Source: Tetramitus jugosus
Lineage: Eukaryota; Protista; Heterolobosea
DNA: 64,000 nt
Assembly: GCA_937625935.1 (NCBI GenBank)
Contig: OW569347.1
Span: forward strand, 620,001-684,000
Reading direction: 5' to 3'
The notes below the pieces were generated by a model. The model was not told the origin of the DNA. It was given only the letters and a program-made list of their open reading frames with translations, and did no database searches. A program made the position numbers and the translations under genes. Below are positions 1 through 64,000 of this stretch, in pieces. The first letter of the stretch is position 1. Each line of letters opens with the position of its first letter.

Positions 1-291
1 GTGTCGATAGTAGCTTGACTTTTTTGGTTGTGCTGAAAAGCTCTGATTTTTTTCATTGTTAATGTTGCTGTTAAGGGATGTTGTTCGTATCGTTGTGTGG
101 TCAACTGATGTCGTAGTTGTTGTGCTCGGTGAGAGCAATGGATGCTGCGTTTGATCTTCCATTGAGTCATGGTCAATTAGCAATGGTTCTACTCTTGGAT
201 TGGAAGGGTCATCTTCAAGATTGAAATCGTTCGTCGGATTCGGCAGTAGATGGCCACTCGGCGCGAAAATCAAGGTCTCAAAGTCAGACAT
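1..291 (-). CDS. 5' part of a hypothetical protein running off the left edge (MSDFETLIFAPSGHLLPNPTNDFNLEDD...)
   Basis: Manual translation: ATG at 291-289 and 97 open codons to position 1. It has a T/N-rich tract like other genes here. Missed by the ORF track because there is no stop in the window. Confidence 0.6.
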   Translation of the reverse strand, partial: MSDFETLIFAPSGHLLPNPTNDFNLEDDPSNPRVEPLLIDHDSMEDQTQHPLLSPSTTTTTSVDHTTIRTTSLNSNINNEKNQSFSAQPKKSSYYRH

Positions 292-473
292 CGTAATAGA
301 AATTCGACACTGCTCTATCTACTTTTTATTTTCTTCCAAACAAGAGGGAACCAATTGCTTGGCACGCAAAGAGGAATTCTGGGAAAAGTGAGCAAGACAT
401 GTGTCATCCACCCGGAGTGGAAGGTTCGATTTGCAAACGTGTTGTATCGGATGAGGTCGGAGTATATGGGAAA

Positions 474-545
474 TTATTGTCGGGGAGTGGGAGCACAACC
501 ACCATCATTCAAATTCCACTCACTCTCGTTCAATTCGGATTCATT
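474..545 (-). repeat. Short dispersed copy of the 3' end of the 2784-3632 gene
   Basis: 474-538 matches 2784-2875 (TTATTGTCGGGGAGTGG...GAGCACAACCACCATCATTCAAATTCCACTCACTCTCGTTCAATTCGG) except for a 27-bp internal deletion at a GA microhomology. Confidence 0.9.
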
Positions 546-559
546 CAGAGCTGTTCTGT

Positions 560-1611
560 TACAGTATGGTACCAGACTATGAATTAGAAAAATTCAGACT
601 CATCAGACCATACAACTTGGTTCACTTTACACCAACAATGTACACAACCAGAAAACAGTTTGTTGGAAAATCAGATAAGGTACGATCATTCAGAAGGTAT
701 TGTGTTCTATATGTCAATGGTGTGGTTCTGCTCATCATTTGTGCCACAGTCATGTATTTTATTGCTGTTGAATGTGAATACCAATCATTGCCAGTATCTA
801 CTGTCCTATATAAATCTGGAGTAGTACCAAGTTATAGATACTTAAAAACTATAAGTTTCATGATTCATCCATCCATATCTCCATAACATTATAAACTGCA
901 CGATCTATTTCTTTCAAATCTGACAGTGAGCAGTGCTTCTCAAAGGTAGTCACACGCCGCAACAATGTGGTTGTATCGCACTCACATACGCGTTGATTGA
1001 TCTGTAGTAAACATTGCTTATACGCATCAAACGCCTTCTTTGTATCTGTAACGGCTAAAGTATGAGTTATCTTATCTGAGCTTTCCAATGTATACTTTGT
1101 TCGAGTAAATCCATGTTGCTACTGTAGAAGATCAATGGTTTCTCGACAATATTGTTTTTCACCTCTGGAATAGCTGCTGGCATATCAAGGGTGATTTCTG
1201 ATTCATCGTTGCCCTTTTCACTTTCAACTTGTTCTGTTCGGGACTAACAATCAGCTTCTTGGAGGTCCTCAATGCACAATACTTGAAGCTATCGATACCC
1301 ACATTAGTATCAATCTTCATTATACCAAGATATGTTACATCGAATAGATAATAACATGATGCATCAACAAGAGCAAAAATAAATTGTGGTCGAGAGCCTG
1401 CGAATGTCACTGATATAGCACTATATTGTTCGTGAATGGTGGACTCCATTTCCCAAAGGCGTTTTAGCCAATTATATGCCACCATGCAATCTCCAGCGTT
1501 TGGTAGTGATATGTGATTGTTATTGCATTGTACGAACGTTCTTATAACGAGTATGTAGAACTCTACCAGCTCCTTGGGCAGAAAGTCAAAATTTGCCGTG
1601 GATGGTGGCAT
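560..1611 (-). pseudogene. Probable decayed gene, possibly with an N-terminal F-box-like motif
   Basis: MPPSTANFDFLPKELVEFYIL resembles an F-box start (LPxE(L/I)xxxI). Downstream coding-like sequence is split across frames (1159-1611, 858-1088, ~620-780) by stops and frameshifts. Confidence 0.35.
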
Positions 1612-1683
1612 GTGGCTGTTGTTTCGTCTCCCGTGTCGTGAAACGCTAGAAATTTCCATAAACTCCACAAGAAAAACAAGAAC

Positions 1684-2769
1684 ATGAGCCATTTAGAAAC
1701 AAGCCGTCCCTCCGACTCACCCCAGAAGACAAACCACAAGCACACAAACCATCAACAATGCTCACCACAAGCGTTGAAGAGTAGGGTGGCTGACCAACCG
1801 AATGCTCTTGGTTGGTACTTTCGCTTAAGACCGTCATCAACCTACTTCTATCATTTTTACTTTACAGACAATCCCGATACTCAGAAACTCAACTACAAAC
1901 TGCACAGTTGTGATAGATATATTGACAAGTACTATGTTGTGAAGAGAAAGGACAATGGGGACTCTTCTATTAAGGAGGACTACTGGATCAAACATAGATA
2001 CACTTCTCATGAGAATTACTGGATACTGTCAATTATTAATGTGGTCAAAACCTTGCATTTGGACTCTGATAAGAACGAAAAGTTATCCTATCTGGAGATT
2101 TGCGCAGCTTTGGATAGAGCTGGATATCAAGTGAATGGACCAGATGCATTCCAGTGTATTGCTGAGTTAGTATCCGAAAGACAATACTTCATTAGAGATG
2201 ATGTGGAGATATATCTTGCATTTACCGCAATGCCAGATGGCAGATATTTGAAACATGGCGCATTTTCATTCCAAGCGAACATATTGACTGATGAGACAGA
2301 ACTGAATACTCGTGCCAAGGTTATTGTGTCTGAACTTGGTGCAGTACATGGCAAGAGCACTATTCTGGAGTACCTCAGACAGTCCAACTCTGAATATGCT
2401 GCATTATTTACTAATACGACTGATTTGAGCAAGTACTACTCCCAGGTTAATCAGTTCGATAGCTTGCAGAGATTACATGAATCTGATAGCACTAATAGTA
2501 ATGACCAATCAGTGAGCGAATATGAAGACTTCTATAACAAACACCATAGAGAACTTTTTGTGCCTGATGAGCTGGTAGAGAAGATGAGACCCAAGATACT
2601 CAATCTTCTGGATAGAGTCAAATGTGAACAGGTCAGGAGGCATGAGAACTACAAGAAAGATTTACTGAAGTGTGATTTTACCCTAAAGTCTCGTGAGAAT
2701 ATGACGATGGACCAAAAAGTGATGATGGAAGAACTGGAAGCACTGCTCAAGCAAGAGTCTACATTATAA
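1684..2769 (+). CDS. Divergent CYTH / thiamine-triphosphatase-like protein
   Basis: 361-aa ORF. Motifs YIDKYY..., DYWIKHR....YW, CIAELVSERQYF and STILEYLRQ follow the order of THTPA-family motifs (DxYYD, WLRxR, WELK, KLxxYL). The N-terminal ExExK motif is not visible. Confidence 0.5.
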   Translation: MSHLETSRPSDSPQKTNHKHTNHQQCSPQALKSRVADQPNALGWYFRLRPSSTYFYHFYFTDNPDTQKLNYKLHSCDRYIDKYYVVKRKDNGDSSIKEDYWIKHRYTSHENYWILSIINVVKTLHLDSDKNEKLSYLEICAALDRAGYQVNGPDAFQCIAELVSERQYFIRDDVEIYLAFTAMPDGRYLKHGAFSFQANILTDETELNTRAKVIVSELGAVHGKSTILEYLRQSNSEYAALFTNTTDLSKYYSQVNQFDSLQRLHESDSTNSNDQSVSEYEDFYNKHHRELFVPDELVEKMRPKILNLLDRVKCEQVRRHENYKKDLLKCDFTLKSRENMTMDQKVMMEELEALLKQESTL

Positions 2770-2783
2770 ATGGTGTATTTACT

Positions 2784-3632
2784 TTATTGTCGGGGAGTGG
2801 GAAGCTTGAGCTCTGGTTGTCTGGATAGAGCACAACCACCATCATTCAAATTCCACTCACTCTCGTTCAATTCGGTCTGATTCATGATTCGTAGTGTTGA
2901 TACGACCAATCTGGAAAAAATATTGGCATCAATCTGGTACACTGATAATCGGTCCAGAATGTCATCGAATGGTTCGTGTTTGAACTTTCGGTACATGATT
3001 AAATCCAGGTCCAAGTATACACTTTCATCTTTGAAGTAGTTTCCTTGCCGAGTCTGAGCTAACAGAGCTGCGCCTAGAGTCAAGTACCTCGCCTTGTCAA
3101 ATTCTTTCTTTGATGATGTGTTTACAGTCGATTCGTAATTGAACAATAGTTTTCCTAGATCTAACAATGTAAAAACTGGTTCTTGATTGGGTGCGACAAT
3201 TCTTTCTTCTTCTCCAATAAACAAAGACAATAGTTTCATGACGAACTTTGATCTATCCTGAAGAGATTCACAACATGGATAAGAAGCCAAATATTCATAG
3301 AAATGGAGTCTATCTGGGTTCTCTTTTGAAATTGTATCCCACACACGCCTACCATACTTATGCTGACCAATTTCTGGACAAATTTTCATTGTTTCTTCCT
3401 TCTTGATTTCTCTCAGTTCTTTACCAAAGTCCTCCTCCACAGGTTCAGGTACATCAGAATGTTCACTCCATATCTTATCAAATCTCATCTCTTGAATCAA
3501 AGGATCGAATTGGTGATTCTTCGACTTGGAAGAACGGATACCTGAACTATAGCTGGTCTCGTTCTTTTGGATTAGACTAGAACGTAACTCTTGACCATAG
3601 TTCTTTGTGTCAACTGAGGCTGCAGATCCCAT
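2784..3632 (-). CDS. Hypothetical protein with N-myristoylation motif (MGSAASV)
   Basis: ORF 2784-3719; the in-frame ATG at 3632 gives MGxxxS. No family recognised. Confidence 0.65.
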   Translation of the reverse strand: MGSAASVDTKNYGQELRSSLIQKNETSYSSGIRSSKSKNHQFDPLIQEMRFDKIWSEHSDVPEPVEEDFGKELREIKKEETMKICPEIGQHKYGRRVWDTISKENPDRLHFYEYLASYPCCESLQDRSKFVMKLLSLFIGEEERIVAPNQEPVFTLLDLGKLLFNYESTVNTSSKKEFDKARYLTLGAALLAQTRQGNYFKDESVYLDLDLIMYRKFKHEPFDDILDRLSVYQIDANIFSRLVVSTLRIMNQTELNESEWNLNDGGCALSRQPELKLPTPRQ

Positions 3633-3729
3633 TAGAATGGTTTGTTTCGTTGATAGATGTGCTGAGAATTCTTTTCCGCCGTACGTAGATCTGGCAGTTG
3701 ACGCATATCTACGAACCATGAATCGATGA

Positions 3730-6700
3730 TCAAAAATTTATTTTCCGAGGGTCATATTGGAGCACTGGAATAGTAGTTTCTGGTAGTTGTTTTCTCGCTG
3801 GTCTTGGTGTAAAAACAGCGGCTGTAGCAGCTCTTCGAGGAGCGACTGAAAAATCTAGGAATCCCAGGGCTCTATTAGGGTCGATGTAATTCTTCGGAGG
3901 ACTTACTCTAATTCTCACTGGGCTTATCTTTCTCTCCTCTCCCTCCACATTGCTTATTAATAATCGAGTTCTATCCGATTGACCAAAAATCGACGTTCCA
4001 ATGGACAAATTGATGGAACTCTCTTCTTCTACTCCAGAGATGAAGGGCCGTTGTCTAGGGTGCTTTGGAGGTCTCACTATCGGATCTATCTTGTGAGCTC
4101 TTGCGTTGAACATCAGATCACCAGGATGATCCAATTGATTCAAAGCTTTCGAAAATGAATGCAAGAAGATATCTTGACCCTTTCTTAGATCGATCCCGTA
4201 TCCTATACGAGGCGCGGAGTGTCGATCATATTGTCGATCAGACATGGGCCTCCGTTGATAGGTAGGGTCAGAATCTTCTGTTGATCTGTTAGAGGAAGAA
4301 GTAGTTAGTCAGATAGTGAGGTAAGTGGAAATAGCACATATTCTACATACAAGTGTGACATTGCAGCAAATTTTCTCTCTTGCTCCTTTAGTATTTCTGC
4401 TTTTGCTTCCAACCACCGTTTATGTCTCAGCGACTCAACATTGTCGTTTCCCTTCATGTATCTACTCTCCTTAACTGGTTGAATGCCCTTTCCTGGACTG
4501 ACAGATCGGTCATTGGTCCTACTCTTTATCCTCTGCTTTGGTGGAATATCTGGTTTCTCTGTTGGGAAAACATGAAACTCAGAATCATCGTGCCAATGTG
4601 AGACAGAATTCTCCATTCCTTTCGAGGAAATAACGACGTTCTTTTTCTCAAAATCCACAGCAGAGATAGGCTTCTTTAAACTTAACCCTTCAGTTCTTGC
4701 TACGATCTCCTCAGTGCGCTGGTAACTACTCTCTGATATCTTAGCATCCTCCATTGGACTAGAACTCCTATTTCGAGAGTTGATGGAAGTTCTTCTTCGA
4801 AAAACATTTCCTTCAGGTTTCTCGGGTATGGTGGTGCTCTTTTTCGTAGGTTGTTCTGTTGTCTGCTCATTCGAAGAAACTGTACTTTCTTTCTCTTTCT
4901 GCAGAGATTGGATAAAATTTATAGCTTCAGCAAGAGCATCCTCTCTACTCTCCTTCTTTCCCACTTCGTTTTCTGCCTGCCTTTGGACTATACTTTGGAG
5001 TTCATTGTTGTCAGATAATTGAGGTATCAGGACTTTCTCGTTCTGGTTCTCCATAACTGAACTCTCAGATGATGTTTCCTGGTTCGGTCCGTGATCTTCA
5101 CTCTTTCTTCGTTTTTCACTCACGACTTTGTTGGGAGAAGGTGAAGCATTTCTACTCATTCTCTTCGATGATGTCACGTCATTCTTTTCTTCTCGATCGT
5201 TCCTGTCGGCCTTGCTTCTTTTGATCGGTGTATGTTCGTTCTCCTTGTCTCGAAGTCTCATTGGAGAGGGTGTTAAGTGACGACTACCATCTTTCTGAGA
5301 GTGAATTGCTCTCTTTGGTTTCTTCTCGCTTCCCTTTAGTACCTCTGCTGGTTCAATGCTTGCCAACCTCTCTTTCAGATCCTTATATTTACGCTTGTAC
5401 TCTTCGACTTCTTCTCTCGCTTTCACAATTTCACCAGTAAAATCTTTATCATCACTATGGACTTCCTCCTGTGTTAATAGCTGGTGTGTAAGCTCGTCAC
5501 ACCGTCGGGTCAATTGTTTCTTCTCACTCTCTAAAGAATATCGTTCCTCCTGCAACTTACTGTTGTTGATCTTCAGCTCTTCGAGTTGCTGTTGGTACTG
5601 CTTTTCTGCTTCTCTAAATTCATCTTGATGATCTCTTATTCTTTCATCCATGACTTCAGACGACTCTATCTTCAATCTCTCTTGGGCATGCTCTATCATT
5701 GATTTTGTTTTTTGAGCATGATCTTCTTTTATTCGATCCAGCTCTCTCTGCATGATCTCCTGACATTGGCTGACCGTTTGATCTTCCATTTCTTTCACAT
5801 ATACAACAAAACCAGTGACCATCCTTTTTAACCAGGTTAATCCCTCTTTCAATTCTCGAGTTCGACTCTTCATAACGAGAATAGTTTCTAAGTGCGTACC
5901 ACCATCCACTCTCCGCAAGAAGTTGGTGATAGCATGATTAATGCCGCTTAAATTCCTTATTGTTGCTTGCTTCAAATCTGTTAACTTCTCAATCTTAGTG
6001 TTTTGTGTTTCATCCACCGAATCATCGAGAGTATCCTCAATGGATAATATCGAGATCTGACACCTCTCCATCATAGAGCCAAGAATCGTACTGGCTTGAT
6101 TGGTCTCTTCAATCATATTGAATTTTTGTTTGTCTATTGCATCGTGCTCATCCTGTGCTGGATTAGAAGAAATGTTTTCTATTGATACTTCTTCCAAATC
6201 TGGAACAGCTCCAGAATTCTCTTCGTCGTCATTGTCTGACAAATCAGAGTCCATATCTTCTTGCTTCTTTAGTGAGTATATCTTTCCATTAGGACTGAAT
6301 ATCTTGAGTGACAAGAGTTGAGGATCCTTCTCAAGATCTTCGAAGGTCAAAGTTCTCTTCATGCCATTCTCATCGAAAATAAATACTTGTGCTTTTAAAA
6401 CAAGCTCGTGCAACTTGTTAATATCTGTATAATGCTTCTGAATTTCTTTCTCTGTGATCTTTTTCACTTTTTCAGGTATTTCAGATTTGTGTTCAGCTTT
6501 CGATCTTCGATAGTCAGTGATAAACCGTTTCACATTCTGACCACTCCTCGACATATCCGCAAAAATATTATCTATTCGTTCTTCTTGTTTGTCATACACG
6601 TTCTGTAATTGCCGAATATATGTTCGTAATTTTTTAACTTGACTCTCCTCTCTCTTCAAGTTCGTTACCAACATATCATCCTTGTCTCGGATATATTTCT

Positions 6701-7468
6701 TCCACACTACCATTCTATCCTTGTAGTTCTTATTTTCGAGTAGAACGTTTCCTATATTCACCTGTAGTTGTCGTATCGTATTTTCGAGCTCCAAATTAGA
6801 CTCTCTCAACTCCTCCACTGACTTTGCTTTCTCCATTACTTTTGAAAATGTTTCCTTAATATCCTTCAAATGCAAGAAGGATCCTCTCATTTTCTCAAGC
6901 ATATCCGAAACCATTTTCTCAGAGACAGAGTGTTCATTCATCCACATTCTTTCCTTGATGATTTGCTTTGATATTGCTTGACTACGTGCCATTTTCTCCA
7001 AGTTTGGAATAGTCATCACATTTTTATTTGCATCACCTGAAGCTGAGTCGATGATTTCAATATCCGGAATATCGTTGTTAATATTCTGGGCGTTCCTTAT
7101 CCGATCTCTTATTGGTACTACATTATCCTAAAATGAAAATATGATTCGTGTCAGCTATTCTTCTTTTCTTCTTCACATACATCTTTTCGAATGGTACCTA
7201 CAGAGTCTTTGTTCCAAACAGACAAGTCATTCACAGCCTCTTCTCTACCATATTGAGAATTTTCAATTAACCGATCAACCATAACCTTTGATTTCCTGAG
7301 TTCTTCCTGTCTTTCAGACAGCTCCTCCACTGAACTAAAAGGATTATCTGAACCGGTCGTTGGTGTAGGAACAGTCAGGACTGACTGAATGCCATCGGAC
7401 AAGGATACACTTGTTCTTCGTCCAGATAGCTTGTCCTCGATAGGATTCCCATTGGCATCCAGCTCCAT
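3730..7468 (-). CDS. ~1206-aa coiled-coil protein, three exons: 7468-7181, 7127-4351, 4285-3730
   Basis: Introns 7180-7128 (GTATGT...GCTGAC...TTTTAG) and 4350-4286 (GTATGT...CTAAC...AACAG) join three track ORFs in frame (3621 nt total). Long heptad-rich regions and an S/P/R-rich tail. Confidence 0.85.
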
Positions 7469-7682
7469 TACGGCGTTTAATTTTCTTCAGGACAGACACA
7501 CCGAAACCAACTACAGTATGATTACCGCCAACTTCACTTTTGCTATTCCTCCGACACTTCCATCAAACTCTCGACTTCCATTTTCCGCTGGAGAAAAAAC
7601 AATTTCTTCAATCGCAAAAAAAACGAAACACAACGATTTGAACTCACACCAACAACAAAGCGAACAAATCACATTCATCATC

Positions 7683-9353
7683 ATGGACGTTACAATCATT
7701 GGAGAAGAAATCAAAGTATTTGCCCATGTCATCACATGTCTCTCCAAACTAGGTGAACAACTCAACTTGGAAATGAATGTCAATCAACGTTCCATGGTAC
7801 TTCAAACCGTGAACAGCACCAAGAGTGCATTCGTACAATTCACTCTCCTATCAAGCTTTTTCAATCAATTTGATTTCATGCGAAACAGAAATCAAAAATA
7901 TCAACTTGTTCTCAAGCACTTCATGTCCGTGTTTCGCAACTTGAATCACATTAAGGAACTTCGCATGTTTGTGCCCATTGCTTCTTCTGACAGAAATGGT
8001 GGTGGTGGTGGTGGTACTCCAAATGGTAGTAGTGGAGTTCATGGTGATGCAGTTGTTGATGATGCCATGACGTCTGATGATGCCGATATGGACGCAGAAA
8101 ACAACAACTTGAACAATTCTCTGTACAATTATTTCACAATTGAGACTAGGACGGACAAGGGACTATTCAAGACGACAAGACTTGTTTTTTCTCAGGAAGA
8201 CATCTTCTCTGCCATGTTCGATTCGAGAACGTATCCTGTGGAACTGAGATGTGAATCCAAGGGACTCAACCAATGTCTCAACAATTTTCAACATACCGTG
8301 TCAGAGATTACGTTCACTCTGGAACAATCAAGGACGAGTTCTCAGCGATCCAGTGGTACAACCACAACTACTACTAACAGCAGTAGCAGAGGATCAAATG
8401 ACAGAGGTGTTCCTCCTTCGACAAACAATGATGCGGCTCCTTCGTCATCTACGGTGACTCCATCACCTTCGATGCCATCATCGGGTGTATCTTCCTCTTC
8501 TTCTGATGATTACATTGAGAGACAGATTAGAGTGTCTAGTTATATGAATCCAGGTAGTGTCGATATGAAGAATATGATGAAAACACAGGTATCAATTGAC
8601 TCGACGCAGTTTGACTTTTGGAGATGTGAAGTGCCAGCACCAGCGCTAGTGTCACAAGCCCAATTACCCAGTGTTGAAGATCCAACACCGAACCACACGG
8701 CTCAATCATCTGCTGGGCGTCCTAGGTCGCAAACACAGCAACCTGCATTTGTAAAACAGTTAGAGATGACATTTAATCTCAAGGACTTCAAGGCATTCCT
8801 TCACTTTTGTGAACAAGCCCATCAACCAGTCACCATATTCTTGGATCATCAAGGAAAGCCAATCATTTTTGAATCCAGCGCTGCTAACAACCAAAACGAT
8901 ATGGAAGCTGTGTGCGTCTTGGCTACTCTGTCCGAAGACTCGAATACTCAAAGTTCTACACAATCATCCACACCTCCTGCTCACTATACTCCTCGTGCCA
9001 CTCCATCTCCCTCTCCTGCAAGAGGTAGAACAGGAGGCAGAAGCAGTGTGTCAACATTTGTATCGACCCCAATCCAAATGCAACCACCAGCGAGTACACC
9101 TGACACAAATCAAGCGAACTTACAGCAATCTACGCCCAAGGATCAATCATACTATCCTCCAAGTAGTTTTGGCAGTGTTGGACATCAAGTCATTCATGAG
9201 AGTCCTCTAGATTCCCCCCATTCGTTCCCAAAGAGATCACGCCTCGGAACAAACGACGAAGGAGAGAATGATTATGAAGATGATGATGACGATCGGGTAG
9301 TGGAAGAAGACGATGGACAGAAGACGCCAAAAAGAACGAGGTATTCACCTTGA
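7683..9353 (+). CDS. RAD9: Checkpoint clamp subunit Rad9 (9-1-1 complex)
   Basis: N-terminal IKVFAHVITCLSKLGEQL...TVNSTKSAF..F...FF; central MKTQVSIDSTQFD and TFNLKDFKAFLHFCE..PVTIFLDHQGKPIIF...VLATL; disordered S/T/P-rich tail. Start placed at ATG 7683. Confidence 0.9.
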   Translation: MDVTIIGEEIKVFAHVITCLSKLGEQLNLEMNVNQRSMVLQTVNSTKSAFVQFTLLSSFFNQFDFMRNRNQKYQLVLKHFMSVFRNLNHIKELRMFVPIASSDRNGGGGGGTPNGSSGVHGDAVVDDAMTSDDADMDAENNNLNNSLYNYFTIETRTDKGLFKTTRLVFSQEDIFSAMFDSRTYPVELRCESKGLNQCLNNFQHTVSEITFTLEQSRTSSQRSSGTTTTTTNSSSRGSNDRGVPPSTNNDAAPSSSTVTPSPSMPSSGVSSSSSDDYIERQIRVSSYMNPGSVDMKNMMKTQVSIDSTQFDFWRCEVPAPALVSQAQLPSVEDPTPNHTAQSSAGRPRSQTQQPAFVKQLEMTFNLKDFKAFLHFCEQAHQPVTIFLDHQGKPIIFESSAANNQNDMEAVCVLATLSEDSNTQSSTQSSTPPAHYTPRATPSPSPARGRTGGRSSVSTFVSTPIQMQPPASTPDTNQANLQQSTPKDQSYYPPSSFGSVGHQVIHESPLDSPHSFPKRSRLGTNDEGENDYEDDDDDRVVEEDDGQKTPKRTRYSP

Positions 9354-9384
9354 GAAATATAAACATTGAACCTCGATTCCTTTA

Positions 9385-11439
9385 TCATGCAATGCCAATA
9401 TTCTTCAATATCTTATCGAGTGTTTCATTCGTCAGACCAACATAGGCATACACTGGAACTTCGCTATTGTAAATACAGTACAATTCGTAGTTGCCTCTCC
9501 GAATGGCGCATTGACCAAAGCTCTTTGTTCGCATGTATGACTGATCTACGCGAATACTGGTCTTTGGGGCCGAGTTTGCGCTCGAAGAATGCCCGTGCAC
9601 AGCATTGGGATCCAAGTGTCGATGCGACTCAAACACATTGGTCGATATGTTGATGTAAAACTCGGTCAACACTTGTTCCATAATTTCTCTCTTCTCATAT
9701 GCTCGAATAGGAAGCAGGTCTTCATAAATAAAATAGGGTTTTGACTGTCTTTGCTGCTGTTGCTGCGAAGAGTTTCTCTGCTGACTGCTCTGTTGTTGAG
9801 TTTTCTGCTGACTTTGCGACTGTGATTGCTGTTGCGACTGGGACTGCTGCTGCTGTGGATTCACTTGTTGCTGATCCTGCAAGCAACCTCTGTTGACAAA
9901 CAAGAATGCAGACAAATTAGAATCGAGCTTCATTGCTTCCTGTATCCGCGAACTCACCAGACTCTGCATCTTGTACACAAAGTTCCACTCTGATGCCTCA
10001 CTCGTCACATTCTGTATCACTGTCTGTGTCGATGGACTCTTACCTGCCAACATGCACAAGTGAACACCATCGTCCAACTTTATCGTCACAAATCTCTTGT
10101 TTCCATTCGGTGTGTGAATCGGTATGTCATATGCCGTCGCCGGTGCAGACAAGTGCAAGTACAGGCCCAGGATTGTCAACATGGAATGCGATTGAGAAAG
10201 CCAGTACTCTGTAGCGACACACACGGAATCATTGACATAAATGGCACAGTCTGCCACATTCCAATCATTCTCCGCACAGTGCTTCAATCGAGAGAGTGCT
10301 TGTTGTTTGAGCAATTCGGATGATTTGAGCTCAAAACACATGTGTCTCACGGGCAATCCAACCAATAATTGAAGTTTCATGTGAGTCGATATTTTGTGTC
10401 GATTCCATGCAATACTACCACCACCACTAGTGTGATTGCTCGTGTGTTCATTACTACTGTTACTGTTGCCTCTGCTCCTCTGTTGTACATGATCAAATGA
10501 TGAACCTGTTGATGATGATGATGATGATGATGTTGTTGTTGTCGATGAGGTTGGCTGATGATGATGATGTTGATGATGATTCAAATGAACACCAACAGTC
10601 AACAATTGTTCAATTACGTTACCAATGAGATTCAATCGTCGCTTCAGTGTCATTTTTCGATTGTCCAAATGAACTTGATCAAACGACAATTGACCAAACA
10701 ATAAATTAATGAATCCGTGAATCATGTGCATGACACTGTTGGCATAGTGAACTCCGACGCATGAACTAATCATTTCATTGTTCATGGAACGATGTGTTGT
10801 TGTTGTTGTTGTCATTGTTGTTGATGATGATGATGATGGTGTGGGTGTTGTTGTTGTTGTTGTTATTGTTGGTGGTGAAGATGGTGTTTGTGGAGTGGAT
10901 GATTGATTTTTGTTATTGTTATTGTTGTTGTTGTTGTTGATGAGTGATTCTTCACTCTTGTTATTGTTATTGTTGGTCTTTTGAATGATAAATGAATTAT
11001 TATTATTATTATTGTTGTTGTTAGTGATGTTAGTGTTATTGCTGTTGTGAATATTCTTGTGATAATAGTCACCACTCGTTCCCAGTACCATGAGCATATT
11101 TAACTGCTGTTGTGGTTGTGGTTGTAGTTGCAGTTGTTTTTTGCTATTCACATTTTTGTTACTATTGTTATTATTGTTATTGTTACTGTTGTCATCATGA
11201 TTGTCATCACCTTCAACATGAATCATGATGGGTAAATAGTGCAGTACATGATAAGAATCATTGTCTTGAAAACTTGATGTCAGTGTTTGGACCGTGTGTG
11301 AACATGAGAGATTGGATTTGGAGTAGAGAACGGAGAAGAGAGAGGTTTGAGTGAGGTTGGGCATGGTCATGGAAGGATGAGAGTAGTATGATCGACGCAT
11401 GAGCTCAAAATGTTCCGTATTGAACAGAACGAACCACAT
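9385..11439 (-). CDS. FUZ: Fuzzy-like tri-longin protein (CPLANE/ciliogenesis) with large N/Q/T insertions
   Basis: VCVATEYW, YDIPIHTPNGNKRFVTIKLDDGVHLCMLAGKSP and the C-terminal LYCIYNSEVP...LTNETL resemble Fuzzy longin-2/3 motifs. Likely start MWFVLF at 11439. Confidence 0.6.
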   Translation of the reverse strand: MWFVLFNTEHFELMRRSYYSHPSMTMPNLTQTSLFSVLYSKSNLSCSHTVQTLTSSFQDNDSYHVLHYLPIMIHVEGDDNHDDNSNNNNNNNSNKNVNSKKQLQLQPQPQQQLNMLMVLGTSGDYYHKNIHNSNNTNITNNNNNNNNNSFIIQKTNNNNNKSEESLINNNNNNNNNKNQSSTPQTPSSPPTITTTTTTPTPSSSSSTTMTTTTTTHRSMNNEMISSCVGVHYANSVMHMIHGFINLLFGQLSFDQVHLDNRKMTLKRRLNLIGNVIEQLLTVGVHLNHHQHHHHQPTSSTTTTSSSSSSSTGSSFDHVQQRSRGNSNSSNEHTSNHTSGGGSIAWNRHKISTHMKLQLLVGLPVRHMCFELKSSELLKQQALSRLKHCAENDWNVADCAIYVNDSVCVATEYWLSQSHSMLTILGLYLHLSAPATAYDIPIHTPNGNKRFVTIKLDDGVHLCMLAGKSPSTQTVIQNVTSEASEWNFVYKMQSLVSSRIQEAMKLDSNLSAFLFVNRGCLQDQQQVNPQQQQSQSQQQSQSQSQQKTQQQSSQQRNSSQQQQQRQSKPYFIYEDLLPIRAYEKREIMEQVLTEFYINISTNVFESHRHLDPNAVHGHSSSANSAPKTSIRVDQSYMRTKSFGQCAIRRGNYELYCIYNSEVPVYAYVGLTNETLDKILKNIGIA

Positions 11440-11639
11440 TGTTTGTATTGTTTTTTGTTTGTGACTTTTGAGTTTTTTGTGCTCTCTGGTTTTCTCTGGA
11501 GATTTGACATTTGGCGCCCAATCAAATCCCCGTTTACTGAAATGCCAAAGCGGGGTTTTAACTTCTACAGCATCGTCATATCGCCTTTCTTGAATGGTGT
11601 TGTCCAAATGGATCGAAATGAACTCTATATTTATTTTTT

Positions 11640-21457: not shown

Positions 21458-23573
21458 ATGATCAAAATCAACAGACAGATTGCGCACAGCACCTTCGCAT
21501 TGCTGTTCATCTTTGTGTTTGTATTTTTATACACAACTACTGTGACTGCTATTGAGTCCACTATTTCGGCCTCAACTCAGGAATCAGTTCACAAAACACT
21601 CCTATCTTCACTCCAAAACAATAAACAACCAAAGGACATACATTACAGCCTTGTTAGCTTGTTGAAGCTACCATTCAAGAAGGAAGAGTCCAAGAAGGCT
21701 ATCGACTCTGCTCAGAGCTCTCTCTGTGCAGCATTGAAGCTTGACAACGAAAAACATATTGCTCAATTGTCTTTGAATGATTTGTACAACACGATCGCTT
21801 CTGTTTCTGCTCTTAAATGCAGCATTGACTCAAAAGCTACTGAATCCTTGGAATCGAGATTGAAGTCATTGTTGACATCTGTTACCAGTGTAGAACAAGT
21901 GTACGATGCTGTGAGAAGCATCTTTTTGTTCAGAAAGCAGTTCAAGACTGTTGCTTCTGATCAGAAGGTTCGTCTTTAGTGCCCTACTACAGTTTTTTTG
22001 ATTGAGTGAACCTGTGAACTAACTATTTCATCATTTTTTCATATTTTTTTCAATCATTTCGATCTGCATTGCCTCTCAGATTTTGAATAGCTTGTTCGAT
22101 AAGATCCACAGCCATTTCAATGAACAAAAGTCTGCTTTCTGCTCTAGCTCTGACAGTGATGACATTTGTATTAGAAACACTGGATTCGCTCTTGAGGCAC
22201 TCACTCTGTTGAACACCTTGTTGAATAACACCAAGTTGTCATCAATTGTGACCTATGTGAGACAAATCTCCGGATTGGTGCAACTAGTGAATGATAAGAC
22301 ATCACTCCGATCTGCTTCTACTTTGGCTCGCGGTTTGAACAAGTTGGGATCTATTGTTCCACTTGAAAAGAAGATTGAGTCCAAGGATTTCGATGCTTTG
22401 GCACAATTCTTTGTCAATTATGCATCATCTCAATTGAAATCCGTGTCGAACATTTATGACTTTGTCGAGGGAGCCACATCTGTTGCCTCTTCTCCAGCTT
22501 ACACTCCAACTTATGTGAATTTGACTAGAAGAGACGATAAGAATTCTGTGTTTGCTGTTGAAGTTAAGAATATTTTTGGAGCAGCTGCCACTGATAAGGC
22601 ATTGAAAGTTGTTTTGACTAGCTTGTACACTGGAAATAACGCAAAGGACTCGAAGTTAATCAAACCAGTCACATTCACAAAGGAGAGCGATACCACTTTT
22701 GTCTGGGATGCTACAAAGACGAAGATTTTTGATACTGTTGGTTCCTATAATTTCGATTTGGATATTCAACCATTGCAAATCAAGGTTACTCAATCATACA
22801 AGTCATTTGCTGGCTCTGTTTCAATTGAAGACTTGACCCTTACAGGTAAGGGTATTCCAACTCAAACTGCCAAGTTTGGTGAAAAATTCGACACTGTGAG
22901 TATTCAAGTCGGTGCCCAGACCAGAGTGATTGTATCATTCAAGTTGGTTGGAAGTGTGAACCCACATCAAGTGTTTATTCGCTTAGTTGACGACAAGGCA
23001 AACGACTACGTTTATGTTGCAAAGGCATCTGGATCCACCTATCGTGCCGACATCAACTTGAACAACTTTGGCGAGGCTGTTGATTTCGTTTCATCTGTGT
23101 ATAATGCTCAAATCCTTGTTGGTGATGCCAGTTTGAAGGAGCCAATCCAATGGACATTTGGTTCTCTGTCATTAACCTTCACGAGCATTCCAGAGTTGAC
23201 CGAGGAACAACAATTGTATGCACCAAGAAAGACCATTACTCACGTGTTTGCTGACCCAGCCAAGAGAGCCCCAGAGACCACGTCAACCCTATTTAGCGCA
23301 ATTGTTGTTGTACCACTCGGATTGTTCTTGATCAGTCTATTGAGAGTTGGATTCAACTTCAACTTGTACCCAGGTGGCATCAGCTCTATTTTGGCTCTTG
23401 TGTTCATTGGACTCCTTGCTGCCATGCTCTATGTCTTGGCCAGATTCTTCATCGATGTGACCTTCTTCCCAACACTATATCAGTTGTGTGCCTTGGGTGT
23501 GGCCACCATTCTTGTTGGAACCAAGGTGTTGTCCTCTGTTGCAGAGAAGAGAACCCTCACGCAATCCCAGTAA
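21458..23573 (+). CDS. RPN2: Oligosaccharyltransferase subunit ribophorin II (Swp1); exons 21458-21967, 22080-23573
   Basis: Signal peptide; PHQVFIRL, ILVGDASL..PIQW, ITHVFADPAKRAP and three C-terminal TM helices. Intron 21968-22079 GTTCGT...CTAAC...CTCAG. Confidence 0.9.
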
Positions 23574-23733
23574 GCTACCCGCGACAACAAAACGAAGGAA
23601 ATTCGAAACTGCGCACACGGACATGAACAAATACAACGATCACAATGTTCACATAAATAAAAACTAACAACATGCTTGATAATCGATGTTTACAGTTCAT
23701 TCATTAGTCCTCTCTATTGGACCGATCGAATTC

Positions 23734-24486
23734 TCATCTTCTTCGTTGTCGACTCATCCTTGCAGCAAACAGCGTCTTTGCTTCATCTTCACTCAGCTTG
23801 TGCGTTATTGTGTCATGGACCTTTGGTGCTGGAGGATTCGCAAACAGCTGTGCCAATTCCAATTTGCCATCATCCGTCTTCTTTCTTGTCGCTTTCGGTG
23901 GTGGAGCTCCAGATGCCGAGTCATTAGCACCCACTGACATGACACTCTCAATGAGCTGCAACAGATTCGAATCTGGAGCTAAACCATCCGATTGCATCAA
24001 CGTCAACGTTTCATCCAACTGCCTCATCCGCTCCTTGTAATCCATCTCTGTCGCCGCTCCTAATTTCTCCAATTTTCCCCGATACCCCGTCATGAGCAAC
24101 ATTCTCTCTTGTTTTCGCTTTTCCATGTCGCGATTCCGTGATGATTGTATATTGTTCTCCATTTGTCTCAATGGATGAACCTCTCCCTCAATCACATTCT
24201 CCGGGTTCAAAAATCGTTCCCAATTATTGTCCAAAGCTAAACCATCTGTGTGATTAGGTACCGGAGGTAGGAATCGCGTTCCGTCCGGATCTTCAATATC
24301 ATTGATTCGCTTTTCTTCTTCTGTTTCATCTTCGGGTCGTTTCACTTTGTGATGATGACCATGATGTCTCACAGTGGTGGTACTTATTGGCAGGAAGTGG
24401 GCGTGTTGTTGTTGTACAAGAAAAAGTTTGTGCGCAATTGTGCGTTTGTTGCTCTGTGTGAGTGCGATTCGGCGACAGAGTTGCAT
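23734..24486 (-). CDS. Hypothetical mitochondrial protein with one PPR-like motif
   Basis: R/H/T-rich, acid-free N-terminus resembles a presequence. LMQSDGLAPDSNLLQLI resembles the PPR consensus MxxxGxxPD. Confidence 0.6.
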   Translation of the reverse strand: MQLCRRIALTQSNKRTIAHKLFLVQQQHAHFLPISTTTVRHHGHHHKVKRPEDETEEEKRINDIEDPDGTRFLPPVPNHTDGLALDNNWERFLNPENVIEGEVHPLRQMENNIQSSRNRDMEKRKQERMLLMTGYRGKLEKLGAATEMDYKERMRQLDETLTLMQSDGLAPDSNLLQLIESVMSVGANDSASGAPPPKATRKKTDDGKLELAQLFANPPAPKVHDTITHKLSEDEAKTLFAARMSRQRRR

Positions 24487-24711
24487 TTTGGTTTTTGTTG
24501 TTTGATTTTGGCTTGTGTGTGGGAAGGAAAATTTTTTTGTTGTTGGTTGGGTTGTTTGAACTGGTTTGATTGATATCTTTATTTACTGTTTGTTGAGTGC
24601 ACGGTTGGTGCATTTCCCTTCTTGTGTGTTCAATATTTGTAAAGTACATATGGTTGATAGTATACAGTGTACAGGTATGAGGAGACTATGTGGTTCCCAA
24701 TGTCCATTGTA

Positions 24712-25983
24712 TTACAATGGTTTAGCAGAGTAGATTGAACCTTCAATGCTGCAATCGTTGGAGCCTCTCTTGATCCAGAAGTATCCGTTCATTCCCCAGC
24801 TTGCTCCCCAACTGTTAGCAACAATCCAGTATGGCAATCCAGAGGCACTGTCTGTTCCCCAGCCGACAATTTTGATGGCGTGACCTGCTTGAAGAGAACC
24901 ATAAGTGTGAGTGTAGACACCAGACTTGTAGTAATAGAAATCAGAGTAGACATAGAATGAAGCATGAACTGGACCATTTGTGCTGATATCGGTCATCACA
25001 CTTGATAGATCAGTACTGGCGTACTTCTTGATGGTGCTAGAGTTTGCTCTGTATCTGACAAATGAACCAGATCCAGTGCAGGAGGTTGAGCAAGCTTTGT
25101 TGCTAGTGTCAGTTGAGCTGACATAAGGTGTGCATGTTTCAGTGGTAGTTCCAGTCTCGGCCAAGAAAGTCCATGTCTTGGACATGTAGCCACCCTTGCA
25201 AGCCAAGTTATAGCTGTTACAGTTGAGTTGGTATTGTGAAGACAGAACAACCTTGGTAGCACCGTTAGTAGCAATACAGATTCTATCAGCTAACACTTCG
25301 CCAGCACTGAAAGCCCAACATCCACCACAACTTCCTTGAGATTTGATAGCACCCATGCAGCTTGGCCATTTGGTACGAGCATCAAAAGAGGTAGCTGTTG
25401 CTTCTGTTGATGACTCGGAACTTGATGGAGTAGGTGCTGGGGATGGAGATGGAGATGGAGATGGAGTAGGTGATGGGGAAGGAGATGGGGAAGGAGATGG
25501 AGTTGATGATTCAGCTCCCAAAACCAAGTTTCCATTCACGCAGTGATACTGTGTTGGATTGTAGCAAGCTCTTCCACAAGCACTCATACCATAAGGACAC
25601 AATTGATCGTTTGAACAAGTGTACTGAGCAGCGTTGTAGCAAGCACCGTTACAACAAGAAAGAGTACCACAGTTGACACCGCCGCAGGTCTCTTGAATCT
25701 TTCTACTCTCAGGAGCAGTGGCATTGCTAAACATTTCTTCATCATCTTCAAGTTCAACGCCCAATAGATATTTGAGGTCTCTAACACGTTTACCTTCGAA
25801 TTCCCTATTGACACCAGCAGTCCATGAAGGATTGTTCAAGTTGATACGTTCAATTACAGCCTCATCGTCCAAGTCTTCAAAATCGTGATTCACACCTGCA
25901 ATGGATCTTGGAAAGGTACTTAATACAAATGAGCAATAGGAAAGCGCCAGGAGCAGAACAGCCAGTAAAATGAATGGTTTCAT
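24712..25983 (-). CDS. Cathepsin B-like papain-family cysteine protease with an inserted CBM52-like module and P/S linker
   Basis: Signal peptide; cathepsin-B propeptide (IERINLNNPSWTAGVNREF); catalytic QGSCGGCWAF, GHAIKIVGWG and YWIVANSWG. Cys-rich insert at ~25686-25518. Confidence 0.92.
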   Translation of the reverse strand: MKPFILLAVLLLALSYCSFVLSTFPRSIAGVNHDFEDLDDEAVIERINLNNPSWTAGVNREFEGKRVRDLKYLLGVELEDDEEMFSNATAPESRKIQETCGGVNCGTLSCCNGACYNAAQYTCSNDQLCPYGMSACGRACYNPTQYHCVNGNLVLGAESSTPSPSPSPSPSPTPSPSPSPSPAPTPSSSESSTEATATSFDARTKWPSCMGAIKSQGSCGGCWAFSAGEVLADRICIATNGATKVVLSSQYQLNCNSYNLACKGGYMSKTWTFLAETGTTTETCTPYVSSTDTSNKACSTSCTGSGSFVRYRANSSTIKKYASTDLSSVMTDISTNGPVHASFYVYSDFYYYKSGVYTHTYGSLQAGHAIKIVGWGTDSASGLPYWIVANSWGASWGMNGYFWIKRGSNDCSIEGSIYSAKPL

Positions 25984-26330
25984 CTTGGAGAAGTTGTATC
26001 GATATAGTGAGCTCAGTAAATTGTTTTGTTGTTTGGTGTTATCATCAGATGGTGTTAGCTAATTCCTTTTATACCAGTGTCATCCATTGTAAGCTCTGGC
26101 GAATCAAGGAATTCACAACTCATTCAAGCATGTTGGGTATTAGTCAACTGCGAGACTGTTGACGTTATCGGAGGAGTCAACCCAAAAACCCACGCGAAAA
26201 ACAACCGACCCCGATAGCTCCAATTCCTTTCGGAGAGAATCCTGGTTTGTCAGATTCGAAAAGTGAAACAATGAATCGTGGATCCACAAGTGAGAGTGAT
26301 TAGAGTATGTAACATGTGTTTATATGGTTC

Positions 26331-28616
26331 TCATTGATTCTCATTGGGAATTGGAACAACGGGAAGGACATGATCGTACTGAGGTACGTTAGCTAACGTT
26401 TCACCGGCATCAATTACAGCAATTTCATGCGTATCTTGAAGCACTATCTCTTCTTGTTCCGCCTCTTTCTTCTTATCATTATTTGCAAGTTCATTTTTGG
26501 TCTCGGGCATCAGGATAACAAGAAGGATGGTACAAACGACGCCTACTCCTCCAAAGAACCAAAATGCTGGAGCTTGACCGATAGCAGACACAACAGGCAA
26601 GAATATCAATCCCAGAACCAAGTTCAGTGTCCACTGCAAGAACAGCAATGAGCTGACTGCAATCACAGAAACATCAGGTGTGAACAATTCATTCAAATAG
26701 GGGACATAATTACCTCCGAACAAGCCATTGAAACCAATGTAGTATATAGCAATCATTGCAATAGCACTATATCCTTTAGCTACTTGATTCTTAACAAAGT
26801 AAAGCAAGAAGCCCATAGCAATGGTTGCCACTGTCATAAAAACTGTTCCTGAGATGAGGACCGGTCTTCTTCCAAGTACATCACCAAGAGGAGCCAATAC
26901 TGTGGTCAGAACAATCCATCCACCAAGTGCCACAGATGCAATGATAGGTCCCTTTCTCTGTGTGAAACCAGCCGCCTTGAAAATGTCTGTCGAATAGAAC
27001 AGAATAGCATTGATACCGAGCCAGGTCATCACAACAACGGTAACAAACCCAACAAAATAACGCATAACATTCTTTCGATTACAAAACAGTGATCCCATCA
27101 CTTCGATGAAACGACTCTTTCTACTCTTGTTCTCTTCAATGTGTTGCAGGACATCGATGCTTCTCTCTGACTGTGGAACGTCGAAAGAAGGCAGTCTTAC
27201 TCCTTCCTCATCGATACTAGATGATCTACCAAGTGGTAATGGCGCACTACTAGAGTTGCCTCCAATCATAGGCCCTTCATGATGTATGTGGTGTCTGTGT
27301 TCAATCGAAGTATCAATAGTAGTGCAATGGATATTCTCCATTTCATAACTATCGGCACTGTGTCGACTACCCACTTGATTCTCACTTGAGAGGTGGTCTT
27401 GATGTTCAGCCATTGCTTTTCCATTGGTCTTTGTATTCTTGGTTGGAGTGTTAGCCGTAGAAATTCCGAGCTTGGTTTCGAGCCATACTGGACTTTCTGG
27501 TACCAGCAGTGTCATAAACATGAATGGAATACAGCAAATGTTGGTCATGGCAAACATGAACCTATAGTTATAGATGACGTCCATGAATGCCAAGCACATG
27601 ACATAACCCAACAAAATTCCCACAGCAATTCCCAGCTGTAAAGAATTTCCCATCATGCCCGCTCTTTTCGGAAAAAATCGAAAAGCCATCTCCGCCACCA
27701 TCATTGGCGCCGACACGATTGACATTGAATTACCCATGCCCACGACAACTCGAGTCAAATTCAAAAACCAGAACGTGGGACTGACAGCGCTCAGAATACT
27801 TCCAAGCAAAGTAAGAGCACCAGCAATGAAACTCGTAGTCTTCCTACCCAACCAATTCGACAGTACACCACCCAGAAGACAACCAATCATTCCACCAGCC
27901 ACATAGCAACTACTCACCAGACCCAACAGAAAACCAGTGGCGATCGATGTTCGTTTGCTATGAAACACTTTTGGATAATCACTTTGAATGGGTGATAAAA
28001 CTCCGGCCACGACAGACAAATTGTAACCATAGGTTGCGCCGCCCCAAAAGTTGAAGATGACCAGGAGAAGCATGAGCCATTTTCTCCTCACTTCCAAAAA
28101 GGAACGAAAATATCTTAGCTCATTGTGTCTCTTCATGAGGTGTGGCATAGAGAAACAACCTCGTTTACGATTATTTGAAGAGTGTGATGATGATTGTTGA
28201 TGCTGTTCATGTAATGCATGTTCATTGTGTTGATGTTGTTGATGTTGTTGAGAGGGAAGCATTGCCGCAACAGTGTTGTAATAAGGGTTATTACTCGTTG
28301 TGCTAGAAATGCTGTCCATGCTGGGTGAATGCGTCGTGTGAAAAAATTGTTGATCATCATCCAAAGCGGAAGAAGAATCAACCACGGCAGACGTAACGGA
28401 TGGAATGTTGTTGCTACTGCTGTTGTTGTTGATGTTGTTCAAGCTCTTCATGGGATAACAGTAGTCTTCACTTTGTTCAGTGATCATGACACTGTTGCTA
28501 TCATTGTTGTTGTTATTATTGCTGTTATTGCTGTTATTGCTATTGTGAGTGTTATTGTGATCACTGGCATCACCATTAGCTAATGTTGTGAGATGACTAT
28601 TGCTATCGCTCTGCAT
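26331..28616 (-). CDS. MFS sugar porter family transporter
   Basis: YGYNLSVVAG, GGVLSNWLGRK, MVAEMA, PESPVWL, GINAILFYSTDIF, DVLGRRP, MPETK; 12 TM segments with a long low-complexity N-terminus. Confidence 0.92.
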   Translation of the reverse strand: MQSDSNSHLTTLANGDASDHNNTHNSNNSNNSNNNNNNDSNSVMITEQSEDYCYPMKSLNNINNNSSSNNIPSVTSAVVDSSSALDDDQQFFHTTHSPSMDSISSTTSNNPYYNTVAAMLPSQQHQQHQHNEHALHEQHQQSSSHSSNNRKRGCFSMPHLMKRHNELRYFRSFLEVRRKWLMLLLVIFNFWGGATYGYNLSVVAGVLSPIQSDYPKVFHSKRTSIATGFLLGLVSSCYVAGGMIGCLLGGVLSNWLGRKTTSFIAGALTLLGSILSAVSPTFWFLNLTRVVVGMGNSMSIVSAPMMVAEMAFRFFPKRAGMMGNSLQLGIAVGILLGYVMCLAFMDVIYNYRFMFAMTNICCIPFMFMTLLVPESPVWLETKLGISTANTPTKNTKTNGKAMAEHQDHLSSENQVGSRHSADSYEMENIHCTTIDTSIEHRHHIHHEGPMIGGNSSSAPLPLGRSSSIDEEGVRLPSFDVPQSERSIDVLQHIEENKSRKSRFIEVMGSLFCNRKNVMRYFVGFVTVVVMTWLGINAILFYSTDIFKAAGFTQRKGPIIASVALGGWIVLTTVLAPLGDVLGRRPVLISGTVFMTVATIAMGFLLYFVKNQVAKGYSAIAMIAIYYIGFNGLFGGNYVPYLNELFTPDVSVIAVSSLLFLQWTLNLVLGLIFLPVVSAIGQAPAFWFFGGVGVVCTILLVILMPETKNELANNDKKKEAEQEEIVLQDTHEIAVIDAGETLANVPQYDHVLPVVPIPNENQ

Positions 28617-30021
28617 GTACGTGTGTGTGTTTGCTATGATTTGTTGTTGAAAGCGATATATATCTATTGGTGTGTGTATTCACGGGAATTTCCTGCGTTG
28701 TGTCGCTTCGGTGGACAAAATTGTTTGGTTGCGCACGTGTAAACTCTCTGTGGGCGAAGCGAATCGATACTGCTTGGTGGTTGTTTTGGTGGTTGTTACT
28801 GTCTGGTTAAGTTTTGGAGCGAGACAAGCAGAGGGAGGCTTTAAAAGGATGAGAAGATTGGCGAGAGCTAGCGATATTGCTTTCGAGTTTATTTTTATTT
28901 TAGCTTCAAGCATTCTGCTAGCATGCGGCTTGTTGTGGAGCTTATCATGTGCAAAAAAATACATGTTTAGCCAGGAGAATTGCGGAAGAGCTTCAAATTG
29001 TTGACTGGTATTTTCTCCGACTTACTGCTTGAATCCTTGGGCATTGCAGACTCGAGCAACTGAATGATCCCCAGGCAACAATGTCTGAAGTTCAGGTTTC
29101 TAGGTCCACTTTGAATTAAAAGCAAAATTACATATCTCTTGAACCACCAACCCTATTCGCCTTTTTTTCGTTGGGTGCTTCTGCTTCTCGTGATTCCAAC
29201 GATTATTTTCTAGCTCAAAAGAGGCCCAGTCATTCCACCAAGAAATCAATTTCCAATCGCGATCATGTCAGACATGTAAGGTTGCTCAACCTGATAGCAT
29301 TGGTAGCATGTTGTTATGTTTCATTTTTCTAAGCGGGTGGTGTCACAAAACTTGGACGAAGGCATTTCTATCCTTGGCTCTCTCGCAACAAAAAGGTCAA
29401 ACCAAACATCCCGACAAGTCGGAGTAACATATCACCGATTTTTGTAAACTTACATGGACATTTGACATGTTCGTTGGGTCCAAAAGACCAGAGACAAACG
29501 AACAGCACCAAACTTTGACAGTCTCAAACAATATTTTTTCTCCACCAACAGTTGAAACCAAGTAACGTTTTATTGCGTACGCACAAACAAAAACAACGAA
29601 GAAACAACAAATCTCCATTTGCAATGTACGTTTTTCTCACCTTGTCACGAGGGCCTACCATTCTATCACTCTCTTCCATTCATTCATTCGCTAACATCAT
29701 TTTTTCGTCCATTATCGTTTTTTTCCCATACGGTGTTGACCGAATCTTTTTTTTGGACCACTTATTCGCTCACCAACACCAAATCCAAAAATCAACAATT
29801 ATGCAACATGTCGTCGTGCTGTCAAACACAAACCCAAACAAACAACAACCAAAAACAACAAATAATAACCAACAACGAATAATAATTTTAACAACCAACA
29901 AACAACCAACGACATCCTAATCACAACTCTTGTTGAAACAAATAGTCGCTTTTTAAAAAACAACAACCAAACAACCAACACAACAGTTACCCCTATTTAT
30001 TATTATTATTAACGAGAAAAA

Positions 30022-31320
30022 ATGGGTTCATGCTTCTCATCGAACACTAAACCAATCAACAAGGACGTTGAAGACGAATTGCGTCGATCGGCACTGGCCC
30101 AGCGCAATGAAATCAAGCTTCTCTTGTTGGGTGCCGGAGAATCAGGCAAATCGACTCTGTTTAAGCAAATGAAAATCATTCATCACAATGGTTTTACACA
30201 GGACGAGTGTATGGGTTACAGAGATATTATACGATCCAACGTTCTTCAATCCATGAAGTCACTCATTCAAGCGACACACAAACTTGGAATCCCGATTGAA
30301 ACGGCGGAGAATCGTCAAAGAGCGGCAAAAATTAATGATTTTGATCAGGAAACGTTGTTGAACATTAACAGAATTTATTCGGAAGAGTTGGGAAGAGATT
30401 TGGAGGCTCTGTGGGCAGATGAGGGTATCTCTAGGACATACACACAGAGAAATCAATTCCAATTGTTGGATTCTACCGAGTAGTATGTGTTTGCTTGTTT
30501 TTTTGTATTTTTTTCATGATGACAGCTCCAGTCAACCATCATCAGCGTGTTGGCTGTCAAAAGCTAAAAAAAACAAAAATGGCTAACAACGGCGCGGAAT
30601 AATCATTTTTTGGCTCGTTTACTGTAGTTTCTTCAAGAACATTGATCGAATCAGCAATCCAGACTTTGTACCAACACAACAAGACGTTTTGAGATGCAGA
30701 GTAAAGACTACTGGTATCGTCGAATCAGAATTTGACCTCAATGGCATCAAATTCAGACTGTTTGATGTGGGAGGTCAGCGTAACGAACGAAAGAAGTGGA
30801 TTCATTGCTTTGATCAGGTCACTGCAGTTATTTTTGTGTCCAGTTTGTCAGAGTATGACCAAAAGTGCTACGAAGATGATCAGGTACGTGTTTTTTGTCT
30901 CTCTTGAGCTTTAGTTTTTTTTTCTTCATTGCCGCCAAAATCAAAAGCTAACAACAATAACAATGACAAAAACAATAGACATTGAGAATGAAGGAAAGCT
31001 TGGTCCTGTTCGATGAAATTACCAACTCTCAATTCTTTAGTGACACACCTACCATTCTCTTCTTGAACAAGGTTGACTTGTTCAGAGAAAAGATAAAACA
31101 TACGGATATCAAGATGTGTTTTGAAGATTTCCCTGGTCCTTCCAAAGACTATGAATCAGCAGCCAATTTCATCCGAGACAAATTCTTGTCGTTGAACAGG
31201 GAGGATCACAAGGAGATTTACACACACATTACATGTGCCACCGATACTCAAAACATTCAAAACGTGTTTGACAATGTCAAGGACATTATTTTGAAGCAAA
31301 ATTTGCCAACTGCATTGTGA
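30022..31320 (+). CDS. Heterotrimeric G-protein alpha subunit; exons 30022-30482, 30628-30883, 30979-31320 (352 aa)
   Basis: MGSC lipidation site, [40 protein letters not shown]. Two GT-AG introns with CTAAC branch points restore the frame. Confidence 0.96.
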
Positions 31321-31778
31321 GTCGGTCATGTGTGTGTCGTGTGAACATGCATGTGCGTGAAAGCAATTTCTCTCACACAAGGATTTCTTCATGTATTGAA
31401 GTCTTTTTATTCAACAAACAACAACAAGAATAGTAACGAGTGAATGATATGCCAATATATGTGACTGCTGCACGTGAAGGACATTTGGAAACAAGTTGTT
31501 CCTTCCACTCTCTCGCGTCTCACACAATTTATTGAAATGGCAAAGAAGGCTTTTGGCAATATCAGTGAGCACAGTACAGTCAGTCAACACCTCCCCCACA
31601 ACATATCTCACTTCGTGAACAAGCCACACCAACTTTTTCCTCCCAATTTGAAATCTCATCCCAGTTAAACTCATCCTTGTTAAAACAACATGGAAGTAAA
31701 ATCATAAAGCTAACATTTAAGAATGAATTTTTGTTCCATCTTTTGAACGTTTATCAGTGAAGAAGATTTTAATTCTCT

Positions 31779-33002
31779 TCAGCTCCTTGATACCATGCTC
31801 TCATCACAAATCGCTTTGAATGGACATATTCTACACTTTGAAGCAGAGGGTGTTGCATCAAACTTCTGGAGTCTAATGTTCTCAGAGACACTGAATAATA
31901 GTTCTTCTGCTTTTGAAATGTAGTCCATTAACTCATGCAACTCCCATGTCACAGTCTGCCCCGTCGTTATCGAACACAGAATAGCTCTCTCAGGCAACTT
32001 TTCAAATATTTTGAGATGTGCATACATGTACAGAACAATTTGTAGCAAGTGCTGCTCTGAAGCACCAGAGTATAGCCGTGTTTTAAACTCGACAATCACA
32101 TCGTTCTCCTCTCCATTTGATCCATCTTCGTTGATGGTGATCATCTTGTCTACACGATCCCAAATTCCTTTAAATATAATTGCTTCTCCTTCACTATTCA
32201 CCAAGTCCGTTTCAAATTGAAATGAAGATTCTGATAGAACTGGATACCGAACAATTTCAGATCTCGTAGAGAACGGTGAATCAGGATCATCCACTGTGGA
32301 ATTGGTCACGTTGTTCATGTCCTTGTTTTGGTTCAATAGATAGAATAAAGCACCTTGATCAAGCTCTCTTTGTATAAATTGAGTCAGAATGTTCATTCCT
32401 TCTTGATGCTTTTGATCCACTTGAAATTTCTTTAAGCTGTTCCAGACAGCCCCAAGATCGCTCTTATTCTTGTTCGTGCTCAAAAATTTTAAGATTTTTG
32501 CACGGCCATCGTTCAATTCTTCTCTCATGACTTCAGACATTTCATTCAGCAAATTGGACTTTAACTCTTCCACGTCTAATGACTCTAAAAAGGAATAAAG
32601 AGAGGAATCTTGATCACTCTGTGCTCCGTCATCAACACCATTGTCATCAAGACTAGCTTTCATTCCTAGATCAATGATACGATTGGCAAATCGATCAATA
32701 GAGTTGTGGAGTACGTTGCCCATGATGGCAGAAACATTGGGCTCTTGAGGTACATTGTCCACATAGTTTAGCTTAAAGGACTTTGGACACTGGAGATATC
32801 GTGACACCCTAGAAAAGCTCAGTTGCTTGTGTAAGTCAGTTGCTTCAACCTTCTCCCATGGCAAATTGGCTGCGATGGTGGATTTTGTTCGTAGTTGATC
32901 GTGGCGCCAAAACGAAGAAGCCGTTTCTGAAAGAAAAATGGGCGCCAATTTCTTTGTCCGATAGCGGAGTTGTTGCTTCGACGAGTTCAATAATAACATC
33001 AT
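31779..33002 (-). CDS. PD-(D/E)XK RecB/AddB/Cas4-like exonuclease with 4-Cys Fe-S staple and a putative mitochondrial presequence
   Basis: LSFSRVSRYLQCP, GNVLH, FKGIWDRVD, IVEFKT, QIVLY and C-terminal CRICPFKAIC. Confidence 0.85.
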   Translation of the reverse strand: MMLLLNSSKQQLRYRTKKLAPIFLSETASSFWRHDQLRTKSTIAANLPWEKVEATDLHKQLSFSRVSRYLQCPKSFKLNYVDNVPQEPNVSAIMGNVLHNSIDRFANRIIDLGMKASLDDNGVDDGAQSDQDSSLYSFLESLDVEELKSNLLNEMSEVMREELNDGRAKILKFLSTNKNKSDLGAVWNSLKKFQVDQKHQEGMNILTQFIQRELDQGALFYLLNQNKDMNNVTNSTVDDPDSPFSTRSEIVRYPVLSESSFQFETDLVNSEGEAIIFKGIWDRVDKMITINEDGSNGEENDVIVEFKTRLYSGASEQHLLQIVLYMYAHLKIFEKLPERAILCSITTGQTVTWELHELMDYISKAEELLFSVSENIRLQKFDATPSASKCRICPFKAICDESMVSRS

Positions 33003-33192
33003 TTGAATATTGAGTGGTAATGTCTGTTGTTTTGTTTGTCAGTGCACGCTGAAATACTATGACTTGTTCACACCAGAATTTGTTTGATTTTGCATGATTG
33101 TTTTTTGAGCACGGAAAAATTTGATTATGTTGAAGTGAAGAACCTGGTATGTAATGCTTGATAAAAAGAAAAAGATTTTATTCTCATTCAGC

Positions 33193-35382
33193 TCAAGGTC
33201 TGGCTCGAGAGAAGGAGTCCAGCATGTAAAAGTAATCCTTGCTTTCGAGCATGGAGGATGGTGGAGCCATTTGTGATACATCTGGAACGTCGTCCAACAC
33301 ATGAACAGTTTCATCCTCGGTGACTGAGCTTTGCGAGTGTGCTTTTGTCTCTTGTGCATCAACATTCACTGTTTCTGTCAGTCTGATTGCAGGCTTGATG
33401 TGTTCAACTACATCAGGAGCAGAGTGTTGACTGATACTAGCAGCCAATTTTTGCTCAAACTGGTAGCTGCCATGATCGACAGGTGGTACCCATCCTGGAT
33501 AGTGAGCCTTAAAGTTCAAGTAACTGACCTCCATCTTGTTTTGCAGCGATCTTTGCAAGTGATCAGGGCTAGCAGTGTCCATGACAGAGCTACCAAATCT
33601 GTTAAAGTTGAATGTAGCAAATCCACAAACGTGACCAATTCCTTCTACGTCCACTGTGATTTTGTCCATGAATTCAATAATTTTCTCGGCACTGTTCGGC
33701 AATGATATACACAGAATAATAGGTGTGACGAGAATACTCAATAGCTCCTGGAATAGTTGTGCCAAACTGTACTGGAACAGTTGGTTGAACTCTTCACGAA
33801 CCTCGGTGTGATGACCAAGCTCCTTCCAATTCTCTGGATAGTAATGAATAATAGAGCACACATCTTGCAGCTTTTCCTTTGGTTCAAAAACCTTGCGCTC
33901 GTCGATAACAAGAGACTTGGCATAAGCCCAGACTAGCAACAGCACTGTCAACCACCAGAACAAATTTTGATTCAGGATATTGAAGTAGAGAAGCAATGGA
34001 TTCTTGACTGAAGAAATCAAAATAATTGTCGCCGCGAGAGCCGAAACAATAAACATGACTGATTTCGCCAAGGTAGACAGCAAGTAATCAGGGAATTGTT
34101 CCGTATACTTGTGTGCAGGCTTGTAACTCTTTTTCATTCTTCGTTCAAATATATGAGGCAACTCATTGAACTCTCTAAACTTCCATCTTGCCAACAAGCT
34201 CCATCTTCTGTCCAACAGAGTGAGAGGAGATTTTCGAATCTCGACAGAGTATTTGAATACAGTGTACACGACAACAAAGAAGAATATGAATGGAGAAGCA
34301 ATCAAGTTCAATATTCCCAACCAGATGAACTGCTTTCTCAACTTGTTTGGATTGTGAATAATTTCTTCCTTGACCTTGAAATCCGAGTCAAACATGTAAT
34401 TGATAATGTACTTTAGGTTCCACATGAGACTCTGAGTCAAAATACCATACTTGTTCTTCCATGCAGGCACAAAATAGTGCAGTGGTACTCTCAGATTCAA
34501 CACTTCCTTGTTAATGAAAGCAATCAAGAAATTTTCTCTTCTCATGATACGGTTCATAATATCAAACGCATTCAAATTCTTCATGACATAAATCTTTCTT
34601 CGATCCTGCAAATGAATAATCTTGTTCACAATCTCGTCCCACTCCAGTGTTTGAATCTCCTTTTCTGACACTTCCAAATGAACATTGAAAAAATGCTTAA
34701 TTCTCCACATGGAGATCAACTCTGACACATAGGTCACACACAGGAATATCCAATAACACAGAATACCCAGTTCGAACGTGATGGCCGTTCGATGAAACCA
34801 ATTCCACCTGTCACTCCACGCACCTCTTCTCACCACACTCACATTGGCACAATTCTGATTCTCACATTTCCACATGGCTCTCCAATCTGCTACAACAAAC
34901 AGAAACGTGCTGAATCCAATCATGAACAACACGGTGCAAAGCTTGAGAATACGTTGGAGGGTCAACGTCCAGAATCCCTTTGCTAAATAATACTTGTACA
35001 CTTGACTGAAAAAAACATCCAAATTTTCAATGCCCAACGACTCTCTCTCATGACCCGAATTCAACAATGTGGCATGAATTTCATCGTCATTGTATGTGAA
35101 GCCAATACCATCTTCGTCGTCGTCATCGTCATCTTCGTCATCATCATACTCATTGATACCTATGTTGCTATGATTGTGCTGGTGATAGTAAGCTGCTGTT
35201 GTTGTTGTTGGTGACGTTGTTGATGGTGTGGGTGAGGAGAAAGCTTCAGTTATTATTTTTGTGGTGGTTGTGCTCTTGTTGTTATCACTACTCGTATTGT
35301 GATTATTGTGGCTTGTATGTACATGAACTTCTTGAAGCTCTTGGGCGAGTTGCCCATCGGGATCATCGTGCTGTCGGCTCAT
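33193..35382 (-). CDS. ATG9: Autophagy protein Atg9
   Basis: IENLDVFFSQVYKYY..KGF, DIMNRIMRRENFLIA, WKFREFNELPH, FQELLSILVTP, VDVEGIGHVCGFA, KMEVSYLNF. Confidence 0.96.
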   Translation of the reverse strand: MSRQHDDPDGQLAQELQEVHVHTSHNNHNTSSDNNKSTTTTKIITEAFSSPTPSTTSPTTTTAAYYHQHNHSNIGINEYDDDEDDDDDDEDGIGFTYNDDEIHATLLNSGHERESLGIENLDVFFSQVYKYYLAKGFWTLTLQRILKLCTVLFMIGFSTFLFVVADWRAMWKCENQNCANVSVVRRGAWSDRWNWFHRTAITFELGILCYWIFLCVTYVSELISMWRIKHFFNVHLEVSEKEIQTLEWDEIVNKIIHLQDRRKIYVMKNLNAFDIMNRIMRRENFLIAFINKEVLNLRVPLHYFVPAWKNKYGILTQSLMWNLKYIINYMFDSDFKVKEEIIHNPNKLRKQFIWLGILNLIASPFIFFFVVVYTVFKYSVEIRKSPLTLLDRRWSLLARWKFREFNELPHIFERRMKKSYKPAHKYTEQFPDYLLSTLAKSVMFIVSALAATIILISSVKNPLLLYFNILNQNLFWWLTVLLLVWAYAKSLVIDERKVFEPKEKLQDVCSIIHYYPENWKELGHHTEVREEFNQLFQYSLAQLFQELLSILVTPIILCISLPNSAEKIIEFMDKITVDVEGIGHVCGFATFNFNRFGSSVMDTASPDHLQRSLQNKMEVSYLNFKAHYPGWVPPVDHGSYQFEQKLAASISQHSAPDVVEHIKPAIRLTETVNVDAQETKAHSQSSVTEDETVHVLDDVPDVSQMAPPSSMLESKDYFYMLDSFSRARP

Positions 35383-35658
35383 TGCTGTTGTGGTTGTTGT
35401 GTTTTTGGCCGCGAGTTTTTTGTTCTTATTTGTGTGCGTGCTCTTGATTTTTTGTGAAGCTTTTTTGAGCTTATGGGCTTTGAAGTTCTTGTTGCGGGCG
35501 CGGAAAATTTTCTCTTGTTGTTGGAAGGAAGATTACTTGAAAAGTTTTAGCTTGGATCAGCTGGTGTTTTATTTACAGTTGTTGTTAGTGGTTTGCTGTG
35601 TTTCTCTCTTATGAATGTGGGACCTAGTTTGTTCAAAGAGTTTGGAGGCCGTGTGAAT

Positions 35659-36252
35659 TTACATGATGTTACACATCCTCCTCTTCTTGGGAGGTGGAGT
35701 GTCATCCACTGGTTTTCTGAGAGCTCTCATATCCTTCACCAATGCATGGAAGCATTCATCAATGTTGAGTCGTTTCCGAGCAGAGCACTCCATGTACATC
35801 ATCTTTCTCTCTCTGGCGTACTGTTCTGCCTCATAACTGGTTATCGCTCTCTCTGACTCCAAGTCTGCCTTGTTGCCAACGAGGATCATGGGTACTTGTC
35901 CTGCATCGACATCCTTGACTCTCAGAATCTGTTCACAGTACTCGTCGACTTCTTGGAATGACTTGCGATCTATGATGGAGAAAACGAGCATGAAACATTC
36001 TGCACTTCTCATATAAGCATCACGAAGAGCTCTATATTCTTCTTGTCCTGCAGTGTCCAGTATTTCCAGGTAGCATGGCTTGTCATCTACTCTGCAGTGC
36101 TTTCTGTAGGAGTCTTCAATGGTTGGATCGTAGTCTGACACAAAAATGCTTTGGACAAACTGGACAGTGCATGCACTCTTTCCCACAGCTCCACCACCCA
36201 CTACAGCCATCTTGTATTCTTCAAGTTCACCACTGTTGTTGTTTTTGGACAT
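35659..36252 (-). CDS. Ras-family small GTPase
   Basis: GGGAVGKS, YDPTIEDSY, DTAGQEEY, NKAD, SAR; polybasic tail and CAAX (CNIM). Confidence 0.96.
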   Translation of the reverse strand: MSKNNNSGELEEYKMAVVGGGAVGKSACTVQFVQSIFVSDYDPTIEDSYRKHCRVDDKPCYLEILDTAGQEEYRALRDAYMRSAECFMLVFSIIDRKSFQEVDEYCEQILRVKDVDAGQVPMILVGNKADLESERAITSYEAEQYARERKMMYMECSARKRLNIDECFHALVKDMRALRKPVDDTPPPKKRRMCNIM

Positions 36253-36573
36253 GATTCTTCTTAGTTAAGGGAGATTGTTGTTATCGTAGAGCTTTTCTTG
36301 CTTTGTTTGTTAGTGCTACCACTTGATCTTTGGTTTGGTTGTTATTAGATCGTAGGTGACATCATTGCCACTTAGGCAACCATTTTAAACCCTCGTCTGT
36401 TCCATCTGCCAACCAGTCGTACAACATAAAAACTTCTCTCGAACTGATGGGAACAAACTTATCATTTCGTTCGGATCTTCATTTTCTCGAATCAGAATCG
36501 ATGTACAAATTTCCAATCAACAAAAAGTCAAACTCCGTTTCGGAACGAATTTCACCGACCCCAACAACAAATA

Positions 36574-37894
36574 ATGACCATTGTCACACCACCGAGAGAT
36601 GCAGGAGCACTGGGAGGAAAGATGGCATGGCGTGTTGTCTTATCTGACACCAAAAGCTTTCAAAATCAATACATGGTCATGCAACGATTGCGGCCCACAA
36701 GTTTATTGAGCAAGATGAAGCGTTCCAACAAGACATACCGTATTTTGCTTCTTAAGACAGGAGCCTTCCAAATAGATGCATCATCAAGTGCAAACTCGCT
36801 CATTGGCAAGGTGTGTTATTAGTTCGTTCTTTTGTTGTTCATGGTGTTCAATCGGAAAAATTAATGTTTTGGCCGCCAAATACAATTGACTACAGAAATG
36901 GATTGTGGCTGAAGGAGATGATTGGAAATTGATGGTAATGTCATGGTACAAGATTGAGCATTACTTGATACCGATGCTACAGATACCCACTCGTACCTAC
37001 AACATCTCACAAGTGCTCGACTTGCTCTCCTCGCTTGAACACAAGCACATTCAAGTGTCCTCAACCAACACGAACAATGGTGCTTCATCCTCCAGTAATA
37101 CTGGAAATAGCAAATCCTTGTTTGAGCATGTAGAGGAATCATTTGAATCCAAGGCCTCTTCTTCTTCTTCGTCCACAACGACGACGACCAGTATCGTCGA
37201 CGATAAAATTTATGGATTGGACGATGCAAGGGATCACATGGAACAATTTCAGCAGTTGCTTGGTACGGTGAGATCCTTGGTAAAGAATGCAGACAATGAA
37301 AAGCAAAAACAGAGAGTCATGAATCAATTGAGTCATCCGAATGGCCTGAGTCAATTGAGTGAACTCAAGCTTCTCTCGACAAAGTTGGACAAGTATCTGA
37401 AGGCTGCACCAAAGAAGGACGTTGTGCACCAGAAGCTAACAGCGCAGTACAGAGAATTGAACGCCTTGTATGAGCAAGATGTTGTCAAGAATGAGCTCGT
37501 CAAGAGAGCTTCATCAACAAGTGAAGGATCCAAAACGAGAAACGTACCAACAACGACAACGAGAGGAGAGAGAGCGTTTGTCTCTGGCAGTCAAGTACAA
37601 GTACAACAGGAACAAACACAAGAACCTGAAGTACTGCTGACTACTTCACAGAGCTCAACCATTCAAGTGGAAAAGGCAATTGCAAAGGAGAAACAAAAGG
37701 AATTGAAGGCAATCGAGCACGATTTGCGAGAGGTGCACGAGATTTTTAGAGATCTGAATGACTTGCTGATCGAACAGGACGCAAATATTGACAAGATTTA
37801 TCACAATGTTGAGAAGACAACTGATGATATTGCAATTGGTGTGGACGATCTCAAGAAAGCAAAAAAGTTGCAAAACTTCAGGAACATATTGTAA
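36574..37894 (+). CDS. Syntaxin-like Qa-SNARE lacking a transmembrane anchor, with an extra N-terminal domain; exons 36574-36810, 36896-37894
   Basis: SNARE motif IEHDLREVHEIFRDLNDLLIEQDANIDKIYHNVE...LKKAKKLQ, then a stop. Intron 36811-36895 GTGTGT...TTGAC.ACAG, in frame. Confidence 0.75.
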
Positions 37895-37946
37895 TGAATA
37901 TATTGTAAATAAACTTAACTTAAGTGCGCAGAGAATAGGGGTGATC

Positions 37947-39947
37947 TTACGTATCGGCACAGACATAGTTACGCAGCGCCTGAAACACTGATAATGCCAC
38001 TTCCTCACGAATTACCTTAAATTTGGTAATCGGTTGATCGAATACTGATTTCTTCAAATTCTTCAGATCTTCAGTGTTCAATCGTCCAGCATTTGTTGCC
38101 AAGTTCTGATTCTCAGATATTGCAGTAAACACACCAATAAATGGATCCACAATCTTACGAATGTCTCCCACAGAAGACGCCTCCTCATCTGGACTCATAC
38201 AAATGATGGATGACACCAAATCCGTAAATCCATAAAAATTAAGCAGTGCTTCCGTTCCGTTCAACAATCTCCTCTTCAAATTCTGTTTCAAACTTGCATC
38301 TGGAACCAATTCCTGCTCCAAATAGTCAAACAACAGTTTCAAAATCTCTAATCGTACTTCATAATTTGGTGTTTTTTGGTTCTGGTTCTGATTGTTGTCG
38401 TTATTGGTATTGCTAGTATAATTATTATTTGGCAATATCACCAACACTCCCATGTCTTCATTGATCACACTCTCCTCAAAATAAAATTTTTTGACCAGTG
38501 ATTCGTGACCATTGAACACACGATCAAAACAAAAAATTTCACCCTCATCCGTACTCAACGGAACAAAGCACAATTGATAAATGTCCTTGTATCGTTCATT
38601 CTGAGCTCGAAGTAAACTATTCTTGCACTGTTCAAACATTTCAAACACTGTATCCGTGTAGGTAGAGCTCGCAGCACTATTCTTCATCCATCGTTCAAAC
38701 GAATTCCAATTGAATGACGTTCTAGGCACACTGCTACTGTCTGATGCCACAATTTGTGCTCTTCTTCTATTCATGTTCGTATTATTGTTATTCATAGCTA
38801 CTACTGCTGCTGCTGCTACAGGAGATGATTTCGTATTGGATGTTATTGTTGTTGTAGGAGTTATTGACCGATGAGATACTGGTGATGATGATGATGACAC
38901 AGGAGGTGAAGGAGGTGCAGTACTACTCTGTCTCGTGGATGACTTTAATATAGATACGAGAGGTTTCACTGGTGTTGTTGTTGTTATTGGTGTTGTGAAA
39001 TCCTTTGGAATCACATGAGAAGGCTGAGTAATGGGTGAAGAAGATGATAATGGTGATGAGGAGGATAAAGATGGTGGTGCATGAGAGGACCGAGATGGTG
39101 GAGGTGGTGGATAAGATGGTATAGATGATGATAATGATGTAGGTGACGGTATTGGGGATGATGATGATGATGGAGAGTGATTGTATTGAATAATGGATGA
39201 TGAATAATGGTGATTCGACCGGTGAACATTCAGAGAAGAAGGTGTGATGGGTGATGGAGGTAGAGATGATGATGATGGTGGTGGAGGTGGTGATGGACTT
39301 GTCCTCATTCTCTTATTACTGTTGTTGTTATCGATGATATTGTTGTTATTGTGGATGGATGATGAAGATGATCGTGGTGGAGGTGCACTATCAAACTGGT
39401 AAATGTCATGAGTCTTGCTTGAACTTTTCAGGTACATGCCATTTCTCTGATGATCACCACCACTACCATTACTACTCTTTTCATTTCCAAAATAAATGAT
39501 ACCATCATCATTATTACTATGATGAGATGATGAAGCTGATGATGATGATGATGATTCATAGACATCTCTCGACCGTTTTCCACTATTATAATGATCATCA
39601 CTTGTACTACTATTAGTGGTAGTGGTAGTGGAATAAGATAGAGCCGAGTGGTGAAGCCTAGGTAATGCTCTCGCTTCCACCAACAATGGATCACTGTCAT
39701 CAATTTTGAGAACAATGTGACAGAGACCAGAGTTGGGCACGGGACATACGCGAACACGTGGAAATTTTGCCAAAATGGTTTTGATCTGACTCGTCATGAA
39801 ACCGTTTCGGTTCAATGTACTGCTTAGCTCTCCCAGTTCCCATTGTGTGGTGCGTGGACCTTGTGTGAGCATGACTACTTTTAGTTCTTCATATGTGAGA
39901 AGCTTTCGGTTGGATTGTAATTGTTGTCGTGCTCGTTTACTCAGCAT
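37947..39947 (-). CDS. Hypothetical protein: globular N- and C-terminal domains separated by a long P/S-rich linker
   Basis: Long ORF; likely start MLSKRAR at 39947. No family recognised. Confidence 0.7.
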   Translation of the reverse strand: MLSKRARQQLQSNRKLLTYEELKVVMLTQGPRTTQWELGELSSTLNRNGFMTSQIKTILAKFPRVRVCPVPNSGLCHIVLKIDDSDPLLVEARALPRLHHSALSYSTTTTTNSSTSDDHYNSGKRSRDVYESSSSSSASSSHHSNNDDGIIYFGNEKSSNGSGGDHQRNGMYLKSSSKTHDIYQFDSAPPPRSSSSSIHNNNNIIDNNNSNKRMRTSPSPPPPPSSSSLPPSPITPSSLNVHRSNHHYSSSIIQYNHSPSSSSSPIPSPTSLSSSIPSYPPPPPSRSSHAPPSLSSSSPLSSSSPITQPSHVIPKDFTTPITTTTPVKPLVSILKSSTRQSSTAPPSPPVSSSSSPVSHRSITPTTTITSNTKSSPVAAAAVVAMNNNNTNMNRRRAQIVASDSSSVPRTSFNWNSFERWMKNSAASSTYTDTVFEMFEQCKNSLLRAQNERYKDIYQLCFVPLSTDEGEIFCFDRVFNGHESLVKKFYFEESVINEDMGVLVILPNNNYTSNTNNDNNQNQNQKTPNYEVRLEILKLLFDYLEQELVPDASLKQNLKRRLLNGTEALLNFYGFTDLVSSIICMSPDEEASSVGDIRKIVDPFIGVFTAISENQNLATNAGRLNTEDLKNLKKSVFDQPITKFKVIREEVALSVFQALRNYVCADT

Positions 39948-40149
39948 GTCGTTGTTATTGTTGTGTGAGTGAAGTTGTTGTTTTGGATGTGTATTTTTGT
40001 GTATTGTGCTGGTCACGACACGCAAGGAAAATTTTTGGCGCCAAATCTCGCGCTCACCACGAAAAACGAAATCAAAATCACACAAGCATCAAACCAAAAC
40101 ACAATCACAACAACGAATCAAAGAGACCCCAATACAATCCTTAATAACA

Positions 40150-41366
40150 ATGAGCATGACTAACAACAACAATAATAATAACGACGACTGGCAAACTGCA
40201 AAAAAGAAGCGTAATTTTTCCAATCAAAAATCAAATCAAGAACAAGTATCCACTACCACTACTACCACCAGCAACAATATGACAAATACAACTGACAATG
40301 TCGCACAAAATGATAATACCACATCCACATTAATCACTCACAATAGTCAACAACAACATTCTCATCATCAACATCAGCACCATCATCATCATCATCATCG
40401 CCCAACAGAGCTCTGTACACCATTTAGTTTCTGGTTCTATAGAAAAGAAAAGGGCATTACTGACTATGAGAAGAATATGCGAAAAATTGGTGATTTTCAC
40501 ACTGTATGTTGTTTTTTTTTGTGTCTCTTTTTTTTTTCTTACTATTTGAAAAACAGCGCATTCTCACTCACTGATATCAATACAAATTATAGGTGGAAGG
40601 ATTCTGGGGATTCTACACTCATTTAATCAGACCTGATGAAATGCCTGTTCCGAGTGATTATCACCTGTTTAGACAGAATATTAGACCAGTGTGGGAAGAT
40701 CCAGAGAATCAATTGGGCGGTAAATGGTTGATACGAACAAAGAAGGCATTTACTCCTCGATTGTGGGAGGATTTGGTGTTGGCATTTGTTGGAGGACAAT
40801 TCTCCGATGAGGTCACTGGTCTCGTGTTGTCCATTCGAGAGTATGACGCATTGAGTGTGTGGACAAGGAACAGTAAGGACGATCGATTGAAACAAGTGGT
40901 GAGAAATGTGATGAAACGTGTGTTGGATCTACCACCGGGCACAAAAATGGAATTTAAGGCTCACAATGCCGCTCTCGCACCAGCAGTGCCACCACCATCG
41001 ACGACAACAGGAGGTGGTAGTTATAGAAATCCTGATGTGTACATTGTGCCCTATGCAAATCCTGCTGCTTTGACCACAACATCAACAACTACAACGGCGT
41101 CTTCATCCAATTATATGAGCAGTAACAATGTGTTTGCAACTGCTGCGTTGAGTACCAACAATGGTGGTGGATCAATCAGTGGTGATGCTCGCAGTACGCA
41201 CACTGCACAAACAGGGGCAGATTTTCCATTTGTGTCTGCTTCTTATTCGTCTGGAGTCATGATGATGGACTCGAATAATCTGTTTGGTTCCTCTCATTCG
41301 TTCGCCAGTCATGGCAATGGACCGTTTGGCTCTGCTCAACAAGATGGTCAAAACACGCGACTATAA
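40150..41366 (+). CDS. EIF4E2: Class II eIF4E (4EHP/nCBP-like) cap-binding protein; exons 40150-40503, 40593-41366
   Basis: FSFWFY..DYEKNMRKIGDFHTVEGFW..Y.HL.RP, DYHLFR.NIRPVWED, GGKWLIR, LWEDLVLA. Tyr at the W56-equivalent position is class II diagnostic. Intron 40504-40592. Confidence 0.85.
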
Positions 41367-41415
41367 AAACAAACAAATTTACTGTGCATTCTTTAGTAGG
41401 TTATTCATCTTATGA

Positions 41416-42522
41416 TTATTGATACATTGGCCGATTCACGTGTTGTTCCACAACTGGGGTCTGGGACATGGGCATGAAGACTGGTGGAGCAGGAGGTGGA
41501 GGTGCATGAATTAGTACTTCCTTTGGTGGTTCGGGCCAGACTTGTCCTGATTGATCTGTCGTGCATTCAAGTACCAAACCAAAGTGGTCGCTTGCAGTCA
41601 GGATAAGTGCCTTTTTGTCCGGTAACTCTGGGTCATTCTCATCAGAAAATAACCTTTCTTGAGCGAACAGTTGAATACTTGTGAGCCCTAGTACATTATC
41701 TTGTTTCTTCATTCGTATGATCCGATCATACCTCGACTTCCAAGCTGTTCCTCCACCAGTTAATTGAATAGTACCATTTAATTCTCCATCAAACGTGTAT
41801 CCTTTGTCTGACTCTCCATTCATATGTTTCCACAAATCGATGGCATCACTCCTGATGAACGATTCTTCGAATGCCTGATGTATATTCAAATCTCCAATGA
41901 GAAACAGTTCATTGCAACCATAAGTAACTGGCAGCGAATCCAACAGTGCAAATGATTCTTCAAACTGCGTTCGTCTCGCGTCACTCATTGAATTAAACGC
42001 CTTGAAATGAGCGCCAACAATCCCTAACCTCATATCCGAAGCCGGCACATGAATAACCAATACAATACCAGGTCGAAATGTCAATTCAGGGTGTGACCAA
42101 TTCAAATAAAAAGCGACCTCTGGTTTATGTTTGCATAGCATAATGTTGCTAAAGAACTCTTCATTCTGACAAATGGCATCATCCATGAACATAAAATAGT
42201 TGTCCTTAATCCACTGATCATTCATTAACTGAGCAAACAATCGCTGAGTGACTTCATTCAAGCACAACACATCTGCATCCAATCTCTTAAAGATTTCCAT
42301 CTGTTTCCTGTATCGTACTTGGGAATAGGATCTCGTTTTCTGGTTGCCAATGTCGAAAAGAGCATTGAAGGTGGCAATTTTGAAGGTACTCTTTGACAGT
42401 TGCACCGTATCATATGGACATGAGACGGGCAATATTGTAGAACAAAGTCTGTTTGATTCAACACCTGACGACATGGGATAATGACTGTTCTCTGGTTGTT
42501 GTTGTGTGCCAGCAAGGAACAT
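41416..42522 (-). CDS. EEP superfamily phosphodiesterase (TDP2-like)
   Basis: IATFN, ADVLCLNEV, AHF, IGDLN, GYTFD, RYDRI, SDHFGL. Confidence 0.85.
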   Translation of the reverse strand: MFLAGTQQQPENSHYPMSSGVESNRLCSTILPVSCPYDTVQLSKSTFKIATFNALFDIGNQKTRSYSQVRYRKQMEIFKRLDADVLCLNEVTQRLFAQLMNDQWIKDNYFMFMDDAICQNEEFFSNIMLCKHKPEVAFYLNWSHPELTFRPGIVLVIHVPASDMRLGIVGAHFKAFNSMSDARRTQFEESFALLDSLPVTYGCNELFLIGDLNIHQAFEESFIRSDAIDLWKHMNGESDKGYTFDGELNGTIQLTGGGTAWKSRYDRIIRMKKQDNVLGLTSIQLFAQERLFSDENDPELPDKKALILTASDHFGLVLECTTDQSGQVWPEPPKEVLIHAPPPPAPPVFMPMSQTPVVEQHVNRPMYQ

Positions 42523-42711
42523 GAAAAAAGTTCTGAAAGCTCAATATCATGAAGGAATACACCGCTGCCTCTTCAATGTATACCCGGGAATTCTCATAGG
42601 ATAGCTATCTGCTGGAAGGAATTCACACACGTGAGATGAATTGATGCCACCTTCTGCTTCCAACGTGTGAGAAACACACCAAAGAAAAAAAACGATCATC
42701 GAAGCAGAATA

Positions 42712-43761
42712 ATGAAAGGAACGACGTCAATCCTCCTTGTCTGTTGTGCCACTCTCGCGGCTGTGCTGTTCCTGTTGAACTTTGTGGTTGCCAATCATCC
42801 ACAACAAGAACAAAAAAGAAACAACAAAATGGGTGACGAAGAATGGCCAAAGTACTATGAGACAGAAACGGGCAAGTTCTTGACATTGGATCAAGTGATG
42901 AACAAGTGGATGTTATTACATCCAATCATCTTTGTTGGAGAGTATCACGATCACATCTGGGGTCACAAGATTGAATATCATTTGCTACAGCAGCTCTATG
43001 CTAATTTGACACGTGTTTCCACACAACAAAAGCTGCATTTTGCAGTTTCACTTGAAATGTTTGAGAGAGATACTCAAGCTTGGGTCTCTGGTTATTTGAA
43101 TGCACAAATGTCCGAGTCGTGCTTCTTGGACAATAGCAGACCATGGCCCAATTACAATACAGATTACAAGCCGCTGGTTGAGTTTGTGAAGCAACAGCAA
43201 CCGACCTCTCTATCCAAGGACAAACTGAAGGTTCAAAGACCTGTGAGCTCCACCGTATTGGCATCTAATATCCCTAGACGATATGCTGCTTTTGTCGCAT
43301 CGGGCAAAGATGAGGAAATTTTCGCAATGCCGGACGTAGAGAGGAGCTACATGGCGCCTGAAATTTTGGCGCCACACGACCAGTACTACAAGAATTTTTA
43401 TGACTTGATGAAGCCATCAGGATGGGATGACGCCAAGATTGAGAGATACTATAGAGCTCAATGCATCAAGGATGACACAATGGCCATGTCCATTGCTCAA
43501 TTCTTCAACCAAACATTCCCTCCTTCACAATCGTCTGACGAGAATGATGCTGATGTAGACACGAGAGTCATTTCTTACTCTGGTTCTTTCCATGTGGACT
43601 ATCACTTGGGTTTGGTGAGCAAGGTGAGAAACTTGTTGCCAACAATCAAGACAATGCTGATGTCCATGGTGCCTGTCGATCCTTCAGAACCCATCAAGCC
43701 AGAACAGTACAAGACGTTGGCTGACATTGTCGTCTTTGCACCTCAAAATCCTCAACAATAA
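42712..43761 (+). CDS. ChaN-family (haem-uptake, EreA/Tiki superfamily) secreted or anchored protein, bacterial-like
   Basis: IIFVGEYHD, SLEMFERDTQ, PWPNYNTDYKPLVEF, ASNIPRRYA, AQCIKDDTMA, GSFH; N-terminal hydrophobic signal; intronless. Confidence 0.85.
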   Translation: MKGTTSILLVCCATLAAVLFLLNFVVANHPQQEQKRNNKMGDEEWPKYYETETGKFLTLDQVMNKWMLLHPIIFVGEYHDHIWGHKIEYHLLQQLYANLTRVSTQQKLHFAVSLEMFERDTQAWVSGYLNAQMSESCFLDNSRPWPNYNTDYKPLVEFVKQQQPTSLSKDKLKVQRPVSSTVLASNIPRRYAAFVASGKDEEIFAMPDVERSYMAPEILAPHDQYYKNFYDLMKPSGWDDAKIERYYRAQCIKDDTMAMSIAQFFNQTFPPSQSSDENDADVDTRVISYSGSFHVDYHLGLVSKVRNLLPTIKTMLMSMVPVDPSEPIKPEQYKTLADIVVFAPQNPQQ

Positions 43762-44034
43762 ATAATGGTTCTCCACTAGCATACAAAAAAGGAATATGAA
43801 CTCTGTCAATACCCAATAACTGCAATGAAGCTCGCTATCCGTGATCTATACACCTTCCTAGAGGTAGTCAACGTCTGTAACCAAGCTAAAAGAGGTAACA
43901 ATTCACAACTGCGTCAAAGGACGACGAATGTGAGCACATCCAACGTTGCTGCTGAGAAGATGGAAACATCACAAAACTTGTTTAAAAAGTAGCTTTCGAC
44001 TTTTATTATCCTATTGCATTAGGAGTAACTTAAT

Positions 44035-44313
44035 TTACTCGTGCATCAATGGAAGACCACCCAAGAATTCCAAAACGTGGTCATACTCATCAATGGAGCC
44101 TTCTTCTTGCAACTTCTTTGCCTTCAAAGCCAAATCGATCCAGCACAACAAGTTGAGCAATGGGATGAAAGCAAAGACGGTGTAACCCAACCATGCGTTT
44201 TCCATCTTCATCAAAATCTTGGAGTTGATGAAAGCACCGATTGGTCCGAAGAAACCGAGGATAAGGACGAGGACCCAGTTAACATTAACTTCAGATTGGT
44301 TCAATTTGGCCAT
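44035..44313 (-). CDS. 92-aa small membrane protein (TM2-like), copy A
   Basis: Protein identical to that at 44794-45072; hydrophobic segments; biased codons. Confidence 0.85.
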   Translation of the reverse strand: MAKLNQSEVNVNWVLVLILGFFGPIGAFINSKILMKMENAWLGYTVFAFIPLLNLLCWIDLALKAKKLQEEGSIDEYDHVLEFLGGLPLMHE

Positions 44314-44793
44314 TGTGTGTATGTAGTGTTGTAGTGTAGTGTACTTGTTGTTGTTTGTGAAAAAAAGGAGAAGTGCAAAAAGAAAAAGTCAGTTAAAAGG
44401 GAAGAAGAATCGGTTACGAGGCGGGCATCAACGTCGAATTCGAATCGAATTTTGTTCGACATCTGAAAGAATTTTCGGTTGACCGTTGAACTCGGTATAA
44501 TGTTCCTACTACAACGGCCATTTTATGATTTTCTCCAGTCGTGGAAAAGAGTGGAATCAAAGACGCAAGTTCGATTCTGTGCTGTCGAATATTGATGGCG
44601 GTTTTTCTTTTGAAATGAATGATTTCTCCTGTTGAGAACTCACCCAAGGGTGCCCAACAGAACTTGAGATTGTAAAATATTCCCTTACAACGACTATTGC
44701 GCCAACCACAGTTAAATTGACAGAACGTCCTCCATTTTTCTGATTTCCCACACAAAAACAAACGAAACAAGCAAGTATCTCACATAATAGAAA

Positions 44794-45072
44794 ATGGCCA
44801 AATTGAACCAATCTGAAGTTAATGTTAACTGGGTCCTCGTCCTTATCCTCGGTTTCTTCGGACCAATCGGTGCTTTCATCAACTCCAAGATTTTGATGAA
44901 GATGGAAAACGCATGGTTGGGTTACACCGTCTTTGCTTTCATCCCATTGCTCAACTTGTTGTGCTGGATCGATTTGGCTTTGAAGGCAAAGAAGTTGCAA
45001 GAAGAAGGCTCCATTGACGAGTATGACCACGTCTTGGAATTCTTGGGTGGATTGCCATTGATGCACGAATAA
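44794..45072 (+). CDS. 92-aa small membrane protein (TM2-like), copy B
   Basis: Inverted duplicate of 44035-44313 with only 6 nucleotide differences, all synonymous. Confidence 0.85.
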   Translation: MAKLNQSEVNVNWVLVLILGFFGPIGAFINSKILMKMENAWLGYTVFAFIPLLNLLCWIDLALKAKKLQEEGSIDEYDHVLEFLGGLPLMHE

Positions 45073-45375
45073 ATGCTTTCCAAAGCAGCCAAGTAGATTG
45101 AATGAAACTATTTGATTCATTTCAGAATACTACTAATAAAAATCATTCAATTGAAACATACCTTTGAACTTCTTCTGCTGCACACAAACAATAATCACCA
45201 AGCATCGACGGTTGATGCTTGAAAATGATAACCACATCAGCCGTCACAATGGACATACTTTGGCGCCAAGCCGGAAAAATTCAACTACGAAACGGCATGT
45301 GCATCCCGACCACGCTGCGAAATTTGAATTTTTCAATCAGTAGTAGTTGATTCACTTATTCTGTTCTCTTGGACC

Positions 45376-48127
45376 ATGATGCGAAAGATTAAGAAAACAG
45401 TGGCTCAACTCGGTTCACACAGACAGAAAAAGACGCCCCCTGAAGCTACGGTCACCATGACTGAGAATGCTCCTTCTTCTCCGGCGTACACCGAAGTGAC
45501 AATCACTCGGCCGAATCTCACAGATACCACGAATACCGGCACAGTTGATAATCAGATTATCATTGCCAACGACAAGAGCATTGACATGTCAAAATCTCAG
45601 TATGAGTTTGTGAGAGAGATAGGATTGGGATCCTTTGGAAAAGCAATCCTAGTGAAGAAGCGGGTAGGTGGACAGCAATTTGTTATGAAGAGAATTAACA
45701 TGAACGAAATGAGTGAAGATGAGAGACAGGGTGCAATGAATGAAGTCAAGGTGCTACAATTATTGAAACATCGGAACATTATTTCCTATCATGAGTCGTT
45801 TCAGAGTGATGATGGTTATTTGAACATTATCATGGATTATGCAGATGGTGGAGACATGTTTCAGAAGATTAGGAACGCTGGTTGTCGATGGTTTGATGAA
45901 GATGTATGTTTGTGCATCTGTATGTTATCATTGTTGGCCAGAGGAGTGGAGTGACTAATGATTCTCGTTTTTATGTTTCACAAAATAGCAAATCATAGAT
46001 TGGTTCATTCAAATCGCATTGGGTTTGAAGCACGTGCATGATAGCAATATCTTACACAGAGACTTGAAAACACAAAACATATTTCTGACGTCAGACAATA
46101 CTGTAAAGTTGGGTGATTTTGGTATAGCGAAGATCTTGAATTCACAAACTGAATTCGCGAATACAGTCATAGGAACTCCATACTATTTGTCTCCCGAGTT
46201 ATGCGAGGATAAACCATACAATCAAAAGAGCGATGTTTGGGCTCTCGGGTGCGTTTTGTATGAAGTGACCACTCTGAAACATGCTTTCAACGGACAGAAT
46301 CTCCCTGCCCTGGTATTAAAAATCGTCAGAGGGAGGTACCCGCCCATTCCTCCTCAATACAGCAATGATTTAAAGGAACTGATATCTTCAATGTTACAAA
46401 AGGATCCAGATTTGAGGCCCAGTATGGAGGAAATATTATCACAACCATTTATTCAGAAACGAATATCCAACTTTATCATTTCGTTGAGTTCGTCAGGGTT
46501 GAAGAAGAAAAGCGAATCAACAGCGATAAATAATGAACTAAAAGCGGACGTTGCTCCAACGAACAATGAGATAGAGAGTAAGGAAAAGAAGGATATTCAG
46601 AATAAGAAGGACAATGAATGGTTAGAACTGAAGCAGAAGGAGTTAATGAGCATGTACAAGAACCTCCATCCTTCGAAGAAATTCGCACTTGATTCAACAC
46701 CAGAGAGAGTTACTGCAACAGAAGAGAGAAAACAATTAATGAACGAGAAGAAAAAGCAACGAATACAATACTATGGCCAAAGGCTCGCAGAGAGGAAGAA
46801 CATTACAGTAAATCCCACTACTATCAACTCTTCAGAATCAACTACAACTCAAGAAGTAGTGCAACCTACTCCAATTGTGCAACAGAAACCTCCTTCTCGA
46901 GTTCCAAAGATTCAAGCTCAACGACTTGATCCCTCACCTCCTCAACCACTTGTTTCAGAACACAATCCTTTCTTATCGAACAGAGAGCAAGTATTTGCCA
47001 AGAAAGTCTCAGGTCAAAACGATGAAGAGAACTCCAAGAACGAGCGAATAAGGAAGCAGCAAGAAGCAAGAAATTTAAAACAACAAATTGAAGAGGAATC
47101 AAAGCTCACTGATGCTCGGTCGAGGTTGGAGAAAAAACAAGAGGAGAAAGAAAGGGAAAAATGGTTGTCACAAATGAAAGAAAATGACATAAATGAACGG
47201 AAGAAGAGATACTTGGAGGAGAAGAAGTTAGAAAAGCAAAAGAAACAAGAGGAGGAGAGAAAGAAAAAACTTGATCATCAGAAGAAGATGAAAGCAATTA
47301 AGGATCGAAAGAAGCAGCTTAACGCGAATATTAGTAGTGATACAGGCACTGATACGTCAGATAGTACTACTATTCCAGCTAGTAATGAAAGGTTCATTCT
47401 TAAAAAGGTTGACCATGAGAAAGACTCACCAGTTGACCCACAAAAGGAAGAGGAGCGGAAAAAGACTCAACAGCAACACAGACAAGATCTAAAAGCGTTC
47501 ATCATGGCTCAGAAGAAAAAGGGTAAAGCGGATGTCTCAGTGGATGTTGTGGTGCCAACTTCTCCTCGCTGTATTAATTCTTCTCCCAAAGTGATGAAGG
47601 AGTGGGATAGTGTTTTCGAGGTGAAGGAGTTGCAGGATAACCCAAATGAACAGGAGTCTTCTTCAGTTTTCGAAGAGGAGGTTGTTTCACAAATAGCTAC
47701 CAAAAAAGATGAAGAGTGTGAAGAGGATTCCATGACTGATTTGAGTGATAGCAATGAAGTACAAGAAGAACCTCAACCTCTCCTCAAACAATCAGAGGTA
47801 GAATCTAAAAAAGACGATATTGTGCGGTATCTTCTAGAGCACAACCTCCAACTCAATGCTCCGTTGCAGCAGACTATCGTACAAGACAAACAACAAAAGT
47901 TGAGCATCAGGATAGAGCATTTGAGAGAGTATTGTGAAAGAAAATTTGGTGAAGAGTTATTCTTGAAGCTCTACAAGCATTTGCGGGATGTTGGGGAGAA
48001 CGATGATGACGACAAGGTTGACGAAGGTTTACATCGTGTTCTAGGTGAGGATGCTTCAAGACTTTATCCCTATATACAAAAAGTGCATCAGCTCATTTTC
48101 TGTGAAGATATTTTTTATGCCCACTAG
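45376..48127 (+). CDS. NIMA-related kinase (NEK1/4/5-like); exons 45376-45903, 45989-48127
   Basis: [43 protein letters not shown]; coiled-coil middle and the NEK C-terminal [13 protein letters not shown] domain. Intron 45904-45988. Confidence 0.93.
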
Positions 48128-48165
48128 TGTAGTAAGTCATTCTCAATACATGCAATCGTTCGATA

Positions 48166-50691
48166 TTATTCAGAAACTATCAAGTAGGTTTGTTGTTCGA
48201 CAAAGCTTGAGAGCTTCTTAAATTCTCTCAAAGTTGTTTCCTTCACAGATAGTGATACAAAGTACAGAATGGAGTCTGCTGGAATATTTGTGGTTGCAGG
48301 AGCGATTACTCTGCATTGAATGGGATAACTCTCTATTCTTTGCAGTTCAAACAAGGCTACAACTGGACTCGATTCTGAAGTGCAATAAATTTTCTCAATC
48401 TTTGCGTCATAATGTGCTCCATTACTCTGAATGATGTGGTAATACTCGCCAACTTGTAGCGAGGACTCAAATCGTCTGTTAATTTTAACTGCTGAGAAGG
48501 TTGTATGATTTAAGAGGTGCTTCGATCCAATAGGTGTAATGCTACTATCTACGGATGATGTTTTTGTTGCTGCATCCTTGTTAAAGTCAAGGACGCGGGC
48601 CACAGTTGACTCGTTTTGGGTACTCTTTTTTGGTTTTGGCTCTTGTGGCGGCACTGGTAAAGAGGTACCATCCATCTCTTCCAGATCATAGATTTTGATA
48701 GAGTCTCGAATAAATTCAGTACTAATAACTCGAGCACCAGACTCTCTATCAACAGTTTCATATTGTGCTCTCTCTTCATCGAAAATAAAATTGATACGTG
48801 ACACAGGCTTGTTATTCACAATGATTGCTCCACAGAGTCTCAGGAGGCCAATAAAGTCACGAATCTTTGGTTGTGCTGGACTGCTTGACACCAACACTTT
48901 TTTCCTGTAGAATATTCGGTTGACCACTTGGTTGCTCACACAGTAGCTAGATGTAAAGTCTTCAATGGTTCTTGGTAGCTCTTGCGAAGTTTGGACAGGT
49001 GGATCTACTGTTTTATCAATAAAACAGGGAAGTTGATGCGTATCTCGAGGTAGAACTATTTGTTGGGCTGATATACATTCATAAAACCACGATAACTTGA
49101 GCAATGGAATGTCGATAGCGAGGGCAGCAAGGTATCCAGGGGTGGTACAGCACTCTTGGGCTAGCATAATGATCTTTCTACTCTCTAACATGTCACTAAA
49201 CAAGTCTTTTGTCTCCAGTAGTGTTCCTCCATATTCTTGCATCGCATCCAAAAGTTGATCCTTCTCGGGTCTTGTCAATTTTGTTGTTGCGAACTCAATA
49301 CCATCAAATAAGCTCATGAGCTTCTTTTTCGTTGATTTTGATGGAGTTCTGGAGTATCTGTTAGGGGTAGGACATTCTTCTTGAGTATCTTGTTGTGTTA
49401 CTGTACTTTGAGATGATTGTGTATGTCTCATCTTTCTTCTTCTTCTACCCAGTCGTTTGATGTCATCTTTACGGGAACGTACAATAGTACTTCGACGTTC
49501 GGTTTCTGACCCAGATGATGACAAGTCTTTTGAATCAGATGCATCATGGATACCCTTCAATTTCTTACTTGAGGTATGAAGCTCTTCGAGTGCTTCTTCT
49601 TTTGCTTGATTCTGAATGTCGAGCAATTGACGGCTAAAAGATTTCTTGCTGGATGACTTTGGTCCGTTAATAATTAATGTTTTCTGCTTCTTGTTTGGAG
49701 TTTGTTGCTCCAATGGGAGCTTTCTCTTCTTTTGTTGGGTTTTGGAGTAACTCTCATCAGAATCACTGGAGTGAGTATCAGTGGAGTACAATATTACTTC
49801 TATGCTTGGATCATCAAAGATTACAGATTCTCTCAGTTCCATCGTTTGATCTTCTACAATTTCAATGTCTTGATTTTTCTCAGTCAACATGAGTTCAATA
49901 TCTTGTTCTACGATGTCAGCTTCTTTTAATTTTTTCTCCCCTTTCAACCCTTCTTTCTCCTTGTTGACCACGGTTGTCAGCTCCTCACTTGCACAAGTTA
50001 ATGGAGGGATAATATCTTCAGGCGAGTCACCAAAATGAAAGGTTTGAGAGCTCTCCTTCTCTACTGGTGGAATGTTGAGAGTCCCGGCCATAAAACTACT
50101 CGTTTCCTCATTTGTCATCGAATCACTATCTTCAGAGTCACACTCATCATCATCAGCACATTCATCCTCCATGTACAAATCCATTTGAGTATCTCCAATA
50201 AGGACTTGAGATGGTTGTTCATTTGCATAGTCATTTCGATTTTGAATTGTCACGTTGTGTTCCGGTTGTTTATCCATGACGGGAGTGTCTTTCTGTGCAT
50301 CATCATCAGCATTATTCAAAGTGGAAGTGGTGGTAGAGGTCAATTGGTTGGTTATTTGTTCATCGCTCGCTGTTTCTGCTGCAGCGACTGCCGAGTCAGA
50401 GTCATTTAGAGTATTGACAAAGGTGAGATCAGTGTTGGCCATTGTGCATTGCAATTGGAGTGAGAAAGAGCAGTGAAGATTGGAGTGTTCATCTGATTCA
50501 CCTCGTTGGAGCATGGGTGGATCGTCCTCGGCAGGTGGTTCGATGTCTTCCATAGTGTTGGCAGGCACTTGGTCCATGAGCAATGGGTCAGATTCTTTTG
50601 GAGGCATGGATGGTGGTGCCACCATGTCATTTGCAGTATCAGTTGTAGTCATAGCTATGGAGAGGTCACATGTGTTTGGTAGAGAATCCAT
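48166..50691 (-). CDS. Tandem-BRCT protein (53BP1/Crb2-like BRCT pair) with acidic N-terminus and a possible BAH-like C-terminal domain
   Basis: LFDGIEF..T, YGGTLL, YLAALAIDIPLLKLSWFYEC (BRCT1); IFYRKKVLV, LCGAIIV, VISTEFIRDSI (BRCT2); SQ/TQ cluster upstream. Confidence 0.65.
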   Translation of the reverse strand: MDSLPNTCDLSIAMTTTDTANDMVAPPSMPPKESDPLLMDQVPANTMEDIEPPAEDDPPMLQRGESDEHSNLHCSFSLQLQCTMANTDLTFVNTLNDSDSAVAAAETASDEQITNQLTSTTTSTLNNADDDAQKDTPVMDKQPEHNVTIQNRNDYANEQPSQVLIGDTQMDLYMEDECADDDECDSEDSDSMTNEETSSFMAGTLNIPPVEKESSQTFHFGDSPEDIIPPLTCASEELTTVVNKEKEGLKGEKKLKEADIVEQDIELMLTEKNQDIEIVEDQTMELRESVIFDDPSIEVILYSTDTHSSDSDESYSKTQQKKRKLPLEQQTPNKKQKTLIINGPKSSSKKSFSRQLLDIQNQAKEEALEELHTSSKKLKGIHDASDSKDLSSSGSETERRSTIVRSRKDDIKRLGRRRRKMRHTQSSQSTVTQQDTQEECPTPNRYSRTPSKSTKKKLMSLFDGIEFATTKLTRPEKDQLLDAMQEYGGTLLETKDLFSDMLESRKIIMLAQECCTTPGYLAALAIDIPLLKLSWFYECISAQQIVLPRDTHQLPCFIDKTVDPPVQTSQELPRTIEDFTSSYCVSNQVVNRIFYRKKVLVSSSPAQPKIRDFIGLLRLCGAIIVNNKPVSRINFIFDEERAQYETVDRESGARVISTEFIRDSIKIYDLEEMDGTSLPVPPQEPKPKKSTQNESTVARVLDFNKDAATKTSSVDSSITPIGSKHLLNHTTFSAVKINRRFESSLQVGEYYHIIQSNGAHYDAKIEKIYCTSESSPVVALFELQRIESYPIQCRVIAPATTNIPADSILYFVSLSVKETTLREFKKLSSFVEQQTYLIVSE

Positions 50692-50807
50692 GATGCTTGT
50701 GTTTGTTATTGTCCAAAAACTTCCATCATTTTTGTGAAGTGTTTTTGGGTTGTAACGGTCAAGTTTTTGGTACCGTCGGTCATTTATTGATTTTCTCCGT
50801 CATTGAG

Positions 50808-52487
50808 TCAATTACGATAAATTTGATCCATGAAGGCGGTGAGAAAGTCTTCGAGCAGGTCAGAGTCAACCTTCTCTACTTTTGCAATCATTCCATACAT
50901 GGCTACTGTTCCTGTTGTTTGAAATTCAGAAGCATTCTGTTTCACGTACTCTAGACTCTCTCGGAAATCTGTGACAAATTGTTGCTTGACTTCAGCATGT
51001 TGCGGCATAGCAGTCAAGTGAATGGAATCTGGGCGGCGCTGACGATCGATATGCCATCCTTTTTGTTCCATTTTGTCTGCTACTGCGAAGATGTTCACTG
51101 AATTGGACTTGAAGGCAATTACACTCATCAGAGGATCTCCCAAAATTTCAATGTCGTCCAGTTTCGATATCTCTGATTGGATGTATGAACGAACGTCTAA
51201 TACACACTTGGTGGTTGATATGAATCCTTTCATTCCCATTGCTTTCAAGCTTGCCCATGCAGCAGCAATTGGACCACCACCACGCGAGCCCATCAATGTT
51301 GGAGAGATGTAAAATCCACCCGGCCAGCTAGTTGAAGCATAGAATTGATATTTACGAATTTCTGGATCGCGGTATAGTAACACACTAGCACCCTTTGGTG
51401 AATACCCATACTTGTGCAGGTCAGCAGAAATGCTTGTAACTCCCTTCAACCTAAAATCAAAAGTTTCGATCTTGTGGCCGAGCATTTCTACAAATGGAAG
51501 AACGAATCCGCCTATGCAAGAATCGACATGCAAAGGTAGTTGATATTTGAGGGCCAAATCCGATAATTGAGTGATAGGGTCAATGATTCCATGAGGATAC
51601 TGAGGAGCACTTCCTATCAACAATATTGTGTTCTTTGTAATTGCTTTCTCAGTAGCCTTCATATCCATCTTCATAGTTATCGTATCGAATGGAACAAACA
51701 CCAACTTCATATTGAAGTAGTGAGCAGCCTTGTATATGGCAGGATGAGCTGTATCACATAAGATAACCTCAGGTTCGATAATATGAGGGTTCAATGCACG
51801 TGCTCTATCACGATAGCATTTCATCATTAATAACAACGATTCTGTACCGCCGCTTGTCACAGAGCCAACAACATTCATACCTTCAGTTGTTGCATGGAAT
51901 AAAGGTTTACACATAGCAATAATCTCATTTTCCATTCTTCTGAGACTCTTGAAAGCCATTGGACTGAGTGCGTTCGTGTGAATAAACAGATTGTGTGCCT
52001 TGCTCACAAAATCAGAATGCTCATGACTCTTTTCATAAATATAGGCCCATACTTTGCCCTCGCTAGGATTCACATCTCCCTCCTTCATATTCTTCATGTA
52101 CTCCAAGAGATTATCCAGATCAATACCTTCATCAGGTATGACAGCCAACTGTGGTTGATCGTGACTCAGAGTCGATCCACTTCCATCTTGTTGCTCTTCC
52201 TGGGGAAACAGGTCCCTCACTGTTTTCTCTGCTTCTGCATTGATTGTGGACTGAATGGCCTTCTGTCCGACAGATGTACTCTTAATGGCACCAGTCAATG
52301 AGCGCAACAGACCTTTGCGTGCAATTGCAGACAAGAAACGATATGCAGCATAAACAACGATGCAATGTTCAGCCAGTTGCACTTTTGATTGAGAAGAAAG
52401 GTATGCATGAACAGATTGCACAATCTGTTTGATGAAAAGGGAGGTGGATTGCACCTGATTTTCTTGTTGCTGTGACAAGGATGACAT
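50808..52487 (-). CDS. SGPL1: Sphingosine-1-phosphate lyase
   Basis: TSGGTES, AHPA..KAA.YF, SAPQYPHG, LHVDSCIGGF, SISADLHKYG (PLP Lys), WPGG.Y.SPT..GSR.GG. Confidence 0.95.
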   Translation of the reverse strand: MSSLSQQQENQVQSTSLFIKQIVQSVHAYLSSQSKVQLAEHCIVVYAAYRFLSAIARKGLLRSLTGAIKSTSVGQKAIQSTINAEAEKTVRDLFPQEEQQDGSGSTLSHDQPQLAVIPDEGIDLDNLLEYMKNMKEGDVNPSEGKVWAYIYEKSHEHSDFVSKAHNLFIHTNALSPMAFKSLRRMENEIIAMCKPLFHATTEGMNVVGSVTSGGTESLLLMMKCYRDRARALNPHIIEPEVILCDTAHPAIYKAAHYFNMKLVFVPFDTITMKMDMKATEKAITKNTILLIGSAPQYPHGIIDPITQLSDLALKYQLPLHVDSCIGGFVLPFVEMLGHKIETFDFRLKGVTSISADLHKYGYSPKGASVLLYRDPEIRKYQFYASTSWPGGFYISPTLMGSRGGGPIAAAWASLKAMGMKGFISTTKCVLDVRSYIQSEISKLDDIEILGDPLMSVIAFKSNSVNIFAVADKMEQKGWHIDRQRRPDSIHLTAMPQHAEVKQQFVTDFRESLEYVKQNASEFQTTGTVAMYGMIAKVEKVDSDLLEDFLTAFMDQIYRN

Positions 52488-52722
52488 TCGAATACCGTTG
52501 TTTTGAAATATGTTACACAACAGTGAAGTGGGTGGATGTTTGTTGTTTACTGAATCTAGTGGATTGTGATGAGGGAGTTCTGGTGGTGGTGTTTGTGCGA
52601 GGATAGTATGGGGTTTTCAGATGTTATCGCGCTGCATGATAACCACGACTGACGGGTGACGACATGGCATCGGACTAGGGGAAAAACTGGCACTTTACTG
52701 GTGTTGCTTCTTCGTAGCATTC

Positions 52723-53314
52723 TTACACTGAGAGAACTTTGATTCTTGTCTCTTTGTTTCTTTTTTCTTGGAGAGCTTTCTCCTTGAACTTCTAATGGAA
52801 CAAATGGGCAACAAAAAAGGTCAGCGATTCACAATTACATTGACTTCGAATTGTTGTTCAGACATACGGATAGTTGTGCTTTGTCTCTGCTGATTTCTTT
52901 CTTTTGAATAGACAAGTTCTCCTTGTCCACACTATGTAGTGATGTTTCTTGTTGAATTCTTAGAACCAGATCCTTCGTGTTCATTCTCTGGTCTTCCATT
53001 TGGAGGACAAGGTGTTCCTCTCGTTTGTATCCCATAGAAATCTGTTCATTTTCTTCTTTCAACTGAGATATTCGATTGTTCAAGTCATTTATTGCTGATT
53101 GTAGCTTTATCCTATTGGTGTTCAAATGGTCCAACTCTATGATGTTCTTGTTTTCTTCGCACTGTAACTTTTTGATGATTTCCTCGAAAGTTTTCCTTTC
53201 TTCTGTGCTTACTCTTAATTCTGCCTCCAATTTTCTTACTGTTGAATACGTGAGTCCTAGAATCTCTACAAATTCATCCTTTCGTATCTCTCTCTTGAAT
53301 TCTTCTTGTTTCAT
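52723..53314 (-). CDS. Small coiled-coil protein; probable exons 53314-52868, 52791-52723
   Basis: Heptad-rich ORF; intron 52867-52792 GTATGT...GCTGAC...ATTAG. Confidence 0.6.
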
Positions 53315-53418
53315 TATTGTTGGTCACCAACAATAGTTCCGAAATTGGCGGTCAATTGTTGTCCGGAGTAAGAAGAACTCTTCCATTCAGATATTCACTT
53401 GATATCTATAGCTAGAAG

Positions 53419-54990
53419 ATGTCATTCAACCCACTGAGAACTCCCAATGAGGGATGTTTTGTCGAGATCTGTCCTACAAAGTTCGAGAGCTTACCCTACT
53501 CTTTTCTCAAGCATAACAAGTCTGGCATTATCAATTCCAAGAAGGGTTTCAAGAAGAGTGTGAAGCCAGAGCATAGATACATGGATGGAGAAAAATCTTA
53601 TCGTGAGGGCAAGGTGAACATTAAAGACACAGATAGAAGGATTTTATCAAACATTAGGAACTGTGTTTCTCACTCTGACCGTATCTTATTTCTCACTTCT
53701 CAACAAACTCATCAAACGAGTGAAATGAGAAAGAACCGTGGTGACATTAAGAAGATGATCAATGAAGACACTTACGAGAATCGATTAGTCGGAGTGGTTA
53801 GAAGTGTAAATCACAAAAAGAAAACAGCAAAAGTTCGATTGTTGAATGCGAACGAATCCGAAGAGGAACAATACTCCTTCTGCTATCTTCGAGTGATATC
53901 AAGGGATGAGATGCGAAAAATCTTTAAGGCCAACATTGTGAACAAGAATGTAGCTCAAGTCGAGAAAGAAGTGAAGGATGGAACGAAAATTCAACAGATG
54001 ATCACAAATCAGAAAAAGGAAGAAGCGAAAAGAGTTAGTGAGACTGAAGCTTCCGTTAATGTTCATGGGAAAAATCTCTATATGTTGTTATCTGGGCATA
54101 GAAATACTGACAATCTTCTAAGTTCATTCCAAGAGCCTTCCTATGGATTGGATTCTTTAAGGAGAAAATCAATAGGTCAGAGCCTCGTTGACTTTCGAGA
54201 TAAAACCAGGCGAATCATGGCCAGTCAATTTGGAAGCCGTTCGACAGTTATTTTGAATCAACTGAGAGATGAACCGAAGAGATTCATTGTTGGGAACTCC
54301 TATGATGCCGTTGTGGACAATGTGAGGTGCCGGAAACTCTCTACTGGCGACATTGACTTTTACGAAAACGTGTACCTTGAACTCAAGGTCAATACGGAAG
54401 AGGGCAATGGCACAATGATGTTGAAACTCGATTTTATACACTTTATTAGTGCTTCTATACACACCAAAATACACTCAGAGTTTTCAAATGCTAGGGAGAC
54501 CAGTGAGAAGATTTATAGAACTTGCGTCAGAGAACTAGAAGATATGTTACTTGACAAACACGTTAAGTTCGTTCCCACGGTCGAGAAACCTGATCTATTT
54601 GGATGTATACATGCCAACCTGTACTACAACCAATCAGCAAAACAGTTTCTCGATCTACTCTCGAACGAATCTGGCTGGATTCAGGTGATTGTGTTGAATC
54701 GAGGGCTAGCAGCGATAGATCCAGAGTGTATCGGTCTAGAAGATGAGGAATACAATCAACTATTGAAGTCCCAACAATCAGCACAATCAAGCAAGAGAGG
54801 TATTTGGAGACACTACGAGGTTGTTGGGATCGATTCCCCTTCAAGGAGAAGGACCAGCACCTTTTTGCCGAATCGTTTGGTTCGCTCTTCAATGGAGCTT
54901 GGCCATCGGTCAATGTCTCCAAACGAAGAAAGATACGACAAGAATTATGTGATTCGATCTCATACCACTCAAGGTATCCATCGTTCTTGA
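53419..54990 (+). CDS. Protein with a degenerate staphylococcal-nuclease (SNase) domain and an N-terminal SH3/KOW-like barrel
   Basis: LEDMLLDKHV, DLFGCIHANLY, VLNRGLA, LLKSQQSAQSSKRGIW match the SNase C-terminal consensus (D.YGR.LA; L..GLA; A+..A+..+.G+W). Confidence 0.65.
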   Translation: MSFNPLRTPNEGCFVEICPTKFESLPYSFLKHNKSGIINSKKGFKKSVKPEHRYMDGEKSYREGKVNIKDTDRRILSNIRNCVSHSDRILFLTSQQTHQTSEMRKNRGDIKKMINEDTYENRLVGVVRSVNHKKKTAKVRLLNANESEEEQYSFCYLRVISRDEMRKIFKANIVNKNVAQVEKEVKDGTKIQQMITNQKKEEAKRVSETEASVNVHGKNLYMLLSGHRNTDNLLSSFQEPSYGLDSLRRKSIGQSLVDFRDKTRRIMASQFGSRSTVILNQLRDEPKRFIVGNSYDAVVDNVRCRKLSTGDIDFYENVYLELKVNTEEGNGTMMLKLDFIHFISASIHTKIHSEFSNARETSEKIYRTCVRELEDMLLDKHVKFVPTVEKPDLFGCIHANLYYNQSAKQFLDLLSNESGWIQVIVLNRGLAAIDPECIGLEDEEYNQLLKSQQSAQSSKRGIWRHYEVVGIDSPSRRRTSTFLPNRLVRSSMELGHRSMSPNEERYDKNYVIRSHTTQGIHRS

Positions 54991-55467
54991 CATCAGATTG
55001 AGTTGGTGTTTGTTTGGAGAGTTCGCTTGACCTTTTTGGGTAAAACTCTTCTTTCCTGGATGCAATTCTGAAAGAGGAGAATGAAAAACAAACGAATGTT
55101 CTGGCTCTTAAAGAATTTCACAGCGTATCTGATTGAACTCGGTGTGATATATTCTGAACTCCTTTCGTTTGTTGGTGGTGCGATCCTTTTTGGTGCCACC
55201 AAACAAATCGCGCAATCCTTTTGGGGACACGGCACCTAAAGTGGATAAAGTGAAAGAACGAATGTTTGACTGTTCCACCTGAAAAATTCACCATATCCGC
55301 GAGATCAATTCCTTTTTCTCTCGAGCTCCAGCCATAACTGCAACCAATCGTCATTTGTCTTTGTGACAACCTACAACTGCGTGACAATTTTAAGAAGCTT
55401 TGTGGTTGAATTTTACACCTAACCAAAAAACAATCTCCAAGAAAACCAATAACCACTCCTTCTTATC

Positions 55468-58400
55468 ATGGTGTCAACTGCCAATAGTAGTAGCGCAGAG
55501 AACACGGGCACTAACAACAACATCTATAGCCAGTCCATTGTTCGTAAGCCATTCATCCAAGTTGTACAGGAATGGACAGCCACCATTGACCAGAAACTGA
55601 AGTCCAAAGTGTTTCAGAACAACTCTTCTGATTTACCCAAGTTGACAGCTATTGAAGATGAGCGCTCCTTTGAAGAGCTACTGGTTCTCATGAACGATCA
55701 AGAAACTCAAAGTGCAAAATTTTTCTTTGCTTGTAGGAACGGTAGTGATGTAGTGTCTCTGCAGTTGCTGAATCAACTGATTGAGACATGCAGTAGTGAG
55801 AACAGTTCGTTCTCCAAATTCTCTGTGGGTAAGATGACTGACAAGGACAATTCCAGTTGCTCTCTCATGCACGTTTGTGCGCAAAGAAACAAGCCTCAAT
55901 GCTTGGAGCTCTTGTTATCACTCAAAATGCCAGTCGATGTACTCGATTCCTTGTCTTCCACTCCATTGCACTATGCGGTCGCTCAGAACTGTCATGAAGC
56001 TGTTGTGTTTCTCTTGAACAAGGGTGCTAACATCAACGCAAAAGACTCCTATTCCAAGTTTCCTCTTCTCATTGCACTCAAACAAAAGCATTATGCCCTG
56101 GCAGAGCTGTTGGCCTCTTTCCGACCTGATGTCCATCTGAGAGTATCTAAAGGCAATACAGTCTTGCATATTATGGCTGGAGAAGGTGACATCACTGCAG
56201 TGAGACTTCTCGTTGAAAAGTTGAATGCATCCCCACTGAGAAAGAACAATGAGGAAGAGAATGTCCTGTACAATTCTCTTCCTCATTTCGAAATTGTTCA
56301 ATACCTGGCTGTCCAATTTGCTTCAAAGGGTTTGGATCGCTTGCTATGCAACACAAACACCTCTGGTAAGAACATTTTGCACAAGTGTGGAGTTGATGGA
56401 CACATTGATAATGTGTTGTTGCTCTTGAAGTATATGAATCTTAGAGAGTTCAACCAGAAGCAGATTGAATCATTATTGAACACAATGGACAAGAAGGGAG
56501 ACACGCCACTGCTTCTTGCAGTAAAGAACTCTAGAAAGGAACTAGTTAGATTCCTAGTAGAGTGCACTGAAGTTGAGTTGAATGAAGGAGATTCAAGTGG
56601 TACGACTGCTCTTCAAACAGCAGTGAACATCTCTGATAAGGATATGATCAACACACTCTCGAAAGCAGGAGCTTCACTGAAGCCCATTAATAGGCATGAT
56701 GAGGAATCTGAACAGAATAACTGTTTCGCTTTCTTCAGGAGTATGAGCACTACTCTAGTGCTACTGCTTTCGTTCATTTCCATTATTTGTATTATATGCA
56801 TGGCCGCGATTTCACTTGGATTTTATGGAGAGAGTATTAAGCGAGAAACACAGACCCAAAGAGACGCGTCTTTCAGAGAGGTTTCCGATTATCTAGGTAG
56901 TGAAATCTCAAGACATACAGTTTCATCTCTCTCAGCTCTCTCTGCATTTCAAACGAAGTTAATTGATACGAGTAAGTCACTTGATAATGCTGTGGATTTC
57001 TCTTACAACATGATTAGATCGATATACAATTCATCTGATTTCACGATTGATGTGTACTTTGGTACTCATGCGGGAGATCTAGTTGGAGTTGTTGCATACT
57101 TCAATGCTCCTGTCGATGTTTTTACAATGAATGCCACAGAAGCTGTATTCGAACACCACACAGTTCCTTCTCTCTGGGATCAAAGTCTGAGCCAAATCCT
57201 AGCTACAGGAGCCGTGTCTTACAACAATGCATCAGAAGATGACAAATTTGGAATTTATTATCAAGCAGCAAACAATTCACTCGGGCCTGCTTGGACCCTC
57301 TCCTATGCGCAACTATCGTTTCCTGGAGCACTTTTTGTCTCCTTCATGACCTCGGTGAGAGACCCTGTCACAAAAGAAATGCAACTCTACATGGGAAGTG
57401 ATATATCAACAGAAGCCATGGCACTGTTCTTGGAACAGAAATCAATTGAGTGGTCTAGCACAATAATTGTTGTTGAGAGATCTACTGGCTATCTTATCAG
57501 CACTAGTGATCCTAATTTTTTGGTGTATTCGAATGATGGTCAGAGCATTCAGAGATTTGATGGAAGTACTGGTAGAAATGAGCTTATCAAAGCAACTCTC
57601 AGCTACTCCAGGCAACAATTCGGTCACAAACTGGAGAAGGTGAAATCGAAGGCTTATGGATTGTTTGAGCATCAAAAACGATTTTATCTTCTTAACATTG
57701 GCGAGCTGAAGGATGAGTATGGCCTGGATTGGCTCATCGTGCAAGCCGTACCTAGAGATCTCTTCTTCAAAGACTTCAAGATTGCCATTGGGTCAATGGT
57801 TGGTCTAACCTGTGTATTGCTCCTTGTAGGAGTGATAATATCGATCGGGGCTTCTTTGTTGTTTATGGCTCCATTGAAGAGGTTGTCCGCACTGGCAGAA
57901 ACGATCAAATTGTTGCAGTTGGAAGAAGTGGAGAGAAAGTTAAAACAAGAAAAGTCGTTCTTTTCAGAGATAAGAAGCTTACAGAGTTCCTTTGGGTCAA
58001 TGTCTGTCAGATTGAAGCAGTTTAGGCAATTTATCCCAGAACACATTTTGGCTGTGATAGAAACAGAAGTTGCTCACAAGGAAATTCTAAAGCTAGAGAC
58101 TCTCTCTGCCTCGATCAAGAAGGGTTCAGCAAAAGATTCTTCTCTTAAGAAGGGAGAAGTGGAGCTGAATACTTTATCCGACACTTGTTCCGATACGCGT
58201 ATCTCTACTGTCCATGCAAATTATCACTCAAAGGGTTTGGTGACTAATGCACTCACTTCAGGTTTGGTCAGTGGAACTGTGTCTGTGATGACTATCAAGT
58301 TTGATGATATGTCAGAAATATTGGAGTCCTATTCGAGTGCAGATGTCAATGAATCCATGAAGGGTCTATTGACTGCCATCAAGGACAAAGTTAGAGAATC

Positions 58401-59025
58401 AAATGCTCAATTGGTATCTCACACGCACTCTCACGCAGTCATCGCCTGGAATACTTTGATCACCCAATCAGACCACCGAAACAGAGCTGTACGAACTGCC
58501 CTTGGATGTCAGAAAGCCATTTTAGGTCTACAGGAGGTTTGGAGAATGAAAGGATTACCTCTGTTGGACATTCAAATCGGATTGAGTTCAGGTCCATCCT
58601 TCTATGGTAACATTGGTTCTGATGCGACCAAAATATTTACTGTGATTGGAAGAGCAGCAACAGAATCCAAAAATGCATGTCATTTGAATGACTCTTGGGG
58701 AACAAGAATATTGGTGTCTCATGATATTTATCAAGCAGCGAAAGAATTATACTTCTTGCGTCCTATCGACAGAATAACAGATGAATTGGCGATCTATGAA
58801 CTGGGAGAAGCAAGAAACACAGATGAATGGACACAGGAGTTGTCACAGGATGTGGCAAAAGAGAATGATGTTTGGTTCGAGTACACGAGGGGCTTCAAGT
58901 GCTTCGACAAGAGAGATTACGAACAAGCATTCGTTATTTTCTCTGATTACTTGGCCAAATATCCATATGATGTTGTTGCTCAGAAAATGGTTGATAAGTC
59001 AAGAACAATGATACCAGAATTGTAA
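55468..59025 (+). CDS. Receptor-type class III nucleotide cyclase-like protein: ankyrin repeats - TM - Cache-like ectodomain - TM - HAMP - degenerate cyclase - TPR-like
   Basis: Ankyrins (TPLHYAV, FPLLIAL, NTVLH, DTPLLLAV, TALQTAV); two TM helices; GPAWT..Y and GLDWLIV..VP (Cache); PLKRLS..EIRSL (HAMP); IGLSSG...GNIGS, FTVIG, GTRILVS (cyclase). Confidence 0.85.
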   Translation: MVSTANSSSAENTGTNNNIYSQSIVRKPFIQVVQEWTATIDQKLKSKVFQNNSSDLPKLTAIEDERSFEELLVLMNDQETQSAKFFFACRNGSDVVSLQLLNQLIETCSSENSSFSKFSVGKMTDKDNSSCSLMHVCAQRNKPQCLELLLSLKMPVDVLDSLSSTPLHYAVAQNCHEAVVFLLNKGANINAKDSYSKFPLLIALKQKHYALAELLASFRPDVHLRVSKGNTVLHIMAGEGDITAVRLLVEKLNASPLRKNNEEENVLYNSLPHFEIVQYLAVQFASKGLDRLLCNTNTSGKNILHKCGVDGHIDNVLLLLKYMNLREFNQKQIESLLNTMDKKGDTPLLLAVKNSRKELVRFLVECTEVELNEGDSSGTTALQTAVNISDKDMINTLSKAGASLKPINRHDEESEQNNCFAFFRSMSTTLVLLLSFISIICIICMAAISLGFYGESIKRETQTQRDASFREVSDYLGSEISRHTVSSLSALSAFQTKLIDTSKSLDNAVDFSYNMIRSIYNSSDFTIDVYFGTHAGDLVGVVAYFNAPVDVFTMNATEAVFEHHTVPSLWDQSLSQILATGAVSYNNASEDDKFGIYYQAANNSLGPAWTLSYAQLSFPGALFVSFMTSVRDPVTKEMQLYMGSDISTEAMALFLEQKSIEWSSTIIVVERSTGYLISTSDPNFLVYSNDGQSIQRFDGSTGRNELIKATLSYSRQQFGHKLEKVKSKAYGLFEHQKRFYLLNIGELKDEYGLDWLIVQAVPRDLFFKDFKIAIGSMVGLTCVLLLVGVIISIGASLLFMAPLKRLSALAETIKLLQLEEVERKLKQEKSFFSEIRSLQSSFGSMSVRLKQFRQFIPEHILAVIETEVAHKEILKLETLSASIKKGSAKDSSLKKGEVELNTLSDTCSDTRISTVHANYHSKGLVTNALTSGLVSGTVSVMTIKFDDMSEILESYSSADVNESMKGLLTAIKDKVRESNAQLVSHTHSHAVIAWNTLITQSDHRNRAVRTALGCQKAILGLQEVWRMKGLPLLDIQIGLSSGPSFYGNIGSDATKIFTVIGRAATESKNACHLNDSWGTRILVSHDIYQAAKELYFLRPIDRITDELAIYELGEARNTDEWTQELSQDVAKENDVWFEYTRGFKCFDKRDYEQAFVIFSDYLAKYPYDVVAQKMVDKSRTMIPEL

Positions 59026-59065
59026 ATGACCACATATAAACTAAACTTATCATGTTAATCTCACT

Positions 59066-60667
59066 TTACTTTTTTCGCTTATTGATGATGGTGTATGTGA
59101 TGTTCAACACGAGACACAGAATCACAGCAGTTGCACCGAAAAGTATTACGATTGCATTCGTTATGTTGTGGCTTAGGATTCGCTTCGTATATGGTGTTTT
59201 AGATTCGTTGAACACTCGCATGGCCTTGTACTTGGATACGATTTGTAGCAGAGGAGGAAACACGAAGGTAATGATGAAACCCATCAGACCAACGTATTGT
59301 AAAATAGTGTCTAAGTCTCTGACAATGCAAGCACCAATCAGTGGAGGAATAGAAGCGCACAGGCGGAAAAGAACTTTCATTTTCCTATTCTCAAGCAGTG
59401 AGGGATACTTGTAGCAAAAAGCAGTATGAATATTGTTTCCAAGTGTAATTCCATTCAATGGGAATGCACTCAACACGTCCACAGCTGGGAACAGAACAAC
59501 GATCAGAGTGACCAACCGAGCCCACATAGGAATAGTCCATCCAAATGGTACTCCTCCTCTGTAGTGAGCAAAGTTCAGAGAGGCAGCACTCATAATATTG
59601 GATCCGTAGTACATGGCCAAAATGACACCCAGCAATGTATAGAAGGCATATGTTGTCAAAAAAGTGGCTCCAAATATATAAGGCAGATGTTTCTTGTTTT
59701 TCACAGGTTGAGAGAGTCCAGGTGTTGAATGATGCAAAATTTGACTAAAGATACACACGGGCATCAAAACATACAATCCAGAAAAGTTAAATAGAGAGAA
59801 CTCTGAGAGATACGGAGGATTGCGCTCCATGCTCTTGTGTGGATTCGATGTGAAACGTGAATAAGGATCCATATGAATGGAAACAAACACGACAACAATC
59901 ATCAACGCCAATGACACATATCGGAAAATGGTCAACAGAACCTGCAATGGCTTCTGTTCCGTCAAATCCAAGCATGTCAACGGCACGACAATTACTGCAA
60001 ACACTGCAATATAAATCAGATAGAGATAGGTGCAGTGTTTGGAACCGTCGTGCAACACATCACACGTGTACCAACCCATATATCGCATAAAGATTGGCAC
60101 ATTACTGGCCATGCTCTGTGCAAACACTGAAGCATAACTCCACAATCCACCATACATGTACAGGAACAAGCAAATCTCATAAACGACTTTTCCTCCACGC
60201 CCCAGAAACATGAGACACAATTCATTCACTTCAAACTTTCGACTTCCAATATACATCTTTCCCACTTGTCCATCATTCTCTGCCAAGTCACTATTCGCCA
60301 AGTCAAAGAGAGCTTGAGCACGTGACATGGTCTCCAACAACCACAACACAACAAGTGCTGCCATCACAGTCACAACAAACAGGAACAATGGTCCAAACAA
60401 AACTCCACCCTGATAGAACGCATGTGGAACACCTAATACTCCGACACCCAAAATATAATTCACACAAAAGCAATACGCAACAAAACTACCATAGCTACCG
60501 TGACCACCAGGTTGTTGGTCTTGTGTGTCAATTTCATTCAGTGCGATTTTGTTGTTGATGGTTTTTTTGGTGCTGCTGTCAACAACGTTGGTATCATGAG
60601 TCAAAAGAGATGCTGACTCGGCATACGTTTGACTACCGTCATCTTCATTATTGTGAGACGGATACAT
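59066..60667 (-). CDS. Amino-acid transporter, TMEM104/SLC38-like
   Basis: VNYILGVGVLGVPHAF..GG, RKFEVNELC.MFLG, HHSTPGL, FP..DV.SAFPLNGITLGNN; about 11 TM segments. Confidence 0.88.
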   Translation of the reverse strand: MYPSHNNEDDGSQTYAESASLLTHDTNVVDSSTKKTINNKIALNEIDTQDQQPGGHGSYGSFVAYCFCVNYILGVGVLGVPHAFYQGGVLFGPLFLFVVTVMAALVVLWLLETMSRAQALFDLANSDLAENDGQVGKMYIGSRKFEVNELCLMFLGRGGKVVYEICLFLYMYGGLWSYASVFAQSMASNVPIFMRYMGWYTCDVLHDGSKHCTYLYLIYIAVFAVIVVPLTCLDLTEQKPLQVLLTIFRYVSLALMIVVVFVSIHMDPYSRFTSNPHKSMERNPPYLSEFSLFNFSGLYVLMPVCIFSQILHHSTPGLSQPVKNKKHLPYIFGATFLTTYAFYTLLGVILAMYYGSNIMSAASLNFAHYRGGVPFGWTIPMWARLVTLIVVLFPAVDVLSAFPLNGITLGNNIHTAFCYKYPSLLENRKMKVLFRLCASIPPLIGACIVRDLDTILQYVGLMGFIITFVFPPLLQIVSKYKAMRVFNESKTPYTKRILSHNITNAIVILFGATAVILCLVLNITYTIINKRKK

Positions 60668-60935
60668 GTTTTCAGAATAAAATGGTTTGTTGTTTGTTGG
60701 TTTGGTTTGGATGACGTCGTTTGGTTTTATGACAACGTGGAAATGGCACGTTGTGTACTCCGAAAAGAAATTTCATTGTCGGAGTGTTGCTCCTCCGCAA
60801 ATTGAGCGCCAACGCGACTACAGTTGAGTGCTGCTGAGAAAATGTTGTCACCGTACTCCTGCTCCGTATTTACCTGGTGCGGAATCTATGGCAGAGCGTC
60901 CTAATCGGCCTTGAATGACACCCCGAATTAACATA

Positions 60936-61232
60936 TTAAATCTCAAGTAATGATCTTTCCTCTTGTCCACCAAGATTGAATCCTACCATGAACAAGATTC
61001 TTTGACCAACAACAATGCATGCAAAGAATTGACCCGCCTTCATACGAGTAATTCTCGAATGCTCATCACAACCATTCTCCCCTGTTCATAAACTCACAGT
61101 TTTTCCATGACCATATCACTACGACGACAAACTCAGATATCCCACACTTTTCTCATTCAACCAATTGATTTCGTCCCATCGAAACTTCAATTCATATCCA
61201 TACTTCTCCAATCGAATCCTTTCTATCGTTTC
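60936..61232 (-). pseudogene. Decayed RCC1-like repeat fragment
   Basis: Manual translation gives ...RWDEINWLNEKSVGYLSLSS**YGHGK...RITRMKAGQFFACIVVGQRILFMVGFNLGGQ, with in-frame stops. Resembles an RCC1 blade (I..+.AG..F......G.N..GQ). Confidence 0.35.
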
Positions 61233-62682
61233 TTTTCCTCATGTAACTAGTGTCAGGTGTCTTATCAATTAGATACTCGACGAATCTGTGTTGTCTGAAA
61301 ACTCTTTGTGTTCATTCTTGCATAGGAAAGAAGAGAGTAATATATGGATTAGGTGTTTTCTTAGGAGCTTTGGTGGTGCGAGCGCTTTTAGAAACCACTT
61401 TGGGTGTCTGGGTTGCAAAATTGCGTGCCTTCATTTATTCATTGACTTCAAAATAGGACACTCAAATACAATATTGCTTGTTCAACAAGCTGTCAGACAG
61501 CAGAGAACAATTTGAAGTAATCCCCAGATGTGCAGCATCGATTCACAAATATCATTGCTCTCAAGACTAGACTATGTGCTGTCAAAACAATTCATATATA
61601 TGAGCTTCAATGTAGCCACATATCTCAGGATATCACATATGTACCGGCTATTCACATTCGATCGTGATGGAAACTGACAGAATTTCACACAACTTCTGTA
61701 GGATCAGCCAACATAGAAACTAATTCAAACCCAATCAATGTGAAACTCAATGGTTAGAGCTCATTTTAATCCTAGCTTTGAATGCCGAAGGGTTCTCCAG
61801 TTAGATCTCGTCACTCGCCTGATAAAAAATACTGCCAGAAGCATCCAACCAAATGACAAAGAACAAATTTAATGCAATTTTTATTGCTGAAACCTTGATG
61901 TGCGCAATGATGTTACACGAGTTTCCCTGACACGAGCAGTATTTTGCCATGCATATCATTTCTTTTGTCACAAAGAGTCGCAAATACGTCAAGGAAGAAA
62001 CAGTGACCACTCATTTATTTACAATATGACTCCTGGGAATGAGAAGAAGATATCTCAAGAACTGGTTAGTAAATTTCTGACAAAATATACTTCTAGACGT
62101 AGGCTTGAGCTGTACTTACAGCATGCATCAAGAAAAGGATCAAAAAGAATAATTAAACAACCAGAGTAAAACGAAGCGGACGACTGCGTCCTTGGATTAT
62201 AAGTTGCGATCAAAAATATTTTGGTATCTTCACATTGACGCTCATGGGAGAGCTTAGTAACAGGATTAAACCTATATTATCTCGAAGACGATTGCCACCT
62301 GATGTGTTTAACACTTTTTCTGCTAGAGGATTAAAACTGCAACATTCAACGAGCGGAAAATTAATCCGCGGCCCTTTCCCCTTTTAAACTTCGAGATCAG
62401 AGATGGATTCTCAGTGGCCACTATGTTTTGTTCAACCATTAACATAATACAAAATGCACATGTATTCCCCGATGTTGAAAAAACATTTTTATGTCATTTT
62501 CGGGCACATAAAAATGATTTGTATCAACAATAAATAACCAATGAGGTTGTTTTGTTTTTTGACACAACCGAAAAAAAGAAAATTTATGGTGATTTGTGTG
62601 GTGTGGTGCTGTGGTCTGTTTCATTTTCCTTAAACACACTTTACTCACACACAAAAAATCACAAATAATATCAAACGACAAC

Positions 62683-63064
62683 ATGTCCTCTTCAACAACA
62701 ACCACACTCATCACCATTTACAAATCCATACTATACCATACAACAAGACAAAGTCGAGATCCCAACAGTGACAATAATACTCGATTATCATCACAACCAC
62801 CACTTTCACCACCACCATCATAATCCCACCCTTGATCCATCGGACTTGAAAGAATTACAGGAACAAATATCCGTGCATCATCAACTTTTATTGCAAACGT
62901 ATAGTATATCCTATTTGGATCACACGTGGAAAAACAATAACAACAACAACAATAGTGGCAGTCATAGTTGTGTATCGTCTTCAGCAGCAGCAGTAGTCGG
63001 AGTATTAGGAGTAGGGCATGAAACTGGACTTACTACAGTGATTTTCCGACCACCAATTGGTTGA
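62683..63064 (+). pseudogene. Frameshifted 5' gene fragment
   Basis: A typical A/C-rich leader and ATG at 62683; frame switch near 62770-62820; LKELQEQISVHHQLLLQTY loosely resembles the GON4L/DUO3 helix. Confidence 0.3.
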
Positions 63065-63568
63065 TATGGTTGCAAAATTCGTGGTACTTCTGGAGACGCC
63101 AGTACCTGTTCATGTCGATGAAGCTTGTAACTTCACTTCCATTTTTTTCCAAAACTTCAAGCGCCATGAAGATACGCAAGTCGCGACTTTAACTTGCACC
63201 ATCGGAAAGAGCGTGTTGCAAAAATTTTTTCCGATCCTTAATGATGCTCGAATCATCATCATAATCATTAGGAGAGACGTTACTTGTGTTGTCGATCCTG
63301 TCCGTTTGTCGACCAACAAACATTTTAAAATGATGGCGATTCGGAATATAAATTTATTCCAACACCCATACCAAAGTGGTATTGCATATTGGTTATGAAT
63401 CGTTCACAAATTGAATTGATCAACTGAATTTCTTCATTTGATCTTTTTTCTCTATTGTTATTATTATTGGTACCCGCTAGAGACATGTTTGTTTGATTTT
63501 TGTTACTGTTCGGATATTTCGGTGAAATTGGACAATCCAACGAGAAGAATTGACCATCCAAAAAATGA

Positions 63569-64000
63569 AAAACAATTGGGCAAATCTACTGTTACACATA
63601 CCACCTCCACTTTCATCACGACAAGGGACACGCTATCATCGGCCAAATAACGGTTGATAGATGTGGAAACATCATTCATATGTCCGTTGGGTATCGGGGA
63701 TCATCCAATGATCAGCTAATTCTTTCCCTTTCAAACATTGTTTCATTGTTACCAAAAGGTGCTAAGTTGTGTGCTGATGGTGGTTTCAGAGGTAAGGATT
63801 TAGGACTGTATTTAATCACACCAGATGATGTAAGAGACGACGAAGCAATATCTCACTTCCAAAAAGTGGAAAGAGTAATCGTGGAATGTACCATTGGGTT
63901 CATCAAAAGTTACGAGATTCTGTCCTCGCGATTTCGTCATAACATCGCGCTACTACCTATTGTTGCGATGGTGTGCGCGTGTTTGAATAAATTCTTGCGA
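63569..64000 (+). mobile_element. DDE_Tnp_4 (PIF/Harbinger-ISL2EU-IS5-like) transposase, C-terminal part, running to the window edge
   Basis: Open frame from 63569: HHDKGHAIIGQITVDRCGNIIHMSVGYRGSSNDQLI...LCADGGFRG...ERVIVECTIGFIKSYEILSSRFRH...VCACLN. An in-frame TGA at 63566 removes the N-terminus. Absent from the ORF track. Confidence 0.8.

Follow-up and report, generated by a model that had tools for sequence, protein, structure and literature searches.

How does a papain-type protease come to carry, between its propeptide and its catalytic domain, a Cys-rich module resembling those of fungal beta-1,3-glucanases, and what might the protease do with it? The question is raised by one open reading frame on the reverse strand of the window, by which we mean the whole 64,000-nucleotide stretch of Tetramitus jugosus DNA that was analysed. 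The frame encodes 423 aa without internal stops and is colinear with its paralogs, so the gene is taken to be intronless. Its features are as follows.

24712..25983, (-): complete CDS with stop codon, encoding a 423-aa pre-pro cathepsin-B-like protease that bears the CBM52 module (ORF list, Pfam, colinear with seven paralogs)
25918..25983, (-): putative signal peptide, aa 1-22, hydrophobic core LLAVLLLALSYCSFVLS (read directly; an N-terminal hydrophobic stretch is kept in all paralogs)
25687..25917, (-): short propeptide, putatively of cathepsin B type, aa 23-99, with R-K-I-Q-E-T at its end (Propeptide_C1, 31.2 bits)
25522..25686, (-): CBM52/Carb_bind module, aa 100-154 (Pfam 44.8 bits, AF2, Atlas TM 0.76, dN/dS 0.108)
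25393..25521, (-): flexible linker rich in Pro, Ser, Thr and Ala, aa 155-197 (sequence, pLDDT <50, length variation among paralogs, dN/dS 0.225)
24715..25392, (-): C1A catalytic domain, aa 198-423, without an occluding loop (Peptidase_C1, 186.8 bits; cathepsin B as best PDB relative)

Cleavage of the signal peptide, placed by eye, would follow Ser22. The linker is likely to be O-glycosylated.

The protease and its module

To which group of proteases does the catalytic domain belong? Peptidase_C1 (PF00112) matches aa 198-418 at 186.8 bits in Pfam, and Q216, C222, H368 and N390 are invariant in an alignment of 12 homologs, which bears out the earlier note, where the catalytic Q/C/H/N residues had been read as intact. 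The protease is a member of peptidase family C1A (papain-like). Propeptide_C1 (PF08127) matches aa 42-78 at 31.2 bits, slightly below its cut-off of 32.7, and the paralogs score 17-30 bits; Inhibitor_I29 gave no match in the protease in Pfam. The best relatives in the PDB are all cathepsins B (E 1.8e-48), and the nearest named relative of the catalytic domain is from Naegleria fowleri. The subfamily had thus been named correctly as cathepsin-B-like, but the occluding loop is missing. When aligned to rat cathepsin B, the loop's His110-His111 pair falls on Thr-Ser, the first Cys of the Cys108-Cys119 pair is missing and the region is some 14 residues shorter. The loop is likewise absent from all close relatives in the alignment. 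We therefore class the protease, as judged from these alignments, as of the loop-less cathepsin-B-like type. With the His pair missing, peptidyl-dipeptidase (dipeptidyl-carboxypeptidase) activity would not be expected; the enzyme is probably an endopeptidase only.

What, then, is the module? The earlier note had placed a Cys-rich string and a (PS)n/T linker between the propeptide and the protease, and both are there: the string at aa 100-153 and, C-terminal of it, a (PS)n/T/A linker at about 155-197. The module (aa 100-154) contains 10 Cys and two half-repeats of the form C..CY.P..Y.C..G.L. Carb_bind (PF10645), the Pfam model of CBM52, has a curated cut-off of 25 bits; it matches aa 111-153 at 34.6 bits when the whole protein is scanned, and with aa 94-160 taken in isolation the score rises to 44.8 bits (E 1.5e-11). 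The paralog modules score 19-40 bits against the same model. An AF2 model of the module, built from 59 module sequences, has a pLDDT of 87 and consists of four beta-hairpins in two half-repeats; the full-length model is poor (pLDDT 63.6), the linker falling below 50. The best match to the module in the ESM Atlas is an Ascomycota cluster of Eng1 type, 'Endo-1,3(4)-beta-glucanase carbohydrate-binding' (80% PF10645), with a TM of 0.76 and an rmsd of 1.6 Å over 54 residues, both sides of this comparison being predicted models. The module had been called CBM52-like from its sequence, with a PF10645 scan proposed as the check and the lack of any profile or structural match named as what would speak against it. 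The scan places the match at aa 111-153 above cut-off, and the predicted fold agrees with the profile.

Solved structures are of less help. Foldseek of the module against the PDB gave nothing below E 0.2 and no convincing solved match, and no solved CBM52 structure was found in the PDB by Foldseek or VIA-align. Binding has so far been examined only for fungal Eng1 CBM52. Profile, predicted fold and genomic association all support membership of the CBM52/Carb_bind family, and the module may bind beta-1,3-glucan.

How widely is the module used within this genome? In the 26.35 Mb (56 contigs) searched, Carb_bind/CBM52 matches number at least 61, distributed over about 43 ORFs. Five of these encode GH81 endo-beta-1,3-glucanases with a C-terminal module, the arrangement of Eng1, and two encode GH16-like proteins with tandem modules at the N-terminus. 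The module is also present on CBM96 proteins, on malectin/PA14/TIG/GSDH proteins, on one Kelch protein and on seven paralogs of about 520 aa in which it accompanies an unrecognised N-terminal domain. At least a dozen small secreted lectin-like proteins consist solely of 2-4 modules each. For the GH81 catalytic domains the nearest enzymes are bacterial (about 48% identity), among them some of Myxococcota and Flavobacteriales MAGs. Since malectin, PA14 and Kelch proteins also bear the module, its ligand could be broader than beta-1,3-glucan.

Paralogs and origin of the fusion

Is the module confined to one protease? The genome holds about 31 C1 peptidase genes, and in eight of them the module lies upstream of the catalytic domain, as judged by coincident coordinates. 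These eight form two subfamilies. Subfamily A consists of the gene studied here and paralogs on C43, C4 (41 kb), C42 and C7; the five are 76-82% identical and have the layout propeptide, module, linker, catalytic domain in common. Subfamily B (one gene on C38, two on C51) is about 40% identical to A; its members have an additional Cys-rich module before the propeptide and are without a long linker.

The five A paralogs have diverged to a dS of about 0.9. Their dN/dS is lowest in the propeptide (0.078), followed by the catalytic domain (0.098), the module (0.108) and the linker (0.225). The module is thus under purifying selection, with a constraint that matches that on the catalytic domain. 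In the linker, the length of which varies among the paralogs, constraint is relaxed.

As to whether the module was inserted once or twice, a module tree of only 55 columns, and hence of weak resolution, groups the A modules with those of Kelch, TIG-PA14 and GH16 proteins; the B modules stand apart from A, with those of other TIG-PA14 and of CBM96 proteins. Judged by identity, the catalytic domain of A stands closer to nine paralogs that lack the module (47-55%) than to subfamily B (47%); monophyly of A and B together was, however, not rejected by the AU test (delta lnL 0.34, p 0.47).

Does the fusion occur in other organisms? A word search of a library of 5.8 billion proteins found only one protein with all three domains, P0001, from a JGI metagenome. 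At 99% identity to the C43 paralog, P0001 represents the same species and no independent lineage. A word-index search limited to the module region (97-157) gave nothing beyond P0001. In a HMMER search of the whole library with a profile of the eight paralogs, the module was present, among the 150 best representatives, only in P0181 (subfamily B) and P0235 (a fragment of the C42 paralog). Neither the word search nor these 150 representatives, which cover close relatives only, yielded C1+CBM52 outside the species. Across the close relatives sampled, the CBM52 version appears to be confined to T. jugosus.

Other accessory domains are found on close cathepsin-B-like proteins. An ML (MD-2-related lipid-recognition) domain precedes the propeptide in P0186, P0188 and P0193, and in P0187 it lies at the junction of propeptide and catalytic domain (propeptide 32-67, ML 80-202, peptidase 209-425); saposin domains occur on P0191, P0195, P0196 and P0201. 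The cathepsin-B-like subfamily has therefore taken up binding modules more than once at such positions. The earlier note did not recognise the architecture as standard for papain-family enzymes, and that judgement holds in so far as no example was found outside the species among the proteins searched and C1A+CBM52 is not described in the literature searched. It does not hold for the underlying principle, in which a protease is joined to the module that its own organism uses for wall binding, for protease-CBM fusions are known in other amoebae (PMC6541295).

Did the module reach the protease gene by recent horizontal transfer from a fungus? The earlier note had raised horizontal acquisition of the module as a possibility, and CBM52 is indeed described almost only in fungi within the literature searched. 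Yet at least 61 widely diverged copies in about 43 genes are not what a recent arrival would leave behind; the protease paralogs are old, with a dS of about 0.9; their modules cluster in the module tree with those of other genes of the same genome; and the local GC profile is uniform around the gene, at about 0.44. We consider a recent transfer into the protease gene very unlikely. The number of carrier genes, together with the eight protease paralogs, points instead to shuffling of domains inside the lineage, which may nevertheless have received the module family by an older transfer.

Is the gene used in nature? The comparison with sequencing runs covered 3501 letters. Two runs, X1 and X2, extend over the spacers as well as the genes and so represent DNA of the organism. 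The soil metatranscriptome X11 has contigs 97-99% identical to the catalytic part of the gene and to both neighbouring genes, and no contigs on the spacers around the gene. This is a hint that the gene is transcribed in nature.

Fate of the module and its candidate targets

If the module was inserted into a zymogen, does it stay with the enzyme once the propeptide is removed? Relatives without the module (P0002, P0005, P0006 from Naegleria fowleri and P0007 from Polysphondylium violaceum) align gap-free from the propeptide to the mature N-terminus IPxSFDAR. Compared with these, module and linker, about 100 residues in all, are a clean insertion between R-K-I-Q-E-T and (IP)SFDAR. The motif R-x-I-x-E-T is kept upstream of the module in both module-bearing subfamilies, and it resembles the residues with which the propeptide of the module-less relatives ends, and aligns with them. 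In procathepsin B, autoprocessing cuts in the corresponding stretch. The conserved junction motif, taken with this mode of processing, favours a cut upstream of the module, so that the active enzyme would retain it.

On balance we think it probable that the gene encodes a secreted zymogen of cathepsin B type that keeps its CBM52 and is thereby held, when active, on beta-1,3-glucan surfaces, of which the organism's own (cyst) wall is the likeliest. The gene product would be the zymogen of a loop-less cysteine endopeptidase of the cathepsin B subfamily, into which a CBM52 module and a flexible linker were inserted exactly at the junction of propeptide and mature enzyme. Cleavage at R-x-I-x-E-T would remove the propeptide upstream of the module, and the module would remain at the N-terminus of the active enzyme, tethering it to surfaces that contain beta-1,3-glucan, where proteins embedded in the wall would be cleaved. 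The gene is one of eight paralogs, and about 43 genes, which form a lineage-specific set, have the module in common.

Might the module instead be a functional part of the pro-region, one that directs the zymogen to glucan or into a sorting pathway, or holds it there, and that is lost on activation? The mature protease would then be an ordinary free cathepsin-B-like enzyme. A cut within or after the linker would remove the module along with the propeptide. The module does lie N-terminal of the conserved mature N-terminus (IP)SFDAR; SSSESSTEATAT, just before SFDAR, is modelled as disordered and might be open to cleavage; and the extra Cys-rich module of subfamily B, preceding the propeptide, would go in ordinary processing. 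On the other hand, R-x-I-x-E-T stands upstream of the module in both subfamilies, in register with the propeptide ends of module-less relatives, and a Pro/Ser/Thr linker is the usual means of keeping a binding module on an active enzyme. Subfamily B, moreover, has only about 10 residues between module and catalytic domain. We regard loss on activation as improbable and continue to favour retention. The constraint on the module, equal to that on the catalytic domain, fits either reading.

What surface might a retained module address? Four ORFs of 1900-2100 aa in the genome encode beta-1,3-glucan synthases of family GT48 (FKS/callose-synthase type; 230-245 bits), and six-frame Pfam scans found no match to Chitin_synth_1, Chitin_synth_2 or plant-type Cellulose_synt; these negatives are soft, that of Chitin_synth_1 in particular, since that model is silent in all the control genomes too. 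Four GT48 enzymes and no detected chitin or cellulose synthase make the amoeba's own (cyst) wall the most likely substrate, and the chance that the protease acts there during encystment or excystment seems to us nearly even. The set of GT48 synthases, module-only lectins and module-bearing glucanases and proteases resembles what is found in other amoebae with cyst walls of 'fibril and lectin' type, where hydrolases and proteases share the wall-binding domain of the lectins (PMC6541295). A prey wall is plausible but less likely: together with the GH81 and GH16 enzymes the protease would remove mannoproteins and glucan from the walls of fungi, yeasts, oomycetes or algae, either in the phagosome or outside the cell. 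The same module on five GH81 and two GH16 genes agrees with this, and the GH81 domains, closest to bacterial enzymes, one of them from a Myxococcota MAG, would fit the lytic equipment of a predator as readily as wall remodelling. Proteases of cathepsin B type are typically digestive, and the organism is found in soil and groundwater metagenomes. Amoebae, furthermore, recognise fungal beta-1,3-glucan, and even a cyst-wall lectin may serve, for the CBM49 lectin of the Acanthamoeba cyst wall binds curdlan and laminarin too (PMC10880599). Against prey as the target stand the genome's own four GT48 enzymes and at least a dozen secreted proteins consisting of tandem modules only, which resemble the structural wall lectins of Entamoeba and Acanthamoeba (PMC6541295). 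Own wall and prey are not mutually exclusive; the protease may address both, or something else. Could the module, in that last case, bind another glycan or a protein, or serve as a disulfide scaffold, similar to granulin or galaxin, by which the protease is regulated or stabilised? Its sole match in the PDB, the best from VIA-align, is a weak one to granulin (Z 3.3), and plant C1 proteases of RD21 type have a granulin domain. Galaxin repeats come second in the ESM Atlas fold comparison (TM 0.68), and in the Atlas feature searches, where the whole protein led to plain C1 clusters, the only lead for the module was galaxin-like (0.81). The module is also fused to proteins with other sugar-binding domains (malectin, PA14, CBM96). 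However, Carb_bind is the only Pfam family to match the module, and does so above cut-off, while Granulin (PF00396) and Galaxin_repeat (PF24748) gave no match in the protein even at E up to 10; models of CBM52 proteins from fungi give the best structural match, and in the same genome GH81 and GH16 beta-glucanases bear the module too. We consider a ligand or role of this other kind quite improbable.

What would follow if the module does bind beta-1,3-glucan and stays on the enzyme? The protease would be aimed at a polysaccharide surface, and a simple, testable model would be at hand for how protists bring proteolysis to bear on walls. CBM52, of which only fungal examples have so far been studied and no structure has been solved, would be extended to protists, and the genome would offer dozens of natural module variants for work on structure and binding. 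The larger and more testable story is that of the genome-wide CBM52 set and the GT48 synthases. Taken together with such a protease, the four glucan synthases and the 43-gene set would predict what the cyst wall is composed of, and which proteins it contains, in a little-studied, Naegleria-related lineage of amoebae; cyst walls determine persistence in the environment and resistance to disinfection.

Relation to known systems

'Fibril plus lectin' walls are known from Entamoeba, where the fibril is chitin, and from Acanthamoeba and Dictyostelium, where it is cellulose. We suggest, tentatively, that T. jugosus may have reinvented the same logic: a cyst wall of beta-1,3-glucan, made by the four GT48 enzymes, would be organised by a CBM52 shared among lectins, GH81 and GH16 enzymes and eight proteases, and the junction of propeptide and mature enzyme in protist cathepsin B zymogens would be a recurrent docking point for accessory binding domains, for CBM52 perhaps twice and for ML elsewhere.

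How does the protease compare with its nearest relatives? The hypothetical proteins of Naegleria fowleri and Polysphondylium violaceum are loop-less protist cathepsin-B-like enzymes, among which we take those of Giardia also to belong. Like the protease studied here they are of C1A type (42-48% identity), with a short pro-region, putatively of Propeptide_C1 type, and no occluding loop. They differ in having nothing between the propeptide and the mature N-terminus, where the T. jugosus protein has about 100 residues of CBM52 and linker. The protist cathepsin-B-like proteins with ML or saposin domains belong to the same protease subfamily and likewise bear an accessory binding domain, which in P0187 (ML) occupies the very junction taken here by CBM52; the ML domain before the propeptide of P0186, P0188 and P0193 parallels the extra module of subfamily B. 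Their accessory domains, however, bind lipids, whereas the module of the present protease is of a carbohydrate-binding family.

Accessory domains are known on other papain-like enzymes: plant proteases of RD21 type have a C-terminal granulin domain and cathepsin C an N-terminal exclusion domain. These too are C1A proteases with an additional domain that is disulfide-rich or beta-structured. The likeness ends there, for neither domain is related in sequence to the module (there is no Granulin match), and positions and roles differ.

A close counterpart of the module is in Eng1 of S. pombe, which carries CBM52 (PMC9609564). PF10645 is common to both, and the arrangement of Eng1, a GH81 domain followed by CBM52 (in Eng1, C-terminal repeats), occurs five times in the T. 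jugosus genome. In the protein studied here, by contrast, the module is fused to a protease, lies N-terminal of the catalytic domain and is present in a single copy; and the GH81 catalytic domains of T. jugosus resemble bacterial, not fungal, enzymes.

Close counterparts of the fusion are found in other amoebae. Acanthamoeba castellanii has a metalloprotease with an N-terminal CBM49 and Dictyostelium discoideum a cysteine proteinase with two CBM49, and CBM49 has been proposed to localise the fused protease to the wall (PMC6541295). There, as in T. jugosus, the module of the protease is also found on lectins and glycoside hydrolases of the same organism. But CBM49 is a cellulose module and CBM52 a module of beta-1,3-glucan-binding type, and the lineages and the position of the module differ too. 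We conclude that the fusions of proteases to CBM49 and to CBM52 are independent inventions.

A predicted wall glucan and the enzymes that would make and cleave it

Which polymer might the wall of Tetramitus jugosus contain? Four GT48 beta-1,3-glucan synthase ORFs, each of 1900-2100 aa, are present in the genome:

L052, contig C21:205355-210319
L053, contig C12:313141-318114
contig C35, ~111 kb
contig C20, ~109 kb

Six-frame Pfam scans of the genome gave no match to Chitin_synth_1, Chitin_synth_2 or plant Cellulose_synt, the Chitin_synth_1 control having also matched no control genome. From these four ORFs and the lack of a chitin or cellulose synthase match we predict a wall of beta-1,3-glucan.

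The CBM52 module recurs in five genes at the C-terminus of a GH81 endo-beta-1,3-glucanase:

L032:1216-3756, contig C8, ~504 kb
L036, L039, L044 and L026, its four paralogs

Five JGI metagenome proteins, all carrying CBM52, are 51-62% identical to these GH81 proteins; one Logan protein, 66% identical, is without it. These six aside, the closest relatives of the catalytic domains are bacterial GH81 enzymes at ~48% identity, Myxococcota and Flavobacteriales MAGs among them. These matches suggest the fusion of a bacterial-type glucanase with a fungal-type module.

Further CBM52 genes and the predicted fold of the module

Seven paralogs of ~515-545 aa consist of a signal peptide, an N-terminal domain of ~420 aa and then two or three C-terminal CBM52 modules:

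L040:3653-5287
L042:2226-3806
L048:2319-3866
L013, L001, L002 and L015

Pfam gives no match for the N-terminal domain, and the seven may represent a glycoside hydrolase or lectin family so far unrecognised.

Two open frames have no ATG 5' of the module:

L049:2941-3756, contig C51, ~297 kb
L018, contig C8, ~632 kb

In L049 the module begins at residue 1 of the translation. These loci either have a 5' exon concealed behind an intron or are truncated copies.

The AF2 model of the protease's own module (m5a08452154da; window 25513-25692, minus strand) matches metazoan galaxin repeats with a TM of 0.68. Since some galaxin-like and Fibrobacter 'Fib_succ_major' clusters bear PF10645 annotations, CBM52 may be part of a broader beta-hairpin-stack superfamily.

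The protease gene, its relatives and lectin-like module proteins

Upstream of the protease gene lies one neighbour:

window 26331-28616, minus strand, 761-aa ORF

Judged by eye, its N-terminal region is rich in Asn, Ser, Gln and His, and its body, with numerous hydrophobic segments, has the look of a transporter of the sugar or MFS kind.

Close cathepsin-B-like relatives (library representatives P0186, P0187, P0188, P0193, P0191, P0195, P0196 and P0201) have accessory domains of the ML (MD-2-like lipid-binding) or saposin type. P0187 has its ML domain at the propeptide/catalytic junction, the position that CBM52 occupies in the studied protease.

The module also stands alone, in small secreted proteins:

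L019, L004 and L008, tandem cluster, contig C3, ~327.6-331 kb
L016, a further protein of this kind, contig C52

These four proteins of ~250 aa, nearly identical in sequence and with three CBM52 modules each, are similar to Jacob/Luke/Leo-type lectins, which have a structural role in walls.
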